Positions 1 to 64,000 of a stretch of 64,000 nucleotides of DNA are shown here, piece after piece (within the stretch, counting starts at the first letter, position 1; every line of letters begins with the position of its first letter). The notes beneath the pieces were generated by a model. That model did not search any database, was not told the DNA's origin, and saw only the letters and a list, made by a program, of their open reading frames with translations. Origin of the DNA: Lophium mytilinum (taxonomy: Eukaryota); assembly GCA_010093605.1 (NCBI GenBank), contig MU004194.1:316156-380155 (forward strand), written 5' to 3'. The translations under genes and the position numbers were made by a program.

Positions 1-2
1 TG

Positions 3-1526
3 ATTTGCCACAGCTTTCCAAAACAGTACGCCAGAGAGGACGTGAACAAGGCCTTCGAGCTTGTATTTGCAAACGAAGACATCGGTCTGAAGTCCAGCTT
101 ACTAGACCATTTCCTGGATGTCTTTGCTCATGAAGAGAACCGGTCGAGCGTAGGAGAAGGCATTTTCGTCAATTCTATGAAGGCAGATGAGTTCGGCGGC
201 GTGCCTCACAAACTTGCACGGAAATTTAGACGCCATGCCATCCAAATCGCTCTTACTTCAACCGGTCTTATAGCACTTCAAGCAGCCAAATTCATTGCAA
301 GTAGCAATCGCCAAGGCCTTATCCTTCCGATAGAGTGCTTGCCGGCCCTGGTTGCTCTGGAGACGTCACCAGACCCAGCCATCGCCAATGTCGCGACCCA
401 GGAACATCGGAATCTCTGGAAGAAGAACAGCGGGTTGGACAAAGAGTATATGGAGGGAGTGTCTCTTGCCTTTGATCATCATCGTAACATCATAAAGGAC
501 GCTAAAGGAGCCAGCATCAACGTAAAAGAAGGAAAATCCTCTTTTGTTCCCAAGCTCCGTCTATGCTACGATGTTCTATGCAGCGGCGAGTCCAGACCGA
601 GAAAGAAATTCCTTTCAAATCTAGTCGATCGGCTCAATTTTCAGCTCTCCAAACTCGATACCAGCGGCGTCGAACCACGGCCTTTGAACTATGCGCGCTT
701 TTGTGCAGAGAATCTCGCCTTGTTTGATTACACTCGTGTGGAAGAGGTAGTGCTTGTCACTGACTGCTTGCACAACGTGGTCATTGCTACTGGGAGCCTA
801 GTGGCACAGGAGATCGAGCCGGATATTTTAGGCAACGGTCTCGACATTGAGCCCATCCAGCAAGAAGGAACAGCTCTAGCTACCACTCGGTATTCTAGCC
901 TCGCGCACGATCCGAGTGCTCCCAATGATCTCACACCGACCGAAAAGAGCCTGCCTTCGAAGCCTCCGGTAAAGCCAATCGACGAGTCTCGGCTGCGCCA
1001 TCTCACCGTAGCCAGCATGATACTCACGCTCATGTGGGAGACGAAGAAATTCTTACGTCATTACTGGAGCCTTGATCGTAGCAAGTCCAGCGCCAAAATG
1101 ACGCCCAAAGAGCTCAACAGCCGGCCTACTAAAGCCACTTTCAGCACTCCTGATAAACACCTGCAGCGTATCGCAGAGATCATGTCTTCGCTCGACGACA
1201 CGGACGCCATGCTGGCGCGGTGCAAAGCCTTTGCCGACTTGATTTCCCACGACGACGAAGCCAAAAACAAGTCAGACGTCGAGGATGACGGGCTGCTAGG
1301 TCGGGTAGCAGATGGCTACGACACCCCTGTTGGCAGCGGAGACGAGGACAACGCCAGCAATCCGCCCAGTGGCAGCGGTAGGGGTCGCAAGAGGAAGAGT
1401 TCGTTCCCTGCTGGAGGAACGCCGAGGAAGAGGAAGACCGGCGGGACTGGAAAGCCGAGGGGACGACCGCGGAAGTCGAGGGGTGGCTCAGGGAGCACGC
1501 CTGACGCAGACGATGGGTGGGATTGA
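3..1526 (+). CDS. SCC2: Cohesin loader Scc2/NIPBL (Mis4), C-terminal part; 5' end lies outside the window
   Basis: Frame is open from the window start. Nipped-B C-terminal signature (GLILPIECLPALVALETSP; YARFCAENLALFDY) followed by a basic tail with KPRGRPRK. Confidence 0.88.
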   Translation: MCHSFPKQYAREDVNKAFELVFANEDIGLKSSLLDHFLDVFAHEENRSSVGEGIFVNSMKADEFGGVPHKLARKFRRHAIQIALTSTGLIALQAAKFIASSNRQGLILPIECLPALVALETSPDPAIANVATQEHRNLWKKNSGLDKEYMEGVSLAFDHHRNIIKDAKGASINVKEGKSSFVPKLRLCYDVLCSGESRPRKKFLSNLVDRLNFQLSKLDTSGVEPRPLNYARFCAENLALFDYTRVEEVVLVTDCLHNVVIATGSLVAQEIEPDILGNGLDIEPIQQEGTALATTRYSSLAHDPSAPNDLTPTEKSLPSKPPVKPIDESRLRHLTVASMILTLMWETKKFLRHYWSLDRSKSSAKMTPKELNSRPTKATFSTPDKHLQRIAEIMSSLDDTDAMLARCKAFADLISHDDEAKNKSDVEDDGLLGRVADGYDTPVGSGDEDNASNPPSGSGRGRKRKSSFPAGGTPRKRKTGGTGKPRGRPRKSRGGSGSTPDADDGWD

Positions 1527-2056
1527 GTTTTTCTTTTTCGACGTTTCGGTCTTGATTCGCCGTGCATCTGGGAACCGATCCTTTGATCGATCGATACGTG
1601 GACCGGAGTCATCGGCAGCACTTTCATGGTTTGGGAGATACCCCTCTTGCATTATACTTTACGGTTTGCGGTTTTCAGCGAAGCCACTCGGCGTTGTTGG
1701 CGGGTTTTAGAACTGGCTCTTTTCTTTCTTCTCTGAACTGCCTTGCTGGCGGGTCTGGGGCTATACTTCTGGCTCTCTCGGGACGAGAGAATGCATGAGG
1801 CCTGATCGGATGGGAACTCCGCTTCTCAGGCACTGGCGTCTTTCATCGAGCTTCTGTCACCGCAGATCTCATGGATCGCGGTTAGATACTGTAAAATAAT
1901 TCCAGAATCGATTTAGCCAAGAATGGTTGGCGGAATCACAAATACACCTGCATATAGATCACTGTGCCTGAGACATTCCCGCTGAAGCGGTATTCGAATT
2001 GACAGTGCAAGCAAACCCCACACGCCTCGCTCTAGAATTACACCCAGCTTGTCCAT

Positions 2057-5000
2057 TTACCTTCCTTGCCCTTGATACTCCGGATCAACCTTGCTCTGCT
2101 TGAACAAGCTCTTTCCCTTCAACCACTGCCGATACGCCTTGTATCGCTTCTTCCCACCATCATCTTCATTTACGTCGAGCGGGTTCTCCGAGACCTTCAG
2201 AAATTCGTCATAGAATCCCACATCCTCCTCGCCGACATCCCAGCGCGCCCCAGCTCCATCCGCACTATCCTGCTCCGGAGCCGACAGACTCAGATACTCG
2301 AGGAAATCCAGCGCAATGGGGTCCGAGGCGGAGGGCGTCTCAGCCGACACGACGAGCGGCAGGTTGAGCGGGTGCGAGATGTACTCGGCGTACTCTGCCG
2401 CCTCGGCAGCCGTGACGGAGGGGTTGAGCGAGTTGGAGTGGAACTGGTCGAGCGTCCACTGCGTCATGAGGTTCTTGTCTGCGGGCTTGAAGGGCGGGTT
2501 CGAGGAAGAGAAGGAGGCGGTCTGGGAGGAGTGCGGGGTGGAGAGGAGTTTGGTTTCGAAGTGTGGGTCGCGCAGGATGCTGCTTTTAATCGGGGAGCCG
2601 CTTTCGAAGCGGCCACCGGATACGAGGCGCGCCTGGTTGCGACGGGCTGCGATGCTGAGGGTGCGGGTTTCTGTTTCGCTGGCGGGGTCGAGGATGGTGA
2701 CGCCTTTTCGAGGGGGTTTCTTCTCGGGGGAGTCGGCCTCCTGTGGAGACTTGCGAGGGCGGAACGGGGAGAGGTCGTAATCTCGAGATTGAAGGGACTT
2801 GTCCGGTAGAAAGCGCGCAGGGGAGTTGAGGCCGAATGAGTAGATCTTGAGGAAGGAGGATATGGCAAGTGGACGGTAGTATTCTAGCCAGTAATCATCA
2901 TACATACCAACACCCTTCACAATGAGCTCGCTGTTGCTTTTAGATGAAGAAGGTAGGGAGTGTTGCTCTAGAAATTCGGGCGTGAACCATTCTATGTAGT
3001 CCCGGCGGCTTTTACATAGCCATGCCCGAGGATCTGCATGATGGAGATAGTAGTCTGTTGTCAGATCCCACAGCATCGGCTGACCAATAGCGAAGATGTA
3101 GTTTCCGAGGAAGAGATTGTAAGCCTCCTGTCGCTGTGAATCCAAGAAGGAGTTGTGGTAGTAGCGCTTGAAGCTCTCCACCATATCTCGCGAGTGACTT
3201 TGCCATTGATTGATTTTGCGATACGTGGCCATCGTATTCACGAGGTGGGAGCCGCCATATTGGATAGCAATGGTGTCGCCATGGCCGTGAAACCTTGGGC
3301 CAATTAGTCTTAATTCCGATGGGTTGAGGTATGACTTACATGTGGGTGAAGATGTTGACTGCATCAGTATCGTAATCAACTGTGTTGCCAGCGATTATTC
3401 CAATGGCTTGTAGCTGCCTTCCCAAAGCACGCTTTCCTATGACAAACTGAGCGGCATTCGTCCGGTCCAGACAGTCAATGCAATTTGTTCTAGCAACTCC
3501 GTTCTGAACCTGGGGGGAGTCATATCTGCTATCGCCGTTGTGAAAGAATCCTGTCTTCTGCAAGACCTTCTCCGCAATAGTTTCCAATGTCCCTATTACA
3601 TCTTGACCGCGTGTTTTAGAGGCTCTGCTCATGTCGAAGGCTTCGTACAAAATCTTCTTATCGGCTGGGAGAGATTGGTTGAGGTATTTTATCGCGTTCT
3701 CATACTCTCGTAACAGCTTTGACTCGCGCGGAAGCCGTTCGCGCGACTTGATGAGATTCAGGACATATATGGGCGCTCCGTAGCGCTCGAAGAGATTGTC
3801 AAAATGTAGCGCAGGAGCACTGTAGAAGGGGTCTATGAGGTTTAGGTCGATATCAGGCTTCGGGGTCACCCCTGTATTATCCTGCGTCCAGTACAGCGGA
3901 ATACTCCCACGATGCTGAATGTACGAAGTATAGCTCGGGCTGGCGTACAGTCGAGGACCCGGCGCATGGAACGAAGTGTTGAGGAGCTCCGACACGATCT
4001 GCTCGGTTTCTACATCATTGGCCACATATCCCAGATCGTTTGTTCCACGCTTCAGGAATCGAGCTCCGGCGAAAAACCTCGAGCGACGCGCGATAATAGT
4101 GATGTACACTCGTCGCCCAAACACGTCGAGCGACTGCTGTTCAATGAAGCCATGAATGATGGGTAGACACCAATCGTAGGTACTCTTCAGGGCAGCTCTA
4201 GCCGGTTCCAGCAGGTAGTGGTTCCAGACAAACATATCGTTGAAATCGTAAGTCTGATGTTTCAACCCTTTGTTCAACCCTTCCCGTTCACGAATGATGT
4301 TCTGCTGGAGGCTCCTTGTGATGTTGTACGAGTAGCTAAAGTAGAAAGATCTCGTCAAGTCAAGGTTGTTCAGGATGCTCAGAAACCTTGCCTCCTCGGG
4401 ATTTCGATCCTTCTGGAAACGCGAAGTAGAGCCAGTCGTCAGAGGTACCATTTCCGTGCCTCCAATTTGAAAGACGTAGTGGCCACCGATCATTGCCACT
4501 TGAGTCCTCTTCGTGATGAGAAGCATGTAATAAGCCTCAGTAAACCTGATAAAGCCTAGAAGGCCCCAGGTACTGCACTTGAGCTTCATTCCGCCTGAGC
4601 CTTTGTTCCCATCGTCGATGGCATTTAGGAGCTGGTTCATCTCCCTTTTGTCGTATACAATGTCGTCTTCGAAGATGTTGAGGTGCCCGGGGGGTGCGGT
4701 ACGGTCTATTTTGAGGACGCGGAAGTTTTTGTCCATGACATCTCCGCCGACAAGGTAGAAACGAGTACTGGTCTCGTATAAAGAGAACTTGTGCATCCTG
4801 TTCACGCCCTCTTCCCCAACCGTCTCATAGGCGGCTCCTTTGTTGCGTTGCATGAGAGTAGGGCTAGTGGATCTCTGGAAGGATTGTGGTTCAGCGGGCT
4901 CTTCTTCGTCACCTTCGAACTGCAAGGATTCGTCATTTTGCGGCGTCACTGCTGCCAGCTCCGGCTCTAGCGTGCTTTCGCGGTAGTCATTAACTGGAGG

Positions 5001-5156
5001 ATCGTTACTGAAGCCAGTGATGCCTTTTGGGAGAATAAGCTCTTCGGCTAGGTTTTCGGTTTCGTCATCGAGGGCATCTTCCTGAGAACGGCGCGGTGGG
5101 TTTGAATTTGACGACGCAGGAGCAGGTCGCCGCTCAGAAACGGCACGATCACTCAT
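2057..5156 (-). CDS. FIG4: SAC-domain PI(3,5)P2 5-phosphatase Fig4/Sac3; one intron at 3294-3339
   Basis: SAC motifs RRSRFFAGARFLKRG and catalytic RTNCIDCLDRTN. The GTAAGT...CTAAT...AAG intron joins IFTHM to FHGHGDTIAIQYGGS. Confidence 0.95.
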
Positions 5157-6088
5157 ATCGAATGGTCTGTCAAGAGAGCCGGCCTTAGCGTCTCGTTCAC
5201 ACGTTTAGGGGAAAGCAGCTTTGTTGCCGCAATGATTTTTTCATATCAGCCGCATCCGCTGATGGTGATGGTCGGGCAGGATTGACGTCAGTCCCAAGCT
5301 GACCATGACAGATTATCGTCAGAAAACAAAGAGGGTCCAGAGGTGCGTGCAAGGTACGAAGCACTGTAAAGAGCTGGTCACCGTCGGTAGCGAAAGAGCA
5401 AATGTATTGAAGAAATGGAGGAAGTTGTACCAAGCAGCAAGCAACTGAGCAACGCCTGCACAAACTTGGGGAACGTTGACTCGCTCTAGCGCAGCTATTT
5501 CGGGACTAGCGGAGCAGCTTGGAAACACCACTACATCTCCCCCAGGCTGTCTTGATTGCTTCCTACCCAAACTGCATCAAGTCAAATCTACTAACTTGCA
5601 AGTCCGTATAAGTCAGGGTGCCTGGGCATGGCTTACATAGTACGTCAGCCTGCGATGCCGATAGTGGGACCTTTTCGCGTCGTGCATGCGTTTCCCTGAA
5701 ATTCCAGCAAATCGAAAAATGTAGTAGTTCTCATAAGGCGAGCTGTCTTAATGCTGCGCACTTGTATTTGCCGCTACTCAGAGTGTCTCAATAGCTTTTC
5801 AGGAGTTCATACAAGGCAAGAATGTGTCCTTTTGCCTCTCCTGGTCCTTCGTTGGGCTACGACAGCCGATGTCATTACCAATACAATGCTTTTACGAAAA
5901 GCCCATGGCTCTGTGGAGGAGCATCGGCCTATGCGTTCCATGGAAAACTCAATGCCAAGGACGAGGGAAGCTGAAATAAGCTCTGCGAGAACCATGGTAC
6001 AATATTTGACACATATTCCATTCCTCACGAGAAATCACATTCAATACTACTCTCTTTGTTTTTGCTTATTGGTTATCTACGATGCGAA

Positions 6089-7396
6089 ATGTCACCTTCA
6101 AGTACAGTTCCTGAAGATGGCTGTATTTCCGGCCTCCCACAAGAGCTCTGGGATAACGTGGTCAGAAGACTGTCGCTGCGAGATGTTAAGAGCCTTCGTC
6201 TAACCTCGAAAGCTTTCAACTACACCGCATCGCCCTACCTGTTCACTCGAGTCTGCCTATCGTCACATCCACTGGACCTCGAAATATTTACGATGATAGC
6301 AACTCACCCAGCTTTCCACCGGAACGTGCAAGAGCTCGTTTGGGACGACTCGACTTTTCGTCCTGACATTCTGCAATGTAGACTACGAGAGAAGAACGGG
6401 ATACGATTCTGGAGGCCGATAGCAGAAAAACACTTTGAGATACGGAGACTCAGCCAGGATGAAAGGGCTCTTGATCTCGCGCTGTCGCATGGCCGTTTCC
6501 CGAAGCTCAACCAGGTTACATACGCGCTGATAGGCTTCCGCTATGATCTCATACAAACTTTCGATCCTGAAACGACTCGTTTTCCGAGCCCGACTTGGCG
6601 CTTGTGGTACAAACAATACCGCTCGCGTGTTGGAGAAGCCTTCAACCCGGCGCCCGACATGCACGTGGCCTCATGGCCATCTGGTATTGATCATCAGGCG
6701 TTTGAAGTGCATCGCGGACTCAGAGTACTACAGAAATGCTTTGCACGCTCAGAGCGGTCCGTCCCTACCTTATCACTGAACCTTGACGGCTACAACCGCA
6801 AAGGACCAATTTTACGCCCTACCCTGTTTTCCCCAGGTGACACCAAGTTTCAGTACTTGAGACCCCTTGGCGAACACGTACGACAATTCAACGTCAAATT
6901 TGGCGATGGAGTGGGCATTTTCAAGAATCAGGGCCGCCATCTGTTTGCGACGCTCAATACCATGAAGAATCTCGAGAAAGTCACCATTCAGACTCTCCGG
7001 GGTGTCATGAGCACTAAGCCTTTTGAAGCTTTACTGAACAATTTGAGGCTGCCGGAGCTACATATGTTCGCACTCGATAGGCTTGAACTTCAGGCTTCTG
7101 ACCTGCTGAAGTTCCTGGTCCGTCATAAGAATACCCTTCGCTGGCTTTTCCTGCGGAACTGCACTATATCCCAATCCGAATATCCAGACTCACTCGGAGT
7201 CTGGACCGGTATTTGCGATTACCTGCGACGTAAACACATTCTGTACGAGGCTTGCCGGTTCGAAAACTGTTTTACACGGTCTCCGAAGCATTATTACGAC
7301 CAGAGAGGCTTAAGTAGGCGTCAAAGCGCTCGCGATAACGCCGGGAATCTAACTACCGGTCCGCTCGAGGATTTCGACCAGTGGGCCTTTGAATAG
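6089..7396 (+). CDS. F-box domain protein, lineage-specific type
   Basis: N-terminal F-box-like motif LPQELWDNVVRRLSLRDVKSLRLTSKAF...A..YLF, with LRR-like leucine spacing further downstream. ATG at 6089. Confidence 0.75.
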   Translation: MSPSSTVPEDGCISGLPQELWDNVVRRLSLRDVKSLRLTSKAFNYTASPYLFTRVCLSSHPLDLEIFTMIATHPAFHRNVQELVWDDSTFRPDILQCRLREKNGIRFWRPIAEKHFEIRRLSQDERALDLALSHGRFPKLNQVTYALIGFRYDLIQTFDPETTRFPSPTWRLWYKQYRSRVGEAFNPAPDMHVASWPSGIDHQAFEVHRGLRVLQKCFARSERSVPTLSLNLDGYNRKGPILRPTLFSPGDTKFQYLRPLGEHVRQFNVKFGDGVGIFKNQGRHLFATLNTMKNLEKVTIQTLRGVMSTKPFEALLNNLRLPELHMFALDRLELQASDLLKFLVRHKNTLRWLFLRNCTISQSEYPDSLGVWTGICDYLRRKHILYEACRFENCFTRSPKHYYDQRGLSRRQSARDNAGNLTTGPLEDFDQWAFE

Positions 7397-7550
7397 CGAA
7401 GCGTAGAACTGGGGGATCAGTGACGGAGGAGCGGCAGATTACGCCGCCTGAAGGGGCCTAACGAGGTGTTGGCCGTGCAGAATCGAAAGCATACAAAACC
7501 CCTCGAGTGTGAAAATCGCCGTAGGCAGTGATGGACACACATAGAAAGAT

Positions 7551-8498
7551 CTACGACGAAGTGTCTTCCTTACTTCCCCCATTAACCTCACCATTAATTA
7601 GTCTCCGATTCCACTCCTCCTCCATCGCCTCCACCCTCTCCCACCCATCCGTACCACCCTCTTGCCCCCTTCCACCACCCTTCCCCAACCCCTCTGTCCC
7701 CTTCTTTCCAAACTCCGCCGCCATCCCGGCCAGCCCTTGAGCCCTCTCTCTATTCACCGCCACCTCTCCCTTCCTAAACAGCTCATCCCTCTCCCGCTTC
7801 CACACCACATACGGCCTCTTCTCCACATCCTCCACTACGTTCCCCAACGCACTAGTCAGCGACCCAGACCCTGGCACCACAACTTCATACTCACAAAAAC
7901 CCCAAATCCGGAGCTGTTTCTCAAACCCTAGATTCGGCGTAATCAGCGCACGAGACTCGCGCGCTAGGGCAAGGGCCTCGGAGTACGGGAGGCGGCAGGC
8001 CCGCATAAGGTAGGCGACGCACAGCGCGCCGGAGCGGGAGATGCCTTGGGTGCAGTGAACTAGGACGCCGGGCCGCCGCTTAGACGAGTCACTTGCTTGT
8101 TCACTACTCGTGGTTTCGGCTTCGGACGCCTCGAGAGCGGCTTGGATCCAGTCGCAGGCACTTTGGAGGTGGAAGAGGAGGTCGGCGAGGGGGTCATCGT
8201 CGATGTCTATGCAGCGGTGGATGATGCCCTGGTCGGGTTTGTAGTTAGGAGTGTCTTCGGGGCGGGTGATTGAGAGGACGTGGGTGATGTTGTGGGCTTT
8301 GAGGATGGGGAGGGAGCGGGCGGCGAAGCGGCTGGTAGTTTAAGTGTGCGTTACTTCGAGAGAATATGCTCTTGTTTGTTCATTTTCATTTATTTTTGGC
8401 AGGAAGCGGGGAGGGGAATTGGAACGGAGATTGAGAGCTTACTCGGATACGAACAGACCTGGAATGGTTTTGACTTCTGAGGCTTGGAGAGGTTCCAT
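7551..8498 (-). CDS. Dual-specificity protein phosphatase (Yvh1-like catalytic domain); intron at 8332-8442
   Basis: P-loop VLVHCTQGISRSGALCVAYLM plus PNLGFEKQL and HNITHVLSI. Exon 1 MEPLQASEVKTIPGLFVS is followed by a GTAAGC donor. The ORF track shows only the 3' part. Confidence 0.85.
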
Positions 8499-8802
8499 GT
8501 CAGTACAAATGCCGGCGAATTGGAAGCAGGCTTTGTCGCAGCAACGTTTCTATTTCCAATCAAAAAAGGGTTATTCCTGGTCAAAGATCTAGAGGCTAAT
8601 GAGCATGCCCTTGTATTTATGCTGCCACTCTGTTTCGTTGCCTGGATGCCGCAACGTCAGCTAGGTAGCACTTCAAGTAAGGTCTCACATCATGCACGTG
8701 CTGGTGGCGTTGCTCACAAATGTGGCTGTGTAAAACCGCCACAGATTGAACACTTCACGGGCAGTCAGCGAGCTCTGAAAATGGGCACATGATTGTAACA
8801 AA

Positions 8803-9015
8803 CCCTCATCCTTCCCGAATCTTTCATCCTTCCCGTACTACTCATCCTTTTATAATCCTCATCCTTTTCATAACCCTCATCCTTCCCGTATCTTTCATCC
8901 TTCCCGTACCTCTCATCCTTTTACAATTCTTATCCTTTTCATATCTCTCATCCTTTTATAACCCTCATCATTCCTGTATCTCTCATCCCTCCCGTGATAT
9001 ATCATCCTTCTCATG
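8803..9015. repeat. Minisatellite, about 12 copies of a 17-19 bp unit (core TCATCCTT followed by CCCGTA or TTCATA)
   Basis: TCATCC-like core recurs at about 8806, 8824, 8842, 8859, 8877, 8895, 8913, 8930, 8948, 8965, 8983 and 9002. Confidence 0.85.
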
Positions 9016-9029
9016 ACTCATCCGGCCCG

Positions 9030-9990
9030 CGGGAACGTTGAGAAGTCCGTCCGTTAGAGGAACCAATGGGTTAACTGGCTATAGGAAGCTTTGATATGTA
9101 GATTATTATGTATATATATCCGATCTATATGCTAGACGTTATCATCTGCGTTCTATATTATAGTTTCGCGTAGCTCTATGTAACTTTATGTGTATGATTA
9201 CGTAGGTGCGGCGTAGGCTTCTGTTCTATTTAGCTACTGAGCGTTATGTTGCTCTCCTCTTATTACCTATAAGCCCGCGTAGTCACTTCAATACAATTAC
9301 ATGTCAAGTTAAATCAACCTATTGGATTTTGTAGCGCGTATATTAGTAATCAATTATGTGTCTAAGGCACTTCTTCGCGTTGTATTTATTTGGTTGGTTT
9401 TCAAATACGGCCCATGCACGTGGTGGCCTTCCTGCCTTATCACGCCCACGGCCTCTGACCGTCTCTTCCTTCTTGGTTGCTGCCCGATAAGTGATGCTCC
9501 ATCGCGATCACTCCCCTCTATTGCCTCTACCTCATTACCCTCTCGTTGTTGCTCGATCATTCAATGCCTTCCTACTCTTGTTGCTGCCTATTGTTCAGCT
9601 AGTGGCTCCCTCATTACGCTTACTGCTAACAGCTGGCCTGCTTACAGCTCTTTTCTTTACTGGTCTCGCTCGGCGGCATCGTCTCCATCTTACCTCCTGC
9701 CATTGCACGTCTCACCTCCTGTCGCCTTGCAGCGATTGATCCTTGTCTTGTTTGTCTCATCTCTGGGTCTTTCCCTGTTATCTAGTAGTTGGACCACTGG
9801 CGTCGACAGTAGCAAGTTAGGATGGCGTAGATAACTTGTTATAGCGAGGTCGCTACAAGAAGGCGAATATATCCCGCATGGCCTATACCAAGCATTGGAA
9901 CGATTATTTCGCCCGCAGGGACCGAGTACACTATCAACGGTGGCTGCGGAACCAGTCCAGCAAGACCACAACATGATTAACTTAATTGGA
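9030..9990 (-). pseudogene. Possible degenerate gene or transposon relic, TpA-rich (RIP-like)
   Basis: AT- and TpA-rich at about 9080-9360. The minus strand is purine-rich with fragmentary E/R/Q-rich frames broken by stops. Confidence 0.3.
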
Positions 9991-10093
9991 GACCTGTGGT
10001 GTCAAAAGTGTTAGATATGACTCCTAAATCTGAAACCAGTGTTGGTATAAGTGTCTTCATCATCATTTGCAGTCACGTTTCAGAGCAAAGTTT

Positions 10094-10128
10094 TGACTCT
10101 TCTCAACGCTTGGCGTGAGTATAAGAAC
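10094..10128 (+). promoter_or_regulatory. Conserved 35-bp TATA-containing promoter cassette, copy A
   Basis: TGACTCTTCTCAACGCTTGGCGTGAGTATAAGAAC; 30/35 identical to copy B. Confidence 0.7.
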
Positions 10129-10296
10129 ATTTCTCGGACAGCTCTTCATATCTTCCAAAAACCACTACAGAATATACTCAGCTTAAACATATCAACGAAC
10201 TACTGTTCATATAGGCGACATTTCATATCCACCACATCTTTTTCCAAATCGACATCTCCAATCCACATCATATCTTCCTCCGAAGCCTAGGCCATA

Positions 10297-11329
10297 ATGG
10301 GCACCCTAACCGCCATGCTACACTGCGAGCCACCACCCTTCAATATCTCCATCGATTACTACGATTACGAGAACAATGTACCCGTGAAGAAAGGGGGAAC
10401 CTTCAGTTTCGACCAATCTTCCATCCCTATCAAAGCGCGTTGCTCCCATCTCCTAGGCGATAGCACAACCTGTGCAGATGGTGGTTGCTATAATCTTGTG
10501 CCCAAAACACTCCCTATCGAATATGGAGACAGCGCGTTCGAATGCAAAAACAAGGTCTGCCGGGGCCACAGGAGCGTTTATAGGCGATGCTATACTACGT
10601 ATGGATTGCTTTTGACCCCCCATAGTAGGAAATTGGAGTCGGACTGGTCGAAGATCAAGAGAAAATGCATAAGGCACAAGGTTGACGACTATGTGGATAT
10701 TAAGGGGAAACCCGAGTTGAATAAGACAATAAGGAAGATCAGAGCGGCGAAAAGAAACACCAAGAAACCCTTCGGCATCCGCATCAACCAGCCCACTCCC
10801 GAAGAGCCCACCAAGGAGAGATTCGAGTGGGTCACTGTCAACCAAGCGCACCTGCCCCTCGATGCCCGCTGCGATCATCTTCAAAGCGTTCATGCAAACT
10901 GTACGGTTGGTAAATGTTATCGTTGGCAGCCCGGGACACCCGCGAGCGATTTCGGTGACTACGTCTACACGTGTGAGAATGAGGCTTGCTGGGGCCATAC
11001 CACGAAACAAGAGCTCCGGTGCTATGGTGACGCTGGGGTCGTTCCGGTGAAGTCCCAAGAGGAAGTAGAGACAACGATGGGGACGCAGGCATGGACAACG
11101 CATAGTGTTGAGGGGTGGAAAGCCATCGAGGGGAGGATAGGTTTGAATGAGAAGATGGAGCAGATTGCTGAGTATAGTGACGCCCATTCCCTCGTGGAGC
11201 TTTACCGTGGGTAATCCGGAGTATGAAAGGGAGTGGAAGGTGCGGAAGACGGTGGAACTTGGTTGGGATGATGAGAGGTGTTTTTATATGAGGATGAGGG
11301 AGTTGCAGCAGAGACTGAACAAGTTGTGA
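10297..11329 (+). CDS. Cys/His-rich orphan protein A with two copies of an unrecognised putative metal-binding domain. The plain ORF stops at 11214; a probable C-terminus lies in the +1 frame to 11329.
   Basis: Internal repeats RCSH..C..GGCY..FECKNKVCRGH..RCY and RCDH..C..GKCY..YTCENEACWGH..RCYG. The +1 frame RMRELQQRL resembles the tails of the two paralogs. Confidence 0.7.
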
Positions 11330-12124
11330 GGGGGTAAGTGATAGGGAATCACGATGGAATGGAGAGGGGAAGGGAGCAGTTGGACTAGAGCTGCGGCGGG
11401 TAAGGGCGTTGGGTAATCTGTTTAAGCTCTTCATTTAAAGGCGGGCTGGATTCACATGTTAGATTCTTGGTTCGAGTACAGCGTCTAGATTGTTGTGTTT
11501 CAATGGGTGTTCAAGAGAGTGTGCTTGTCTTTCATTGCATTTGGCAGCTAGACCAGGTTATTGCTTCCTTCTACTTTGAAACCCAAGGTTAGCTCAGTGA
11601 CTCGTGCTTTGATTCAAATGTCTTATCTAAGGTCTAGGTCTTTTGTGCATGGCTTCCGTAATGGCCGAGCTAGCCATGAGATCCTACCATCACTGTCATG
11701 GATTGCTCCGTTTTGAAAAGGCAAATGAAGGCTGTTAAAGATACAGAGCAGACTTCTCCGCAATAGGAAGATGAAAGGGAGAGACGGCGCCTTTCAGAGA
11801 CTTCAAAGTCGGCCTTGGATGTCTGTACGGGTGTGGAACTACCGAGGCGATCCGAGGACGGTGTTTGTGACTGCGGTGGATTCAAGCCTGATAGACTTGG
11901 CTCCTACGAACGATCTGAGAATGGCTCACTCCACTCAGAGGTCTTTCGGCGATGTTTTTGAGTATCGATCGAGTCATCCACTGATACTGTCGACACTGTC
12001 TGCTCTGACCTGACGTATTTACATTCATTTAACTCACGATCAGTGGCGCGATATGAAAGTCCCTCAATATGAGTGTCCTCACCACTTGCAGTCAAGGAAT
12101 CGAACCCGACTCCGAGCATAGTCT

Positions 12125-12159
12125 TGACTCCTCTCTACCCTTGGCGTAGGTATAAGAAC
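12125..12159 (+). promoter_or_regulatory. Conserved 35-bp TATA-containing promoter cassette, copy B
   Basis: TGACTCCTCTCTACCCTTGGCGTAGGTATAAGAAC; 33/35 identical to copy C. Confidence 0.75.
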
Positions 12160-12345
12160 TTTCTCCCCGAAGAATCTTTTCCTATCTTCAAACACCCACA
12201 ATTGCAATCACCAATACAGAGTACATTTGCTTCTAAGCTTCTTGAACCCACTCCCAAACTAGATACCAACGCGCCTCGAGGAGATCTCATCCGAATAACA
12301 TCATTACCTCCAACATCTCGCATTCATCTCCAACACCTACCAAGC

Positions 12346-12903
12346 ATGCGAATGCTACGTTATCAGCCATCCGGAACCGTCGGATTCGTCGTCCGCGTTG
12401 GCGAGGGGACCCAAGACATCTACCTCTTCGAAGGCGACACTCATCACACTACCTCCCTTCCCATCTGCTCGTGCCGCAGTCCGATGCGACAAGCTTACTG
12501 CGACGAGCCCGACGCCCACTACGGCATTCTGGACAACATCCGAACATGCCATTACTCCCCTTTTGGTGTCTTTAAGTGCCCGAACAAGTGGTGTGCGGGG
12601 CATCCGTGGCCGCAGAACCCTTGTTACGGCGAGGCATGTGTCTTCTTTTGGCACGACGGCGATGCTTGGGAAAAGACGGATGAAACGAGGGATAGTGTGC
12701 TTCAACAGGCCCCGGAAACAAGGAGAGATAAGTGGATGGAGGATATTGACGAGATGTGGTCCATTCTTAGGACGGAGGATTGGACGGTTGACGGCCACTA
12801 CACCGTGAAATTGCATCGGAGAATGCGGCAGTTGACGAGCATGTTGAAGAAGAGGAAGGAGAATGAGGAGAGAGGGAGAGGAATGAATGATCAGGGTACC
12901 TGA
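12346..12903 (+). CDS. Cys/His-rich orphan protein B (one domain copy)
   Basis: First ATG after the TATA cassette. ICSC..YCD...HY...FKCPNKWCAGHPWPQNPCYGEAC; paralogous to A and C. Confidence 0.7.
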   Translation: MRMLRYQPSGTVGFVVRVGEGTQDIYLFEGDTHHTTSLPICSCRSPMRQAYCDEPDAHYGILDNIRTCHYSPFGVFKCPNKWCAGHPWPQNPCYGEACVFFWHDGDAWEKTDETRDSVLQQAPETRRDKWMEDIDEMWSILRTEDWTVDGHYTVKLHRRMRQLTSMLKKRKENEERGRGMNDQGT

Positions 12904-13098
12904 GGAAGGAGGAGAGGCGGGGTTAGGGTCGTACTCAATAGAGTCATATATGAAACCACGTCAATATGATCCACCCACCTAGGCGAATGAATCTCCCCTT
13001 CTATGACTGACGATGAGTAACGGGATATGAAACTCCCTTATCATGAGCTCCCACCACTCTGAGCCACGATGTAGGAAGCCTTAGCTCCGTGCTCGTTC

Positions 13099-13133
13099 TG
13101 ACTCCTCTCTACCCTTGCCGCAGGTATAAGAAC
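13099..13133 (+). promoter_or_regulatory. Conserved 35-bp TATA-containing promoter cassette, copy C
   Basis: TGACTCCTCTCTACCCTTGCCGCAGGTATAAGAAC. Confidence 0.75.
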
Positions 13134-13258
13134 GTTTCCCTAAGCAAGTGCATTCCATTTCCCAAACACACAACGGCAGAACAATAGCAGTCAGCCTCAC
13201 TACTTCCCAAGAACCGAAACCAAAGCCCATCGACAACAAAACATCCAGCACACCAACA

Positions 13259-13858
13259 ATGTCCCTCAAATTTCTCGTCCGCCACGGTGAAACTACCCGA
13301 GACATCATCCTCCGTCCCCACGACGAAATTTGGGGTGAGAGTATCACCAAGTGCAGCCACTTCGAAGAGGACGCCTACTTCGAACAGAAAACCTACACCA
13401 GCGATACAAAGTATTGCTGCGGCGATATCGAGCATTACGCCACCCTCTCAGACATTCCGAGCAGTGATTTTTCCCCCCTAGGCCTCTTCGACTGTGGAAA
13501 CTGTTATTGTGCGGGACACCCGTGGCCGGAAAAGCGGTGCTTTGGCAAAGACTGCTTGTTCTATCAGCTAGACCCTGTTTGGAGTAGTTCAGGGGATACG
13601 AAGGCGAGAAATGTGGTATTGGACTGGTATCTTCACTCACAACAGCAGGAGTACGAGTTGGATGAGATTGAGTGGGGGCCGGTGATGACAGCGAATTGGA
13701 TTAAGGGCCAGGATAAGGTGATTGATAAGAGGATGGAGGAGCTGCAGAAGCCACTAGAGGAGTGGAGGGAGGGAGAAAAGAAGGCGAGGGAGGAGAAGAT
13801 GAAGAGGGAGAGCGTCGGAGAAGGAAGCATGGACAAGAAAAGAGGCTGGCTTTGGTAG
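13259..13858 (+). CDS. Cys/His-rich orphan protein C (one domain copy)
   Basis: ATG in ACAATG context. KCSH..YCC...HY...FDCGNCYCAGHPWPEKRCFGKDC; clear paralog of B. Confidence 0.72.
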   Translation: MSLKFLVRHGETTRDIILRPHDEIWGESITKCSHFEEDAYFEQKTYTSDTKYCCGDIEHYATLSDIPSSDFSPLGLFDCGNCYCAGHPWPEKRCFGKDCLFYQLDPVWSSSGDTKARNVVLDWYLHSQQQEYELDEIEWGPVMTANWIKGQDKVIDKRMEELQKPLEEWREGEKKAREEKMKRESVGEGSMDKKRGWLW

Positions 13859-14037
13859 TGCTGATCTCTTGATTGGAGCTTGGGTATTTAGACGTTGTTT
13901 AACGACGGACTGTTGTCTTCCATTTCTTCACAATACTTCCTTCTTTCTTTAAGTCTAGATTCCATTACGATACCCTAGGGCATAGTCTTTAGACCTGGCA
14001 TGCAAATCTGGATCACTTTATCGAGTCTACCGGTCAC

Positions 14038-15052
14038 TTACACCCACCCTGGCACACCTTTTGCATCCATAACCGACATTCCGAGTGGACTTGACAAGTC
14101 CAGCTGAATGCTGAACGTTCCCCCTTCACGATGAGTGCGGCGTACTACTCTGTCGAGATGTTCCTCATCCGTCCGCACGGTGAAGATTCCGTTACACCTC
14201 AAGCTATTCAAGGGCACCAGCAACTCCATCTGATCCTCCTCGTCAAACAATTCTACCAGAAGGTCTATGTGCAGCGTTCTCAGTTTTTCCATTCGTGCAA
14301 TAGTACTGCACACCCGCTTCCATGTCTCCATCTCCTGGCGCTGCAGCTCTGGGCTGTAGGATCCGTATTGGGTGAGACGGAGGGAAAGCGCTCGAATATT
14401 ACCGAACCGCTGCGGCGGAATCGACTGAGACAAGAGAAGAAGACTTGGGTCCTCTAGAATGAAAGTGTTGCTAGTATATAAGAGGTCGATAGTCTCGAGA
14501 TAGCTGACTAGCGATCAGTAGAGCTAATAGGGCATAGGAGGTAGGAAGTTCATACATTGCACGACAGGTTAACGGGAGAGAGAGAATAGTTCTGTTTGCC
14601 TTGACTTGATCTTTGTAGGTCTGCCAGCGCCGCCAGAATATCAAAGGCTCATCTTCAAATCTTGCGGCTGTCGTGAACGTGAGCCGCGGCTTGTGGTCTT
14701 GTTCTTCCTTGGATGTTGTTTCCCATGTTGGCCTTATATACAGGCCTGGAGTGTTGGAGAGCGCCTCGCGGTAGATGAGCTCACGCAACTCTGCGGATAA
14801 TCTTGAGAAGAGCGGAGAAGATGATTGATATAGATGACCAGTGCTTCCTTTGGCATTGGTGAGTAGGTCTTGTCTGACGGACTCGTCTGATGAGGGCAGC
14901 GAAAAGTGTTCTGATAATGCTCGTCTTCTTTGAGGTGGAGAAGCCCACTTTGCATGATATTCTTCACTCATATGAGTCCGCCAGTCGTGAAAACTTTGTT
15001 CATCTCGTTCCCCGCGGACTCCAGTCTGCTCTAATAGTGTAGCCAGTGTCAT
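14038..15052 (-). CDS. F-box-like / DUF7730-type hypothetical protein; intron at 14504-14555
   Basis: QSSSPLFSRLSAELRELIYREAL, then LSLPLTCRAI|YLETIDLLYTSNTF across a GTATGA...CAG intron. This layout is typical of the fungal family. Confidence 0.7.
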
Positions 15053-15417
15053 AATGAGAGGAGTAAACTCCGTAGGCCCGTCAAGTACGTAATAAGGTTG
15101 ATGGCACTCAGTTATGGGCGATGAGCACGAGAAATCAAGAGGTCAGTATTGAGCTCGATCAACAAGTTCAGACAACAATCATAATGAAGTTCATGAAGTT
15201 CACGATGTCAGCATAAGGTTGCAGCATGTCGGAGTAGCACGTGACGAGGCTGGTGCGTGGCTGGCCCCTGGATCTCCCCGGACTCAGCGTGCACGGGCCC
15301 GGAGCCGAGTGATTTCTCGGTCGCTGTGTCTCAAAGCAGGAAGAACGCGCCGCGCCTCCTCAACAGAAACCTCATTCCCTTTCCCTTCACGAGTCTGACA
15401 AGCTCAATTGCGCCGCC

Positions 15418-16474
15418 ATGGACTCTATACTCACCCAGATCCGATCCTATCTTCCAGATTCGCAGCCAATCGCCGAGATGGCTGCGAACGCGACCAAGAT
15501 CCCCCTTCATCCCTACTACCCTCTCGAGCTCGAGATGGTGGGATACATGGCAAACCAATGGGACACCCTGACGCTTGTGTCCATGTTTGGCGCTGGATGT
15601 GCGGGCATCTTCGCCGTCACATACCTGATCACCACGAGGATCAGGCCACAGATGTCGAAGGCGGACCTGTCTACCATTATGTGGTTTGTTCTGTGTATGT
15701 ATCTTCCTCGTACGACTCAATCGGAACCCTAGCTGATACTTGGCACAGGCGGATTCATACACTTGTTCTTTGAAGGTATGCGAACACCTCCTCGACCCCC
15801 AACCCCTTCTGACGCGATCAGGCTACTTCTCGTACAACTTCCGTCGTATGTCTTCCATGCAAGACCTTTTCGGGCAGCTGTGGAAGGAGTACTCGCTTTC
15901 GGACTCGCGCTACCAGACCCAGAACGCCTTTGTGCTCTGCATGGAAACGATCACGGCAGTAAGCTACTTACCACTCCTCTACAGCCTGAACATCACTGAA
16001 TATGTCACTACAGGTGTGCTGGGGCCCGCTCTCCTTCGTTGTGGCCGGCATGATTGCCAAAGACCATAGTCTCCGCCATCCTCTCCAGGCCCTCGTATCG
16101 CTTGGCCAGATATATGGCGATGTTTTGTATTATGCGACCAGCATGTTCGACCATTACATTCTTGACATGAGCTATTCGCGCCCGGAGCCGTTCTATTTCT
16201 GGGGATACTTTGTACTCATGAATGCATTTTGGATTGTCATTCCAGGGAGTGGGTCTTCTAGCATACTACGGAGAAGAGATCTGAGCTAACGGTTGCAGAA
16301 CTTCTGTACGACAGCATCTCGGAAGGCGGTAAAGCATTTGCGGCGTTGGAGAAGCAAGAGAGGATATTCAAGGCCAATGGAAATGGTAATGGGAAGCTGA
16401 TCGGGACCCCGAACGGAACACCGAAGGGCAAGTCCAACGGCAAGGCAAAGAACGGCTCAATCAGGAAACGGTGA
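15418..16474 (+). CDS. Emopamil-binding protein (EBP/EXPERA) sterol delta8-delta7 isomerase family; introns 15695-15748, 15776-15821, 15959-16013, 16249-16298
   Basis: Motifs HPYYP, IHLFFEGYF, LWKEYSLSDSRY, METITAVCWGPL, GQIYGDVLYY and YFWGYFVLMNAFWIVIP. Four canonical introns restore the frame. Confidence 0.9.
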
Positions 16475-17448
16475 AAGTGGCCATATAGGGCAGAGGAGGC
16501 TTGTTCATCTTCAGCGGCATTTGAGGTCATGGCCGGGCGAGGAGGGCACCGGAGATAGTGCCCATCGTCAACGGTTGGACGACAACATTTCCGGACCAGT
16601 TAGCGTGCATAGTGGGAGGATCCGTGACGATCGCATACCCACGCCTACGTACGTGCCTACATTACTATTAATAGATAGAAAGCGAAGTTGTTTTTCACAT
16701 CGATTCCCTCCCCCCATTTCGCCTGAAGCACATGGGATCTTATGATAGCTGAATCTGGGACACGCGGCTGTGCGAGATTCCTGTTGAGCATCCCGGTGCT
16801 GCATCTCATATTGGATGTTCATGCGCCACAGCTCCAGGGATGTTGCCGGCGTGCAGATGGTCGATGCTGGCGCGAAGATGGCATCTGTTGACATGTGAGG
16901 CTAGGCCAGAGTAAACAACACATCGATGTGGGCTCCATGTCGAAGCACTTGATGTTCAAACATGTTCTCATCTGGAATAATGAATGTAATAGATAGCGAC
17001 AACCCTCAGCTGATGGCGATAACCATGCAGCGTCTGGCCGCAACGGGATGATCTAAGGGGACCGTGCAACCTTGGAAACTGCACGACAGGGTTGCGATCT
17101 TGTCCACTGTTGTTGGCCAATCTGAGACCCACACAATCGCCCTCCCTCTTGCATGGCACAATTCGCCCACAAGCCCACCGCCGTTTCTCTCGCCCCTTTG
17201 CCTCGAACGAACTCACCGCGAGGTGCGCTGCTGATGTGGCGCAGTGCCGACACGGCGACTTGGTAGGTAAGAAAAGTCATGTTTACTTTCGCTTCCCCAT
17301 ACAAACAAATCCACCACAACCCACCCCGAATTCCCACCGCTCTCACCCCTCCGCCGCCCGCAATCGCACACACCGACACATTCCTCTGGCGTGCTCTCCC
17401 GCAATGCAATCCAGCTAACGCGCCATCTCGCATTGTAGATATCCCTTC

Positions 17449-20400
17449 ATGCCGGCGGATTCCCCGGCGACCCGGCGCGCTGCGGCGACCCGCGCCCGCC
17501 AGCAAGACGTAACGAAACCCCTCGATTTCGGCAAGGCCATCGGAATCCACAAGGATGCAGACATTCCCAGCAAGATCAAGAAGTGGCAGACTGAGGGCGG
17601 CGGGATAATACCAATCGACGACCCGGCCGCTGGCGCAGACACAGTGGCCGAGGGGACGGAAGCGGTGGATGCGATTGCGATTGCGACGGCAAAGGGGAAG
17701 ATGAAGGAGAAAGAGAAGGCGGCGGAATCACCGAAACCGAAGAAAGCAGCAGCTGCAGAGGCCGCGAGCCCGGCGCGGTCGCCGAAGAAGCTCGCGCATA
17801 ACAAGCTGGATGAGGATGTGCGGATTGCGAGCGCGCCGAAGAAGAGGGTCGTGAGTGACTCGAACTGGCGGAAGAACAAGAGTCCGCCGAAGGACGGGGC
17901 CGCTACGAGGCCGGATGTGAAACTGCCTGTGGGATGGGTAAGGCCGGCCGTGAAACATGTCTCGCCCGCGAAGCCGAAGATCGAGGCAAGGCCGCCGCCG
18001 ATTAAGATCACGCCGAGGGTCATGAGGACGAGGGCTACGGTGAGGAGGAAATCTCGGCCTGGGAGTTCTGGGAATGAGGAGAGGCCTAAGACGAGTGGAT
18101 CGGATAGTGTGATTGCGGAGAAGAGTGATGGATCGGCGACGTCGCCTGGGCTTGCTGACAAGAAAGAGGCTGTGAGGTTGCGAGGTGGGGATGGGAGAAT
18201 CAGGTCTCCTAGAATGTACCTGTCTGCTGACGATGAGGCTCCAGTCAAGCGGAGGTCGAGTCGTCGAGTGGATAGATCGCCGACCGAAGAGACTGTCCAC
18301 AATGATACACCTCCAGAGAAGTCGCCGGCGTTCGATAGCCCGTTAGCAAGCGGATCACGACGAAGACGACGTTCAGGTGGACATAAAAGAGAGCAGACGC
18401 TAAGAGAGGCCGAGGAGCCAACAGAAGATCTACCATCTACAGAACGTAGACGACTACGGAAGAAGTCCTATCAAATAGACGTGCCGGACGTAGCACGACC
18501 ACCAGAACCAGAAGTAGCACCAGAGACTCCCCCCAAGGTGTATGGAAATCGCGTCGAGGCATGGCTAACCACGACCCCTGATCCCTTTCTGGATTCCGAG
18601 ACCAAGTCACGAAAAAGTTCAAGGAGCGCCGCTTCTGCGTCAGACGTGTCACGGCCGAAGACTGAAGTCTCCTCGTTCACGGAGAGCTCGATCCCAAGGG
18701 AAGAGTCCGTCCTAGAGAAACCAGATCGAGCAAGTAGCAGCAGGAGACGAGCGCGGACTCGGACTATCACTGTGGATACTCGGGAGATGGATGACAGGAC
18801 ATCGTCCCTCCCTTCGATCGCCCCATCCGAAATCACAGATTCTGCCGCTGGCGGCGATGGTACTCCAAGCCCCTCCCTAAAACGAAGAGGCGCAAAGCGC
18901 AGCTCTCAATCCCCTACCAAGAACAGGTCCAAATCCCTATCGTCTCGAGATGCCCCGACGGTTATAGACACTGAAGATGAGGTTTCGATCGCTCCTTCAT
19001 CATCCGTCGACGCTTCCACGTTCCAGCTGCCAGACCTTCCCATCAGATCAAGACCGCAAAACACAGCACTCAGGCGCCACTTTCCCACGCGAGGAAAGCG
19101 CCTGTCAACCATTGCATCTGTTGAAACATTTGCCACGGAAATGCAAGCTGCACCTCCCTCCGAAACCGAAGGCTCAGAAGCCACTGTCCAACCGACGCCC
19201 ATCTCCGAGGACATGGACGAGTCGGAATCTCGAGATACAGTCGATCTAAACTCCCTCGCCTCGCTCAATCGACGTGGTACCTCGAGAAGAAAACTGGCCA
19301 GCCATGCCGACCTGATCTCTGTACTCTCTCTACCTAGGGGTGGCTCGAAGAGCATTGTCTCAGCTCGAAGCATCCGAACGAACCGGAGTCGCCTCGCGAC
19401 TGCCACCATCGGCGACATCATGACCGAGTTGGCTTCAGATGAAGCCAAGTATATGCGCGAACTCCGCACTCTTGTCGACGGTGTGATACCTGTCCTTCTC
19501 GCCTGCGTTCTTTCCAAGTCGGACGCCGCGGTCGCAGCAGGCCTTTTCAGTAAGTCCGCGTTGAAGAATGATCCGAATGTTACAAAACCGATCGTCGACA
19601 TGGGCGTCTCTCTGGAGCGACTGAAGAGTTTGCACAGACGAATCCCCAAGGAAGAGCCTGATGCGCTTCTTTCATGGGCCCAAAGCGCCCAGCGAATCTA
19701 CTCCGACTACGTGAAGGCATGGCGACTTGGGTTCCAGGATGTGGTTGTCAATCTAGCTCCCGCTGACGATAGCACGTCATCCGCATCGGGGTCTGGAAAG
19801 ACACCAGAGGATGCAGTCTGGGACGAAGGCATGCCGCGTAACGAGGAAGGCTATGTCGTCAACGGTGACGGCGAGAGGGTTGATGTTGCCTTCTTGTTGA
19901 AAAGACCTTTGGTTCGGTTGAAGTATCTGGCCAAGACCTTCAAGGGAATTAACCATATCAAGCACTCGCTACAAGCAGAGAAGATGTCCATGGTGTTTCA
20001 GGAGCTCGTCAATGACGCTCGGACACGGTCGAACGTAGAGCGAGCGCGACTCGAAGATGAGGCCGCGTCAAACATTGACCCGACCAGAGCTCGCGATCCA
20101 CGCAGCTTGGCGCCGTTGGCGGGTGTGAAAATTGATGCGATGCGATGTGTGAGGGCAAGAGATTACTTCGACATGCATCTACCACACTCTAGCGGCCAAG
20201 AGGTGGACTGTCGAGTCGAGCTACTGATTCGAGACGATGCCCCTGGGAGAGGCACCAGTGGGGATGTGCTTCTCTGCGAGGTCGATGAGTCAGGCCGGTC
20301 GCTATTCTTCCCTCCCATTCAACTTGGCCGTATGTCTGCTCGAAATGGAGACCAGAAGGGCGAGATCATAGTGATGATGCGCGGTTTCAATACTGGTGGG

Positions 20401-23143
20401 CATGAGTGGAGCGAAGTCTTCTCGCTAACCTCCAATGACGAGCAAGCTGGATTTGAATGGGTTCAGATGCTTGGGCTTCAGCCGGTTCCCCCTCAAATCA
20501 CGGAAATTAAGAGGGAGCGAAGTTTCATCAGTAAAGCGCGCCGACCACCAAGCAGCCATGCCTCATCATCTCTCGTCTCGGCCGCCACCGGATCAACCAT
20601 TCCTCTCAAGAGTAGAACCCCAAGTCCTCGCGAAGTTGAAGTGCCCTTTGGCGAGCGAGCTAATCCGACGTCGAAGAGATGGAGTTACAGTACTCCAGAT
20701 AGGCCGGGTAGCAGGGCGTCTACGGAGGTTTCTCCTGTTACTCCACCAAGCAGCGAGCATTCAAAACTCAGAAAGCACGCCAAAGCAAGTCCAGTGTCTC
20801 CGCCTTCGCCCTTATCCCAACGTCAAGACGCCCAATCAGACCAAGATATACTCCCCTCCTCCAAACCTCAAACTCGGGACGGTGAAGTCAACCTGGATCG
20901 GACACCTAAAAGCCTCAACGATGCGATGATGATGGCTGGAACTGGCTCGCCGATTTCTCTTAAGCGAACCAAGGCAAAGAGAATGTCTCGTCATGCTACT
21001 CAGTCGCCAAGCTCTCCAAAAGAAATGTTCATTGATCACGAACCTCCTGCGGCCGAGATCAAGCCATCGAGAAAACCGTCTCGTCGACAGCGAGCAGAGC
21101 CACCTTACACGCCAACATCATCTTCCCTGTCACAGAATAGCAAAGGTTTCAGCGTCTGGATGCCGTCTTCGGAACCAGAGTATTCGGATGAGTCCGATGA
21201 AGAAGATATGCATCCAGTCAAGCCTACTCTGGGAGCACCCGTGCGACCCCAACCACATCGACGTGCATCTTCGGTGCCCTCCTTGGATTTGCCCACTATC
21301 CCCAAACTACGAAAGACTAGTCAACCTAGCACACCAGTCAAGGAGCCAGAAATGCGTGGAGGATCCGATTCTCCTCCGGAGGAAGTGCATCAAAAGCGAG
21401 TTCCTTCGTCTGCACCGTCAAAATTGCAAAAGAGAGCCCCGGCGCCCATCAAGGAAGAGAATCTGGAGCCACAAGAAGACAAACCGCCACCAACTCCTCC
21501 ACATCGGTCACCAAGCCCTGCAACTCCAGTAACATTGAAGGCTTCAAATACACCACAATTCGCACCCACGCTGCCTGGTTTCAAGACTCGACGACGATCA
21601 TCCTCGCCACTGAAGCACGAGTACGAGCCGTCTACCGCTACGGAGTCGTCTGGGGAGAGTGAAGGAGAGATTGTAGACAATGACTCCCTCACATCAGACT
21701 CGTCCGAGGATGAGCTTGAAGACGACATTCCGATGCCGATACTACCAAGGCCTGAACAGCCCAGCTTTCCCAAAGTTTCTCCACCAGCTTCCATCTACAC
21801 TCTGCCCAACGGGACGATATCACCGTCTCAATCTGCATCTAACACACCGTATCGAGCCGTACCACAAGGCTCAGGGAAGGCATCGAAGGCAATCGCATCC
21901 ATAACGTCTTGGTCCAATGAAACAGGCAAGTGGGAAAGTCTGTATCCCGATGAATGCAGCATTGTTGTTACGCCAGGAAAAATCGAAGCGTACGAGCTCA
22001 CATCGGCGCACTCTAAACCGCTTCTAGCTGATGGAGACGAGATCATCAACGCGAATAGAAAAGGGCCACTCATCTGCCAAGAAGTCACGCCGTTGGTTAT
22101 ACTCCGAAAAGGTACTGCTATCGACATCACCGTGAAGTCCCTTCCAACCTCCGATTCGCGTCTGAAGTCCGGAGAACAGATCATGTACAGGAGCCGCAAC
22201 CCAGAAGAGTGTGATGCACTCTACAACATGATCAACATATCTCGCTGCAACAATCCGACATGGCTCGCCCTCCAGCAAGCTAGAGGCTCCTATGGTCAAG
22301 GCTCTACCTGGGCTGCCGCAATGGACCGCCAAAACGCAGCTCGCTCAACAACTGGCTCGCAAGGCGCCTGGTGGAACCTCAACGGCACGCTCGGTCGCCG
22401 CAGCTCCTACCGCGCTTCCAGCACCCGCGCCGCCTCCATTTCCGCAGTATCAGATTCCTCTGTCGGCACCATGGTTTCCGCCTTCTCGGCACTCAAGCGC
22501 TTCAGCGGGAGCAGTCGCTTGTTCAACGTCGCTAAATCTACCATCAGCTCCCGTGACAGCGGCGGCAGCACAGGTAGTCTCGATTCTGGCTCTGCGGGCT
22601 CGGGCTCGGGCACCAACACACCAAATCCAGACGGCACGCCCCGAGCCCCAGGCGCCCCTCAGGGCATTACGAATACCAAGATTCGCCTCTATGAGCGCGA
22701 GAGTCTCAACCAATGGCGCGATATGGGCTCTGCGCGCCTCACGATTATGCTGCCGGATCCCAACACACCGCGCTCGGAGACGCGGCAGGGGCAGGGTAGC
22801 CCTGGGCGTAGGCAGCATGGGAGCGAGAAACGAATTGTGATTGTGGGTAAATCAATGGGCGAGACGCTGATGGACGTGACGCTCAGCGAGAGCTGCTTTG
22901 AGCGAGTCGCCAGAACGGGCATTGCGATCAGTGTGTGGGAGGATGTGATGGGACCGAATGGCGTGGGGACGGTGGGCGCCGTGGGAGGCGTGTCCGGAGC
23001 TAGGGCGAGGGTGTATATGGTCCAGGTACGTGTGAAGCTGATTGTTATGTTCATGGAAAACATACTAACGCGGTTGGTCGCAGATGAAAACAGAACGCGA
23101 GTGCGCGTATTCGTACTCGCTACTTGGCAAATTGAGGTACTGA
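17449..23143 (+). CDS. Large (~1880 aa) S/R/P-rich fungal protein with DH (RhoGEF)-like and PH-like regions; intron at 23026-23083
   Basis: ELASDEAKYMRELRTLVDGVIP and FLLKRPLVRLKYLAK resemble DH helices. A GTACGT...CTAAC...CAG intron leads to the last exon MKTERECAYSYSLLGKLRY*. Confidence 0.75.
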
Positions 23144-26100
23144 GGACTTCATCCAGGCCGGCTACCTACATCTCAACACACCAAGCTCTGTCTCGACAGC
23201 TGATAGATTCGCTATATACCCCACTCTACCCAGCAGCAATTTCTCGGAAGCCACTCCCACTAGCGTTGCATATACAAACAGCGATACCCCCACGACTGGA
23301 CCCACGGAAACGATTTTACCGACTTAGCGCCCTTTACTGTACAATCCACCAACCACTACCAATCTTCGTTTCCGACATGTTCCCTTGTATCATGCATCCC
23401 ATATGGGTTCCACTACTCCAGCGTCGGCGCTTCTTACACGGGCTTGTTGTTGTTTTTCTGTCGATTCCTTTTATCTGCTTCGCTGGTTTTGCTTGGCTTT
23501 TCACGGGTTTCTTACACTAACTGCGGATTTCGTGGCTATTATTAGAATAGGGAATATATGGTTGGGATGGTGGGGTTTGGTCACTTTGGTAGCGTAAGGT
23601 GTGCGGAATGGGCTTTTAAGGGGTGTTATGGGTGTATGATTGGTGTTTGCTTTATTGAGCACGCGAAAGGGATGGGGAGGGGGTGGAGGGTAGAGGGATG
23701 GTAAAGTGAGATATGGAGATAATATCTTAATGAAGCTGTTCAAATCAAGTATTGTGTTGCTAAGCGCCTGTGAGGCTGTTGCAATTATTTTCTTCTCATC
23801 CCTAGATCTCAGAGTCTTCGATGTCGGAGTGATGTGCGGCACGTGCAACACGTGATAGCTTAGTCATCGCCCTTTTCACTGCCTATAAGAGCTTCTCCCG
23901 CTCTCTCTCCCTTCCAGGTTCTTAGACAGGAATAACGAGGTGTTTGTATCAAAACAGGCCATGGACAATGCAATGGTGGTCGAGTCTGGAGTGCAAAACA
24001 AGCTGCAGGACAGAGTGCATGGAGTGCTGTGCGGTCGTCGGTGGTGATTTGCAAACAGGAGTCAACAAGATCATCATGTGGACTCCGAGTTCAATTGGCC
24101 CAACAACTCTGCCGATAGCTTCGAAAATGCGGTTGGTGTGAAGGAAATGGAGGAGTGCAAAACTGCCAACTTGGATCGCCATGGAGGGGCGGTGGGCGGA
24201 GGGAGGTAGCGTTCGAACTCGGGCACGCAATAACAAAATGGAGGGAGGGCGTCGGAAAAGGCCAATCTCAAATCCGATGGAGGTGAGGAAGAGGGTTTAA
24301 AAAGCAGAAGCGACGGCCCTAATGTGGAGGAGGCGGGGATAGTGTGGTGGTGGTGGGTATTGTTAAGCGAGTATGATGAAGAACGTTAAGGGAATCGTTG
24401 ACGATTGGGAGATTTAGAGGGGACTGGCGGATGGAGGTAGGGAAAATAGGTGGTGATGTGCAGCGATCTTGTATAGTCGATTCCTGCTGCCAACATCAAG
24501 TCGTTCCACATGGTGATGTTGATCACACACACGCGTCCGACAATTCTTTTTCTTCGATCTACACAACCGGACCACATGGTGTTCTTGGAAACTCGAGTTG
24601 ATCTGGCCATAACCCCTCGTCTCCTCGTATTTTGAACACACTCCCGAGCCCTTCTCCTTGAAAGAGACCGACCAACACGGAACGGAGTCCTTTATACCTC
24701 CGAAGAAAGGCTCGCTGAAGCTGTGCACGTGAGAAGTCACGCCTCGCTTTCCTCAAAAGTTTAAAGGTCTCAGCAACAGAGAGCACTAAGGATGTAGTAC
24801 ACGTGACTGTCACGGAGTCTTCAGTCAGCACCTTTTGGTAGAGGTATATAAGATCTCCTACAGCGGATCCATAGACTTCTATCTCTATGGGAAAAGAGTC
24901 CAGTATCGGGTCCGTGGTTTGGTCTTTCAGCAAAATACTGCGCTCCTATAAATGGAAGAGGGCGTGTGGTGGTATCAAATACTCGTACAATTCGGATTCA
25001 TGTGAGCTTGGTGTTTGGACAGTCCCAGGACTTTCTTTTGATTTGTGGAGGGATTTGAATCAAAAGCAGACGGAAGCGACTATGCAAAGAGACTAAACAA
25101 AGAGAATGGTGATGTTGAGAATCTAAAGTTGTCTTATTAAAGTCGTACATCAGCGTTAGCTCCAACTTTCAACGAAATTTGAGGGACGGAGGCGATGCCA
25201 TTCAGCAGATATGAGCGGAGATGGAGTTCAGTACCATATGATACTGATAAGTCCTCTCCGGTCCACATGCTTTCCCATCTTCCAGCGTTTGCGATCCACT
25301 CCACTACCTGTGTGCCAGTATGCGGTTGCACAGCTGCAGCCAACCCCTCCATGGAAGGCTCGTCCTCTATATTTTGACACAACTCCCGCAAACCCACTCC
25401 ATGCACAACAAGCTCCTTTTGTTTCTAAACACACCAACTCATCGCCGGGCCGCCTTGACTGTCTCACAGAGCCATAGTAATTGTGCTTCAGATGAGTTGA
25501 TAACGCAGTCCCATACCAAACCCCCCTCTCCCCTTGACGGAAGACTCTTCAAGCGGGAGACGCCTGGGTTTTATATGGGAAGAAAGACATGGATGACTCA
25601 TCGCACGTGATATTTCACGCCGCTCGAATTACAAGACGGAGCGAAGCACACGTGAGATGATGATGGAAGCGGCTATTCGGCGTGACCATATGAAGATATG
25701 CGGGCGTACATTTTTGCAAGTCTTTGAGATATCTAAGGGCTATGCTGAGGATATGCAGAGATGATTGAGCTCCGGTGTCAGACGTCCAGATTCGCTTAAA
25801 GAGGCAATAAAGTTAATATGGAAGGCAGAGTTTCAGGGGCATGGATATATGGAGGAGTTCTATACCGTAAAAATGACATCTACAGCTGGCTCATGGCCAA
25901 GGAAAGAAGAATTCGAAGGGATACGCGCCTTGCCCGCTTCGTTACTCAAGCACATGGCCGCGCCTGTTGGATATCAGGCATCCCCGCCCACAAAGGCGAC
26001 CACATCCCTAGTTTGTGCGACGTATACCGCTAGAAGTGGCGGGCTCGTTCCATCGTGTATTACCTCTAGCCCAGCCATGTCTGAGTGCTGTACCACTCCC

Positions 26101-29100
26101 AGTGGCGTGAGGGTCTGTTGATTTCAATATACGATGCTTCAATCATGACGATCGATGGGAATGTGATGAGTTGAGAATTGGATGGTGTAAAATTGGATGG
26201 TGCAAGGTCGTGGTTTGATATGTGCGAATTACCTTATTTGGACGACGCGATACCAATATTCTACGCAAGGAAATCCTACCAACAGGAATATGGATGCACA
26301 GCCAGCTCCATTCGCCATATTTCCGGTGGACTGCGTCCCCTACGTGTTGATTGCCGCTCCTGCTCTTCGCCAATATCCCAAACGTTGATTAGGACCCCTG
26401 TCTTCGTCGTCGCAGACCCCTCTTGCACAACTCTTGAGGTTACATAAAGCTGTGCAGACCCAGCGGGTCGGGGCTGGTGTCTCGAGGTCTCTGAGACTTT
26501 TACCCGGTGGACAGGTTGGTCAAGGGGCGTGACAGCTGTCAGCTGCAGGATGCCTATGTTGACAGCGGGAGACAGGGTGGTGGCGTAGGGGTGCTGGTAC
26601 GACAGGACTGATAGATAGATTGATGGCAATATTGTGATTGTGGTTGTGAGATGGCACGATAAGAGGTGACGGGAGGCGACACGGAAGGAGACGTAAGAGA
26701 ATACCGACCTACGAGCTGCAAGTCATGAATCTGGTGACGAATAACCCGCGAATCTGGGCGAACGTCACGATGGAGCCTACTAGACGCATCACTCACGTGC
26801 CACGCGCTCACATCAACCACCCCATTGCTCTGTAGACCATTATCTTCCTCCCCTCGATCCAGACCTCGGAAGTCCAGACGCATCTCCAGCTTACCTGGCC
26901 CGATGACCAGGCACCAAGCACTCTAGCTGCGGGACCAACCCCCCGGATCTGGCGCGGGCGCTTACAGCTAGATAGTCCCTCTTTCAGCCCAATTTTGCTT
27001 TTTGCGCCCTCGATCCTGCGCGAGCGCGCCCCGCTCCTCCAAGTCCCAGAGCGGGCTGGTGTGGCTGAATGGTGCATTGGCTAATGGGGACCACAAAAGC
27101 AACTTATATGGTGGAGAAGAGGACTAGTGGGTGTGGGTTGGTTGGCTGACGACATTTGCAGCTTAATTATGTATGAATCATGGTGCGTTCGGTCGGTGAA
27201 GGGCTTGCGGAACTGGTAGAGGACGCTGGAAAGTGTATGGAAAGAACGATGTTCGAGGTAGTCGCAGCTGAAAGGTTGGTGATAGCTGGAGAGTGTTGGT
27301 ATACGCATCTGACCACACAAGCCTCCACGATATGAACGAGAGATTGCCCCGTGCCGGCGGGTGGGGCGGTCGTCTCCCTGGTCTGGGAATCTCTCGGGGA
27401 AAAGAAAAAAAAAAGGCGTCGTATTGGCACGACAGTCGCCAAAGGCCTGATTGGCCCTCCGCTTTGATGCTTGCACCTCTCCCATCCCCAACCTCCCCGT
27501 GCCTCCCTTCGGGCATGAGCGCACCCTCGGGCACAGCGACATTGATCCTCCGACCGTCGCTTTGCCCTGTCCGTTCCTTTCTTCCATCAATCAGCACCAG
27601 CAGCAGAGCAGCCCGGCTGACAAGCAGGAAAACCGCAATACGACCTCAACCCTCCTCCGCATCCGCGTCTGCAGCTGCAGAATCAGGGAAGCCGGTCACA
27701 CAACACCTGTTCGGTTCGTCCGCCTTGCCGCCGATCCCACCCCTCCCCCCACCGCCTGCCCTTCCAATAATGCGGTGGGCTATTGGCAAGGAGCCGTCCT
27801 GGGCCCCGGGTTCAGGATCGGGATGCGGAAAGCGAGCGGCGAGTGGCGAGTGAGGCTTTCCGGCCCTCTGCCCATCCTCAGCTTGCTGCGCGGGCGCGCA
27901 CAGTCCAAACGCAGGACTGCAGATGTGACGAGATGGCGGCGATCCGCGGCCCGGGGCTATGGGATTGGGAATGTTTCTTTTTGCTGCTTCCTGACGCATG
28001 CAGGCTTGGTGTTGTGGCTTGCCGTCGCCCTCGCCCCAGCGTCATCGGGAGTACTGCATACGGATAGGGTCATTGTCGGCAGTGTCACGTCGGCGACGTG
28101 GCTGTGGCTGCCATGTCAGTTGATTACGGAAGTGTTGAATGACAGCTGTGCGGTTGGGTCGGGGGTTGAGATGCAGGTGTGCAGGTGGTGATGCTGGGCA
28201 GACCGGGGGGGAAACCCTGAGCGGATAGGGGGATCGTGAAGCTTGAGGTCGGTCGTCAGGGCAGCCTCTCTCATTGGCTGCAACACAACATCAAACATCT
28301 TGCACCCTGCCTCGCGCACCGCCAGCACAACACGCACTGTTGCAGTCTTAACAGCGCCGGAGTAAGTGCCGGAGCGCAGCTAGGGACCGCTTGCGATGCT
28401 ACCCACCTCCGCTGGGCCTTGGATTGGGCAGCTTGGGCGTCAACACCCGCTTCACTGCTCGGCTGCCCAGGTACATACGTACTGCCACCAAAGCCTCACC
28501 GTCCGCGATCTGCACTGCCGCGCACTCGAGTGGTATATCGACGATCTTGCTCGATTTAATCTGACTCTATTGACTGAAGGCGATTGCAGCCCGACATCTC
28601 GGCTCCATCCAGCCATCCGAACGTCAGCTGGCCGCTCTGGACTTCTGATAATGCCACTCCCACTCCTGTACCAGCCCCTAAGCTCCCCCCGCATACATCC
28701 ATGCCAGCTCCACGACGCTACGCTCCAAGCCCGAATGTGCAATCCGTAATGACAGCCTCCCCTAGCGGTGCCCTCGGAAGGTGAGCCGGCCACCGTCCGA
28801 GGCGCTAAAGGGAAGGCCGTAGAGGCCTCGACGGGCCTGAATTCCCTTCTCTCCATCCGTAAGCGTAGAAAAACAAGAAAATACATGTCGCATGCATGAA
28901 TAAAGCAATCCAGACCAAGGAAAAAGCAATAGCAAGACAACAAGCAGAAGAATCCCAGGGAAAATGCTGAACCCAATGGTACCTAATCCCAATGCTGTGT
29001 TTGGTGCCCTATTCCCGACGCCAAGATGCTCCCTGGTTTTACACTGCGCCCCCAGATACAACAAAAGCAGTTTACATTGTAGCACACGCCGTCATGCTCC

Positions 29101-29501
29101 CTAGCTCTTTTTCTAAGTCCGGCCCGTCCGACAAAAGGAAAAAAAAGGCAAAGAAATCACACGGTCCTGAGAGGCTAGCTGGCAGAATGCATTGACGCGA
29201 TGCCAAGCAAGGTAGTGTCTCGGAATGTTGAAATGTCGATGCTGTTGAATCCCGTAGCCCCGCGCCACGCCTGCCCCGTTTCCAGCCGTGAAGTTGCCCG
29301 TCCGAGGCGCTATGCCGGAGCCAAAGGATGTCCTGAACATCGAAGAGAAAAACAAAGGAGATCATGAGTGCTGAGTAGAGATACATGCCGGTCGTGAATC
29401 TGGATATCCAAGGTCGGAACAAGATTATTAAAGAACTAGCTGGGTATAGTGCGTAGAGAGCAAGGAATTGAAGAATCATCCGCGATGAGCGCAAGCGGGC
29501 G

Positions 29502-30780
29502 TTACCGTCTTCGCGCTGAGGCGGAGAGGGTGCGCTGTGTTGGTCCTGCTGAGCCGGACATGTTTTCTAGCATATCGAGACATGTCGTGAGCACTGAAAT
29601 ACGTTAGTCTATGGGATGCTGGAGATGTGCGCGCTGGACTCACTGTTAATGATCTCCTCTTCCCACACACCCATCTGGTAGTCCACCAGCCCGTGCTTTT
29701 CCATATTGTCGCACAGGTGCACGAGCTGCTTGCCCATTTCTTCAAGACTATCGTACTCGATAATGCTCTGCGGCGGCTGTGGGCGCTGGCCCGTCTCCAG
29801 CATGTTCTTCTGCTGCTGCAGCGTCGTCAGCCAGCAAGTGTTGAACTCGTCCCAGAGCTTGAGACGCTCTGTGTGCATGGCCTCGTCATCGCGAACTAGA
29901 CCTAGAGTCAATACTCAGCTACACACTCTCCCTGGAGCAGCGGGGGAAAGGGGTGCAACTCACCAAGCGCCTCGGCGTTGCCCAACAGCCAATTCGAGAT
30001 ATTCATGAGCAGGGTTGCCGCTTCGCCCAGCCGGCCGTCTCGGACGTGCTGGAAGGTCCTCTTCAGCTCCGTCTGATACTGATTGTAGGCCGTGTCGAAC
30101 TCAGAGCCTTGAGTGCTGCCGCCAGCCGGCGCATACCCAAAGGAAGCGCTGCTGGCGCCCTGGCTGGGGTCCGTCATGCCGCCGGCGTAGGAGGGCTGTT
30201 GTAGTTGCTGTTCGCGCGGGCTCTGCTGGGTTGTATAGCCCATCTGCGAGTAGGACGTGACGTTGTGGACGAGGCCCGGCGCGCTAGTCGGCCCGCCTGC
30301 ACCTGCGCTATGCGTGGCCGCGGCCGCGTCGCCTGCGACGTTGTAGTATTGTTGTGGCACCCCGAACTGGGATGATAGCACCTCGATCGCCGCGCTCTGG
30401 TGCCGCGGCTGGCCTGCATACGGTGCTACAGAGGCATCGTACGGGGACGCGGGAGTTGCAGCGCCTGCCGCCCCGGTGTTGTACATGAGACCCTGGCCGT
30501 ACTGTGGGTACTGTCCGGATGGTCGCGCGTGCTGCTGCTGCTCTGACGACGGATAGTCGCCCGTATAAGCTGGCTGGATGCCCACAAACTGCGCGCTGCT
30601 GTCGCCGTAGGCGGGATAGGCGTAGGCAGAGCGTGCGTTGCCCGACGAGGGCGCCGATGTGGGCGACTGTCCCGTCAGGGAGCCTGTCCTGCTCGTGTGC
30701 GCCGCTGGATTGTAGAGCCCTTGCTGGCCCGCGTAGCCGGGTGCCGTGTTCTGCCTTTGCCGCCGGTCATTGTTTTCCAT
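29502..30780 (-). CDS. Hypothetical protein of a type conserved in Pezizomycotina (Q/P/Y-rich N-terminus, helical C-terminal domain); introns 29902-29963 and 29594-29643
   Basis: ATG at 30780 (MENNDRRQ). Canonical introns join AEAL|GLVRDD and EEEIIN|MLTTCL. C-terminal motif HGLVDYQMGVWEEEI. Confidence 0.8.
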
Positions 30781-33700
30781 CCCAGTCGACCGGCCCTTGA
30801 GAGAGAAGTTGAAGGGGGGATCGAGGGACGACCGATACGCCAATGGCGAGAGAGGCGGGGTCCTGTAGGAGGCCAGTTTTTCGGCTTCCCGAAGGCGGTT
30901 TCGGAGAGGTTCTGGTGGTGGAGAGTCGAGAGCACTGGGTTGGGCGGGAGGTGAGAAGTGGTGGGGCTCGGCGGGTGAATTTTTCGCGAGGTGAGTTACG
31001 AGGTGAGAGAGTTGAGAATTATAGTCTATGTCTATCTTTTGCAACAGGAAGAGAAGTGTCAGAAGCCAGCAGATGTGGGTCCGGAAGGATGGGACTCGGG
31101 TCGATCGAGGAGTTACGAAAGGGCTGAGATTGACTTACGCAGAGCAGATCCGAATGGTACGCAGATGATATAAACACAGCCCCCGGCTCATATCCCAGCG
31201 GACAGCCAATGGAGGGTGCCGCGAGACCGTTGAAGAGGTGGCGTAGTAGCCTCACTCACAGGCACAGGGTTACCCCTCGGCGGGCCTGCGACGAGAGAAT
31301 GGCGCGGTAGCTGAGGCGGTAGCTTCGATGCCAGCAGCCACAGCGCGAAACCCGGGAAGGGACAGCGCGTCGCCTGGAGCTTTTCTGGAGCAGCAAGGGC
31401 CAGCTACAGATGTGGGCCGGCGAGACACGTAGGCCCGCTGCCCGCCTGCGAAGGGATTGGGAGAGAAAAAACGAAGCGGGGGAGTACCCGGCCGGACGAG
31501 GGCGATGGTCGAGTCGACTGGCTTTGAAACACTTGGAGGTTAAGGGTTCCTTGCTCGACGTCGGAAACGAGAGAAAAAGAGCGTGCCCAAGGCCTAACGA
31601 CGCCTAATGGACCAAAAGCTTCCAGAAATAACGGCCACGCTTCGGATGAATGATGAGGCTTTTCAGAGAGCACAGAATGGTCCAAGCAGCCACGCGAGTG
31701 GTGTCAGGGCCAAGTCAGCGTGGGAAGGATGTGGTGAAGCGTGCGGCGGGCCGACTTTCAAGACAGACGTGCGACACAGGTGCTATATATTTGTAAGTCG
31801 GCGACTGGGCACACTAAAGGTCGCGGTGAGGCTTTGCGGGCTCGATTGGGACGCACCTGGGAAGAGATGGCACTCGGCGCTTGGTCCCATTGGCATCCAG
31901 CGGCGCTCAAGCACGAGAATGGCAGACTGGCCAGCGCTAGAGGCGCAGAGGCGTATGAGGCTGCTGCTGGGCAATGGCGCCTGGTCGGGTGTAATTGATC
32001 CCAGGGCTGGCACGGGGTGGGGGGAGTACGAGGGGGGGAGTTGAGCAGTGAAGGTCGAGGGCAGCCACATCACGGGCAGCAGACGACGTCGGACTGAATC
32101 AGGGCACGCTGGAGCACAACCGGCGCCACCGCTCAGACAACCTCTCGAATTGGGGGTCCAGCGAGCGGGCCAGTGGGCAGGATGCGGAAAGGGCAGCCAG
32201 CCGTGCGCGGACGGGTGTAGGGAATGAGGGCGTGGTGGCTTTGCGGCGGGAGAGAGACGAGATGGATGACGGCGTACCTTGGGAGAAGTCTCCGATATCC
32301 GACCACCATATCGAAGGAGCGGGGGCCTCAGGGCCTGGCAGCCAGGTGCTAGCATGAGGCCGTCGCTCGCCACGTTACAGATCGTCGAGATCGCAGCCTG
32401 CATGCCATGGCGGCCGAGTCGAGTCGCCTGCCAGGCCATTCACCAGTCCCCATTCACCACCCGTGGCCTCACCCATCACTGACGCTCCACGCACGCAACT
32501 GTGGCCACGGCCGCCCCAAGCCTGGCCATCTGGTTGCCACACCCGTGGAGCTCTCCCGCCGCGCAGCATTCGCCAGGCTGAGCTCTGCCGCGAGCTGGGG
32601 CGGTTCACTGGGGTCACGGCGTGGGTGCAGTGAATGCCTTGGTCCCCCCTCCTCGAGTCCCGGCTAGCGCAGCCACACGCTCACAGGAGGCGTCACGGTG
32701 GGAGCTTTGGGAGAGCTTCTCGGACCTGCTCCTCTGCTGCTGCTGGAGCAGTTGCTGGTCACTGCTGGTCACTGTTGGGGCGGCATTGCGGAGGGTGGCC
32801 GAGCAGCGCAATGCCCTCAGGAGTCTCGCGCTGGTCGCAGATTGCGTTTCACGCGCTCCAGGACATCAGGCGTGGACGAGTGCGGGGCGTGCGGGAGCAT
32901 CTGATTCGTTTCATGGGCGCGCTGCTGGTCAAACAGTGGAGGCCGCTGAGCTGGAGGCCTCCAGGGAGCGTCAGGGGCAATTTCGGCTTCTTGCAGCCAG
33001 TCCCTCAATGCGTGCGCAGGGACCCCGGCCGGACGATCAGCATGCCTGCGTCTCCACCGAACACGCGAGCAGCCTCATCGCGAGCCCTACGACGATCACC
33101 TCGGGCAGGGCGAGGCAGGGCGACGGCCATGGCGCACCCGCGAGTCGCCGAAGGATGCTGCTGCAGCGGCGAGGGTCCGTCTAGCGAATGTCGACGTCAG
33201 CTCATGGATGACTTCAGAGAGCACTGGGCACCGTGTTACGCTGCTAGTTCATGAGAGCAGCGAGCAGACGGACCATGGCGAACGGGCGGCGCAGAGGGCT
33301 GCAGACACCTGTTTTGCTGCCCTTGTCGGAGGCCTGCCCGGCGCTGTGAGTGGCCCCAGGACTGCCTCCGCGCAGCGCTATGGGATGCAGCGTGCCGAGT
33401 GCTCCAGGGCTGGGAACTGCCGCTGTCACTTCGTCCTGCGCCGTCGCGACTCGATCCTCGGCCCATGTTGGGCTCGCCGACTTGACGACGGTCCAAAGCG
33501 GCATCCCGAATCGCCCCTCACGGCGAGGGTGCCGGCCGGGCGGTGCTCGCCTTCACGTGGCATGAACGAGCGTGGTGAAACCGACAGCCAGATATATTTA
33601 GACGCCTCGCGACTCTGTGTCCCAGGCCGTTGCCGTGTTTCTCAGGTATTAGTGGTTTCTTGCGCCCCCCGCTGGGCACCGTCATCACGAGTTCACGATC

Positions 33701-35116
33701 GCCGTTTGATCGCCCTGCGGCCCTTTGCACATCATCCGATGTGCTCCGCCGCTGAAATTGCAGGAGGCGCTCGGCCACGCCTCTGCTCGCCTTCGAGAAG
33801 GTTTCATTCCCTTCGTCAGATCCTTCTCGAGCTCCAGCGCCGCTTCTAGCGCTCGCCGAGATTGCACTCCCTCACGCGCCCACCACTCGCTGCGCGCCCT
33901 CTGCTGCCCTCTGCTGTCCTGCCCCCAGGGCCCCAGACGGCCTCCTCATGATGTGCCCGCTCGAAATCACGCATTCTAGGCGGACCTGGCGGAGATCGGC
34001 TCGAAACGAGGCCTTCCCCGCGCCCGCGCTTGACTCGTGTGCGTCGCCTTGCCTTGCTCTCGATTTTGAGTTCGCGCCAGCGGCGATCAGGAACAAATCG
34101 TGCCATTCACAACGGCGCGGACGACCGTTGCGCTGCTCGTCCGAGATGCAACGTCGATTTCCTCCCTAGCCGGCGCCGTTGGGGGATCGTGCATTCCGCT
34201 TGTGCCGAAACGGCTGACTCCATCTCCTCGCGTCCTGCGCCGCAGATGCAAATAACCACATGAGGTCCACATCACCACCACCACCACCACCAGCCGCAGG
34301 AGCCGCTCAGCAATGTCACAACTGCGGGGCACCGTCCGACATGCGGGGCGGGGCGAGGCGGCCAGAAGCTTTGGTGGCCCAGCGTCTCAGCCTGAAACGC
34401 CGTTGGACTTCTTCAGCTTCTGGAATCTCATCTGGCCCCCATGCCCAGGTGGACGCTCCCGCAACACCGATCTGGCAGCCCATCTCTGCCCTCTTTCGGC
34501 CACATCGCAATATGCCATGCACGTGCTGCTGCTGTATGTTTGATCTGTTAGCCCCATCTGGCCTCCTCCGTCAATCTGACAATCGAGCCATCATGACGTC
34601 CACAATCACTTACCAAGACAGCCACCGCATGCATCGCGGGCACCGGCTCAACACCACAGCTCGGACACGGCACGAGCAACGCGTTGGTGCAGCCGCAACA
34701 TCCGGACATTCTTACCAGCTGCGGTCTCGTTGCACGGCCGGTGGATCTCGTAGCGTTCGACTGACCTCGTTTGACAGCTGACCGGGGCGATAGGGACGAT
34801 TTCGGTATGAATGGGCAGCATGACTGGTGGCAGAGGCATGACCTGACGTGCTGAGTCTGACCGTGGTCGGGCGTGATAGAAAAGCCGCCTCATTGGAGAC
34901 CACTTCGTCGGGTCCATGCCACTTCAACGGCCGAGGCGAGCGTTTAGGTTTCAATCCACAGTGACAGGCACCAACACAGCGCATTCTGCTCACAATAATA
35001 TATCTCCGACAAATCCGGAACCGCAGGGCGGACTTGAAACTGACAAATAGTGTACAGCCACACAGCCATTGGCCGGCAGCGATATATACAGGACATACAT
35101 ACATGCGGCCGCAGCC

Positions 35117-36333
35117 TCATCGCTTGACCCACGTAGGCATCTTGCGCGCCTTGATGCGCCCAGGCTTCTTCCTCTCGACTTTCCTTGGATCGCGAGTCAC
35201 GACGCCCGCTGTTGCACACAGCTTGATTAGCATTCGTTTAAGCCAGTAGGGTGGTCGGAGCGTGCATATGCAAAGGTGGAGCGACATTGCGGCTGTACCC
35301 GCCTGAGGAAGGCAGCTCCGCGGCTCCAGGCGTCGCAGAAGCCATCTGCCCAGCGCAATGGAAGGAAAGAATAGAAGGAACACGGGGGTGGCTTACCTCG
35401 CCTCAAAGCCGGTTTCAATGCCGGTTCTTGAACGAGCAGCGCCTTCGCAACGGCCAGCGCCATCGCTTCGGCTTGACCAGTAACTCCTCCACCTTTGACA
35501 AGCCCAAAGATGTTGTACTTGTCGAGTCTCTGCGTAGACTTCAACGCCCACACTGCGCTCTCTCGGTCGTGCAGCCTACCGAACTTCTGTGCCAGCGTCT
35601 GCCCGTTGATCAGCACCTCGCCCTCGCCCTCCACTAACCATGCCACTGCCGATGATGTTTTCCTCCGTCCAACTCCTTTTGATCTCCCCCATTCATCAAT
35701 GACCGAGGGCCTTGGCTTAATATCGTGCGGATTGATGTCCCTCTTGAACCTCGCCATTGCCGTTGTGACCTCCTCTGGCATCAAGGCCGGATGGATGTGA
35801 TTCAGCCGATGTAGAATAGCAACAATCCTGGCATATCTTGCCGGCCCGATGGGCTCGTTGACCTTGACTTTGTAGTGATGGAGGCCCTTCCACGCCACTC
35901 GCGGTGCATGCCCCGCTGGCACAACTGGCAGCGTCGAGTATTTCCGTAAGAGTGTGTCGAGGGTGACGAAGTCGTCCGTGGCCTCGGGCTTTGCACTGAA
36001 GTAACTAGCGGACGCAGGCACAACACGAAGTCGTTTTAAGAGCTTTTGGGCTTGCTCTTCGGCTTTTTCTCTGGCGGCTTCGACTTGTTTTGGATCCATA
36101 GAACGGATATCTTGGGCATCCTCGGAAAAGGAAATAGGCGGCGCGGCAATGTTGCTACGAGGTACCTCATCAATGGTTTCGGCTCGCCGGATTGCGCCTG
36201 TTGAGAAGTATTTTGGGGTGGACTGATTGAGGCCTCTCCTGGAAGATGGTATCGAGCGTAGTTGGGACCGTGGAAAGCCCCCGAGCGAGGCGAAAGCCCG
36301 CAGGAGGCTCTTTGGGAGCTCACCTCCACTCAT
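35117..36333 (-). CDS. MRPS9: Mitochondrial ribosomal protein uS9m; intron at 35209-35396
   Basis: S9 motifs [20 protein letters not shown] and [26 protein letters not shown], plus a presequence-like N-terminus. Confidence 0.93.
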
Positions 36334-36599
36334 CTCGCGGCCGAATGAGATGGTGAGTGTCGCGAGAGGCGTCCTGGGTGGGAGACTGATGGCTTTGTGG
36401 ACTGTCAAAGAAAGTTCGAAGCGCTGAGGCTCTAGATGACTCAGCGAAAGCCAAGGCGCCTATAACTGGAAAATTACTCCTCCCACAAAACTCGACGTCG
36501 CCTTCCCCAACCACACCACCACCTTCATCAACACCCACCAGGACTATTCAATTAGGCCTGCTTCCTTATACCCCTTCTTTTCTCTAAGCAACCGCCGTC

Positions 36600-38147
36600 A
36601 TGTCTTTCGGAAAGCTGTACAGCTACGCGGTAAGTGAGCACAGCACTGGTTGCCCCGCGATGACTCCACCTAACAAGCGCAGGAAAACCCGCGAACCACT
36701 GCCATCCTCGCCGTGGCCAAGGAGAATGGCCTCGACATAGAGTTTTTCGACACCGTGCCTGCCAATGGTCTCTCTGCCGAGTATTTGAAACTCAACAAGC
36801 TGGGAAAGGTTCCCACTTTCGAGGGCGCTGATGGCTATGTTCTCTCTGAGTGCATCGCGATCGCTGTCTACCGTAAGTTTGCCTTTCTGCTACCGTATAT
36901 CCGAACACAACCGTGCTGCCGGCCATTCGCTTTTATGATGAGACTTTTTATTCAGTTATCCCTGTCTGAAAAAAACATAACCTGTTGATATATTCACACT
37001 CTGAAACGCCTTCAAAACCCCCACCTTTTCAGCCTGTAGACTTGGGCAAGCACATGCTGACCTGGACTAGTCACCTCGCAGAACGAGAAGACTACCCTTC
37101 TCGGCAAGACCAAGCAAGACTACGCTTCCATCCTGCGATGGATGTCTTACGCCAACAGCGAGGTCCTCGGCCCTATTGGTAACTGGTTCCGCCCCCTCGT
37201 TGGCCGTGACCCGTACAATAAGAAGAACATCGACGACGCACAGAAGGCCGCCACCAAGGCAGTGGCCACTTTCGAGGAGCACCTCCATACCCACACATAC
37301 CTTGTCGGCGAGCGTCTGACTCTGGCTGATCTCTTCGCTGTCGGCATCCTTGGCCGTGGCTTCCAGTACTTCTACGACAAGGCTTGGCGGGCGGCGAACC
37401 CCAACACTACTCGATGGTACGAGACCGTGTACAGCCAGCCCATCTTCACGAGCGTCGCCGGTGAGCTCAAGTTCATCGACGAGGCCATCAAGAACATTCC
37501 ACCGAAGAAGGAGGCCGCACCCAAGAAGGAGCAGGCAAAGAAGGAGGCGCCAAAGCCCAAAGCTAAGGCTGCCGAGGAGGAGGATGACGAGCCACAGGAG
37601 GCACCCAAGGCCAAGCACCCGCTTGCGCTTCTGCCGCGCCCCACTTTCGACTTGGACGAGTGGAAGCGACAATACTCCAACCAGGAGACTCGTGAGGTTG
37701 CGCTGCCGTGGTTCTGGGCGAACGCCAACTTCGAGGAGTACTCGATCTGGAAGCTTGACTACAAGTACAACGACGAGCTGACCATGACCTTCATGACCTC
37801 CAACTTGATTAGTAAGTCGTACATCTACCTGTTCTTAGATAGAAGCTAACAATTCTTTAGGTGGTTTCTTCACTCGTCTCGAGGCTAGCCGCAAGTTCAT
37901 CTTCGGCGCGGCGTCCGTGTATGGCGTGACTAACGACTCTGTCGTCCAAGGCGCCTTTGTCATCCGCGGTAACGAGGCCCTGCCGGCCTTCGACGTCGCT
38001 CCCGACTACGAGAGCTACGAGTTCACCAAGCTTGACCCCACCAAGGCCGAGGACAAGGAGTTTGTCGACGACCAGTGGTCGTGGGACAAGCCCATCAAGG
38101 TCGGTGACAAGACGTACGAGTGGGCTGACGGAAAGGTCTTCAAGTAG
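36600..38147 (+). CDS. TEF4: Translation elongation factor eEF1B-gamma; introns 36630-36682, 36873-37070, 37812-37860
   Basis: GST-like N-terminus (NKLGKVPTFEGADG..LSECIAIA), K/E-rich linker, and EF1G domain (FDLDEWKRQYSN, DVAPDYESY, WADGKVFK). Confidence 0.96.
36930..37009 (+). ncRNA. SNR38: Intronic box C/D snoRNA, snR38-like (guides 2'-O-methylation of a G in 25S rRNA)
   Basis: Box C ATGATGA at 36935. Guide CAGTTATCCCTGT before D' CTGA at 36966 is complementary to LSU rRNA ACAGGGAUAACUG. Box D CTGA at 37001. Yeast snR38 lies in the TEF4 intron. Confidence 0.88.
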
Positions 38148-39502
38148 AAGACTGTCGGGATCCACCTTCTTTTCTTCGTCGTGTTGTAGGGTTGCGGTCT
38201 TGGTATGATACCAGTCCTTCATGAGGGATGAGGATGAGCTTTATGCTTGGAATGACATGCGTTATGAGCTCCATGGTTGAGACGACGAGAGTGTAGTACG
38301 GCGGTATATGTAGCTGGTTCAAGCATCTTGCCTAATTCAATTGAATGCCTGCTACGAACAACAAACATCTGGGCATCATCAACGCGAAACGTGACTCTTC
38401 GGGGCTGTCCTCCTTCCATGTCTAGTCAATGTCTTAGGTACATGTACGATCACCATGTTTACCACATTCCACAGCATACCACTGCCCTCGTGTCAAGGAG
38501 CCACTCCCGCGTGTCTGCCACGGTTACTAGGGCTTACTATGTAACTGCGCCATAATCCCATTTGCTGTATACCTAGGTACCGGAAAAAAGAAGACCGAAA
38601 CCCTTGTACCAACATACCCAGAAGCTCTAGAAAAATAGTAATAACTACCGTGAAAGCACGTCTATGACCGTCTCCATCCCCGGCAGATGCCGTAAGGTGG
38701 GCAGTGGGTGTTGCAGGTCTAACAAGGCTGGAAATCTAGAGCTGAACTGCCGATCCTGTGGCGTCGGGCCAGCCTCTCGCGTGATTGGACAAGGGGGGGT
38801 TTAGTGGGCGCGAGGCGGCTCCAACGTCGTCTCTTTCTTCCGCGAAGGCGCTGAAGGGCTTTCAGGTTCCCCACACCCCAACTTTATACCTAAGACATCC
38901 GCTATACGAAAGAGAGAAGAGGTAACCCGCTGAAGAAGGCCCTGTGTTGGTTAGAAACGCGCAGATTGGAATCTATACTGTAGGAGGAGCGAACGCGCAT
39001 ACGAGAGGAGTGTCTCACGCGACAACGGCTACCCGAGCCAACGAGACGGAAAGCTGAGGCTGAGAAAAGGATCGAAGCGGATCGCACAGGCAGAGAAGAG
39101 GAGGACAGTGAACAGGAGCTCGAGCCTACGCTTCTTGTCCTGCGCTCGGGTTGGTGAGGCAGCCGGGCGGGTGGGCTTCGATTTCAGCACGGCGGGTGCC
39201 TGCATACGCAGCACGTGTGACACAGCGGTGCCGCAGCAAGCAGGGCGAGCGGGCACGACGACTTGGGTCTCTGAGGAGCAGCTGGGAAAGAGGTGGAGGT
39301 ATTCAAGAGAATCCAAGCTACAGCAACCAGACGGCCCGCGCCGGCGAGCAGTCTGGGACATCCCCAATCTCAACCGCTTCGCTTCGTCTGTGTCAGCAGC
39401 CGCCCGTGAGGTGCTCCCGTTTCGCCTCGTAGAAGGGCGTCTGTGTCTCGGGAGGCAGCGGTAGCTTGAGGCGAGGAGGTTGGGTACTAGCAGACCGCCT
39501 TC

Positions 39503-41618
39503 ATGAAAGACGTTGATGGGATAGGAGAGGGTCGGGCACGGCGCGCATCGCATCAGCCTGTGGTGGAGCCTGCGATTCAGGTTATTTGTTTGGTGAGTGG
39601 CTTTTCTTTTTAGGCTGTTGAGGATCGTAGCCTTAGAGGATGCGCGGGAGTGGGGTTCTTGATGTGGAGATGGTTACCGTTTGGCGTGTATGGCTTTATG
39701 CATGGCGGTTGGCTACGTTTGGCATTCATGTTTCTGAGGAAGGGAGAGTTCCATCGGAATTTTGATCCTCCAGCCATGATATTCAATCCACGGCAGGAAG
39801 AGCCCATTCTAACGGCATTTACAGGGTGCAGGAGGAGGTCCGTCTGAAGACAACGTGACCGGATTTCTAGTTCGGTCAAAGGCATCGAAATGGTCAAAGA
39901 ACTCAGTGTTGGCAGTCGATGCCGGCTCCCATCTTGCAGCCATTACCCGCATCCTCGAACAAGACTTCCCGCTAGTCTCCGGGACAAATCCAGCAGATCT
40001 TCCCTTTTCTCGGAACGGTGACCATAAGAATGGCAACGGCAATGGCCATAGCAATGACGACTCACCCAGCCCGCGCACTGCAGGTGTTTCTGATTTGGAT
40101 GACGAAGATTCGGACGACACGGCTTCTTCCGCTGGTATCGATCTGCCCCCCATCACGACGCTGGAAACTGGTCCTTTCGAAGGCCTTCCCTTTCCACATG
40201 CTTCAGCCCGTGCAAATGCGCTCCACGTCGTCCGCGAACATGTATCGACTTATCTCATCACGCATCCCCATCTTGACCATGTCTCTGGCTTTGTCATCAA
40301 CACAGCCGCTTTTCATAATACCTCAAGACCAAAACGACTCGCAGCGCTCCCCTTCACTGTTAACGCTATCAAAACGCACCTCTTCAACAACGTCATCTGG
40401 CCAAATCTCACGGACGAGGACGGCGGCGTTGGCCTAGTAACCTTCCAGCGCCTCCAAGAAGGTGGTAACATTGCTATCGGCGAGGGCCACGGTCGCGGCT
40501 ATATCGAGGTCTGCGATGGGCTCAGCGTTCGTGGTTTCAAGGTCAGCCACGGGCACTGTATGCGTGGTCCTGGCCACGTCCATCGTGGGAGCAACGCCAA
40601 CCTCCCTGAAGCTCCAGGTTCCGCATCTATCCAGCACTCACACCACCACAGTGCCAGCATCAACGCAGTCACAGCCGCCGACGCCGCTCGCGAAGGCCGC
40701 TCCCACTCCTTTTCTCTCCCCTCCCAACCCGGCACCCCCCTCTTTTCTGGAAGCACCACCGATGGTTCTCGTGTCAATACCTCGGCGCATATCCAACAGG
40801 ACCAGTGCGTCATCGACAGCTCCGCCTACTTCATCCGTACCGAAACCCCCTCAATCTTGCCCACGCACCCCCCTCACGCCCGCGAAGTCCTCATCTTCGG
40901 CGACGTCGAGCCCGACTCCCTCTCCCTCTCCCCGCGCACCGCGCAGGTCTGGGCCGAAGCCGCGCCCAAAATCGCCGCCGGCATCCTCACCGGCGTCTTC
41001 ATCGAGTGCAGCTACAACAACTCCCAGGGCGACGCCGTGCTCTATGGCCACCTCGCCCCACGGCATCTGCTCGCAGAGCTGCAGCACCTCGCCGACCTCG
41101 TCCGCGACGCCCGCCACGAGCTAACCAAGGCGGCCGAGGAAGCGCGCAAGGGGCGGAAGCGAAAGAGGACGAGCAACGGCTTCCTCGGCCTCGCGGACGG
41201 CGGCGGGCCCGAGCGAGAGAGGAAGGGGAGGGTCTTTAGTGGTAGTATGGCGCTCGCGCTTGACGCGGCTGCGAATCAGAACCCGCATGCGAATGCGTAC
41301 ACGAGCGGCGATGATACGATGACGGATGCTGCGCCCTCGCCGACGCCGTTCCCGAATCGTACTGCGACGGCGCCGCAGACGGGCACGGCGACGCCGGTGG
41401 GGGCCCACTCGACGCTCGGGGGGTGGCAGGATCCGTCGCCGTTGAGGGGGCTGAAGGTCGTGATTATGCATGTCAAGGATACGTTGGCTGATGGGCCGTT
41501 GGTTGGGGAGAGTATTCAAAGGGAGTTGGAGGAGGGGGAGAGGGTGCTTGCGGAGGGGGGAAAGGGGTTGGGGTGTCAGTTTGTGGTTAGTAAGGGGGGT
41601 GGGAGTTACTGGTTCTAG
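39503..41618 (+). CDS. PDE1: Low-affinity class II cAMP phosphodiesterase; intron at 39593-39824
   Basis: IQVICL|GAGGGPSEDNVTGFL, LAVDAGS, metal motif THPHLDHVSG, IFGDVEPDS and LYGHLAP. Confidence 0.93.
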
Positions 41619-42582
41619 AGACGTCGGAATTGGATGTCTGGGTTTCTCGAGCGTTTTGTGGAAGATCAAGACCAGGACGTACATGGGCACTTGTCTCGGG
41701 AAAGATCAAATTGCGAAGGTACGAGGTATGATACATGAGGCGGTCTGACTGGTTTTGCTAGTTTTGGGGATTGGTTTTTCACAGCAGTCATGTTTGTTCG
41801 GCGTTAGAGGACTGTGTTTCTTGGTTTGGTTATGGGCGCGGGCAGCATATCTAGGAGCACAAAGTGGGTTTAGCACGCATTTGGGCTTTTAGGGTTGCTG
41901 GTAGTCGTAGTTGTAGTTTCTAGTGGCGCTGATTGATGTAAGAATAGAGTCGGGGATTCTTTTCTTGTTGTATATATATTTTCTTTCGAATCGTGGCGTA
42001 TCTTCCCTGTGTTTGCACGCTGAAATCCTCCATTATTGTAAGATGTTGAGTGACGTTGTTAGGTGTGAACAACAGAGCCCCTACCTCTCTGGTAAGTGTC
42101 GCCAGGTGCTAGCGATCATCTTCTAATTTGGGGGGAAAGAGGATGATATACTTTCTCTTCAGAATGGATAATCCGAGTCTGAACCGTTGGAAGCTCATTC
42201 CTACTAGCTGTAAGTTGCGCAATAGTTTTACGCGAACACTTACCAAATTACATAATAGCTCCCTAGTACGGGCTCAATAAAGGTCGATATTCGGAGGATG
42301 GGTTCGTTTCGTAAGTTTTGGCGATGTGATTATTACTTCTAAGAGGAATTATCTGAGGATGACGTAAAAGTCTAGACAATATAAGACGGTGTATTTTACC
42401 TCTACCTTAGGTAGAGTAAGGCAGGTAGAGTAAGGTAGGCACGGCAGGATAACACGATAAAAAGAACGAGAAAGATTTCAGGCATGGTAATTTGTGAAGA
42501 ACTAATATGTACGTTCTCAGCTCCACGATTTTTGTATGTACATATAGACATTCAAGGATATATCGCTGGCTATACACAAGAC

Positions 42583-45363
42583 TCAGTAGATGGTCATGGG
42601 TGCTTTCTCGGAGTCATCGCCTAAACCCAAGTTGTCTACGAGTTCCCAGAAGTTGACTTTGGCTCGCCCGCCAGCCGTGCTGACACCATCCTTTGCCAAT
42701 CCCACTCCATTCTTAACATCCGACACGATCCGGCGAGCTCGTTCCCAATCGCCAGCTCGAACCAACGCCGTAACAGTGGACATGAGAGCGCTCCACGATG
42801 GGTTCTTCCCTTCCCTCGACATCCTCATCAAAATGGTAATCATCTTTCCAATATCGTCGCAACGAGCATAGCCTTCGATCATGCGATCGAACAAGGTTCT
42901 GTCTGTGACGCTGCCTGGAGTGTTGATGATGGTGTTCCATAACGAGTCCACTGCGTCGATGGCAGGAGGGTCGTGCTCGAAGTAGTGGGTGATGAGGCTG
43001 GTGTATATCTGCGCAGACGGGATTATGGATCGCTGAGACATGTGATCGAGGACTGCCCGCGCGGCAACAAAATTGTTGTGCTTTTTTAACAGTTGATCGA
43101 CGATGGTGGAGTACATGACTGCGTTGGGTTTGACGCCGTTAGCTTCAATGTTCTCCAGAAAGTCGATCATGGATTGCCGTTGTTCGTCCTCCGAGAGGTC
43201 GCCGCGCTTGTTTTGCAGTGAGGCATTTATAAGAATAGTATATGTGGCAATGTCGGGCTGAATCTGGTCGGCCTTCATGGAGGCAATGATCTTCGATACG
43301 AGATCTCTATTGCCTTCTTGCAATGCTTGGCGAAGGAGTACATTGTAAGTGATGTTGTTAGGCTCGATTTGAAACGATGAGGCCCATCTGAGAACTTTGT
43401 CCATCGCATCTCGCTTCCGCGTGGGCGGTACCGGTAGTCTTGCCAAAGCAGTCAATACCGCGTTTATGGTCGTAACATCTGGCTTGGGTCGATTCGCCGG
43501 TTTCTCGGTGGCTTTGACTTTGCTCTTTGTCTTGATCGGTGTCTTCACATTCTGCGCGTCCTTCCATGCTTTACCCATTTCACTCAACGCAGCGAGACCT
43601 TCGTCACGTGCCCCCAAGGAGATCAAGCCAAAGAGGCGTGCGTTCCAAGCAGCGCTGTCAGGCTGGATACCAGAAGCAACCATGCGTGCCCAAACTTGCT
43701 CGAGGCCATTCAAATCTCTGCCCTTTCCACAACCCGCAAGCATGGAAGTCCATGTTATCACAGTCGGTGTCGCCCCGTGTGAAACCATTTCATTCCAGGC
43801 CTTCATAGCAAGGTCAGCTCTCTTGAGTGACATGAGACCAGACACCAACGTATCATATATTTTGCTGGGAATGAGGAATCCTGTCTTGGAGTTGGGAACG
43901 GCGAAGACCGAACGAGCTTCCTCCCAAAGCTGGTTGATAATTCTTATATCTTGTCTTTCGAATCCCCTCATTAGTCGCTTGATTAGAAATTCCATCAGTT
44001 CCTGCCTCAAGCGAGGGTCTTCCTGTGCTGTTGCCATTGCCGAGGCAAATCGCTTTGCGCCAATCACTTTCAAAGCTTGAGTAGGAATAGACTCAATCGC
44101 TTCTGAGAGAAAATCTGCAGATTGTTGAGAAAGTGTATCGGCGTTCTTCAAGTTCTCGATTTCTCGGAGGAACTGCGCCATGTTCGCAGCGGGTATGATA
44201 TGCGCTACGAACCGCACGAACGGAAGAGCTTCTCCCCTTAGGCTTGAGGGAATACCGGCAGAGTATTCTCCGCGGGTGAAAAAGAGAAAGGTGGCTATGA
44301 GAGGGAGACAAATTTCTGGAGTCATGTTGTATTTTGGTACAAATTGATTAAGGCGTTCTCTAAAGTCAGTGCTCAGGTGACTTCCTGTAGTGACCCTGTC
44401 TAGCTGGGCGGGATGTGGCAGACATGACCATTGGCTGGTATAATGGGACGAAGAAGACGGCCTAGACTGTACCCTTCTTGATGTTGAAACTAGCTCCGGG
44501 CTGTTGGTGTGGAATTTCTCGAAGAATTCGCGCCAAAGGTCCACGAGCTGACCTAGAAGAATTGACTGGGTTTCAACAGAAGTGCCCTCGGTTGGTTGCC
44601 TGAGCGTGTGAGAAACAAGGAGCCACAACGAGTCTACCCAAAATTCGTTGCGCATTATTCCCGCCTCCTCGAATGCCCGAATTACGCCGAGAGGCGACGG
44701 GCATTGACTGGAATGAGGGGCCGAGCACCACTCTGTTATGAGAGCTTTGAGAAGCTGTCGAAAGACCTGACCACTAGCTACTAAGTAAACATCCTTCGCA
44801 GATGGATTCACTAGAGCAGGCGAGCCTTTCCAGAAATGTTCCAAGTAATAAGGCCAAGTATCGGAAGGGAGTAGTCCCGGTTTCTGCAGCAGCTTCATCA
44901 GATAGGTCCCATGATTACCGACAATTATACGTCGGATTGTTGGGCCGTTCGTTGTATCGGATCCGGCAATTTGCTCCTCCTCGAACGTGTCCACAGTAGT
45001 TTGTTCATCCTGTTCCTCCTCGAGTATGTTGAGGTTCTCCGTGAGGCGTTTCGAGTACCGGCCTCGCCCAGCACGTTCGCCAGGAGAACGCGCTGGGAAA
45101 AGGTCTGGGAAGAGCAATTCGAAGGGTTTGTTGGCACTAGATGTCTTCTCGGGAAGAGCTTCTTGCGCGGATAGCGATTCGGGAGAGGCATTGAGGTCCA
45201 AAGTTTCTTGGCTCTGATTTTGGGGATCATTCGCGGGAGGCGGAGGTCCGGGATTTGCAAAGGAGAGAAAGGTTCGTTGCGAGTGCCATTGAGGCTGGCG
45301 CAGGTGCGTTGCGCGTCGGATAAGGCGGTGGCGACACGCTGTGCAGACGTATGAGGCACTCAT
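42583..45363 (-). CDS. Mitochondrial pentatricopeptide-repeat (PPR) protein
   Basis: Tandem ~35-aa PPR motifs (PTVITWTSMLAGC, PNNITYNVLL, PDIATYTILIN, PNAVMYSTIV). Presequence-like start MSASYVCTACRHRL. Confidence 0.88.
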   Translation of the reverse strand: MSASYVCTACRHRLIRRATHLRQPQWHSQRTFLSFANPGPPPPANDPQNQSQETLDLNASPESLSAQEALPEKTSSANKPFELLFPDLFPARSPGERAGRGRYSKRLTENLNILEEEQDEQTTVDTFEEEQIAGSDTTNGPTIRRIIVGNHGTYLMKLLQKPGLLPSDTWPYYLEHFWKGSPALVNPSAKDVYLVASGQVFRQLLKALITEWCSAPHSSQCPSPLGVIRAFEEAGIMRNEFWVDSLWLLVSHTLRQPTEGTSVETQSILLGQLVDLWREFFEKFHTNSPELVSTSRRVQSRPSSSSHYTSQWSCLPHPAQLDRVTTGSHLSTDFRERLNQFVPKYNMTPEICLPLIATFLFFTRGEYSAGIPSSLRGEALPFVRFVAHIIPAANMAQFLREIENLKNADTLSQQSADFLSEAIESIPTQALKVIGAKRFASAMATAQEDPRLRQELMEFLIKRLMRGFERQDIRIINQLWEEARSVFAVPNSKTGFLIPSKIYDTLVSGLMSLKRADLAMKAWNEMVSHGATPTVITWTSMLAGCGKGRDLNGLEQVWARMVASGIQPDSAAWNARLFGLISLGARDEGLAALSEMGKAWKDAQNVKTPIKTKSKVKATEKPANRPKPDVTTINAVLTALARLPVPPTRKRDAMDKVLRWASSFQIEPNNITYNVLLRQALQEGNRDLVSKIIASMKADQIQPDIATYTILINASLQNKRGDLSEDEQRQSMIDFLENIEANGVKPNAVMYSTIVDQLLKKHNNFVAARAVLDHMSQRSIIPSAQIYTSLITHYFEHDPPAIDAVDSLWNTIINTPGSVTDRTLFDRMIEGYARCDDIGKMITILMRMSREGKNPSWSALMSTVTALVRAGDWERARRIVSDVKNGVGLAKDGVSTAGGRAKVNFWELVDNLGLGDDSEKAPMTIY

Positions 45364-45590
45364 GGCCCTCGAAACGCCGCGGGGCTGCGTGTTCGGGATA
45401 TGCAGCTGGCAGAAAGTCGCGATAAAGCTGTGGTGGTGGAACCATGAGGTTGGAGATGACACGCTAAACCGCAAAGAGCAGCCCGAAACGCACGTCGACC
45501 TCTATGCTCGCCGGTGACTGTCATGCCCATCGTCTATCTTCACCAACGACCTCGAAACCGAACCTCTCCCCCCACTACATTTATTAGACC

Positions 45591-47424
45591 ATGACTACAC
45601 TCGTACCCCGAGAGCCATATACCGAAGAAGAGCTCACCCGCCTGTATCCAAAGCATCTCAAGCTCCAGCTCGTGCAAGTTGTAAGACGAACTCCCAAATT
45701 TTATATACGCGATTCCCCGGCTAAGACTTCGAATGATAGCTTCTACGTCATGGTAACGCCTGTTCACATCTTTACTGAGGCGATTGGCTCACATAATAAG
45801 GCGAACGCACGCCAGTCTCGGCACGGTTCCAGAATGCCGGTCTAGCACCAAGTATGTACATCAACTGCAGTAATAGTAATTCGGGATGGTACCACTGACT
45901 AACCGCAGACTGGCCCTACTGCAATGCCGCAAAACAGCTTAAAGCCTCTATCTTAGCCACGCCAGATCTGACCAAATGGGACGGACTCACGTACCGCCGG
46001 CGCATAGAGACGTTCGGCGACGATGATGGGCCTATTGTTGCGACGGGCCCAAGCGGGGAATTCGACAGCATCTGGTGGGTGTTAATTCCGTAACTGTTTC
46101 CTGCACTGTACTAAAGAGTTAACAACAGCAAGCCTGGAGAATTAACAGATGTTGGTCGTCAGACCACCCTTGCGCTTGGACAGCGGTTAAGGCATTTATA
46201 TGTTGACCAACTAGCCTTCATGCCAAAGCTCATTTCTGATTCAGATATGATATATTTGCGAGCTACACCCATCCCTAGGGCTTTAGAATCCTTGCAGCAA
46301 GCATTTTGGGGCTTTTACCCGCCATCAGCGCGAACAGCAGATTTTCCCACCCCTACAATTCTCACGCGGGCTCCGCAAGATGAGACTCTATACCCCAATG
46401 ACGGCAATTGTAGAAGATATGCCCATCTTTCACGAGCATTTGCTCAAAGGGCTGCTGACCACTGGAACGATTCCGACGACATGGCCTATTTGAACAAGAT
46501 TCTCGCCAAATGGATGCCCGACAAGAAAGTGGCCGTAGACTCACATCCCCGGCTCTCTGGGCTTATGGACACCATAAACGCAACGTTGGCACATGGACCC
46601 GCGACGCGCCTACCTAAAGAATTCTATGACTCGAAAGCTCGTGCTATCATTGACAAGATCGGGGTAGAAGAATGGTACGCGGGGTATTTAGAGTCCGCAG
46701 AATATCGCATGCTTGGCGTGGGCGCCTTAGCAGGCGACATCGTCACTCGTATGACAGGAAGCGTGGAGCAGAACGGAACCGATGGCTTGATAGCGGTCGG
46801 CGGCGAAGATGGACGTCTTGGCACAGGCCGTGGAGGCGAGAAGAATATCAAACTTGCCCTTTCAGGATGCCACGACACTACTCTTGCTGGCCTGCTCTCT
46901 GCCCTGGGTGCATTCGAAGGTGAGAAGTGGCCGCCGTTTACCAGCCATATCGCCTTCGAGTTATTTACAGGCGGTACACTCGACTGCCCAAGCGGCGCAG
47001 CTTCACCAACGCCACCGAGCTCGCAAGGCTGGTTGTCATCGTTGTTTGGGCTCAGCAACTCCATAAATGGGCCCGCTCCCAAATCCGATGCCATTGCTCG
47101 AAAGCCCATAGACGAGCTGAGTGAAGAGCAGAAGAAAACACTTCGAGGTCATTACGTCCGCATCCGCTATAATGATAAAATTATGCAAGTTCCCGGATGC
47201 AAGGCTGAAGGCAAGCATCTCGAAGGAGACACTAGTTTTTGTACCCTCGTGAGTGAATACCTCATTTACTTTCGCTGATGAAATGAAGCCCTCGTCTGAT
47301 CCGCGTATAGGAAGCGTTCAAGTCTATCGTAGACAAGTTCACGCCTAAGAACTGGAAGCATGCCTGTTCTTCTAATCTAGACTCACCAACATTCCCCGCC
47401 CGACCAGAGCCTGCAGGCTACTAG
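45591..47424 (+). CDS. Histidine acid phosphatase (His_Phos_2); introns 45681-45739, 45753-45800, 45852-45908, 46075-46128, 47249-47310
   Basis: The spliced product has RHGERTP, GELT..G, RALES and the HD motif (GCHDTT). Confidence 0.9.
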
Positions 47425-48007
47425 ATCATATATAGATGTTCATATGATACCTCTAGAGTGGATAGGATCCAGGAATCGCCCCCACAAACTTTTGGGCGTT
47501 CTAACACATGCACATAGATAGGAAAGCAATAGACTGACATGCCCCCTGATACTACTCTAACCTCCTCTTGGTTCACCGTGTAGGTAGCAGCTTCGTGTTA
47601 CAATGTTGGAATATACATGGACGTGCTTAGCAGATTGGAAACTTAGTCGCGGAGATTTCTGGGAAGCTAGATAAAATTCACCGCATACTTGACACTGCTA
47701 GGAGCATTTTATGCCTTCTGTAGGTAAAACCTCGTCCTGAGGCCCGCGCGTAACGCTTCCAAGGTGTCGGCTTTACGAGGGCTTCTGAAGCGCTCCTGAC
47801 CATGTCAGGCGGGTGGACGCATTTGTGGGAAGGCACGTCGGTTTCCGGTGCCCGGTTTAACGTCATCCCTTCTCTCTATGTGAGGGTGTCTTTCCTACGA
47901 CATCAAAACAGTCAGCACTTCATCTTCTCATCTCCTTTGCCATCGGCCTCATCCCTTTGCCATCGATCCCCATCCAATTGCACCGCACACTTACCTCCGC
48001 AGCTCCG

Positions 48008-51000
48008 ATGGCATATCTACAGAACTCTGGAAGAATACCATTGGACAGCTTCTATCCAGCCGATTGGCGACCTCAAGCTCGGCCGGGTCTCCTGCCAGAG
48101 ACCCCCAGCGCTTTGTTGCCATCCCAACTTGGGCCAACTGCCGTGACAGAAGACCTTTCTATCCCCCGTCTCACGGCTGTTGCAGCATGGATCCGCGATC
48201 ACCTTGACCCTCGGGTCGCCCGTGAAGGCGCCGAGATCTTGGATTCAGAAGACGTCTTGATCCTACACGACATCTTCATCGCGCTACAGTACACTGAGCT
48301 GAGTGCCAATACTCTTCGCGCAACGAGAATCCACAAAGCAGTCCTAGAGATCTCAGGAAAGGCAACGCGTTGGCCGGGTCGGCTGGCAGACGAGTGCGAC
48401 AAGATTATCGCGCTTTGGAGACGTAGGTTTGGCCCATTGGAGGGGTTGAGGCCATTTCTTTATGGGAGAGGGGGGAGACTACATGGCATTACCAGTGTGA
48501 CTGACATATCGAGGGCTGTGAGTGTCGGCTCCCAGTCAATTGAATGCCCAACCTTTCGCTGATATCCGAATTAGGCTGTATTGAAACGATGGACGGAAAC
48601 TGTGCCAGACCTTGTCTCGCCTAGAAACTCCAGAAAAGTAGGAGATTTAGGCTTCCAAGCAGGCGAGTAAGCTTGACTCTGTTTCTAGCACATATGGTTT
48701 TGCAAAGACTGACGCACGTCAGTTGGTGGCTCAACTCTCTATTTGCATTCCGCGCTGGCATCATCGACTTTGAAACGACCGAGGGCGGCATTTGTTTCGA
48801 CTCCCAAGGAGCATATGCAGTCCTTCTTCGAGACTCTGATGAAGTTGATGGAAGCTCTCCCTCGGCGTTCACATATCGCTGCCGGAAGAACAATCCGGGC
48901 CGTTTCCGCCTGACGTCTGCAGACTACAAGAGTCGCTATCCAGTGAGGGTGCTACGCAGTCACAACCTCACAAGCCTATGGGCTCCTAGGGCTGGGGTTC
49001 GATATGAAGGCCTGTAAGTGACCCTACTCTTCTCCTCTGTCTAATCAGGTCATACTGAAAATTGTATAGTCACAAAATTTCAGGTTGGACGATCCGCGCC
49101 GCCACAGCTACTGAAGCTACGAGGACTAGTTTCACACGTGGTGAGCTCTTGTTCGAAGTCAAATTTGAACGCGTGGAAGAAGGGCAGAAGTCAATGGAAG
49201 AGGCCATGAAGTTCCCATCTGCTGCTGATATCGATGACTATGCGGAGTTCAAGCGGCTTCGCCGTCTTCTTCAACATCCGTCCCATGATGAGTCGGTAAT
49301 CGAAGATGTGAGCGTCAGATCGGATCTCGAAACGCCTACCGAGACGCCTCTCGGAATTACATCCATACCGGGGGGCCTGGGGCTCGCCAGTACGATTCCA
49401 CTGGTTCCCGCACGCGTTGTCCGTGCCGAGTCCATGATAAGTAGGAACAACACGCTGAGGGACGCTACTACACCTCAAGCTCCAAGTTATGGTCGGAGCG
49501 CCCCAGAAAGCGGGTCAGCACGCTCTATCATAGAGCACGGTCTCATAGGCGCTGATGAACCATTCCGCCGAAGGTCTCCTGTGCGCCTCATTACGTCGAA
49601 CTCGCTCCATCTAGCGTCGCCCAAAGCTATAAATACTGCATTGTTCACTCATCCTGGATTTCCTATTTCTCTCCCCGAGGACTTGATTTCACCTATGGAT
49701 ATTTCGAGCCCGAGCGGTGTGCAAACAGCGACCAATAGCCGTACGTCGTCGAATGCGATGTCGTCTTCGACCGCGGAACGCATGCAAGATGCGCATGATA
49801 CTTCTCAGACCGGCAGTCTAGCACCAAGACTTCTTTCACAGGCGGGTCGAATATCTCCAAGCGCTGTGCTCCGAAAACCAGACAGCCCGGCCAGGGCTTA
49901 CGTAGATTCTACTGGCCTGCCTCTGACAGAGGTAGCTCCGTGGGCTGATTTGGAGCCTCGTCTAGATCATGATCGATCTGGATTGCTTTTCGCCAAAGAA
50001 GTTCGAGGCACTTCACCATCGCATGAAGCCGAACCTGGGGTGGATTCGAACTGGCCAAGTAAGGATACGTTTGTATATCCACCAGCACGGCCACACAGCC
50101 CTCTGCAGGGCTTGCTTAGCCGCACAGCATCTGGAAACAGCAGAACTGGAACTCAACTTCAAGGTTCTACGCTCACCCATATGCAGCGCGAAGACCGACG
50201 GGCCCGGAGGAAGAAACAAGACAAGAGAACAGCAGATAAAGAAACGGAGAAAAGTGACGAGAGGCGGCAGCGAAGCCAGCCACGAATGAGCATGAATATG
50301 TTCAACCGGAAAGGAAACATGGCCCGACTTCTAGACGGTAGCACTGACTTCGAAAAGGATGTATCGCCTCTTCCCTTCGGATTCACTCCGATTCTTCGGA
50401 AATTGCCTCCGATCACAGATGAGGAATGGACTGCCGTACTTAACTCTGCGCCTAAAACGCCTCCCCGCCTCAATTTACAGCCAATGAAGCTCGAGGACGA
50501 TGTTATGTCGCCATGTGCGCTCCCGCCCGCTAAAATCTGCAGTAGGTCGCGCTCCTCCGAGCACGTCTTTGCTTCCGTTAGACCTGCTTCATCGTATCGC
50601 CTGGCGCCTCTAAAGGTGCAGAGTGACCACCAGATTTCCGACCTTGACGGAGCTGTAACCGACGAGGCGCCCATTGCTAGCCCGTTCGAATCCACCGGAA
50701 GTGCTGTCAGAGATGACGATGAGGGGCCTAGGCACTCCTCCGAGGTCATCGCAGCAGAGCAGAAGGTGAAGGTACTTGAAGCTTTCCTCGAATTTCAGGC
50801 AATCAAGAGCTGGTTCACGAACGCCTACACTGATGGCCCACACTCATCTGACAACCCGCCCATATCTCCCCCTCCCTCTGATGTTGGCCGGAAGCGTACA
50901 GTGCCCTCCTCGATAGCCCTAGGTCACGCTCTTAGACGCAGCGACCGCGAGTCGTCACATACTTCCCGTGCCTCAAGTGGGGACACGGCGCCTCTTAGTC

Positions 51001-51434
51001 TTCTAACGCATCCAAAGACTCAAGGCGAGAAGGCAAACAAGATGGAAAAAGACATGGCGGCGTTGAAGAAATGGCAACGGGAGCAGAGGGATAAGGCGTA
51101 TGAAGAGTCGGCCAGGACTGAAAAGCCGGCGAGGGGCATGATGAGGAACGACAGCCCTGATGGACAGGACATAGAGGGGAGGGTAATGTTCACCGACCCG
51201 TTCGAGGAGCCAGCGAGTTTGAGTGGCGCTGCGGATGTGGGTAAGACTCAGGAGATGGAGAGGGGGCTCATGGGTTTGGGAGATGGAGAGCGCATGAAGA
51301 GGATGTGGAAGACCCCGAGTGATGGTAGTACGACGTCGGCGGAGCAGCCTAAGAGGACATGGAAGAAGCCAAGTGTGGATATCACGCCAAGCGAGCAGAC
51401 TGATGGGGAAGGGTTGTTTGAGCCTGGAAATTGA
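48008..51434 (+). CDS. SRA/YDG-domain protein with a long disordered C-terminus; introns 48518-48574, 48667-48722, 49014-49069
   Basis: GFQAGDWW...GGI....GAYAVLL...FTY...PVRVLRS.....WAP.AGVRYEGL follows the SRA pattern. Confidence 0.75.
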
Positions 51435-51881
51435 GTGAGTATTACGGTGGTTATGATAGTAAGTATCGACCGAGGACGCGTCTCGAAGGGTTGCATGGGT
51501 CAATATTACACACCACTCAATTAGCATGATTAGAACATAGGAATCGAATAAGAAAAGTTATATGATTACCACTTCTTTACACCCATTTGCCATTGTCACG
51601 GGTGCTACAGCGGGTCGTCAGAGACGTGCAAGTGTCATATGGCTCGGGGCGCGAACTGGGCCAGTCTCTGTGCGATTCTATTGATGTGTCAGAGCCCTCT
51701 TGATGCCCTAAAACAGTAACACAAGCGACATAATAGAGCATGAATCAATATGGCAGCACTGCCGTATTCTTTCGACTTAGTTTGAATGCGTGTCGAGATC
51801 CTCACTTCCATACCACTGTTTGAGCCACCTCAAGCAACTAGCGGAAAGAAGATCGAAACCTAACATGTTCCAGACCCCGAA

Positions 51882-52977
51882 TCAGATCGGTGTATCTGAT
51901 ATCTTCAACACTGCGCGAAATCTTGGCTTCCCTGCCATCATGTCTTCCATTGCTTGGTTGACCTTCTCAAGAGGATACGACTCGACCATGCAGTCAACGC
52001 CGTGATTTTCGCAAAACTTCAAAGCTTCCTCAGAGTCGATACTGTGCCCACTAGGCCAGCCATGGATAGAGAGGCCCTTGAAGAGCATCGGTAAAGTATT
52101 GAAGGTGACCTCGCCAGCAGCTAGGACAACTCAAATCAGCATCGGCTCGACCCGCATAACTAGAGGACTCAGACTTACCGCCTAGAATCAGTAGCTTTCC
52201 CCCATGCATCAGACCCCCCAACAGTGGCGCAATAACACTTCCACTCGGCGCCGTCGTCAATATCAAGGCCGCACCTCCAAGTGCCTGCAACTCCACCACT
52301 CCCCCGCTCTCGCTCTTTTCTGTATCGATGTAATGGCTAGCACCCAGCTGCCTCGCAAACGCCTCCTTCTCCGGCCCTCGACTCAATACCACCACTTGGT
52401 GGCCCATCTTCGCAGCATATTGGATCGCTAGGTGACCAAGTCCCCCAATACCCTGCACGGCTACTAAACTCCCTGGCCCAATCTGCATCTTCCGCAGGCC
52501 GTTGAAAACCGTCACGCCCGCACAGAGCACCGGGCAGTACTTCACCGGATCGAGGGCCTCAGGGACATGCACGACGGCTTCGCGGCGCAGGAGAATGTAC
52601 TCCGCGAAGCCGCCGTCGCGCGAGACGCCGTTGATGATCTGAGTGGTGCACATTTGAAAGACGCCGTGTTTGCATTGGCGGCAGAAGCCGCAGTGGCCGC
52701 CGTGCCATGGAGCACCCACACGCTGGCCGACGGTAAAATGGTCCTCGTTTTCTGGGACTGCGGCGATGGCGCCGATGGTTTCGTGGCCGAGGACGAGGGG
52801 CAGGGGGGTGGGGATTTGACCGTGTTGGACTGCGTGGTCGCCGGCGCAGACGCCGGTGGCTATGACTTTGACGAGGATTTCACCGGGGGAGGGGAGTTTG
52901 AGGGGGAGGTCTTTCATTACGAAGGGAGAGCCGAAGGTTTCGAGGACGGCGGCGCGGTAGGTGGTGGGGAGGGACAT
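51882..52977 (-). CDS. Zinc-dependent (MDR) alcohol dehydrogenase; intron at 52121-52178
   Basis: GHE motif, structural Zn site CGFCRQCKHGVFQMC, CAGVTVFN, GIGGLG, and C-terminal GKPRFRAVL. Confidence 0.93.
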
Positions 52978-54352
52978 GGTGGGTGGTGGGCTGGGTGGGA
53001 GTGTTTAGATGTGTTCAGATATGTGAGTGATGGGAATGGAGCTGGTTCTCTAGAGAGCCAAAGAGAAGAACCAGGACAGAAATATATATACTATGAAGGC
53101 TTACATGAGATTCCGATATCTCCGAACGATGTATCTTGAGTCGCCTTTCCGGTCTCGGTAAACCGATGCCACCAGCGAAGCTGTTCATCAAGTCTCGTCC
53201 TAGATGCGGGACATAGAGACGTTCTCGAGATAATGTTCTCGAGATAATGTAAACACCTCTAATCCCATAGCTCACTAGTCCGGTGTGAGGCAGCATATCG
53301 CACGTTCATACCATCTTGAACGGATTTGTTGTACAGTGTCACATATCTCCCTTGCCAAGCCGTTACCGATTACTCAACTGTAGGTAGACGGCCTGGAAAG
53401 TTAGGATCCGTCCCTAAGATTGACGGACCTACTCTTCTCGTCCGGCGCAGTGTTTCGTGTACTAGGGATTGCATGGAGATAAGTTTACAGCAGTGATGGT
53501 TCCAGCGTTTTTTGTTGCTTAATGCCGGTAACCCCGCGCTAGACCGGCCAAAGGTGCTCTCTAGTAGGTACTCAATCCCCACTGAGATCATAGGAGGAAA
53601 GTTAACAAAGCTTAGTCCGTCGATGGTCCTGTCTGTTTGATGATCGGAATGCGGAGTGGATGCCATAAGATCACGTAAATGCAAGTGATTCGAGTGAAAG
53701 AGTACAAAGGCAGACAGTAAAGGACCATCTGGCAACGTTTCCAACCTCCCTTTTCTATGTTTCCTTCTATATTTCTTGTATATGATTGTGAGGAGAACAG
53801 TACTTTAGATTGTGTTCTAGGCCAGGAGTCATGCCTCGAGTCTTACTGGTGTTCGTCAACTGCTTCGTCTCCTAGGGCCCTCAGGACGAGTACCTTGAAG
53901 GCATATCCTCGTAAGGGGCCACAGTCTGAGGCAAGGGTTAGCAAGTCGATGGCCTTGCTTCGCAGTGGTAGATGACCCCGTCGGAGGTAGCCAGGTGACC
54001 TTACATATAGCCCGAACTAGCAGTATGATGGATATAGGTTTATTAAATTGCGTTGAATCGCTCTAGACAGCAGTAGAAAGTTGTGCAGAAAGTAATGTAC
54101 TGGTACTGTTCATTGCCTCCACCTGAACAAGTCATCTCGAAGGTCAATAGAGAGGAAGGCTGATGGTGCTGTGGTGATAGACAGAGTTGGTCCTCGGCAA
54201 CACATGCCTGCACTTTAGTGGCTGGGAACAACAAACCATCCGCCATCATCACATCGCCAGCCTTCTGACCTACCACCGCCCTCAACCTCTGTTCACGCCG
54301 CCCAGAATCACTCAGAGACGGCGGAGGAGTGAAGAATGTGAAGCTCGCCAAC

Positions 54353-55729
54353 ATGTCCTTCTCATACGACCGCTACGACCGCCGCCAGTCCTCGAGCCGC
54401 CGCACCACCTTCGGCTACTGGGTGCCCCTTGTGTTCACCGTCACCGTCGCAACCGCTGGAGTCGCCGCCTGGATCTGGAGCCAACGCGAGGAAGACGAGG
54501 ACGAATCGGACGATGCCGACCTTAGCTATGGCGAAGACGGAGACAGAGCGCACCCAATTCCTGGGCCAAGAGACGTGGCGGGCTCAGCGTCGCAGGGCGT
54601 CGCGCACGAAGAGGAGGGCTTTCTGGGACGCGTCCAGGGCGCGATCCGGCGCACACCGAGTCCACAGCAGGCGTTCGATCTAGTCAGCAAGAAGGCCGTC
54701 GCGGGCGTCGCGGCAGCGGGCGCAGCTGTGGGTGGGGTGTTGTCGTCGATTCGCGAGGAGGACAAAGACGCCTTCGACGAGTCTTCGCGATGGTCTGAGG
54801 AGCAGCTCATTCGGCGAAGCGTTGAGGCACAGTCTTCTCAAAGTGCGTCTGCTGTCGCGACGCATACCTCCTCTTTCGGCGCATCGGTACGCGGAGGACC
54901 TCAATCAACTGGCGTGCGGAGGAAAACCGTGGTTATTGTGGTATCTGCAGAAGCTACACTAGAGAACATGCATGAAGAGGAGGAGCAAGGCGCATATCAC
55001 ACTGAGCATGCCGTAAGCTCCCATTTTACCCCTTAGACTTGCTCGACTAACGACCTCCAGTCTATTCTCTCTCACATTCCCGAAATCGACGCTTCCAAGG
55101 CCCGTGTCTTCGTCCTCATCTATTCTCCCTCCCTGACCTCCCAACGCACTGGATCGTCCGGCTCCTATGCCGCTCCTCCGTCTCTTGGATCTTCGTACTC
55201 TGCCCTCTCTACCCCCGCCGTAACTCCCGGCGAGGAACTCACACAAATCGCACCTCACCCCGAATCGCCCTACACCCCCGCTCAGACCGCAACCACTCCC
55301 GCGCTCTCTGCCCGTGATTCCGACCATTCCCTCTGGAACAGCCTCCACGTTCAAGCGCTCCGCCTCGTCGAGAATCCAAGCATGGTCATGCCATTTACAA
55401 CTCCGACTGGACATGTACACATGCTGCGGCATTTGGCGCCCGACGTTGTCTACATAGTAGACGCTCTTAGTGGGGACAACGGCGCCAATGTTGAGCAGGT
55501 CAAGTCGTGGGTTGGGCAAGTCATTGTCGTCGTTGGTGCCGATGGCGCGGGCTTGGGAGGGCTGGTGGATACAGATGATGAGGGCACTGGTGGCGAGGGA
55601 AGGGCATACTCGCGGGGTCACAAATGGTGGGAAAGCGCTGAGATGGTTGGGCTTGGGAAGGGCGTTGAGGTTGTGGACGGTGCGCGGATTCGTGAAGACG
55701 TCGAAAAGAGAGTAGGAGATAGGGATTAG
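54353..55729 (+). CDS. Peroxin 22-like protein; intron at 55013-55060
   Basis: N-terminal membrane anchor GYWVPLVFTVTVATAGVAAWIW, IRRTPSPQQ, HAS|ILSHIP and MPFTTPTGHVHMLRHLAP. These match the fungal Pex22-like family as I recall it. Confidence 0.75.
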
Positions 55730-56313
55730 AAGATTGGACAAGTACCCTTTTGTGCGATTTACGCGTTGAACCTCGCAGGGCGTGGATCGGAAGTATGCTT
55801 TGGACGCGTTATGACGGATGGTTGGTTGGGAAAGCGATTGGCTACATGTAACTCAGTTGCGTATATATCTTGAATTAAATCCAGTACCAAACAGCCCCCG
55901 GAGCCATGGACGACACTCCAAAAGATAGATTTCCTCGGTTTAATCATCCTACAATATCGCGGGACCAACCAGACGATAGCTGTCTATTGTCGCCAGCTAT
56001 ACGCCCGTACATTTCCTTCTTGTTTCTCATGATACCTCCTTCACAACAATAACACGTCGTTTCTTCGTTATTGACAATAGTATTGTACACTCCACCTTCA
56101 CTTTCCACACATGCCAACGAATGCCCTCAAGAGATTCCTTTCCAGCACTTAAATGTGTTCTATTATTACTCCGTATTCACATGAACATCCCTTTCGTATC
56201 GCAGTCACTGACAGCTGTTGGATAGCAAGGTATTCCCCGCTTCTACGGCCAAACACGAGAAAGGAAACCGTTCAAGAAACAATCACGTAATACATAGCTT
56301 TGCGACTAAAGAG

Positions 56314-56511
56314 ATGGGCTGGATTTGCTGCGTCTGCCGCACGCGAAATTCTCGCAGAGAAGGCCCGCGGTGTAGCGAGTGTGAACATTATCCTTGCTGG
56401 GTGTGTGGTCACTTTAGGAGGGCGGTTCCTTCAGGAACAGGCTACCCAGCATCATCAGATGGAACTGAGCATACGGGGCATCGGCGCCATGAACCTAGTG
56501 GCCAGAGCTGA
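56314..56511 (+). CDS. Small (65 aa) putative zinc-binding protein
   Basis: MGWICCVC...CSECEHYPCWVC gives a W-x-CC-x-C / CxxC-x-H-xx-CxxC ligand pattern. Confidence 0.5.
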   Translation: MGWICCVCRTRNSRREGPRCSECEHYPCWVCGHFRRAVPSGTGYPASSDGTEHTGHRRHEPSGQS

Positions 56512-57189
56512 ATGCTCCGTCAAGTAGCTTCTCTGCGAGGAGTGAGCTGGGGTATAGGCTAGACATCTGTTTGAACGGCAAATGCTAGAAAGATCTGAAT
56601 CGTTTGCGTTCTACTTGGTAATGTTTGCTCCAAGTGATCGATTCTCTAGATCATGACAGCCCTGAATCCAGGGCGCGTTTATCCCCAATTGCAATCTCTC
56701 TTCAGTCTATAACTATACCTCCATAGGTAGCTTGTGTAGTTTCAACTGTGTGAGGACTGAATACCCTACTCTGCCCCATTCCTTGTGACACAAAGAACTC
56801 GTAACACTTATGGGCCTTGTGCAAGGGCTAGATGACAGATTTCCATGGCAATCGTCCTCAGCCCTATACTTGGAGTTTGTGGGGCGTCACGTGACACAGA
56901 GACGGCTAATCTGGGGAAGCGCTTCACCGATTTCCGATTTTAGCCTCATGCGCAACTTCAGTCCATCAACCCCAACGCCAAGTCCGTCCGCAACGTTCAC
57001 CGCTTCCTCTCGCAGACCTCCCGAGCACTGGATAACCCGTCGCCGCTCTCCGTAGAGTGTGTGACACGCCAGAACCCCGAACGCGCGCGGCGCTGCCGTG
57101 TTGCGCATACCCCTCTGCAAGCTACCTCGTCACACATCCATTCGCGAACCGCCGTCCTTACATCCTCCTGAACCACTTCTTCGCCCAGC

Positions 57190-60100
57190 ATGTCTAGCGT
57201 TATTACTGCTACGAGGCCGTCGCAGGCCTTGCGCCAGCGTCGCGAGTCCCAGCGACCGGCTCTCGCGCGGACCAACACTGCGAAGGCTAATGCCATGGAC
57301 CAAACGACTCTTGTGAAGGACGAGCCGAAGCCCTATGGTAATTTGACTCCGACTTCTAGCATGGCTTGTTGAGCTAATGTTTATATAGTTATCGACCAAC
57401 CCTACATTCTCCGGAAGTACAATGGCTGCCGCCCTTCCATGGTCATACACCTCTACAAGCAAAACTTCCGAATCAACGATTCCCAGGATCCCTTTTCATA
57501 TACTTCGCCCATGAAAGGGCTGTTGGAGCATGTGAGGAAGCAGACTGTTCCTCATGATATACTGGAGGAGTTATATCAGTATAACGTGCAGTTCTACGAC
57601 GGTATGTACCGTGCCCTCTTCTGGAAGGCTCCGTTCTGACAAGTATAACTGTAGGTTGCCTCATCATTGAAGTCCATGACCATTACTCAACTGCCGAGGT
57701 GGCCCGTCCTAGCAGCTCGACAGGTCCGTCTGGTGTCCAAGAGAAAGCCTTCTCTATCCACAACTACAACAGCTTCATTACCCCGTCACCCTTTGTTCCA
57801 TATCCCGAGAAGACTAAGCCGGCTCCTTCACGTCAAGATGGCCAGACTAAAGCTCATTTAGGGACTGGGACCGAAGCAGCCGCTGGTGAGGCTGAGATAG
57901 ACAAGGAGAATATGCCTGCACCTGGCCAGCCCGCAAGTGCAACTCAGAAACAGCCTACCAAGGGAACAGTGTCCACCATTGTCCTCTTCCCGACCCCATT
58001 GTCACACGATGCGGACATTCGAATGCTAGCCAACACTGCTTTGCCGGACATGCAGACGTATCGGCGGAATCAGTCGCTGGCATCCAGAGGTGGTGCAACT
58101 CCAACGATGGCCCACCCTCCGACTCCACTAACATCGGTACCCCCAACTCCCTTGCTGCCTAGCGGCCGAAGCCCTAAACGGCAAAAAATGGTCTTGGACG
58201 AGACTAATGTCCACGAGTTTGAGTCTGAACTCATCAATGCAACGGCGCCAAAGCTCTACCTTGGGCTTACAGCAAGTCTTGAAGAGTCGTGTGCCCTGAT
58301 CGACAAAATGACCCCCGCGCACTACAAATGCCCGCCGCCAGCACCCAAGGTTCGGAAGCGGACGACCGCGGAATTAGCCGCAGACGAAGCTGAGGCAGCT
58401 GACATGCAACGATTTATGCTGGCTGGTGACGAAAGGAAAGCCAGCACGTCTGGTACTGCAACTAACGCCGATGAGGGTCAATCTGGTATGCGTGGTGGAA
58501 ATTCTTTCGAGCCTAGATTCTCCAGATTCAAGACTTTGGAGTCTATCAAGATGCTGCAGGAAGACAAGCAGAGGCGCGCTAAAGAAGTGGAGGCCATGAA
58601 GGCTCAACAAAAAGCTCAGGAGCGAGTTGAAGCAGAAGCCCAAAAGAGGCAGGCTGAAGTCAACGCGCGACAGGAATCACAAAATCAGCAAAACCAAGCT
58701 ATCATGCAACAGCGCCGGGAACAGATGCTCCAGCAACAGCAGGAGCAGCAACAGGCGCAGCAAGCAAGGCTTTTGCAGCAGCAACAGCAGCAGGAAGCAC
58801 ACCGAGCTGCATCCCAAGCACAGCAGATGCCAAACGTTCAATCAGCACAGTTCAATCAAATGGCACATCAACAACCTCAACACTCTTCGCCCGTTGTTCG
58901 CCAGCAGACTCCACTTGCTTCTTCTCCTGCGATGAACGCGCATAATATGGCCTCTCACGCCATGGCAAGCGCACCGATGGCTCCAACCTCGTCAAGTCAT
59001 GGAGCCGGTAGTCCTCCTAGGCCAGCTTCCGCAATCTCGCACCACCCGCTGCCAATGGCGCGCAACATGAGCCAGCAGCACAGCGGCCAAGGCGTCAGTC
59101 GCAACGGCACTCCGCAGATGGTTCAAGGTACCCCCATTATGAACGCAGCAATGCCGGCACGGAACATGACTCCACAGCCTCGAGTACAAGGAAGCCCGAA
59201 TGCAGGCATGCAAGGCACTCCGACGATGATGCATACGCCTTCAGGTCAGGCCTACACTCCGGAACAGATGCAACTGCTGCAACGCCGCCAGCAGATGGCA
59301 CGCATGAACGCCCAGCAGCAGGCGCAGATGGCCGGAATGCAAGGTTCGCCGAACCCAAGTGCGGACATACAGCAGATGGCTCTGATGCGCGCTCAACAAC
59401 AAATTCAACAGCAAGGCGGCGTCCCCGCTGGCCAAGATCCACAAATGTACCGCCAAAATCTCGCGCAGCGTATGTTGATCCAACTCCAGGAACGCAACAG
59501 AGCTATGGCAGCCAGCTCGCCTCAGAACGGCGCGCAGATGCGTCCCACAGCGTCCCAACCTGGCGGCGTCCTCATCCCAGGTCTACCGCCCAACGTGACC
59601 TCGCTCGACTCGGCAACCCTTCGCCAAGAATACGCTCGCCGCAAACGCGGAATCCAGGAGCAGTACGGCCAGCAAGTCCCGCAAAACGTCGTCAGCCAGA
59701 TGCGCCAACTCGAAAGCATAATCCGAAACGCCGAGATGCGCGAAGGCCAGGCAGGTATCGGCGGTGTTGGCGGTGGGAATCCCGGTGGACAGCCTGGTAT
59801 GAATGCTCAGGCTATGCACGCCATGGGCATCAACGTCCCAGGGGGAGCAAATGCATCACAGCAACAGATGCAGCAGGCGATGATGCTGCGCCGCCAGCAG
59901 ATGCAGCAGCAACAGCATCTGATCCGCATGCAGAACGCGCAAAACGCCCAGCACACCCAGCAACTCGGACAGCAACAGGGCGGCGGGCAGATGAACATGG
60001 GCGGTATGGGTAACAACATGAACGCCATGATCAACGGCGGCAACATGAGCGGCGGCATGGGCGGTATGCAGGGCATGGGCCAGATGAACATGGGCCAGAT

Positions 60101-60272
60101 GGGCGGGATGCAGGGCATGCAGGGAATGGGAATGGGAGCAGCTGGCGGCGGTGGTATGTCGATGCAACAGATGCAGCAGATTCGCATGCAGCAGGCGATG
60201 GCACGACAGCAGCAACAACAGCAGAGGCCTCAGCAGCCTGGGCAGGATGGAGGCATGGAGTGGAATGGCTAG
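57190..60272 (+). CDS. SPT20: SAGA complex subunit Spt20; introns 57338-57388 and 57602-57654
   Basis: YILRKY...PSMVIHLY...F, VPHDILEEL...VQFYDG|CLIIEVHD, FSIHNYNSFITPSP, and a Q/M/G-rich tail. Confidence 0.88.
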
Positions 60273-61432
60273 CTGACCTCAGGACCGTCTTGAGCGAGTT
60301 TCGACGTTTCATCGGTGTTCAAAGCTACGAGTGGGGATGGTATTACGATTCGGATTATACCCCGGCGTTCTTCTTCTTTTCGGATTCGGGGGTTGCATGG
60401 TATGAGGCGGAGTGCTGGTTTGCATTGGGAGGCGTATCTAGTAGATCCACAGGAAAGGGGAACGGTTGCGGGCGGTTTTTATTACTAGGTGGCATACTCT
60501 GCTGCCACTGTCTCGATATCACTGGGTGGTAGATCCATCGGAGTTTAGGACATTACTGAGACTATATCGAATCCAAGTTTCTTCGTCACTCTATACCTTT
60601 TCCATCCATCATCTCAACACTGCATTTTATTTCTGATAGACAGCTGCAATGTTTTTGAACGCCTTCACCCCGCTCAAAATAACCCGAAGCCGACTCCAAA
60701 AGACGTTCAAGTCCCCAGACGAGAGATAAAGTGGCTTTTAGGAGTCTACGCGCCACTGCTTTGCCACTTCGAATGCCCCTATTGAGTCCTACAATCAAGA
60801 CAGGATGTAGAAACTGGCTATCAAAAGCTCCTGATTTGTCGGCTATCCAACATAGGTAACCTCTAACAGTGGTGTCTGGCTACCATTCGCACTCTAGTTT
60901 CAAGATATTTACGTCCGGGTGCCGAGAATTGCCGCTTTCGGACCGTCTAGGGCGATGGCGTGGGAAGCAGTGGCGCTCCTGGTCTCATACTTCTTAAGAT
61001 TAGAGAGGTTGGAGTGAATGTAAAGCTCCGTAGGCTGTGAACTGGACTGCTGTTGTGGTGGTGTCGTCTTGGACCCTGATCTTCATGGAGCTGTAGTTGA
61101 TGCCGGCGCCTGCGGCTTGTTCTTGTTAGCATCGTCCATGTGTCCTAGAGATGAAAGGATTCCGGCTTTGGCTCCACATCCTCCCTTTCGTATACTTGAG
61201 GTTGAGGTCCTCCTTTAGTCGTGTGTTTCCGCTTCTTTGCAACTGTGTGTGGTCTTCCAATGCATTGCCTGAAGCACGCGCTTGGTGTAAAGTTCTCGAC
61301 TCTTCGAGTAAAGCTGCCGTTTCTGCATATTCACAAGCTCTTCGAGGCCCTCTAAGGATTATAGTCCAGATCGTTTAATACCGAAGTCTCGGGTAGGTAT
61401 AGTTCTCTTCAGACGCGAGTCAGACCCAAGCT

Positions 61433-62577
61433 TTATTCGTCGGCCCCCGTGAGTGTATACGAAGAGGATGGTCTTCGTGATGTCATATCTCCAGTATAAT
61501 CCTGATATCCGCGGTGAAACTGATGCCCATCGTGTACGTTCGCGGTAGAATTAGGGCATTGCAAGAATTCATCATCGCACTCCTTGTATAGTGGCGCAGG
61601 AGTGGAACCATGTTGAAGCTCATCGTTGTTGGATTTCGTTGGTACGGCATGAGGCTTCTTGCCTTCTTGGACTGAAACGGCTTGAGGTTCGTTCGCCTGG
61701 AAGTTTGATGGAGCCCAGCGGTCGAAATTTCTCCGTCTCCTTGAGTGTTTTGAACTGTGGGTACCGTTCGATCTCAGTTGCGGAAGCTGTTCAGTGCTAC
61801 TCATACGCTCTTCGTCCATTTCGGAAAATGCGGAGCGCTCAGAAATTGCCGATAGATTCCTTTGATGCGTCGAACGAGACCTCATGAGCGCGTTCAAGGG
61901 TCCTTTATGGGGGTTGGAAGGGGTTCTGTCGCTTTTCAAATGGACACTGGACATGGAAATAGCGGAGTCAGGTCGACTTGTACTAGGTCTCGGCTTTCCA
62001 GAAAACACTACAGCGTCATCGCAGGCTTTTGTCAAAATGTCTGTGCTTTCTTGGCTCCGGAGGGTCGCCGCTTGATCGATTGGCGATTGACTGAGAAGAA
62101 TTAGACATTAGTAGAGCTTAAAGTGATATGAAGAATTGGTACGTACAGCTGAGTCGCGCGGATGAAGACGCTGAGGGATTGTAGCTGACTGTCTAGTTGT
62201 CTCTGATGCTCCTTCACTGTTCCTTCATCCCACAGATGCTTCCGTTTTCTGCCAAACTTGAAGAGTTTAGGGGTGGAATTCGACATGGCTCGAGCAACTT
62301 GGTTCTGTATCGTCTCGATGACTAGGTCGCAGGCTTCCAAAGAAGATCGGAATTGATTCTCTAATTCGAATGTCTTGACAGCGCCTTTCTCTAGCCGCTG
62401 ACTCAATCGATTTATCATGGCCCGAATGTTACCCAGATGGCTGGTCAGTAATGTGATGCCGACCTCGACATCAGCATAGCGTTTTTCTAGGTCTTTAAGA
62501 TCGACAAGTATCCATCCGACCCGGTGAGCGATTGCAGTGCAGCCGCTGACGAGGCTCTTGATGGTTGTAGGGTCCAT
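61433..62577 (-). CDS. Protein with a fungal HeLo-like / STAND N-terminal helical domain and a disordered tail; intron at 62091-62146
   Basis: MDP start, amphipathic helices and the LWDE..VKE...QL..QLQSL pattern. The canonical intron keeps the frame. Confidence 0.65.
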
Positions 62578-62909
62578 GGTGATGATGATTAAATATTATG
62601 TGTTGATCAAAGTTGGTGGTGTACCTGAAAACCCAAGCTTGAAAGCGGGCGGCTGAAGTATTAATGGCCTGAACGCCAGTTTCCAAGGAGGACAAACCCT
62701 GGCATATGAGCTTGAAGGCACTCTAGGCCTGCGGATTGCAAAAGGCAATATTATTGGTGGCGCCGTTGGGCGCTTCAGCTGGCAAGGGAGCCCTGGAGGG
62801 TGTTCGGCGTCGTCACATGATGACGAGATTGGGCGAATAGGGATGAGCGATTATTTTGATTGGTTGCGCAAAATACGGTTCATTCTGCCGTCTAGTTTAC
62901 CTAGTCTAC

Positions 62910-64000
62910 CTATGGAATTGCATCAACCGAATTGATTTGCCGACTTGTGCTAGCATTAAGATGGTCTCTGCTCTTCTGGCTTTGCTGGTACACCGCCTTT
63001 CTTAATCTGTTGATGCTACCCAAAGGTCTGTGAGCAGCGAGACCACGCCAAGGACTCAAGGACATATGGTCCTCCCAAAAGACGCGTCGCGCTGGGGACA
63101 GTGGGTCCTGCGGCGGGAACTCGAGAATCCCGAGGGTTTGGTAAGGTGCTGTAGATTCTTGCCAGACTACGGACGCGTCTTCAGTTGGGTGGTGGGCAGG
63201 GTCGGTCCCAAGCTGGATCTAGGCTGCCGTCAGCGGCGCAACTAAAATCCAAATCCAAGAATGAGTACCTTGAATTCATACTTCGCCCCTCTTTCCGTGA
63301 AGTATTCCCTCAACCATTCGCTGAGAATCTCTCGACTCTGGTTACTCTGTACCTTCTCCGAACCCTTCTTGCTCATCTCGTCATCCGCTGGAAACAGTGC
63401 AATGTGGCCATAGTAATCCCCAAATCGGAAGGCGCTCTGTGTATAGAAGTTCATTGAGATAATGTTGGTGTTCGGTAACATAGTGGGGGCAGTCTGCTTG
63501 AGAGCATCTGTTCTCAGCGCCGTTTTGGCCTGAAGAGTAACCGGATCGTCGAAATGTCTCTCTCTCAGCCTCATGATATCTAGGCAGGTATCAATATCCG
63601 TGAGCTCTATCATGGGCGCGTTGTTGAAGAAGAAATCCTGTGTAGTATCAGATTCATTGGCCCCTTCGAGAGGCTCGCCATTAACTCCAAAGATTTTGAG
63701 TGAGAGACCTCGCGGCCCCGGAGACTGATCTGGTTGCAAAAACACTGGCTCGTTGGCGAAGCGACCAGCTACGTCGTAGACTCGGCCTGCCTCAGCGAAG
63801 ATCCCTTGGCGAAGGTGGATCGGGAGGTCAGAATTCACTATCAACTTCCCTTTCACAATCCCTTGAGTTTTAACATGCGTGGCTCGGAATGCGTGGCGGT
63901 GCTAGAAGGGCTCAGACATGCTATGAGCCATTCTGATGAGAGGAACGGCGGACCTGATCGAAGTTGTGCTTTTGCATATTTTTCATAATTTCTGCTATTT
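62910..64000 (-). CDS. Catalase-like heme-dependent protein; 5' end lies outside the window; introns 63902-63953 and 63219-63268
   Basis: HRHAFRATHVKTQGIVKG, PRGLSLK, QDFFFNN, TEDASVVW and HRPLGSINRLRKAVY. Confidence 0.85.

Follow-up and report, generated by a model that had tools for sequence, protein, structure and literature searches.

The question raised by this locus is whether three co-oriented open reading frames (ORFs), which share a peculiar arrangement of cysteine and histidine residues, represent a genuine gene family and, if so, what kind of protein module they carry. In the window (the whole 64-kb stretch of Lophium mytilinum DNA analysed here), ORFs A, B and C are found on the + strand where the earlier note had placed them, each as a single exon. 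Gene A (10297..11214) encodes 305 aa and comprises two module-plus-tail units, A1 (approximately residues 1-165) and A2 (approximately residues 166-305); the protein collection contains an identical 305-aa sequence as a singleton. Gene B (12346..12903; 185 aa) is composed, in this order, of a beta N-terminus, the Cys/His module, a Trp-rich acidic segment and a basic helix (RRMRQLTSMLKKRK), and gene C (13259..13858; 199 aa) has the same layout. There are 6-9 tryptophan residues per protein, and cysteine makes up 4.0-4.6% of the sequence (14/305 in A, 8/185 in B and 8/199 in C). We conclude that the gene family formed by A, B and C is real and lineage-restricted, and that its module is unclassified.

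The neighbouring genes include an F-box gene (5975-7396), a dual-specificity phosphatase gene (7551-8339) and a DUF7730 gene (14471-15142). The locus is surrounded by housekeeping genes and does not lie in a repeat-rich or RIP-affected region, and long antisense ORFs are present. Within positions 8300-15500, Rfam gave no match and an inverted-repeat search revealed no terminal repeats flanking the array.

The module is defined by eight Cys/His positions, found in 4/4 copies as originally described, with the spacing C-x-[HC]; C-x(4-5)-[CH]-Y; C-x4-C-x2-H-x(6-7)-C. When all six frames of the window were scanned with the regular expression C.N..C.GH.{5,8}C[YF], exactly four copies of the signature C-x-N-x-x-C-x-G-H-x(6-7)-C-[YF] were obtained, all within the three ORFs (10543-10593, 10972-11025, 12577-12627 and 13493-13543), compared with a mean of 0.0 in 30 shuffles; the four core strings reported in the earlier note are correct. 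The copies, all on the + strand, are A1 (10441..10593; C49-Y99, with C49, H51, C59, C64, C83, C88, H91 and C98), A2 (10870..11025; C192-Y243, with C192, H194, C202, C207, C226, C231, H234 and C242), B (12466..12627; C41-Y94, with C41, C43, C52, H58, C78, C83, H86 and C93) and C (13352..13543; C32-F95, with C32, H34, C53/C54, H59, C79, C84, H87 and C94). Histidine and cysteine are exchanged among the copies at positions 2 and 4 of the eight. Additional cysteines occur at C98 of B (common to B and C only) and at C82 and C99 of C. In the MAFFT alignment of the modules, once one Cys column has been shifted by a single residue, the columns invariant over the four copies are nearly all Cys/His, plus Y, N and G.

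A length of ~50-65 residues and eight Cys/His positions in four short pairs are features shared with the RING, PHD, FYVE, CHORD and LIM modules; the module is probably metal-binding. Two zinc sites per module are plausible, as this number fits eight Cys/His positions arranged in four pairs. Because the AlphaFold2 models are unusable (pLDDT 40.0 for the protein and 37.0 for the module), zinc binding is a property that we infer. The order and spacing of the pairs differ from those of all five known two-zinc modules: C-x-[HC] comes first, followed by C-x4-5-[CH], C-x4-C and H-x6-7-C. In the cross-brace of RING and PHD the spacing is C-x2-C ... C-x1-3-H ... C-x2-C ... C-x2-C, whereas the conserved positions described here include no C-x2-C pair; RING, too, has a C-x-H pair.

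Similarity between the copies extends beyond the ligands. B and C are paralogs, with 31% identity over 181 aa (E 1e-23), and the halves of A (A1 and A2; 28% identity over 114 aa, E 1e-18) are the result of an internal duplication. The A-type and B/C-type modules are related according to hhalign (probability 84%, E 7.5e-6, 47 columns), while phmmer with C does not recover A. Since no relative was found in the libraries searched, conservation is judged here on four paralogous copies from one genome.

Are these ORFs translated at all? They might be non-functional or decaying, i.e. predictions without a product, whose similarity is merely left over from duplication. All three proteins are known as singletons, each from a single contig, the structural models are of low confidence, none of the sequencing runs listed is on record as RNA, and a possible frameshift at the end of A as well as the long antisense ORFs could be read in the same way. 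The pattern of substitution argues against such decay. Among same-strand frame pairs the annotated frame has the highest paralog similarity (B-C 215 versus 99 for the next pair; A1-A2 149 versus 103), and B and C use different codons in 28 of their 59 identical residue columns, so that synonymous changes have accumulated in conserved columns. Identity of B and C at codon positions 1, 2 and 3 is 0.53, 0.57 and 0.44, respectively. GC3 is raised (0.62-0.66 in A, B and C versus an intergenic GC of 0.41-0.50), and by codon score the annotated frame is the best of six in all three genes, barely so in gene A (0.007 for the sense frame versus -0.059 in one antisense frame). The frames of all four copies are still open despite saturated dS. 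The annotated frame, with a rough dN/dS of ~0.44 between B and C, looks to be under selection, and we regard decaying ORFs as distinctly improbable, taking into account also the conserved promoter core and the placement of the pieces of run X3 described below.

Upstream of each gene we identified a promoter-like core of 35 nt, consisting of TGACTC, 20 nt and then GTATAAGAAC. It is located on the + strand at 10094..10128 in A (TATAAG at 10120-10125, 177 nt 5' of the ATG), 12125..12159 in B (TATAAG at 12151-12156, 195 nt 5' of the ATG) and 13099..13133 in C (TATAAG at 13125-13130, 134 nt 5' of the ATG). These are the only three matches to the core pattern in the window, and none was obtained in 100 shuffles. 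The copies are identical at 28-33 of 35 positions (A-B 30/35, A-C 28/35), whereas identity between B and C at third codon positions is only 44%; by this measure, conservation of the core far exceeds that of neutral sites. The core of A belongs to a 52-nt repeat family, D1. It is supported that the copies arose by tandem duplication in which the promoter was carried along.

Transcription of the three genes is weakly hinted at by run X3, which comes from a second study and is guessed to be RNA. Five of its pieces, at a depth of ~3 (versus 44.7 for the contig of a neighbouring gene), are identical to the window; 5/5 fall within one or other of the three transcription units, with none between them, a placement with a chance of ~0.04. 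In gene C the first of these pieces begins at 13192, 3' of the TATA box. Parts of the locus that X3 does not cover are no evidence of silence.

Taken together, we give a probability of about one half to a reading in which A, B and C are a lineage-restricted family of real genes, whose two-zinc module serves as a binding surface and which are co-regulated by the shared core. One ancestral transcription unit in a filamentous ascomycete, in which a single exon was preceded by a short 5' leader and the promoter core (TGACTC, 20 nt, TATAAG box), would have been copied in tandem, and the coding unit of gene A would later have been doubled internally. This coding unit would specify a short beta N-terminus and the Cys/His module of ~51-64 residues with its four pairs (C-x-[HC]; C-x4-5-[CH]; C-x4-C; H-x6-7-C), followed by an acidic stretch rich in Trp and by a charged helix whose end is basic and NLS-like. 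Each module would bind two zinc ions, in a sequential or a cross-brace arrangement, and would presumably fold only with metal, so as to offer a surface for binding of a protein or nucleic acid. The common promoter core may switch A, B and C on together.

The proteins are predicted to be soluble and intracellular, possibly nuclear. None of the three has a hydrophobic N-terminus or a transmembrane stretch (maximum 19-residue Kyte-Doolittle mean at most 0.6), and at their N-termini the maximum 10-residue hydropathy mean is 0.37-1.32. The absence of a signal peptide, already noticed on first inspection, is borne out by these windows, which represent a simple hydropathy test and not a SignalP prediction. 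RING, PHD, FYVE, CHORD and LIM are intracellular binding modules, and A, B and C may resemble them in this respect. For nuclear and binding roles, the only pointer within the proteins is the presence of short basic patches (KRKCIR, KRNTKK, KKRK and KKR). Hydrophobins and CFEM proteins, which likewise are small, occur in fungi and are often encoded by tandem families, also have eight conserved positions of the Cys type; A, B and C differ from both in that they have no signal peptide, carry His at 2-3 of the eight positions and match no Pfam family, and from hydrophobins also in lacking the CC doublets of the hydrophobin pattern.

The claim that the module matches no named family held up in profile searches. 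The hmmscan of A, B and C against Pfam-A, whose models include zf-RING, PHD, zf-CHY, CHORD, LIM, zf-CCHC, Zn_clus, CxC1-6, CFEM and hydrophobins, returned 0 families at E<=10. Against PDB no match was significant: the best for profile A1 was MatP (E 0.094), an unrelated protein, and for profile A2 the C1r protease (E 0.42), through a chance NxxCAGHP string. NCBIfam yielded a single weak match, to the charged helix of C (12.8 bits versus a cut-off of 127).

Relatives were equally absent from the sequence collections searched, which comprise proteins of public genomes and metagenomes. In the protein collection, query B returned one of 14 candidates and query A one of 217, in each case itself, and the four-copy module profile at 'longer' lengths returned 3 of 331, which were A, B and C only. 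No real relative was detected in 1.84 billion representatives or in 5.8 billion clusters. Degenerate patterns gave 163 (B/C) and 46 (A1/A2) matches in metagenome contigs and 111 (B/C) in prokaryote genomes, with 0 confirmed in each case; the alignment of all four copies offers no stretch sufficiently conserved for a pattern of this kind. At the level of titles and abstracts, no description of the module was found in the literature. When the 1.84 billion representatives were searched by phmmer with C, four proteins were obtained at E<=0.001: C, B, P0004 and P0005. The latter two are spurious as relatives; they are translations of near-perfect tandem repeats, whose scores add up from 14 and 6 repeated chance matches.

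Could the module nevertheless be a known zinc finger or other domain that has diverged past recognition, and hence be fast-evolving and not new? The paralogs themselves stand at the edge of detection (cf. the failure of C to recover A), and the libraries were searched at the HMMER level, profile-profile comparison being made among our own alignments only; PMC7660931 describes homology detection failure as common. The Pfam result, in which no family appears even at E<=10, the unrelated nature of the best PDB matches (E 0.094 and 0.42), and a ligand spacing unlike that of RING, PHD, LIM, CHY, CHORD, CCHC or Zn2Cys6 nevertheless make this explanation unlikely.

A more far-reaching version of our reading, which is possible though on the whole doubtful, is that the module is a new metal-dependent fold, which arose, or evolved past recognition, in one ascomycete lineage, where the whole unit including its promoter was amplified. 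The locus would then be an example, caught in the act, of how a structured zinc domain is born and begins to spread along with its own regulatory module, and the three proteins might act jointly, e.g. as paralogs that interact with one another in a pathway specific to the lineage. Small Cys/His modules are very successful protein inventions whose origin is rarely visible. This locus is a compact case, in which four diverged module copies keep a strict eight-ligand pattern and the promoter core is nearly unchanged while the proteins are ~30% identical. Should the module bind zinc and fold, a new ligand topology would be added to the catalogue, and three short single-exon genes with one 35-nt promoter element would provide a tractable system in which to study how domains are born, how genes are duplicated with their promoters and how the copies are co-regulated. 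Otherwise, A, B and C are one more ordinary set of fungal orphan genes.

With the lineage-specific tandem gene families (orphan or taxonomically restricted genes) of filamentous fungi they share occurrence in one genome of the collections searched, tandem arrangement and fast-diverging paralogs. They differ from such families in the strict Cys/His pattern and in a core that is 28-33/35 identical while synonymous sites are saturated, a combination unusual for neutral young ORFs.

Structure prediction sheds little light on the fold. Besides the AlphaFold2 models mentioned above, those of the ESM Atlas are also poor (pLDDT 0.36 and 0.39); no usable feature match was obtained, and the structure matches had TM values of 0.22-0.40, which are meaningless at such pLDDT. 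In the AlphaFold2 model of C, a long charged C-terminal helix (residues 153-187) holds most of the few residues with pLDDT >50. On account of these low-confidence models, the proteins may be largely disordered.

Disorder-like models would also suit a different function, namely that of stress-induced metal or redox buffers, in which the Cys/His residues, instead of building a binding fold, would serve to chelate zinc or copper or to sense oxidation. The TGACTC element, which corresponds to a bZIP half-site, could mediate the induction as a Gcn4/CpcA or AP-1-like site; each of the three promoters keeps it 20 nt 5' of the TATA box, although in no copy does it extend to the full palindrome TGACTCA. 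With at least eight Cys/His per module, the proteins resemble metallothioneins in being Cys-rich, probably metal-associated and duplicated, as is the case in fungi. Metallothioneins are very rich in Cys, which is arranged in C-x-C / C-x-x-C clusters, and poor in aromatic residues, whereas A, B and C contain many aromatics, long non-Cys regions and a helical tail, and their 4.0-4.6% Cys is far under the metallothionein level. Moreover, conservation extends to the spacing and to the aromatic, Asn and Gly residues beside the ligands, as one would expect of a folded module. A role as buffers appears improbable on these grounds, even though metal chelation has been proposed as a role of young ORFs in PMC13756084.

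Divergence and tandem arrangement had led the earlier note to propose a conflict system such as nonself recognition, meiotic drive or defence, to which a toxin-antidote system may be added; on this reading an arms race would drive the paralogs apart. An orphan family, tandemly amplified, with paralogs 28-31% identical and no relatives among 1.84 billion representatives, would fit such a system, and the adjoining F-box and DUF7730 genes belong to families that are often expanded in fungi. However, there is no sign of positive selection: for B-C, paralogs of one genome, dN is 0.68 and dS 1.53, which gives a dN/dS of ~0.44, not >1, a ratio that is only rough because dS is saturated. The strongly conserved promoter core points instead to shared, stable regulation. 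Fungal conflict genes (HET/NLR, Spok, wtf-like) have HET, NACHT, nuclease-kinase or multi-pass membrane architectures; A, B and C, by comparison, have no Pfam domain and no hydrophobic stretch, hence no transmembrane, nuclease, kinase, HET, NACHT or toxin-like domain, and PADLOC (a prokaryotic library) gave no match. The position amid housekeeping genes likewise speaks against a conflict locus. RIP, for which the thresholds are TpA/ApT >0.89 and (CpA+TpG)/(ApC+GpT) <1.03, has left no signature: the two indices are 0.69 and 1.19 for the locus, 0.45-0.73 and 1.14-1.19 for the genes and, similarly, 0.68 and 1.24 for the whole window. The conflict proposal is thus without support, and we give it a slim chance.

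An RMxxL tail had been ascribed to all copies; it is in frame in B and C, but not in A, where RMRELQQRL sits in the +1 frame past the annotated stop, within an ORF (11147..11329, + strand) that overlaps the end of the gene. This ORF may be a relic of the tail, cut off by a frameshift within 11147-11211, or a chance occurrence. Its similarity to the tail of C (E 0.13) or B (E 36) is not significant, and no GT..AG pair with a canonical fungal donor was found that would join it to A by an intron. DNA contigs X1 and X2 match the window at the end of A and are possibly the source data themselves. The in-frame tails of A align with each other as LNxx[MI]xx[IL].

The three co-oriented ORFs of the earlier note are present on the + strand at the coordinates given, each as a single exon: gene A (10297-11214, 305 aa), gene B (12346-12903, 185 aa) and gene C (13259-13858, 199 aa). 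The expression C.N..C.GH.{5,8}C[YF], scanned in six frames of the 64-kb window with 30 shuffles as a control, gave exactly four matches (two in A, one in B, one in C) and none in the shuffles, which bears out the proposed four-copy motif. Eight Cys/His positions are conserved in the alignment of the copies, in the order C-x-[HC], 7-18 residues, C-x(4-5)-[CH]-Y, 18-19 residues, C-x-N-x-x-C-x-G-H-x(6-7)-C-[YF], and every invariant column other than Y, N and G holds Cys or His. To judge from their sequences, B and C are clearly paralogs (31% identity over the whole length, E 1e-23). The two halves of A, A1 and A2, are also paralogous (28% identity over 114 aa, E 1e-18), so that A arose by doubling of a module-plus-tail unit within the gene. 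Pairwise BLAST links the A-type to the B/C-type copies only weakly (E 0.003-0.013); the profile-profile link by hhalign is better (probability 84%, E 7.5e-6) and covers 47 columns that span ligands three to eight.

The RMxxL tail said to follow the module is in frame in B and C; this does not hold for A, where a similar RMRELQQRL occurs only in the +1 frame past the stop. That frame is open at 11147-11329; it shares its first 65 nt with the end of A and continues for 38 codons past the stop codon of A. A search for an intron that would join this segment to A gave no candidate with a canonical donor, and the similarity to the tails of B and C lacks significance (E 0.13 and 36). The segment may be what is left of a frameshifted tail, or it may have arisen by chance. 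At this end of A the window agrees with DNA contigs of two sequencing runs, which are possibly its own source.

Paralog similarity, compared for every pair of frames on the same strand, was by far the highest in the annotated frame (B-C, 215 vs 99 for the next pair; A1-A2, 149 vs 103). For B and C, dN is 0.68 and dS 1.53 (NG86, 171 codons), identity at codon positions 1, 2 and 3 is 0.53, 0.57 and 0.44, and different codons are used in 28 of the 59 identical residue columns. GC3 of the three genes is 0.62-0.66, compared with an intergenic GC of 0.41-0.50, and their codon score is best, out of six frames, in the annotated one, with a narrow margin in A. A, B and C are likely real genes, and it is very unlikely that they are dead ORFs. 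The locus carries no RIP signature, so RIP is not the cause of the divergence. Antisense ORFs are present on the - strand opposite A (10453-11187, 244 aa) and B (12355-12816, 153 aa); since paralog similarity is far lower in the antisense frames than in the annotated one, these ORFs probably just reflect the codon usage of the sense strand.

A public protein collection contains A, B and C letter for letter, each as a singleton cluster and all from one 1.77-Mb contig. The source annotation therefore calls the same single-exon genes, and these entries are not independent evidence of expression. The evidence for transcription is weak, and none of the listed sequencing runs is recorded as RNA. It comes from a run of a second study (X3), whose RNA nature is a guess, and comprises five short pieces (depth ~3) identical to the window: one in A (10424-10638), one in B (12479-12777) and three in C (13192-13374, 13443-13596 and 13650-13807). 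None of the five lies between the genes; with random placement, the chance that all of them fall within the three units is about 4%. The main reason to take X3 for RNA is a 1264-nt contig (depth 44.7) which covers the convergent neighbour of C, a DUF7730 gene (14471-15142, - strand), ends at 13879, 21 nt past the C stop codon, and looks like the 3' end of the transcript of that gene.

Upstream of A, B and C there is a 52-nt direct repeat. Its 35-nt core (TGACTC, 20 nt, then GTATAAGAAC) is located at 10094-10128 for A, 12125-12159 for B and 13099-13133 for C, with TATAAG 177, 195 and 134 nt before the respective ATG; the core pattern has three matches in the window and none in 100 shuffles. The cores share 30/35 (A-B), 28/35 (A-C) and 33/35 (B-C) positions, whereas B and C agree at only 44% of their third codon positions, with a saturated dS of ~1.5, and the core has therefore been kept far better than neutral sites. 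We read this conservation as selection on a common regulatory element, so that A, B and C would probably be co-regulated; the promoter was duplicated together with the gene. The TGACTC sequence resembles what we take to be a bZIP (Gcn4/CpcA or AP-1) half-site. Upstream ORFs with similar ends terminate inside the core of A (10017-10118, 33 codons, ..SFDSSQRLA) and B (12069-12149, 26 codons, ..SLDSSLPLA), and they could possibly act as leader peptides or uORFs should the transcript begin 5' of the TATA box. A stop breaks the equivalent frame of C (compare 13040-13135), and the core is therefore probably conserved at the DNA level. A CT-rich tandem repeat array (8801-9010; periods of 18, 35, 53 and 71 nt; matches up to 90%) sits in the long intergenic stretch between a phosphatase gene and A.

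The claim that the domain is unrecognised is supported by the libraries searched, which yielded no named family or relative. Pfam contained no family for A, B or C at E<=10, NCBIfam gave one sub-threshold match on the charged helix, PADLOC gave no match and ESM Atlas no usable one, and PDB profile searches returned chance matches only (best E 0.094 and 0.42). Word-indexed searches of 5.8 billion clusters recovered only the three proteins themselves, and when metagenome and prokaryote contigs were scanned with back-translated patterns, 0/163, 0/46 and 0/111 candidates could be confirmed. A phmmer search with C among 1.84 billion representatives found only B and two artefacts, P0004 (1004 aa, E 3.6e-43) and P0005 (460 aa, E 7.4e-05). 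Both were rejected as near-perfect tandem repeats, whose E values arise because many copies of a chance match (e.g. ...SGRSWPQKRCF) are summed; they are probably translated satellite DNA and serve as a warning about repeat-inflated phmmer scores. No description of the module was found in the literature at the level of titles and abstract openings. The spacing of its ligands lacks C-x2-C knuckles and, to our knowledge, fits none of the RING, PHD, LIM, CHY, CHORD, CCHC or Zn2Cys6 patterns; a known domain diverged beyond recognition is an unlikely explanation. The module is a good candidate for a new Cys/His type, since its eight-ligand pattern is strict, these searches gave no relatives at all, and the core is 28-33/35 identical between paralogs with ~30% protein identity; the locus is less remarkable in that fungi commonly have tandem families of orphan genes. 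The DNA of the window is that of a fungus, most likely a filamentous ascomycete; ORFs next to the three genes encode Nipped-B, SacI, F-box, DSPc, DUF7730, DH_2/PH_23/PH_24, mitochondrial S9, class-II PDEase, PPR and Spt20 domains.

As had been claimed, none of the three proteins has a signal peptide, nor has any a membrane segment, which excludes secreted 8-Cys fungal families; metallothioneins are excluded by a Cys content of only 4.0-4.6%. The best overall reading, to which we give a probability of about 0.5, is that of soluble intracellular, zinc-module proteins from real, co-switched genes. The module of ~51-64 residues would plausibly, and rather likely, bind two zinc ions, because four ligand pairs stand at conserved spacing in an intracellular protein, and would act as a binding surface. 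C-terminal to it are a Trp-rich acidic stretch and then a charged helix, whose basic, NLS-like end makes a nuclear location conceivable, if doubtful, while the conserved promoter core would switch on the three genes together. AlphaFold2 gave a pLDDT of 40.0 for C with the four-copy alignment, residues above 50 being almost all in the C-terminal helix 153-187, and 37.0 for the isolated module. A role as stress-induced metal or redox buffers appears quite improbable. Nothing in these results speaks for the conflict system proposed in the earlier note and some of them speak against it; we regard it as quite unlikely.

An acidic stretch followed by W-x-x-[LIV], presumably the pattern of Atg8-interacting (LIR/AIM) motifs and common by chance, occurs at roughly corresponding points of three units out of four; the acidic-W stretches are EDIDEMWSIL (B, 133-141), LDEIEWGPVM (C, 133-142) and LESDWSK (A, 113-119). 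Residues 1-7 of A (MGTLTAM), and not the N-termini of B and C, fit what we take to be the loose N-myristoylation pattern G-{EDRKHPFYW}-x-x-[STAGCN]-{P}.
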